A stretch of 15,218 nt of DNA, taken from NCBI GenBank assembly GCA_030587475.2, contig JAUQYZ020000002.1, positions 1 to 15,218 on the forward strand, in the 5' to 3' direction. This DNA comes from Candidatus Sigynarchaeum calidifontis (GTDB taxonomy: Archaea > Asgardarchaeota > Lokiarchaeia > Sigyniarchaeales > Sigyniarchaeaceae). Shown one piece after another: positions 1 to 15,218 of the stretch (within the stretch, counting starts at the first letter, position 1; each line of letters starts with the position of its first letter). A program made the position numbers and the translations under genes. The notes under the pieces are model-generated. The model made no database searches and was not told the DNA's origin. It worked only from the letters and a program-made list of their open reading frames with translations.

Positions 1-125
1 CGGCGACCGTGCTCCTCACGCACGGGAACGGCACGATGCTCAAGAACAAGTTGCTGGAACGAACCGCCGGCCTCGTGGGCGGTCACCTGGCCCGGGACAC
101 GCGGATCCTGGCCTTGAAGGCGTGA
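1..125 (+). CDS. 3' end of an unidentified gene (partial)
   Basis: Frame from position 3 is open to TGA at 123-125 (ATVLLTHGNGTMLKNKLLERTAGLVGGHLARDTRILALKA). Codons are GC3-rich, and a stem-loop follows (CACGTGACC..GGTCATGTG, 131-153). Confidence 0.55.
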   Translation, partial: ATVLLTHGNGTMLKNKLLERTAGLVGGHLARDTRILALKA

Positions 126-648
126 ACGCGCACGTGACCGGGCGGGTCATGTGGATATTGTTGAAAAAAACATTGTTTTGGCTCTTGATCATTTATATTT
201 TAGTAAAGTCGCAGTAATTCGAGTTGCAGACATGATCTGGAATCAAATCATCGAATCAAGACGAGATAAGAACATTCGCCAGCGAAATCAAAAAATTTCG
301 AGATGATCTCGCATCCGCATCCGCATCCGTGAGTGATAACGCGTTATCTGACAAACCGGGTCAGGCAATGCATCGAGGAGAAGCGCCGGGAGCTTGAAGG
401 AAAGCCCGCGCTCACGATGTCGAAGCGGGACTCGGATGCATTCGACCGCGTCTTGAGGGGGCCGTGAATCCCGAGATTCCCATAATAGCGGCGCGCGTGC
501 ACGATCGACCTGGAATGTAACGTTGATACGTGATGATAATATCCGTGAGAGACAGACTTGCGAGGACGAGCCTTGCGACGCGCCATTGCGACGGCGACCG
601 AGGATCCACCGCGTAATTTGCAAGAAATTGAAATAATTATGGATGTAA

Positions 649-1140
649 TTAAGTTGGTTCCTTCAACCATTCTTTAATTTCGTTCTGTTTCTTGCGGGTG
701 ATGTTGCGAAGGCGTTGCATCTCCCGTGCTAATTGATACAATTCATTGGTGCTTATCCGTCCTTGCTTCGTGTAGACCTGGAACAGATCGACCAATTGCA
801 TTATAAAGAACTTGTACATTTTCGCGTATTTCAATAGTGGCCGGTCTTCACTGATAAGCAAGGCATCAGGATTATCAGGTTCCCCATGGCTAATGATGCT
901 TGAATCTGCAGGGTCAAAGCCTACTGCAATTGCATCATCGTATATTTTCTTGTTTTTAATAGGGAGTATACTAGTGCGCTCGCGAACGATGGCCTTGTTC
1001 TTGAAATGGCGCAATTCCTCATCCACCTGGTGCGTGATGAAAACTTCGCTCCACTCGTAAAGAAGCCTGGCCTCGAACAGCTTCATGGCAGCCAGCACAT
1101 CGAGCTTCAGCCAGGTTCCCGTGTCGATGAAAAGCCTCAT
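649..1140 (-). CDS. PIN-domain ribonuclease (VapC/DUF3368-like toxin)
   Basis: From ATG at 1140: MRLFIDTGTW (PIN beta1-Asp), ITHQVDEEL, FDPADSSII, LLISEDRPL carry the PIN acidic residues. Start trimmed from the ORF-track start at 1218, which would overlap the divergent gene. Confidence 0.8.
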   Translation of the reverse strand: MRLFIDTGTWLKLDVLAAMKLFEARLLYEWSEVFITHQVDEELRHFKNKAIVRERTSILPIKNKKIYDDAIAVGFDPADSSIISHGEPDNPDALLISEDRPLLKYAKMYKFFIMQLVDLFQVYTKQGRISTNELYQLAREMQRLRNITRKKQNEIKEWLKEPT

Positions 1141-1211
1141 GATCCGCATAGTAATTCTAGCAACAAACTTAAAAGTCCTTGCTATATCGTATAGCTTGGA
1201 GATCTTCGCAC
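1141..1211. promoter_or_regulatory. Divergent promoter with two overlapping inverted repeats
   Basis: 71-bp gap between divergent ATGs. It contains TAGCAA-caa-ACTT-aa-AAGT-cc-TTGCTA (1158-1184) around a TTAAAA box, and GCTATA-tcg-TATAGC (1181-1195). Confidence 0.55.
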
Positions 1212-1541
1212 ATGACACAGATAAACATCCGCGTGGAGAAGGACACGGAAGAGATCATCACGTTCCTCGCCGAGCACCAGGGCGTGTCGAAGTCCACGAT
1301 AGCCAAGAAGATGTTGAACGAGGGTATCAACAAGGTATTGCTCCCCGCCGTGGCAAATCTATACAAGGAAGGCAAGATCAGCTTGAAGAAGATCGTGGAC
1401 CTGACAAAGATGGACGTGCTTGACGTGTTGGAAAACTTGTCCTCCTTTATAGATGATGCTCCGATAACGGCAGACATCGACGAATACACGTCTGGCATCG
1501 CGAAAAAAGTAATGGAGATGTCCGAGAAAAAAGACACGTGA
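1212..1541 (+). CDS. Ribbon-helix-helix / UPF0175-family antitoxin
   Basis: MTQINIRVEKD..LAEHQGVSKSTIAKKML is RHH-like. LYKEGKISLKKIVDLT matches the UPF0175 HTH pattern LYxxGxIS. Adjacent to a PIN gene. Confidence 0.8.
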   Translation: MTQINIRVEKDTEEIITFLAEHQGVSKSTIAKKMLNEGINKVLLPAVANLYKEGKISLKKIVDLTKMDVLDVLENLSSFIDDAPITADIDEYTSGIAKKVMEMSEKKDT

Positions 1542-1607
1542 TATATCACGGTGGATCCCTTCCGGCGTCACGCTGGAGGGAACTAGGCACCAGGCACCTT
1601 CCCGTCC

Positions 1608-2095
1608 ATGCCAGGGAAATCGAAACGGAAGCGGGGCACGGTCACGGGGCTTGTGTTGCTCTTCCTATTCAACGGGATCCTGGTGGCTTCAGCGATCCAA
1701 TGCCTTATACAAGGCAATTTCGTACCCTCGACAATGAGCGGCGCGCAAGTGATTAGCGGCGTGATCCCGCCCCGGTATAGCTTCTATATCAGCATATTCC
1801 CCACCGTCGTGCCACGACGGTCTATTCGACCGAGCGAATCAACGCGACCTTGCGCAAGGCAAATTCCCGCGATAGATTCGAGGATCTCGTCGGGCAGTAT
1901 TTGATCGATGGTGAGTTCATCGCGGGCGGGGCTTATTTCGTGAAACGCGCGGGCATCGACGCGTTCAAGGATCGACTCGCCAAGGAAATGCACGACATTG
2001 CAAGCGAGTTGAAATCAATCGATCCGGGAACGAAGGAGACAAGAGAAATTCATATCAAAGAAATAGTGGGCAATAAGCTCAATGACTTTCATTGA
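1608..2095 (+). pseudogene. Possible frameshifted remnant of a membrane-anchored protein
   Basis: The 1608 frame gives a basic N-terminus plus a hydrophobic helix (MPGKSKRKRGTVTGLVLLFLFNGILVASAI). A second frame, open 1781-2095, gives protein-like sequence (DRFEDLVGQYLIDGEF..IKEIVGNKL). No family recognised. Confidence 0.3.
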
Positions 2096-2419
2096 ACGAT
2101 ATTCAATTTTCCTTTTTATAACATCATAAGTGCGATACGCAAGATTGCGAATTGAATTGATGAATTGATGTAAAAGAAAAATGGTCGAACGCGTTTTTCT
2201 CCCGGAAAAGCGTGTTGGAACCACCTAATTCACGTGTCCATTTTCCGCTGGCACGTTCACTTCTTAACCTTGCGCTCAGCAATGCCGGGCTCGCCGTCGG
2301 CTCCCGGCTTCCTTGATGCCTCGACTACGGTCAAATCTTCACTTGTATCGCCCTCGTTATCGCCACCACGCGGTTTTTGTGCGAGCCGCGCCACGGGGGA
2401 GAAGGGAATATGAAAAAAA

Positions 2420-2467
2420 GTATAACTATATTAGGGCAACTTTGTATAACCATATTAGTTATACAAA
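2420..2467 (+). promoter_or_regulatory. Promoter/operator of AbrB-VapC operon 1
   Basis: GTATAAC at 2420, then the perfect inverted repeat TTTGTATAAC-N7-GTTATACAAA (2441-2467) ending 9 nt before the ATG. Confidence 0.7.
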
Positions 2468-2476
2468 TGATGGACG

Positions 2477-2719
2477 ATGCTCATCAAGCGCAAGGTCGGC
2501 CCGAAGGGGCAGGTCGTTATCCCGAAGGATGTCCGGGAGCTACTCGGGATTGTTCCAGGGGATGAGGTTTTCATCGAAATTGATGACATGGGCGTGAGAA
2601 TCCGCCCTGGATCCAGAAAAGACGCAAAAGACGACTTTCTTGAGAACTTTTTCGCCATTCCCAAGAAACTAGAACGAAAGATCGACATCGAGAAGCAGAT
2701 TGATGAGGAGTACGCATGA
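2477..2719 (+). CDS. vapB: AbrB/MazE/SpoVT-family antitoxin (VapB)
   Basis: KVGPKGQVVIPKDVRELLGIVPGDEV is the AbrB swapped-hairpin signature. Acidic C-terminal tail. ATGA overlap with the downstream PIN gene. Confidence 0.92.
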   Translation: MLIKRKVGPKGQVVIPKDVRELLGIVPGDEVFIEIDDMGVRIRPGSRKDAKDDFLENFFAIPKKLERKIDIEKQIDEEYA

Positions 2720-3162
2720 GCCTGGCAGCCCAGACGAAGGGGGCATCACCACCTGTGTTCTACGTGGATGCAAATATCTTCCTCAATCCGATTCTCTACG
2801 ACGTCAATGTCGTCCCGGAGGCAGCTGCGGCCGCCAAATTCTTGATGGAAGTCAAGGCAGGTCATTTCAAGGCCCTCACATCCGTCCTCACGTGGGACGA
2901 GGTCACGTGGATCGTGCGGAAGAACGTCGACATCGCCACGGCGAGAAAAAAAGGTCAAGAGTTCTTGATGTTCCCCGGCTTGAGGTTTTTGCCGGTTACC
3001 GCGTCCATCATCAACAAAGCACAGCTGTTACTGGAACAGCACACGATCAAGCCTCGCGATGCCATCCACCTCGCATCCGGCTTGGCGAATGGCGTGACTG
3101 CTTTCGTCACGCTCGATGATGACTTCAAAGGCATTCCGGGCATCACGTACCGGCAACCATGA
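2716..3162 (+). CDS. vapC: VapC PIN-domain toxin
   Basis: YVDANIF, TSVLTWDEV, PRDAIHLAS and FVTLDDDF give the complete PIN acidic tetrad. Confidence 0.93.
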   Translation: MSLAAQTKGASPPVFYVDANIFLNPILYDVNVVPEAAAAAKFLMEVKAGHFKALTSVLTWDEVTWIVRKNVDIATARKKGQEFLMFPGLRFLPVTASIINKAQLLLEQHTIKPRDAIHLASGLANGVTAFVTLDDDFKGIPGITYRQP

Positions 3163-3520
3163 GCGGACGTGCAAGAAATATCTTGGTCGTGGCTTTTGGA
3201 AGCATCAATTACTTGCTGTTAGTCGTAGGGCATCGTCATTGCATCATGTCATTCCAGCCCACGCGCCCAAGCACCCACGCGACGATGCGTCCCGAGGTGT
3301 ATTAGCTTGTTACATTTCACGCGTCGCAAGTATTGCATGAAATCAATCGCCAAGGCTCGCAGCCTTTAAGTTTGAAGGTTTATACATCACATTCTGGACA
3401 AAATACCCTAGAATTACCGTTTCGTGAGGGATAACCACGACCTTCATCACGACAAAGACGATCAACGGCAAGAAATATCGTTATTTTCGTTATTCCTATC
3501 GAGTAGGAAGCAATACAAGG

Positions 3521-4342
3521 GTGATCGAGATGCAAATCCGGGAACGTGTCGACATTGAAAAGCAAAAAGAAGAATTCGTGGTCAAGGTCGTGGAAAAATG
3601 TTGGGTGCCGGTTATTGACGACATGAAACGAAACTACGCGCGCGATTTATCGCGGTACACGTTCACGACCAAGGAAAAATTCTTTGAAGATTTCGGGATC
3701 CGGTTCACGCACCATTCCAACAAGATCGAGGGAAACACGCTCGATTTCAAGCAAGTACGGGATGTTATATTGGACAAGATCACGCCGCGTGGCAAGCCCG
3801 TGAGCGATGTTGTAGAAATCCAGGCACATCACGAAATTTATCACGAGATACTGGACACGGCTGAACCATTATCGATGTCCTTGATCTTGCACTGGCACGA
3901 GATGCTGTTTCGCGGGTCAAATCCGCAGATCGCTGGACAAATACGAAATGGCCCGGTCCTCATAGCGGGAAGCAATTACGTGCCACCGGCAAGTAGAATC
4001 GAGGTCGATCTCGGCTTGGAGACCTTGTTCAAGTGGCATGATGATAATGTACATCGCATTCATCCCGTGCTCTTGGCTTGCATCACGAGTTTCCGGCTCG
4101 CGAGCATACACCCGTTCGATGATGGTAACGGACGAATGAGCCGCGTGGTGATGAATTACATCTTGCATAAATCGGGATATCCGATGTTCAACATTGAATT
4201 CAAGTCGCGGGAAGGATATTACAACGCGTTGGAGGCAGCCAATCTCAAGAACGACGACATGCGGTTCGTTCATTGGTTTTTCACGCGTTATATCAAGGCA
4301 AATCAACGATACGTGCTTATAGCACGAAAAAAATCAAGGTAA
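3521..4342 (+). CDS. Fic-family protein (AMPylase), class II-like; true start probably upstream near 3437
   Basis: Canonical HPFDDGNGRMSR catalytic motif, with the inhibitory helix motif SNKIEGN N-terminal to it. The frame stays open and protein-like back to 3428. Confidence 0.92.
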   Translation: MIEMQIRERVDIEKQKEEFVVKVVEKCWVPVIDDMKRNYARDLSRYTFTTKEKFFEDFGIRFTHHSNKIEGNTLDFKQVRDVILDKITPRGKPVSDVVEIQAHHEIYHEILDTAEPLSMSLILHWHEMLFRGSNPQIAGQIRNGPVLIAGSNYVPPASRIEVDLGLETLFKWHDDNVHRIHPVLLACITSFRLASIHPFDDGNGRMSRVVMNYILHKSGYPMFNIEFKSREGYYNALEAANLKNDDMRFVHWFFTRYIKANQRYVLIARKKSR

Positions 4343-4389
4343 TCGAATCATTTTATTCAACCGTTTCCGAACTAGCTCATGCACCTGGA

Positions 4390-4480
4390 TCACGCCGAGC
4401 TCGATTTTAGATTCGATCTCCACGTCCATCTCGCGAGGTGGCAACCGTGCCAAGCCGTTCCCGTTCCCGCGTCGATGGAG
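4390..4480 (-). pseudogene. Relic of the 3' part of a UPF0175 antitoxin paralogue
   Basis: 4414-4435 is identical (22/22) to 6541-6562. Translation RLPP-REMDVEIES versus RLPIGRVIEAAREMDVEIGS in the intact gene. Confidence 0.5.
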
Positions 4481-4698
4481 TGGCCGCTTCCATAATCATC
4501 CGCCATGTTTCGTCCCCATGTTTGCATCCAATCGAGGGTCATGTCCGGCAATTGCCCGTCCGAGGTTTTTATCCCCGAGCAAGTTTTTTCTACGAAAGGT
4601 GCTGGTTGCATCAGGAATGCTGCTAGCATCCATGTTACACCAAGCCAAATGATCATTTCCGTTACACGTGCCTTGTGTCGTTTCACCGAATCTTTCAC
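4460..4698 (-). pseudogene. N-terminal fragment of a secreted beta-propeller (SBBP-like) protein
   Basis: Signal-like IIWLGVTWMLAAFLM, then LDWMQTWGRNMADDYGSGHSID resembling one WxxTWGGxxxDxGxGIAxD repeat. Truncated after that single repeat. Confidence 0.4.
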
Positions 4699-4911
4699 CG
4701 CCTTCTTCTCTCTTGAATCGTGGATTTTTCAAGTGTTGAAAAACCGACGAATGAACAGCGCCATTTCAATCATGTTTTTCAACATGATGGTTGGAATACC
4801 GTGATAATCATATATATCCTTAACGTGCATTTTCTCCCGTTCCCCCCGCATATATCGCTGAATAATTTCTTGCCAGGAACAGTGAAAAATATAGCAAGAT
4901 CTTGTCCCAAA

Positions 4912-4983
4912 TGACCCCTTCATTTCGAGCAATCAGATAGAAAGTGAAAGGATCGAGTCGCGCGAGTCGATGAATGTACTGGT
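4912..4983 (-). repeat. Diverged copy of 7637-7708 containing an ORB-like core
   Basis: Ungapped alignment 50/72 identical, with GACCCCTTCATTTCGAG identical at 4913-4929 and 7638-7654. Confidence 0.75.
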
Positions 4984-5009
4984 GAAACGCGTTTGATGGT
5001 GAAACGCGT
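4980..5009. repeat. 13-bp direct repeat TGGTGAAACGCGT at a breakpoint
   Basis: Copies at 4980-4992 and 4997-5009, located where acyl-CoA dehydrogenase similarity ends and the ORB-containing copy begins. Confidence 0.7.
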
Positions 5010-5265
5010 CGTATTGCTGCACGTGCGTGACTTTCGCGCGGTTCTCGATCCGGTTCGCCTCGTCCGCGAGGTCGCGGAGCCGGTAGGAAACCTTGTCCGA
5101 GGGCTCCCGGAGCTCTTTGTCGATCTTGGCAAACTCGGTACCTGTGTGCTTTTTTACCAGGGCCTGGAAGAACGGGTCGTCCTAGTGGAAGTTAAACCGG
5201 TTTCGCACGAGCAAGAAGTCGTCAAACGTGTAAGGATTGTTCCTGTCTCCTTCAGTATCGGCCAT
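4993..5265 (-). pseudogene. 5' fragment of an acyl-CoA dehydrogenase (AidB-like) with an internal stop
   Basis: MADTEGDRNNPYTFDDFLLVRNRFNFH*DDPFFQALVKKH..VSYRLRDLADEANRIEN..QQYDAFHH resembles the NPYSF..YxDDPF..YDAxxHRIDRI N-terminus of this family. TAG at 5182-5184, SD GGTGA at 5271-5275, only about 90 codons remain. Confidence 0.65.
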
Positions 5266-5338
5266 GAAATTCACCAGCACATCCCTTTATTTGAATAGCA
5301 ATAAATTTTCGCGTTGATCCGATCCTGGACTGCGGCCT

Positions 5339-5779
5339 CTATTCTAATATGCGGCATGGAATGAATGAATTGTTGGCGAGGTCCGCATCAAACGTGATGA
5401 ATTCCGAAGCACCATGGATCAATGCCGATGCGACATGAATGGCATCACGAGGTTTTAGTGAAGATACTTCAATCATGTCTTGTGCCTTCTTGACAACATC
5501 CCTGGTGACATTCAACAATTGCAGCCTAGGGAAATCCAGGAATTCCAGGCCTTGCTTTCGGGCATCTTCAAGCGTTAATTCCCGTCTCACCACCCACACG
5601 ATCTCGTCCCATGTCAACAAGGATGTACAAGCGTTGATTCGCCGGTTTGTAACTTGCTCTAGCAATTGCTTTGCAACAAGGGCTTGGGGGATTGATCGCG
5701 GATCATATAAAATATAATTTAAGAAAACGTTTGCATCGATGTATGCAAGGCTTGATGTACTGGAGTCTTGAGCAATCAT
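5339..5779 (-). CDS. vapC: VapC PIN-domain toxin
   Basis: YIDANVF, TSLLTWDEI, PRDAIHVAS, FITFDADL. Paralogue of 2716-3162. Confidence 0.93.
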   Translation of the reverse strand: MIAQDSSTSSLAYIDANVFLNYILYDPRSIPQALVAKQLLEQVTNRRINACTSLLTWDEIVWVVRRELTLEDARKQGLEFLDFPRLQLLNVTRDVVKKAQDMIEVSSLKPRDAIHVASALIHGASEFITFDADLANNSFIPCRILE

Positions 5780-6009
5780 TGGTATTCTTCTTCAATAATC
5801 TTTTTAATATCCACGATCTTGGTTAATTTTCTCGATGTGTTCCCGAATCGATCAAAATACGTTTCTGGCTTGTTAGCTGGCTTGATCTTCACTTCATCAG
5901 CTGTTACTTCCAAGATCACCTCGCTACCGGGTTTCACGCCAAGCATCTCCCTAATATCCTTTGGAAGGACGATTTGACCTTTCGGACCGAGTCTCCTCTT
6001 CACTTGCAT
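5776..6009 (-). CDS. vapB: AbrB/MazE/SpoVT-family antitoxin (VapB)
   Basis: From ATG at 6009: MQVKRRLGPKGQIVLPKDIREMLGVKPGSEV. 4-nt overlap with vapC. Paralogue of 2477-2719. Confidence 0.92.
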   Translation of the reverse strand: MQVKRRLGPKGQIVLPKDIREMLGVKPGSEVILEVTADEVKIKPANKPETYFDRFGNTSRKLTKIVDIKKIIEEEYQ

Positions 6010-6022
6010 ATGATCGTCAATG

Positions 6023-6064
6023 GTATAACTCGCATTTATACTTGGTGGGAATAATAAGTTATAC
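6023..6064 (-). promoter_or_regulatory. Promoter/operator of AbrB-VapC operon 2
   Basis: Minus strand reads GTATAAC-N16-GTATAAA-N5-GTTATAC-N13-ATG, the same half-site and layout as operon 1. Confidence 0.7.
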
Positions 6065-6069
6065 CCGGT

Positions 6070-6288
6070 GTGCAAGAGTTCAAGATGTCGCAAGGCATTC
6101 TCCTCGCATTTCGCAGCCAGCAATACCCCGTGGCTTGCGTGCCGGTCGCGAAAAGGACATCCCGCACGCTGAGGGACGCTCTCAAGCTCTTCTCGGGCAA
6201 GTATTATGCGCAGTTCGGGGATAAACTCGTTACTACAAGCAAAGTATCGAAGTTCGCGCCGGCATCGGCCATCGTGACGGAATGCTTC
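6070..6288 (+). pseudogene. C-terminal fragment of an Asgard longin-like domain protein
   Basis: VQEFKMSQGILL..YPVACVPVAKRTSRTLRDALKLFSGKYYAQF..SKFAPASAIVTECF has the strand-strand-helix-helix pattern I recall from the C-terminal domain of many lokiarchaeal membrane proteins. The N-terminal part is missing. Confidence 0.45.
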
Positions 6289-6332
6289 CATCATCGACAA
6301 CGATGGTCAGGTTATAAACGCCGACCCGGGTT

Positions 6333-6391
6333 CAGGTCGAGGCCGAGCAGCCGCGGTTGGTCCGCCATGATGGCTCGCCTTTTCGCCTTTC
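6333..6391. repeat. Direct repeat, copy 1 (start of actin-like gene)
   Basis: 51/59 identical to 7546-7604, with the first 21 nt identical. Minus strand 6368-6312 reads MADQPRLLGLDLNPGRRL*. Confidence 0.85.
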
Positions 6392-6463
6392 AAGCGGGAC
6401 TCGACTTTATTGGATGATATATTCCATGTCTTGATCATCGCATGCTGCATCCATGCTGTCGTT

Positions 6464-6799
6464 CTATCTGGTCCTTTTCGCTTTTTCAAGGAGTTTTTCA
6501 AGGACGCTTTTCTCGTGCTCTAGCGTCGATGCATCAGAACCGATCTCCACGTCCATCTCGCGGGCGGCTTCTATTACTCGACCAATAGGCAGCCGCGTTC
6601 GCTCCGCAACCTGCTCGATGGACAACTCGCCACGGTGCACCAGCAATATATCCCGTTGGAGCACGGCGCGTTGGTATCCATCGAGTATGAATTTTCGTAT
6701 CAACGCACTCCGGTCAAGATTCATCTCGGCAGCGAGCTTTTCGATGTCCTTCAACACCTCGTCGTCCAATCTCGTGCTGATCGTGCTCGTGTCACTCAC
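6464..6799 (-). CDS. Ribbon-helix-helix / UPF0175-family antitoxin
   Basis: TISTRLDDEVLKDIEKLAAEMNLDRSALIRKFI (CopG-like RHH) plus VHRGELSIEQVAERT (UPF0175 HTH). GTG start overlaps the upstream PIN gene by 8 nt. Confidence 0.87.
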   Translation of the reverse strand: MSDTSTISTRLDDEVLKDIEKLAAEMNLDRSALIRKFILDGYQRAVLQRDILLVHRGELSIEQVAERTRLPIGRVIEAAREMDVEIGSDASTLEHEKSVLEKLLEKAKRTR

Positions 6800-7307
6800 C
6801 TTCCTTTGGCTTCTTTACTCGTCGTATGAATCTCCGCAATTCTGTTATGCGGATGAGGTCTAACTTGTGGATTTTATCAAGAGCGATTAATAAATTGTCA
6901 AATTCGTCCTCCGTGATCTTGCCCAGCAAGACCATCTCGACCAGCAACGAATCCAAGCCCAGCACGTCCAAGCCAAGCCTGATCGCTTCCTTCTTGGCTT
7001 TCTTGTCATCGGTAACGCATATGGCTTCCTCTTTGCTGTCGACCTCGACCTTGGTTTCAGCAAGGATCTCGGCTTCTCCTTGTCCTAGAGTTGAAATGAG
7101 GATGCCGCGTGGTACGATGTTCTTGATGATGCCTTGGGCCAAGAAAGCTTTGAAGGATTTTGCCGATCCGGGATTCTTCTTCTGATCTATAATCTCGTTG
7201 TACACTGCAGTCGTGATAATGATGGGGCCGAATGTTTCATGAAGGCGTGGTATCACATCCAGTTTCTGGCTCAAGATGAGGGAGCACGCGTCAAATTTCA
7301 GTTTCAC
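6792..7307 (-). CDS. PIN-domain protein (DUF3368-like toxin)
   Basis: FDACSLI, ITTAVYNEI, LGQGEAEIL, VTDDKKAKKEAIRLGL. TTTTATA box at 7330-7336 and inverted repeat TGTAAA-tg-TTTACA at 7355-7368 upstream. Confidence 0.87.
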   Translation of the reverse strand: MKLKFDACSLILSQKLDVIPRLHETFGPIIITTAVYNEIIDQKKNPGSAKSFKAFLAQGIIKNIVPRGILISTLGQGEAEILAETKVEVDSKEEAICVTDDKKAKKEAIRLGLDVLGLDSLLVEMVLLGKITEDEFDNLLIALDKIHKLDLIRITELRRFIRRVKKPKEGE

Positions 7308-7350
7308 GAGATAATGATCCGGATTGAACTATAAAAAGATGTGTGTTTTA

Positions 7351-7581
7351 TTACTGTAAATGTTTACATGATCTTGCTTTGTGCCCGATCTCGCCGAGCT
7401 CGGGGTAAATCCAATGGCCGCGAAGCTGGACAGCGTGGGAGATCGGCAGCTGCGGGCTCATCTCCTTGAGATAGCCGATGGCGGGCGGCACGGCCACGGC
7501 GGGCGCGGGGGTACCGGCGAAGTCGCAATGCACGGCACGCGGGCGCAGGTCGAGGCCGAGCAGCCGAGGTTGAGACGCCAT
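7351..7581 (-). pseudogene. N-terminal fragment of an actin-related protein (76-aa ORF)
   Basis: DLRPRAVHCDFAGTPAPAVAVPPAIGY aligns without gaps to actin [27 protein letters not shown] (9/27 identical, including FAG, AP, P, G). Confidence 0.55.
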
Positions 7582-7604
7582 GAAGGTTCGCTTTTTCGCG
7601 TTTC
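7546..7604. repeat. Direct repeat, copy 2 (start of actin-like gene)
   Basis: 51/59 identical to 6333-6391 at an offset of 1213 bp. Confidence 0.85.
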
Positions 7605-7638
7605 GATTGCCGGACGAAGACAATAATTGCTATGTCAG

Positions 7639-7890
7639 ACCCCTTCATTTCGAGTGACCGGATCGCAGATCGAAGGGTTGAATCACGCAAGCCAATGAAG
7701 TTGCTAGTTTCTTCCGGTATTAAGTTCTGGATTAATACAGACGTATATAAAATGGCAAACAAAGAACTAACGGGTATTTCTAATTTTATCATTAGCGATT
7801 GTTAACTTTACGAACTCATCCTTTCTAATTTTACCTGGTTCCACTCGAAACGGGGGGGTGACTTGGCGGACGGGATGCCATCAAGTGTAA
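7639..7890. other. Candidate replication origin: inverted ORB-like boxes flanking an AT-rich region
   Basis: Plus strand 7838-7859 GTTCCACTCGAAACGGGGGGGT and minus strand 7660-7639 CGGTCACTCGAAATGAAGGGGT. 7721-7830 is 78/110 A+T. Mini-ORB-like TTACACTTGA on the minus strand at 7890-7881. Confidence 0.55.
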
Positions 7891-8270
7891 GACACGTTCA
7901 CGCCTTGTGAATTCCGTACATCCGTGTCCTCGGATTCCTGATGCTTTCACGCGGGTCGGCAGCTCGCGGAACAAGCTTCTTATACGTCGAGAAATTCGAT
8001 CGGGTTACTAGCATGGGGATAGAGGGCCGTGCCCGTGAAAGCGTCGTGTGGACGGGCGGGACGGCCGACAAAAATGCTTTTTTGATCGAACAATGCCGCC
8101 CTCCGTGGTTTTTGTCGTACGCAGGAGCAGGACGGAACCGGGCGGTTTTTCGTGGGCTCGTTCACGAATAGTTCGAATCGGAAGATTTTTTCTCGGGCTC
8201 GTGAATTTCTGAACCGCGTGGACATATTTTCCAGGTATATACGCGGAAACATGTCAACCGACAAATTCAT

Positions 8271-8285
8271 AAAAAAGTTTAAAAG
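8271..8285 (+). promoter_or_regulatory. BRE/TATA-like promoter of the winged-helix gene
   Basis: AAAAAAG-TTTAAAA upstream of SD GGAGGT (8368-8373) and ATG 8381. Confidence 0.5.
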
Positions 8286-8380
8286 TGCATGAGCGGAAAA
8301 ACTACTTGGAGCTGGCACGTTTTTCGCGACCTTTTCGGGCGGAAAACCTGGCACTTCACACACGCGCGGAGGTACCCTTC

Positions 8381-8656
8381 ATGGAATCCGATTCTCACGT
8401 TTCGTCAAGCCTCTCGAACGAGAGGAGCAAGTCGATTTCGCCAATCGAGGCCCAATTGATCTCGGTTTTGAAAGAAGGAGGGCCATTAACACGGGATCAG
8501 CTGGTCAAGAAGCTGTCGATCCCGCGAACCACGATTTACGACGGGTTGAAGAAGCTCATGCAGCGAAACGAGGTCAAGAAATACCCGTTTTACCAACCGG
8601 AACGAGCCCGTGGCCGGCCACATGTCCTCTTTTCGCTGCTAGATGACAAGAAGTAA
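8381..8656 (+). CDS. Small winged-helix DNA-binding protein (TrmB N-terminal-like)
   Basis: LKEGGPLTRDQLVKKLSIPRTTIYDGLKKL HTH and RGRP wing. Strong SD sequence. Confidence 0.88.
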   Translation: MESDSHVSSSLSNERSKSISPIEAQLISVLKEGGPLTRDQLVKKLSIPRTTIYDGLKKLMQRNEVKKYPFYQPERARGRPHVLFSLLDDKK

Positions 8657-8681
8657 ACAAGGGCCATTATTTCCGAGCTAC

Positions 8682-8708
8682 TTGTTTTTTTCCTCCTATT
8701 TTTCCTTC
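8682..8708 (+). terminator. Oligo-T archaeal terminator
   Basis: TTGTTTTTTTCCTCCTATTTTTCCTT tract about 25 nt after the stop of the wHTH gene. Confidence 0.45.
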
Positions 8709-9110
8709 CTCGTGTCGATGCTTGTCTCTGCTCGACTTGCAAAGCGGGTCACTCGTGCAACGCTCTAATGGAACGCCGCACTCTTCCCCCTCGAGCAAAA
8801 CGTGTTGCTCGTGTATCGCGTTTGGATTTTGCCAAGGCGTGAAAGGATGTCATCTGGTGATCAACCCATTTCGGCCGAGAAGGGCAAATCAATTCACGCA
8901 AGGCGATGCCACTTCTGCCGCTGCGCATCGATGAAAGACGATTCTGTCGCGGCGACACGGCAAAATCTCGACAAGATGGGTACCGAAGGGAATAAATAGT
9001 CGAAACCAGAACATCATTTGAGAACAAGTTGTTGTTTAGGAATGTAGGTAATTCATTCGTCAATTGACCATCCTCGATGGTATCCAAGCACTCGGGATTG
9101 CGATGTACCG

Positions 9111-9674
9111 ATGTCATTGCAAACATTTATCTTGAAAATCGTCGTCGGGGGCGCTGGCGGCGTTGGGAAGACCACGTTGCTGCACCGGTACCTGCACGGG
9201 CTTTTCAAGGACGACACGACGATGACCATCGGCGTTTCGTTCGTCACCAAGGAGGTAACGCGGCCGAACGCGAAGATCAAGCTCAGCCTGTGGGACCTGG
9301 GCGGCCAGGACAGGTTCCGGTTCTTGCAGAAAAGTTACATCCAGGGTGCCAGGGCGGGCATCGTGTTTTTCGACATGACTCGCATCGACACGATGGTGCA
9401 AGTCAAGGATTGGGTCACCATGTTCCGGGAATGCGTTTCGCCCCAGATGCCCATCGTGCTCGCGGGCGCCAAGTATGACCTGGTCGATCCGGGCATGCTG
9501 GAGACCACGAACGAGTTCGCGATGGAGACGCTGAACCAGCTCAACCTGTCGACCTACTTTATGACGTCATCCAGGACCGGCATGAACGTCAACGAGCTCT
9601 TCAACTATTTGGTCGACGTGATCATCGGCCAGCCTTGTCATGAGAAGGTCTCCGCGGCGGCGACGGTCGAGTGA
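9111..9674 (+). CDS. Ras-superfamily (Rab-like) small GTPase
   Basis: G1 GAGGVGKTT, G2 TIG, G3 WDLGGQ, G4 AKYD, G5 TSSR. RabF-like motifs IGVSF, KLSLW, RFRFLQ, YIQGA, VFFDMT. Confidence 0.95.
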   Translation: MSLQTFILKIVVGGAGGVGKTTLLHRYLHGLFKDDTTMTIGVSFVTKEVTRPNAKIKLSLWDLGGQDRFRFLQKSYIQGARAGIVFFDMTRIDTMVQVKDWVTMFRECVSPQMPIVLAGAKYDLVDPGMLETTNEFAMETLNQLNLSTYFMTSSRTGMNVNELFNYLVDVIIGQPCHEKVSAAATVE

Positions 9675-9833
9675 GGGTTGGCTCGGTTCACGGCCAACTT
9701 TTATCTCACTACAGAAGCCGATTTAACCGCCGGATACCGATTTAATTCCTCCTCGATGCGATATTACAACTCGAGCGCGGCATCGAGGGAAAAACCAGCC
9801 ATTCGCCGAAGATAATTTTCGGCCAGCACCGCA

Positions 9834-10388
9834 ATGTCCGAAGAAACATACATTTTCAAGGTCGTGGTCGGCGGCGCGGGCGGCGTGGGGAAGACCACGT
9901 TGCTCCACAGGTATCTGCACGGCAAGTTCCTTCCTGGCTCGGCCATGACCATCGGTGTCGAGTTTCACAGCAAGGACATTTACTTGAACCAGCTGCAGAA
10001 AAAGATAAAGCTCGCCTTGTGGGACCTGGGCGGCCAGCAGCGCTTCCGGTTCTTACAATCGGGTTATTCTGCCGGCGCGAAAGCCGGCATCGTGTTTTTT
10101 GACATGACCCGCATCGACACGATGGACCAAGTCAAGGATTGGGTTAACATGTTTCGCAAGCACGCGTCCCCGGGCTTGCCCATCTTGCTCGGCGGGACCA
10201 AGCTTGACCTGGTGGATGCTGACGTGATCGAGCAGGTGAACCATTACGCCAGGGAAACGGCCGCCAATCTCTGCATGCCGGCGTACATCGCCACGTCATC
10301 GAAGACCGGGCAAGGCGTGAACGAGATCTTCACGTACATCGTCGACACGCTCGTCGTGCAGTCTCAAGATGCGAAGGAAAGAAGTTGA
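9834..10388 (+). CDS. Ras-superfamily (Rab-like) small GTPase, tandem paralogue
   Basis: G1 GAGGVGKTT, G2 TIG, G3 WDLGGQ, G4 TKLD, G5 TSSK. RabF-like motifs IGVEF, KLALW, RFRFLQ, YSAGA, VFFDMT. Confidence 0.95.
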   Translation: MSEETYIFKVVVGGAGGVGKTTLLHRYLHGKFLPGSAMTIGVEFHSKDIYLNQLQKKIKLALWDLGGQQRFRFLQSGYSAGAKAGIVFFDMTRIDTMDQVKDWVNMFRKHASPGLPILLGGTKLDLVDADVIEQVNHYARETAANLCMPAYIATSSKTGQGVNEIFTYIVDTLVVQSQDAKERS

Positions 10389-10452
10389 AAACAAATACAA
10401 GCCTTTCCATCGCGCGCGGGCTTGGAACACGGAACGTCATTCTTTTCTGGTC

Positions 10453-11253
10453 TCAAAGGCCGAGAAATTTCCCGATCGCTGTCGCGACCTCGTCCGTGTG
10501 CAGCAGCTGGGCCTCGTGGTTCCCGCCCTTGATCGTGTAGAGGATCGCGCCGGGAACCAGCGATTGAATCTTCTTCGATGCATCGTAGCCCAGTGACCTG
10601 TCGTTCTCGCTACCGATGACGAGCGTTGGCACCTTGATCTGGGGAAGCCACGGCTCCGAGAAAAAGTATTTCCTTGTGATTTGTATCAAGGCCCTCCGAA
10701 ACGCGACGGGGGACGTACGGCTGGTGCTCTCGGCTACTGCCTCGGCCAGCTTGTCCTTTGGATAATCTTTCGGGAATGCGCGCTTGAACGCCATGGTAAC
10801 GAGCGTCTTGAACGGCAAGATCTTGCCCATCAAGATCTCGATCCCCGACGCCTTGAGGTAGGGAGCGGTCGCGAGCAAGACGAGCTTCTCGATGCGGTCG
10901 GGCGCGTTTTTCGCAATGGCCTGCGCTACCATCCCGCCCAGGCTGTGGCCAAGCAAGATCACCTTGCTGATCTTCAAGCCATCGAGGAACCCGATGATGT
11001 CCTTGGCGAACGACTCGATGGAATAGGATTGATCCGTCTCTGGCTTGTCTTCTCGCCGGCCGGATAAGCCAAACCCGGGAAGATCCAGCGTGTACACGTG
11101 GAGCTTGTACTTGTCGACGAGCAACTTTGCGAGGGGCTCCATGAACTTCGCTTGCGAGCCAAGCCCGTGCTGGAGCAACACGGGCGTGCCCTTGTTTTCC
11201 GCGCCGAATTCGTTATAGTTCAATTCCAGCGCGTTGACCGTGATTGTTGGCAT
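10453..11253 (-). CDS. Alpha/beta hydrolase
   Basis: HGLG oxyanion motif, DLPGFGLS, GHSLGG nucleophile elbow, GSEND acid, GGNH histidine. SD GGTGA at 11260-11264. Confidence 0.93.
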   Translation of the reverse strand: MPTITVNALELNYNEFGAENKGTPVLLQHGLGSQAKFMEPLAKLLVDKYKLHVYTLDLPGFGLSGRREDKPETDQSYSIESFAKDIIGFLDGLKISKVILLGHSLGGMVAQAIAKNAPDRIEKLVLLATAPYLKASGIEILMGKILPFKTLVTMAFKRAFPKDYPKDKLAEAVAESTSRTSPVAFRRALIQITRKYFFSEPWLPQIKVPTLVIGSENDRSLGYDASKKIQSLVPGAILYTIKGGNHEAQLLHTDEVATAIGKFLGL

Positions 11254-11311
11254 GTCACTTCACCGGGAGAACATGTTCACGGGTAGCTTAAAGACTTGGC
11301 CATGATCGTCG

Positions 11312-13159
11312 TCATCGGCCCGATTCCACTGCCGTGCCATGTCGCTCGAGGACACGATACGAGCCGGGGAACAATTTCGGCGCGGCAGCCTTGAGGGCGG
11401 GATACGCAATGGTGATGGCCAGCAAGCAGATCAGCACGACGAGGGACTCGTCGTTCGTATAAAGGTCGTATATCACCGCGGCGTTCGGGTTGAAGAACCC
11501 TTGCCGTCCTATCTTGAAATTCATCGACGAGATCGGGTACACGATAGTGAGCCCGGCGTGCCATGATGCTGCGAGGTCCTCGATCGCGTCGATCCCGTAG
11601 TAGTCCAGCAAGCCGAATCCCTCGATCCTCGTCGGGTCCCCGTAGCTATTCAAGTGGAACACGCTCACCGCGTGGAAGCCCATGGCCTTGGGATAGAGGA
11701 TCTCGCGCTTCATGGCGTCCCAGCCGTCGACACCGTCATAGCGATAGCGCTGGGGCTTTCTATCGAGTGAATTGTTGCCCTCCGTGTACCCCTCCGCGAA
11801 CCAGTCGACGCCGGTCAGGCCGACGATCGGCACCGCGGCCCCCGTCCCGAGATATTTCTTCGCGAGCACGAGGTAGTTGTGCAAGAACGACGGGTTGTCC
11901 GCCGGGTCCAGCCTGTAGAGCATGAAATGGTGGTCGGTCCACGAGTTCGGCGGGAGACCAAGTTCCCTCCTGCCCACGACGAGTTCCTGGTCGCCGTCGA
12001 CGAAATCTTGCAGCGCTTGCGGGCCGTAGCACAAGACGGTCTCGAACGTCCCCCGGGCTGGATTGGGATGTGCCAGCGACGCGTTCGTCCGCACCTCCTT
12101 GAGAAAGGCATCGTACATGTCGATATTCGCCCGGTACACGTTGTACGGCGCGTCGATATTCGCCTCGCTGTCGGCGCAAATGCCGATCACGTTCGTGAGG
12201 TTCTCGGCGATGACGAATTCGAGCACCTCCCGGGCGTGCCGGATCCACGATTCGGGGTATCCAGGTCCAGGGAAGTCGCCCGAGTCATCCCAGATGGTCC
12301 AGCACATGGTCAGGTTGAATGCATCGAGCACCTTCAGCCAGGCGATGGTCTGGTTCCGCTGGGCCTGGTTGCCAATTCCAAGGCTCGCGTAAAACGTCGT
12401 GTTCATGGCACCGAATGCCATTAACGTCCGGTTCTGATCGAGTGTTAGCATGCCGAGGTCGATATTCTGCGTGCCCGGGACTTGAGCATTGCCGAGAAAA
12501 TTGGGCAAATCCCACACGCACAGGTTACAATCGTCGTTGGTGTCGACGATGGAGATCGTGCGTTTCACGGTGCCTTCAGCAACGGCGAGATCCGTGACCA
12601 GCGGGGCAACGAGGATGACCGCGAGAAGCGACAGGAAGGCGAGCCCGCTCTTGACCCTCGTGATCGGCCGGGCCGGGCGCAGCATGGCCCCGTGCTGGAA
12701 GAAACTCACGATCGCCCCGATGCCTGCCCCGAAGAGATATCCTACCCCGATGAGGATCGCGACGCTCCAGGCGAGGAGGAGCAAAGTAGTCCCGGCAAAA
12801 TACGACAAGGCCAGGTCCAGCGAGCCGAGATACTCGTAGAAGAAAATCCACGCGTACACGGTAACGACGCTGGTGACCAACCACGATAGCCACTCGACGA
12901 GCGGCCCCAGGTTCCCCCGCCCGCACGTGGCGAGCAGCACGAAACACCCGCCGCCGAGAAACCCGTCGAACACGAGGGTCGGGTATATCGTTTCGGGAAG
13001 GATATCGTTGCAAAACAAGACGGCCGCCGTGTACACGTGCAGCACCACGACGAACGCGAGCCCCGATGCGATGCTGGCCTTGGCAAACGATTCCAGGAAT
13101 ACCCGCGACTTGTGCTGGTACCGGTGCACCGCCAGCGGGTTTTTACTCGATGTGTTCAT
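11312..13159 (-). CDS. Hypothetical membrane protein (multi-TM N-terminus, large soluble domain, C-terminal TM)
   Basis: 615-aa ORF with GC3-rich codons, about 5 hydrophobic segments in the first 190 aa and one near the C-terminus (LVVLICLLAITIAYP). GGGGAGA SD-like site upstream. Confidence 0.8.
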   Translation of the reverse strand: MNTSSKNPLAVHRYQHKSRVFLESFAKASIASGLAFVVVLHVYTAAVLFCNDILPETIYPTLVFDGFLGGGCFVLLATCGRGNLGPLVEWLSWLVTSVVTVYAWIFFYEYLGSLDLALSYFAGTTLLLLAWSVAILIGVGYLFGAGIGAIVSFFQHGAMLRPARPITRVKSGLAFLSLLAVILVAPLVTDLAVAEGTVKRTISIVDTNDDCNLCVWDLPNFLGNAQVPGTQNIDLGMLTLDQNRTLMAFGAMNTTFYASLGIGNQAQRNQTIAWLKVLDAFNLTMCWTIWDDSGDFPGPGYPESWIRHAREVLEFVIAENLTNVIGICADSEANIDAPYNVYRANIDMYDAFLKEVRTNASLAHPNPARGTFETVLCYGPQALQDFVDGDQELVVGRRELGLPPNSWTDHHFMLYRLDPADNPSFLHNYLVLAKKYLGTGAAVPIVGLTGVDWFAEGYTEGNNSLDRKPQRYRYDGVDGWDAMKREILYPKAMGFHAVSVFHLNSYGDPTRIEGFGLLDYYGIDAIEDLAASWHAGLTIVYPISSMNFKIGRQGFFNPNAAVIYDLYTNDESLVVLICLLAITIAYPALKAAAPKLFPGSYRVLERHGTAVESGR

Positions 13160-13267
13160 GTTAACTCGTTCTCCCCGGATTCTTCAAATAATTTTCTCCC
13201 ACACGTCCGTCCGATTCGGAATTACCGGATTCATGATTAGAACTTGGCACGCACGACGCTTTCGATA

Positions 13268-15218
13268 TCATCTCTGGTGGATGGAACCGAGCATGGCAGT
13301 CACGTCGCTCGTGCTCGCGTCGATGAGCTTGAGCACGAGTTCATCGATGTTTGCTTGGATGGCGCCGAGCTCGCGTTCCAGGCCTTGTTTATTGGAACCG
13401 TCTCCATTGCCCCCGTGCAGCCGGCTCGCCACTGCCATGGCCTCTTGCACGAGCTTGACGACCGTGTTCTCGGTTTTTTCATCCGGGATAGGCACGCGCA
13501 CGTTGCTCACGGGACCCGAGTAAAATTCGTAGATGGATCCCATCCGCTTGCCCCTGGTCGCGAAAAACCAGGCGGCGGGCAGCGAGTTGAGCACGCCGGC
13601 AATGTAAGCCAGCGACGGCGTGGATGCCCGGGGGATGAACACGGTCACGTCGTAACTGCAGTAGGACCGGCGCGTGTCGATGGACGCGCGCAGCCGCGGT
13701 GCCTTGTAAGGCATGACGATCTTTTCCCGTGCATCCAGGTTTTTCACGTTCCTGGGTCGCCGCCACGCGTACCAGGGCACCTGGATCGTGCCGTTGTCCC
13801 GCCCCTCGAGGCCTGCCTTGAAACAAGACAAGAACGCGTGGGTCTTCGGGTACCGCGCCTTGAACGCGGCCTCGTCGATGTCCGGCGGCACGTAGATGCA
13901 CCAGCGATCGGTTGCATGGTGGTACGCGTGGATGTCGCTGTTCTTGAGCCAGGGATGCACGAGCTCGCTGTCGAGGGGATATTTCTTGCCGTCGTGGATC
14001 CCGAAAAATTCACCGTTTTCTTGCATGACGTGTCTTGCAAATGCCTCGTCGAGGCCAGTTTCCGCGCCGCCCAAGACGTCCCCTAAATCGCCTAGTGCAG
14101 GATGTTTCTCGAATTTTGCTTTGATCGCTATCTCCTCGGGAGAAAGCATGCACCAGCCTCCCGCGTCGAGCGTCGATTGCAAGACCATCTTCGCGGGGGC
14201 TGCATCGATCGCCGCGTCGAGCCCGCCAGGATCCGCGCCGCTGGATCCCGGGGCCGGCACGTCGCGGTACACGAGCGCGTGGCCCGGGGCCGCCGGGCGA
14301 GCCTTGAAGAAGAACAAGAGCGGGTGTATGCCAAGGCCGCCGAAGATGTCCCAATCGTTCATGTCGACGATCTCGACGATCTCGTGCCCGGCAAGGAATT
14401 CGCGCAAGCGACGGGCATGCGAGGCTTGCATGAAATAGCGCGAGGATACTTGCCCGCTCGTGCCCCCGTCCTTGAGCAGCCGGGCGTGGAGCTCGAAAAA
14501 ATAATACGAAAAATCAGCTTGGCCGTCGAACACGCGGTAATTCTCTTCCAGAAACCGTCGGTCGATGCGATCGAGATATTTCTTGTAGTTCACGTAGGGC
14601 GGGTTGCCCACGACCGCGTCGAATTTGTTGGCTGGATCCTGGAAGCGGCGGCCGGTTATCGCGTTCCCCACCTGGATATTTTTCACCACGACATCGGCAT
14701 TATCGCGTGCCGAAACTCGATCGCGCTGCCCGCGAGACATGGCAGCCTCCAGGCAAACGTTGAAGCGCGCGATTTCCACCGCGAGTGGGTCCTCGTCGAT
14801 GCCGTGTACCTGTTCTAAGGGTGAACCGAAAACGCGTTTCCCCGTGATCCGCTCCACTTTCTCGCGAGTGGCGTCTAGCAATCGAAACGCGTGGACGAGG
14901 AACGGGCCCGTCCCGCAGGCTGGATCCATCACGGAGAAGCCCGCGAGCGAGGTGATCGCCGCATCGACTGCCATGGCATCCCCCCGGGCGACGCCGTCCC
15001 GCGCTTGATCGATAATGCGAGCGAGTGCTGGTTCCATCGCTTTTTTCACGACGACCTTGCACACCGGCGCGGGCGTGTAGACGATCCCCCTCTTGTTCTT
15101 GCCGGTCGCCACGTGCCGCTCGTAAAACAGGCCAGCCACGTCCGCCTCGGGCGCGCGCGCGACCGTTTCGTGCAAATTGCCAATGACGCGGTTGATGCAA
15201 TTGGTGAGCGTGGTCAAG
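13268..15218 (-). CDS. N6-adenine DNA methyltransferase, Eco57I/TaqI-like (type IIG-like), 5' end outside the window
   Basis: VYTPAPV (motif X), MDPACGTGPFL (motif I), GNPPY (motif IV) in gamma-class order. TaqI-C-like specificity region EKIVMP..YIAGVLNS. Frame is open to the window edge. Confidence 0.9.
   Translation of the reverse strand, partial: LTTLTNCINRVIGNLHETVARAPEADVAGLFYERHVATGKNKRGIVYTPAPVCKVVVKKAMEPALARIIDQARDGVARGDAMAVDAAITSLAGFSVMDPACGTGPFLVHAFRLLDATREKVERITGKRVFGSPLEQVHGIDEDPLAVEIARFNVCLEAAMSRGQRDRVSARDNADVVVKNIQVGNAITGRRFQDPANKFDAVVGNPPYVNYKKYLDRIDRRFLEENYRVFDGQADFSYYFFELHARLLKDGGTSGQVSSRYFMQASHARRLREFLAGHEIVEIVDMNDWDIFGGLGIHPLLFFFKARPAAPGHALVYRDVPAPGSSGADPGGLDAAIDAAPAKMVLQSTLDAGGWCMLSPEEIAIKAKFEKHPALGDLGDVLGGAETGLDEAFARHVMQENGEFFGIHDGKKYPLDSELVHPWLKNSDIHAYHHATDRWCIYVPPDIDEAAFKARYPKTHAFLSCFKAGLEGRDNGTIQVPWYAWRRPRNVKNLDAREKIVMPYKAPRLRASIDTRRSYCSYDVTVFIPRASTPSLAYIAGVLNSLPAAWFFATRGKRMGSIYEFYSGPVSNVRVPIPDEKTENTVVKLVQEAMAVASRLHGGNGDGSNKQGLERELGAIQANIDELVLKLIDASTSDVTAMLGSIHQR

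What the first reader, a model, noticed from the sequence alone, without database searches (positions are those of the whole stretch)
7639..7890. Candidate Asgard replication origin: inverted ORB boxes plus an AT-rich DUE, with no adjacent cdc6/orc1
Seen: two 22-nt elements in inverted orientation 177 bp apart (GTTCCACTCGAAACGGGGGGGT on plus, CGGTCACTCGAAATGAAGGGGT on minus; last 18 nt 15/18 identical). Between them 7721-7830 is 71% A+T, well above the flanking genes. A mini-ORB-like TTACACTTGA lies at 7881-7890. Genes diverge from this point (minus strand to the left down to about 4.4 kb, plus strand to the right up to 10.4 kb). Known: archaeal origin recognition boxes bound by Orc1/Cdc6 have a TCCA-N-GAAA core followed by a G-string and flank a duplex-unwinding element, usually beside cdc6. 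Inference: an orphan origin next to a TA island. Caveat: the G-strings point away from the AT-rich spacer, whereas I recall them facing it in characterised oriC1 origins.
Basis: partly seen in the sequence, partly recalled or inferred. Interest (0 to 1): 0.8.

Follow-up and report, generated by a model that had tools for sequence, protein, structure and literature searches.

The report
Asgard replication origin detached from orc1
This non-coding stretch is very probably the chromosome's replication start site in a Sigynarchaeota-type Asgard archaeon: two mirror-image initiator-binding boxes around an easily melted AT-rich core, where the initiator gene has moved away but a small conserved DNA-binding-protein gene has stayed beside it.

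Summary
Two inverted 22-nt boxes (7639-7660 minus strand, 7838-7859 plus strand) lie 177 bp apart around a spacer of 64% A+T (71% at 7721-7830; contig 47%). They occur at this one locus in the 5-Mb genome.

Both boxes match the pan-archaeal origin recognition box (ORB). Their polarity, with G-strings pointing outward, is the usual one.

The ORB-spacer-ORB module is single-copy and kept in all four genomes of the family. It is also present in 16 of 30 loci sampled across the class and in four further Asgard families. It always lies next to a roughly 90-residue winged-helix (wHTH) gene (8381-8656).

In those four other families the best Orc1/Cdc6 gene lies 1-2 kb from the same module. This locus is therefore the counterpart of a classical orc1-linked oriC1. 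In a closed genome of this family the nearest cdc6 is 346 kb away.

GC skew was uninformative. Binding and firing are untested. The mini-ORB at 7881-7890 is not conserved.

This scan has already found detached ORB origins in Thor-, Heimdall- and Njordarchaeal genomes. This is a new member of a known kind.

The parts
7639..7660 (-). Left ORB (CGGTCACTCGAAATGAAGGGGT). The GAAA-N4-GGGGT half is intact; the 5' half of the dyad is degenerate (GGTCA where the consensus has TTCCA).
   Evidence: It matches 15/22 of the Methanomassiliicoccales ORB consensus quoted in PMC4153887. The orthologous box in sister genus G001 is TTCCAGTGGAAATCGTGGGGT.
7661..7837 (.). AT-rich spacer, the candidate duplex-unwinding element (177 bp, 64% A+T; core 7721-7830 is 71%).
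   Evidence: composition and nearest-neighbour stability; 76-90% identical to the congeneric genome with no codon periodicity (14/19/12).
7688..7707 (.). A 20-mer, CAAGCCAATGAAGTTGCTAG, inside the spacer. It is identical in G001, a different genus.
7744..7774 (.). Central conserved block of the spacer, TATATAAA ... AAAGAACTAACGGG. It occupies a position like that of the Sulfolobus ucm.
   Evidence: Alignment A2 of the four family genomes. A differently worded central motif (AATAGGGCCCAG) is conserved in family f4. No motif is shared by all classes.
7838..7859 (+). Right ORB (GTTCCACTCGAAACGGGGGGGT).
   Evidence: It matches 18/22 of the Methanomassiliicoccales ORB consensus by my count of the sequence against the consensus. 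It is the only full TCCA-N3-GAAA-N4-GGGG match with a partner in the genome.
7860..8380 (+). Conserved non-coding leader between the origin and the wHTH gene. It holds a CCGTG/CACGG repeat block with a CGACAAAAA/TTTTTGTCG inverted repeat (about 8025-8115) and a promoter-like AAAAAAGTTTAAAAGT (about 8270-8300).
   Evidence: Alignment A4. ORFs 7941+ and 7980- show no codon-phase bias. Rfam finds nothing.
8381..8656 (+). Small winged-helix protein gene (91 aa; invariant PRTTIYD recognition helix and RGRP wing). It is the constant neighbour of the ORB module across Asgard lineages.
4913..4983 (.). Decayed copy of the left ORB plus 55 nt of spacer (70% identical to 7638-7708). It keeps GAAATGAAGGGGT but has lost the dyad.

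Best explanation
Positions 7639-7859 form an oriC1-type chromosomal replication origin. Inferred mechanism: one Orc1/Cdc6 monomer binds each box. Its winged helix contacts the TCCA-N3-GAAA dyad next to the spacer, and its AAA+ domain contacts the outward-pointing G-string. The two oppositely oriented initiators then load MCM onto the 177-bp AT-rich spacer, which melts. The initiator is made elsewhere; the best candidate is the Orc1 on contig C49. The origin-orc1 linkage seen in other Asgard classes has been broken in this class. The neighbouring wHTH gene is an ancient companion of the origin. Shown here: the sequence anatomy, uniqueness, conservation, canonical polarity, and correspondence to orc1-adjacent modules. 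Inferred: Orc1 binding, MCM loading and firing.
For: (1) Match to ORB consensus sequences quoted in the literature: the archaeal consensus CTTCCAGTGGAAACGAAAGGGGT and real ORBs ending GAAATGA-AGGGGT (PMC4153887), and the euryarchaeal consensus (PMC1868953). (2) The exact consensus pattern hits almost only archaeal genomes, from many phyla (about 76 of 80 listed loci). (3) Polarity: among ORB pairs in those loci, (-)(+) is the commonest class (48, against 20 for (+)(-)) and is the class with AT-enriched spacers. ORB(-)/DUE/ORB(+) is the published minimal origin pattern. (4) There is exactly one (-)/(+) pair per genome in G000, G001 and G002, and one pair on a single contig in G003. There were 0 pairs in 2 Mb of G001 background. 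(5) Both boxes, the spacer and the flanking wHTH gene are conserved across the family. (6) 16 of 30 wHTH loci in the class carry a (-)/(+) pair with a 137-181 bp spacer of 57-90% A+T (79-90% in the AT-rich family f4). In three of four f4 genomes that had hits near their wHTH gene, the only close inverted pair lies beside that gene. (7) In families f8, f19, f23 and f24 the same ORB pair plus wHTH lies 1-2 kb from the top-scoring Orc1/Cdc6 gene. One example is closed genome G246: ORBs at 622652-622884, wHTH at 623081-623293, Cdc6_C at 625230-625502. (8) That origin-adjacent Orc1 finds its best match in G000 on C49 (E 9e-30). (9) The spacer and overlapping ORFs are non-coding. (10) The variable dyad positions of the two arms differ in 11 of 16 pairs (my count from the list), so the boxes behave as separate protein sites rather than as a base-paired stem.
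Against: There is no functional evidence. The sampled cumulative GC skew, AT skew and ORF strand bias of the closed family genome G001 show no switch at 2.151 Mb or anywhere else. This fits a published remark that Lokiarchaeia genomes lack a bidirectional skew signal (PMC11291895). The left box has a degenerate 5' dyad half (15/22). No initiator gene lies within the contig, and the Cdc6_C domains of this family score weakly (E 1e-11 at best), so the cognate initiator is uncertain. There are only two good boxes, whereas Ori-Finder-Arch asks for three or more when no initiator gene is adjacent.
Confidence: 0.8

Rival explanations
1. The boxes are real Orc1/Cdc6 binding sites, but the locus no longer fires. 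It would be a dormant or relic origin, or a site where Orc1 acts as a transcription or chromatin factor, and replication starts elsewhere or by recombination.
For: There is no skew signal. orc1 is unlinked. The left dyad is degenerate. Dormant origins and origin-independent growth are documented in other archaea (PMC4595724 listed; Hawkins 2013 as cited).
Against: Both boxes, the spacer length and central spacer motifs are kept over family-to-class distances. No second ORB cluster exists in the genome. A relic would be expected to decay, as the copy at 4913-4983 has.
Confidence: 0.1
2. The boxes are operators for the adjacent wHTH protein or another transcription factor. They would control local transcription and only resemble ORBs.
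For: The wHTH gene is the one constant neighbour. Its recognition helix is invariant, which implies an invariant DNA target nearby. The dyad is palindrome-like.
Against: The boxes carry the asymmetric G-string typical of Orc1 sites and match the consensus of distant phyla that lack this wHTH (it was found in 1 of 80 ORB loci). In family f4 the boxes lie downstream of the gene's 3' end. In this window the gene's own promoter-like element is about 100 nt upstream of its start, roughly 430 bp from the nearest box. In other classes orc1 sits beside the same boxes.
Confidence: 0.06
3. The inverted repeat is the terminal repeat of a small mobile element, the closing stem of a structured RNA, or chance.
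For: It is a 221-bp unit with terminal inverted repeats and an AT-rich interior. A partial second copy lies at 4913-4983.
Against: It is a single locus per genome at a syntenic site in four genomes. Rfam gives no match. The arms do not co-vary. The chance expectation is 0.07 hits.
Confidence: 0.02

Closest known systems
Sulfolobus/Saccharolobus oriC1 (ORB3-DUE-ORB2 bound by Orc1-1, with the central ucm bound by UBP; PMC12141716)
   Same: Two inverted ORBs flank an AT-rich spacer of similar scale (130 bp there, 221 bp outer to outer here). A conserved short element lies mid-spacer. Box wording is dyad plus G-string.
   Different: orc1-1 lies beside the Sulfolobus origin and is absent here. The mid-spacer motif differs in sequence. 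The neighbouring protein here is a winged helix, whereas UBP has a beta-sheet fold and is not encoded at the origin. Sulfolobus has a third box, ORB1.
Hyperthermus butylicus main oriC (ORB(-)/DUE/ORB(+) with no adjacent initiator gene; Ori-Finder-Arch preprint 10.64898/2026.08.15.744077)
   Same: A canonical ORB/DUE/ORB core that is not linked to the initiator gene.
   Different: Different phylum. No conserved wHTH companion is reported. I know it only from a figure legend.
Methanomassiliicoccales ORB pairs (PMC4153887, Table 2)
   Same: Near-identical box wording (for example ...CAGTGGAAATGA-AGGGGT), inverted pairs, and some ORBs away from orc1.
   Different: There the main pairs are adjacent to orc1/cdc6.1.
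orc1-adjacent ORB-DUE-ORB plus wHTH loci of other Asgard families
   Same: The same boxes, the same polarity, a similar spacer length and the same wHTH family next door.
   Different: Those loci still have the best-scoring Orc1/Cdc6 gene 1-2 kb away, and some have a third ORB in front of it.

Membership tests
Archaeal Orc1/Cdc6-dependent (oriC1-type) replication origin | Two or more ORBs matching the dyad plus G-string consensus | tested here: met
   The right box matches 18/22 and the left 15/22 of a published ORB consensus. The orthologous boxes in G001 are near-perfect.
Archaeal Orc1/Cdc6-dependent (oriC1-type) replication origin | Inverted ORB(-)/DUE/ORB(+) arrangement | tested here: met
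   The minus-strand box is on the left and the plus-strand box on the right. The same polarity holds for AT-rich-spacer pairs in 80 ORB loci from other archaea and in the published pattern.
Archaeal Orc1/Cdc6-dependent (oriC1-type) replication origin | AT-rich, easily melted, non-coding spacer | tested here: met
   A+T is 64-71% against 46.7% for the contig. It holds the second least stable 60-bp window of the contig. Substitutions show no codon periodicity.
Archaeal Orc1/Cdc6-dependent (oriC1-type) replication origin | Initiator gene adjacent (typical, but not universal) | tested here: not met
   No Cdc6_C match on the contig. The nearest cdc6 in closed G001 is 346 kb away. The feature is met at the orthologous loci of four other Asgard families.
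Archaeal Orc1/Cdc6-dependent (oriC1-type) replication origin | One or few copies per chromosome, conserved at the syntenic site | tested here: met
Archaeal Orc1/Cdc6-dependent (oriC1-type) replication origin | Strand-composition switch at the site | tested here: inconclusive
   Sampled skews of closed G001 show no switch anywhere.
Archaeal Orc1/Cdc6-dependent (oriC1-type) replication origin | Specific binding by Orc1/Cdc6 and initiation in vivo | not testable with these tools
   This needs EMSA or footprinting, ChIP, and marker-frequency or initiation-point mapping.
MITE or other small mobile element | Multiple dispersed copies with terminal inverted repeats | tested here: not met
   One full copy in the genome, at a syntenic position in relatives.
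Structured RNA closed by the inverted repeat | Covariation that keeps the arms paired, or a match to a known family | tested here: not met
   No Rfam match. The arms differ at the variable dyad positions in 11 of 16 pairs (my count from the list).

The most novel reading that the evidence does not exclude
The roughly 90-residue Lrs14/MarR-like winged-helix protein encoded beside the ORB module in many Asgard lineages is a dedicated origin factor. It would bind within the origin, at the conserved mid-spacer element or at the ORB dyads, and license, restrain or position initiation. That would explain why its gene stayed at the origin when orc1 moved away.
Probability: 0.3. Interest if true: 0.75.

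Novelty: new member of a known kind. Interest (0 to 1): 0.6.

Why it matters
I found no paper that defines an Asgard replication origin by experiment. One genome study states that Lokiarchaeia, Heimdallarchaeia and Odinarchaeia genomes show no skew evidence of bidirectional replication. A single canonical ORB-DUE-ORB module per genome, recognisable by sequence and anchored by a conserved wHTH gene, gives a precise site to test in cultured or enriched Asgard archaea. Suitable tests are coverage profiling, Orc1 binding and ChIP. The locus also shows the origin being uncoupled from its initiator gene within one phylum. [quoted passage not shown]

Tried and rejected
1. Coding reading of the left box. 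ORF 7632-7805 and the copy at 4913-4983 translate to similar peptides. Substitutions against the congeneric genome show no third-position excess (18/13/15), and the same is true for ORFs 7941+ and 7980-. Rejected.

2. MITE. There is a single copy. Rejected.

3. Structured RNA. No Rfam match and the arms do not co-vary. Rejected.

4. GC skew, AT skew and ORF strand bias on closed G001, from 100 samples of 20 kb. No signal anywhere. Uninformative.

5. The same skew test on the 1.42-Mb closed genome G246, whose ORB pair is at 622.7 kb. Not done.

6. There are 7 boxes at 7600-8400 here but only 2 in each of G002, G001 and G003. Not a conserved feature of this family.

7. A mid-spacer motif common to all Asgard classes. 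None is evident.

8. wHTH as a relative of the Orc1 or MCM winged helix. The sequence and fold searches listed only generic matches (MarR, Lrs14/AbfR2, Lrp N-terminal domain, Z-alpha, AspA) and no Orc1 or MCM winged-helix entry.

9. ORB-like motifs next to the genome's own cdc6 genes. None found with the patterns used.

Full report
**What is in the window.** The window is a whole 15.2-kb contig (C169) of a 4.99-Mb, 269-contig Asgard genome with 54% G+C. Close homologues of one of its proteins are named Candidatus Sigynarchaeota by their sources.

The left box, CGGTCACTCGAAATGAAGGGGT, is on the minus strand at 7639-7660. The right box, GTTCCACTCGAAACGGGGGGGT, is on the plus strand at 7838-7859. 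They are 177 bp apart.

The spacer is 64% A+T, and 70.9% at 7721-7830, against 46.7% for the contig. It contains the contig's second least stable 60-bp window.

The shared core is far beyond chance: 3 hits against 0.07 expected. It is essentially confined to this contig in the whole genome. The third hit, at 4913-4983, is a decayed copy of the left box plus 55 nt of spacer inside the toxin-antitoxin island.

**Surroundings.** To the left lie minus-strand PIN/MazE/RHH toxin-antitoxin genes, gene fragments and a Fic gene. To the right lie a small winged-helix gene, two Ras-family GTPases, a hydrolase and a restriction-modification methylase. No tRNA or Rfam family is present.

**Are the boxes ORBs?** Published consensus sequences give the following:
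- An archaeal consensus CTTCCAGTGGAAACGAAAGGGGT, and real Methanomassiliicoccales ORBs such as GTTCCAGTGGAAATGA-AGGGGT (PMC4153887).
- A euryarchaeal consensus GTTCCAGTGGAAAC-AAA-GGGGG (PMC1868953).

The right box matches 18/22 and the left 15/22 of the Methanomassiliicoccales consensus. The left box's GAAATGAAGGGGT is letter-identical to real ORBs. Scanning one genome per prokaryotic species with the exact consensus pattern returned almost only archaea, from many phyla.

**Polarity.** I scanned the 80 fetched ORB loci for pairs 30-450 bp apart.
- The (-)(+) class is the commonest, with 48 pairs against 20 for (+)(-).
- It is also the class whose spacers are AT-enriched, for example 0.80 against 0.69, 0.88 against 0.70 and 0.78 against 0.53.
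- The (+)(-) spacers sit at background composition.

The Ori-Finder-Arch preprint calls ORB(-)/DUE/ORB(+) the minimal functional origin. It also notes an origin without an adjacent initiator gene in Hyperthermus. The arrangement here is therefore the canonical one.

**Conservation in the family.**
- The congeneric genome G002 keeps both boxes, the spacer (81% identity over 7684-7860), the winged-helix gene and the first GTPase. Its left flank is unrelated, so synteny breaks at the left box.
- G001, a closed 3,705,313-bp genome of another genus, has TTCCAGTGGAAATCGTGGGGT and TTCCACTCGAAATCAAGGGGT in the same inverted layout.
- G003 has a pair as well.
- A strict pattern finds exactly one (-)/(+) pair per genome in G000, G001 and G002.
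- The four spacers share a 20-mer (in G000 and G001) and a central block, TATATAAA...AAAGAACTNAYGGG.
- Substitution phase shows that the spacer and the ORFs overlapping it are non-coding, while the winged-helix and Ras genes are coding.

**The constant neighbour.** The winged-helix gene (true start probably 8381; 91 aa) is single-copy in the genome.
- It is found in 129 of 161 genomes of the class and in 164 of 268 higher-quality genomes of the phylum.
- Its recognition helix (PRTTIYD) and wing (RGRP) are invariant.
- The AlphaFold model is a classic winged helix with pLDDT 77.5.
- Its nearest matches are only generic: MarR, Lrs14/AbfR2 and AspA-like proteins.

Of 30 fetched winged-helix loci in the class, 16 carry a (-)/(+) ORB pair within 1.5 kb. 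Spacers are 137-149 bp in family f4 and 141-181 bp in f1. Spacer A+T is 57-90% overall (79-90% in f4, 57-72% in f1), above the local background in every case. There were no pairs in 2 Mb of background.

In f4 the boxes lie beyond the gene's 3' end, so they are not its promoter operator. In three f4 genomes (G030, G051, G088) the only close inverted pair is the one beside this gene; in a fourth (G072) a single box lies there, and in G158 I saw no hit near the gene. Family f3 has TCCAATGGAAA dyads 0.5-1 kb downstream of the gene.

**Link to orc1.** No Cdc6_C match lies on the ORB contigs of G000, G002, G003, G006, G010 or G032. In closed G001 the cdc6 genes are at 1.18 and 2.50 Mb, while the ORBs are at 2.151 Mb.

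In four other Asgard families (f8, f19, f23, f24) the same ORB pair plus winged-helix gene sits 1-2 kb from the top-scoring Orc1/Cdc6 gene. One genome of f19 is titled Hermodarchaeota by its source. An example is G246: ORBs at 622,652-622,884, winged helix at 623,081-623,293, Cdc6_C at 625,230-625,502.

The window's locus is therefore the counterpart of a classical initiator-linked oriC1 from which orc1 has been removed. The origin-adjacent Orc1 of G246 finds its best match in G000 on contig C49 (E 9e-30).

**What did not help.**
- Sampled GC skew, AT skew and ORF strand bias of G001 show no switch anywhere. This is in line with a published remark on Lokiarchaeia (PMC11291895).
- The TGTGAA boxes suggested by an earlier scan note are not conserved in this family.
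- The mini-ORB at 7881-7890 is in a poorly conserved stretch.

**Verdict.** The origin interpretation is supported as far as sequence comparison can go, and I put it at about 0.8. The main rivals are an Orc1-bound but silent site (0.1) and a transcription-factor operator (0.06).

I found no paper in the searchable library that describes Asgard origins of this build. Bulk predictions exist. This scan has already reported detached ORB origins in Thor-, Heimdall- and Njordarchaeal genomes, one of them with a resident winged-helix gene. The locus is a new member of a known kind. The open and more novel question is whether the winged-helix protein works at the origin.

Noticed in passing
window 8025-8115: This is a non-coding block conserved across genera. 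It has four or five CCGTG/CACGG repeats and a CGACAAAAA/TTTTTGTCG inverted repeat, about 300 nt upstream of the wHTH gene. It could be a transcription-factor site array or a small structured RNA. Rfam has no match, and with three sequences covariation is inconclusive (2 compensatory pairs).
   Followed up: partly
window 4913-4983 and 6324-6391 / 7537-7604: There are segmental duplications inside the TA island. One is a decayed copy of the left ORB and its flank. The other is two copies (84% identical) of the start and leader of a truncated gene (MA(S/D)QPRLLGLDL...). The island next to the origin seems to have grown by repeated insertion and duplication. It is absent from the congeneric genome's left flank.
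   Followed up: partly
G000 C49, C47, C100; G001: The Cdc6_C (winged-helix) domains of this family's Orc1 proteins score weakly (best E 1e-11). Other Asgard families score 1e-28 to 1e-32. Yet the family's ORBs are canonical, so which initiator reads them is an open point.
   Followed up: partly
window 9111-9674 and 9834-10388: Tandem paralogous Ras/Roc-family small GTPase genes (84% identical stretches) lie just downstream of the origin-linked wHTH gene. The first is also present in the congeneric genome.
   Followed up: no
L149, L166-L182 (family f4 origin spacers): An AATAGGGCCCAG-type GC island is strongly conserved in the middle of 80-90% A+T spacers, about 60 bp from the wHTH-proximal ORB. 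It is a candidate binding site analogous in position to the Sulfolobus ucm.
   Followed up: partly
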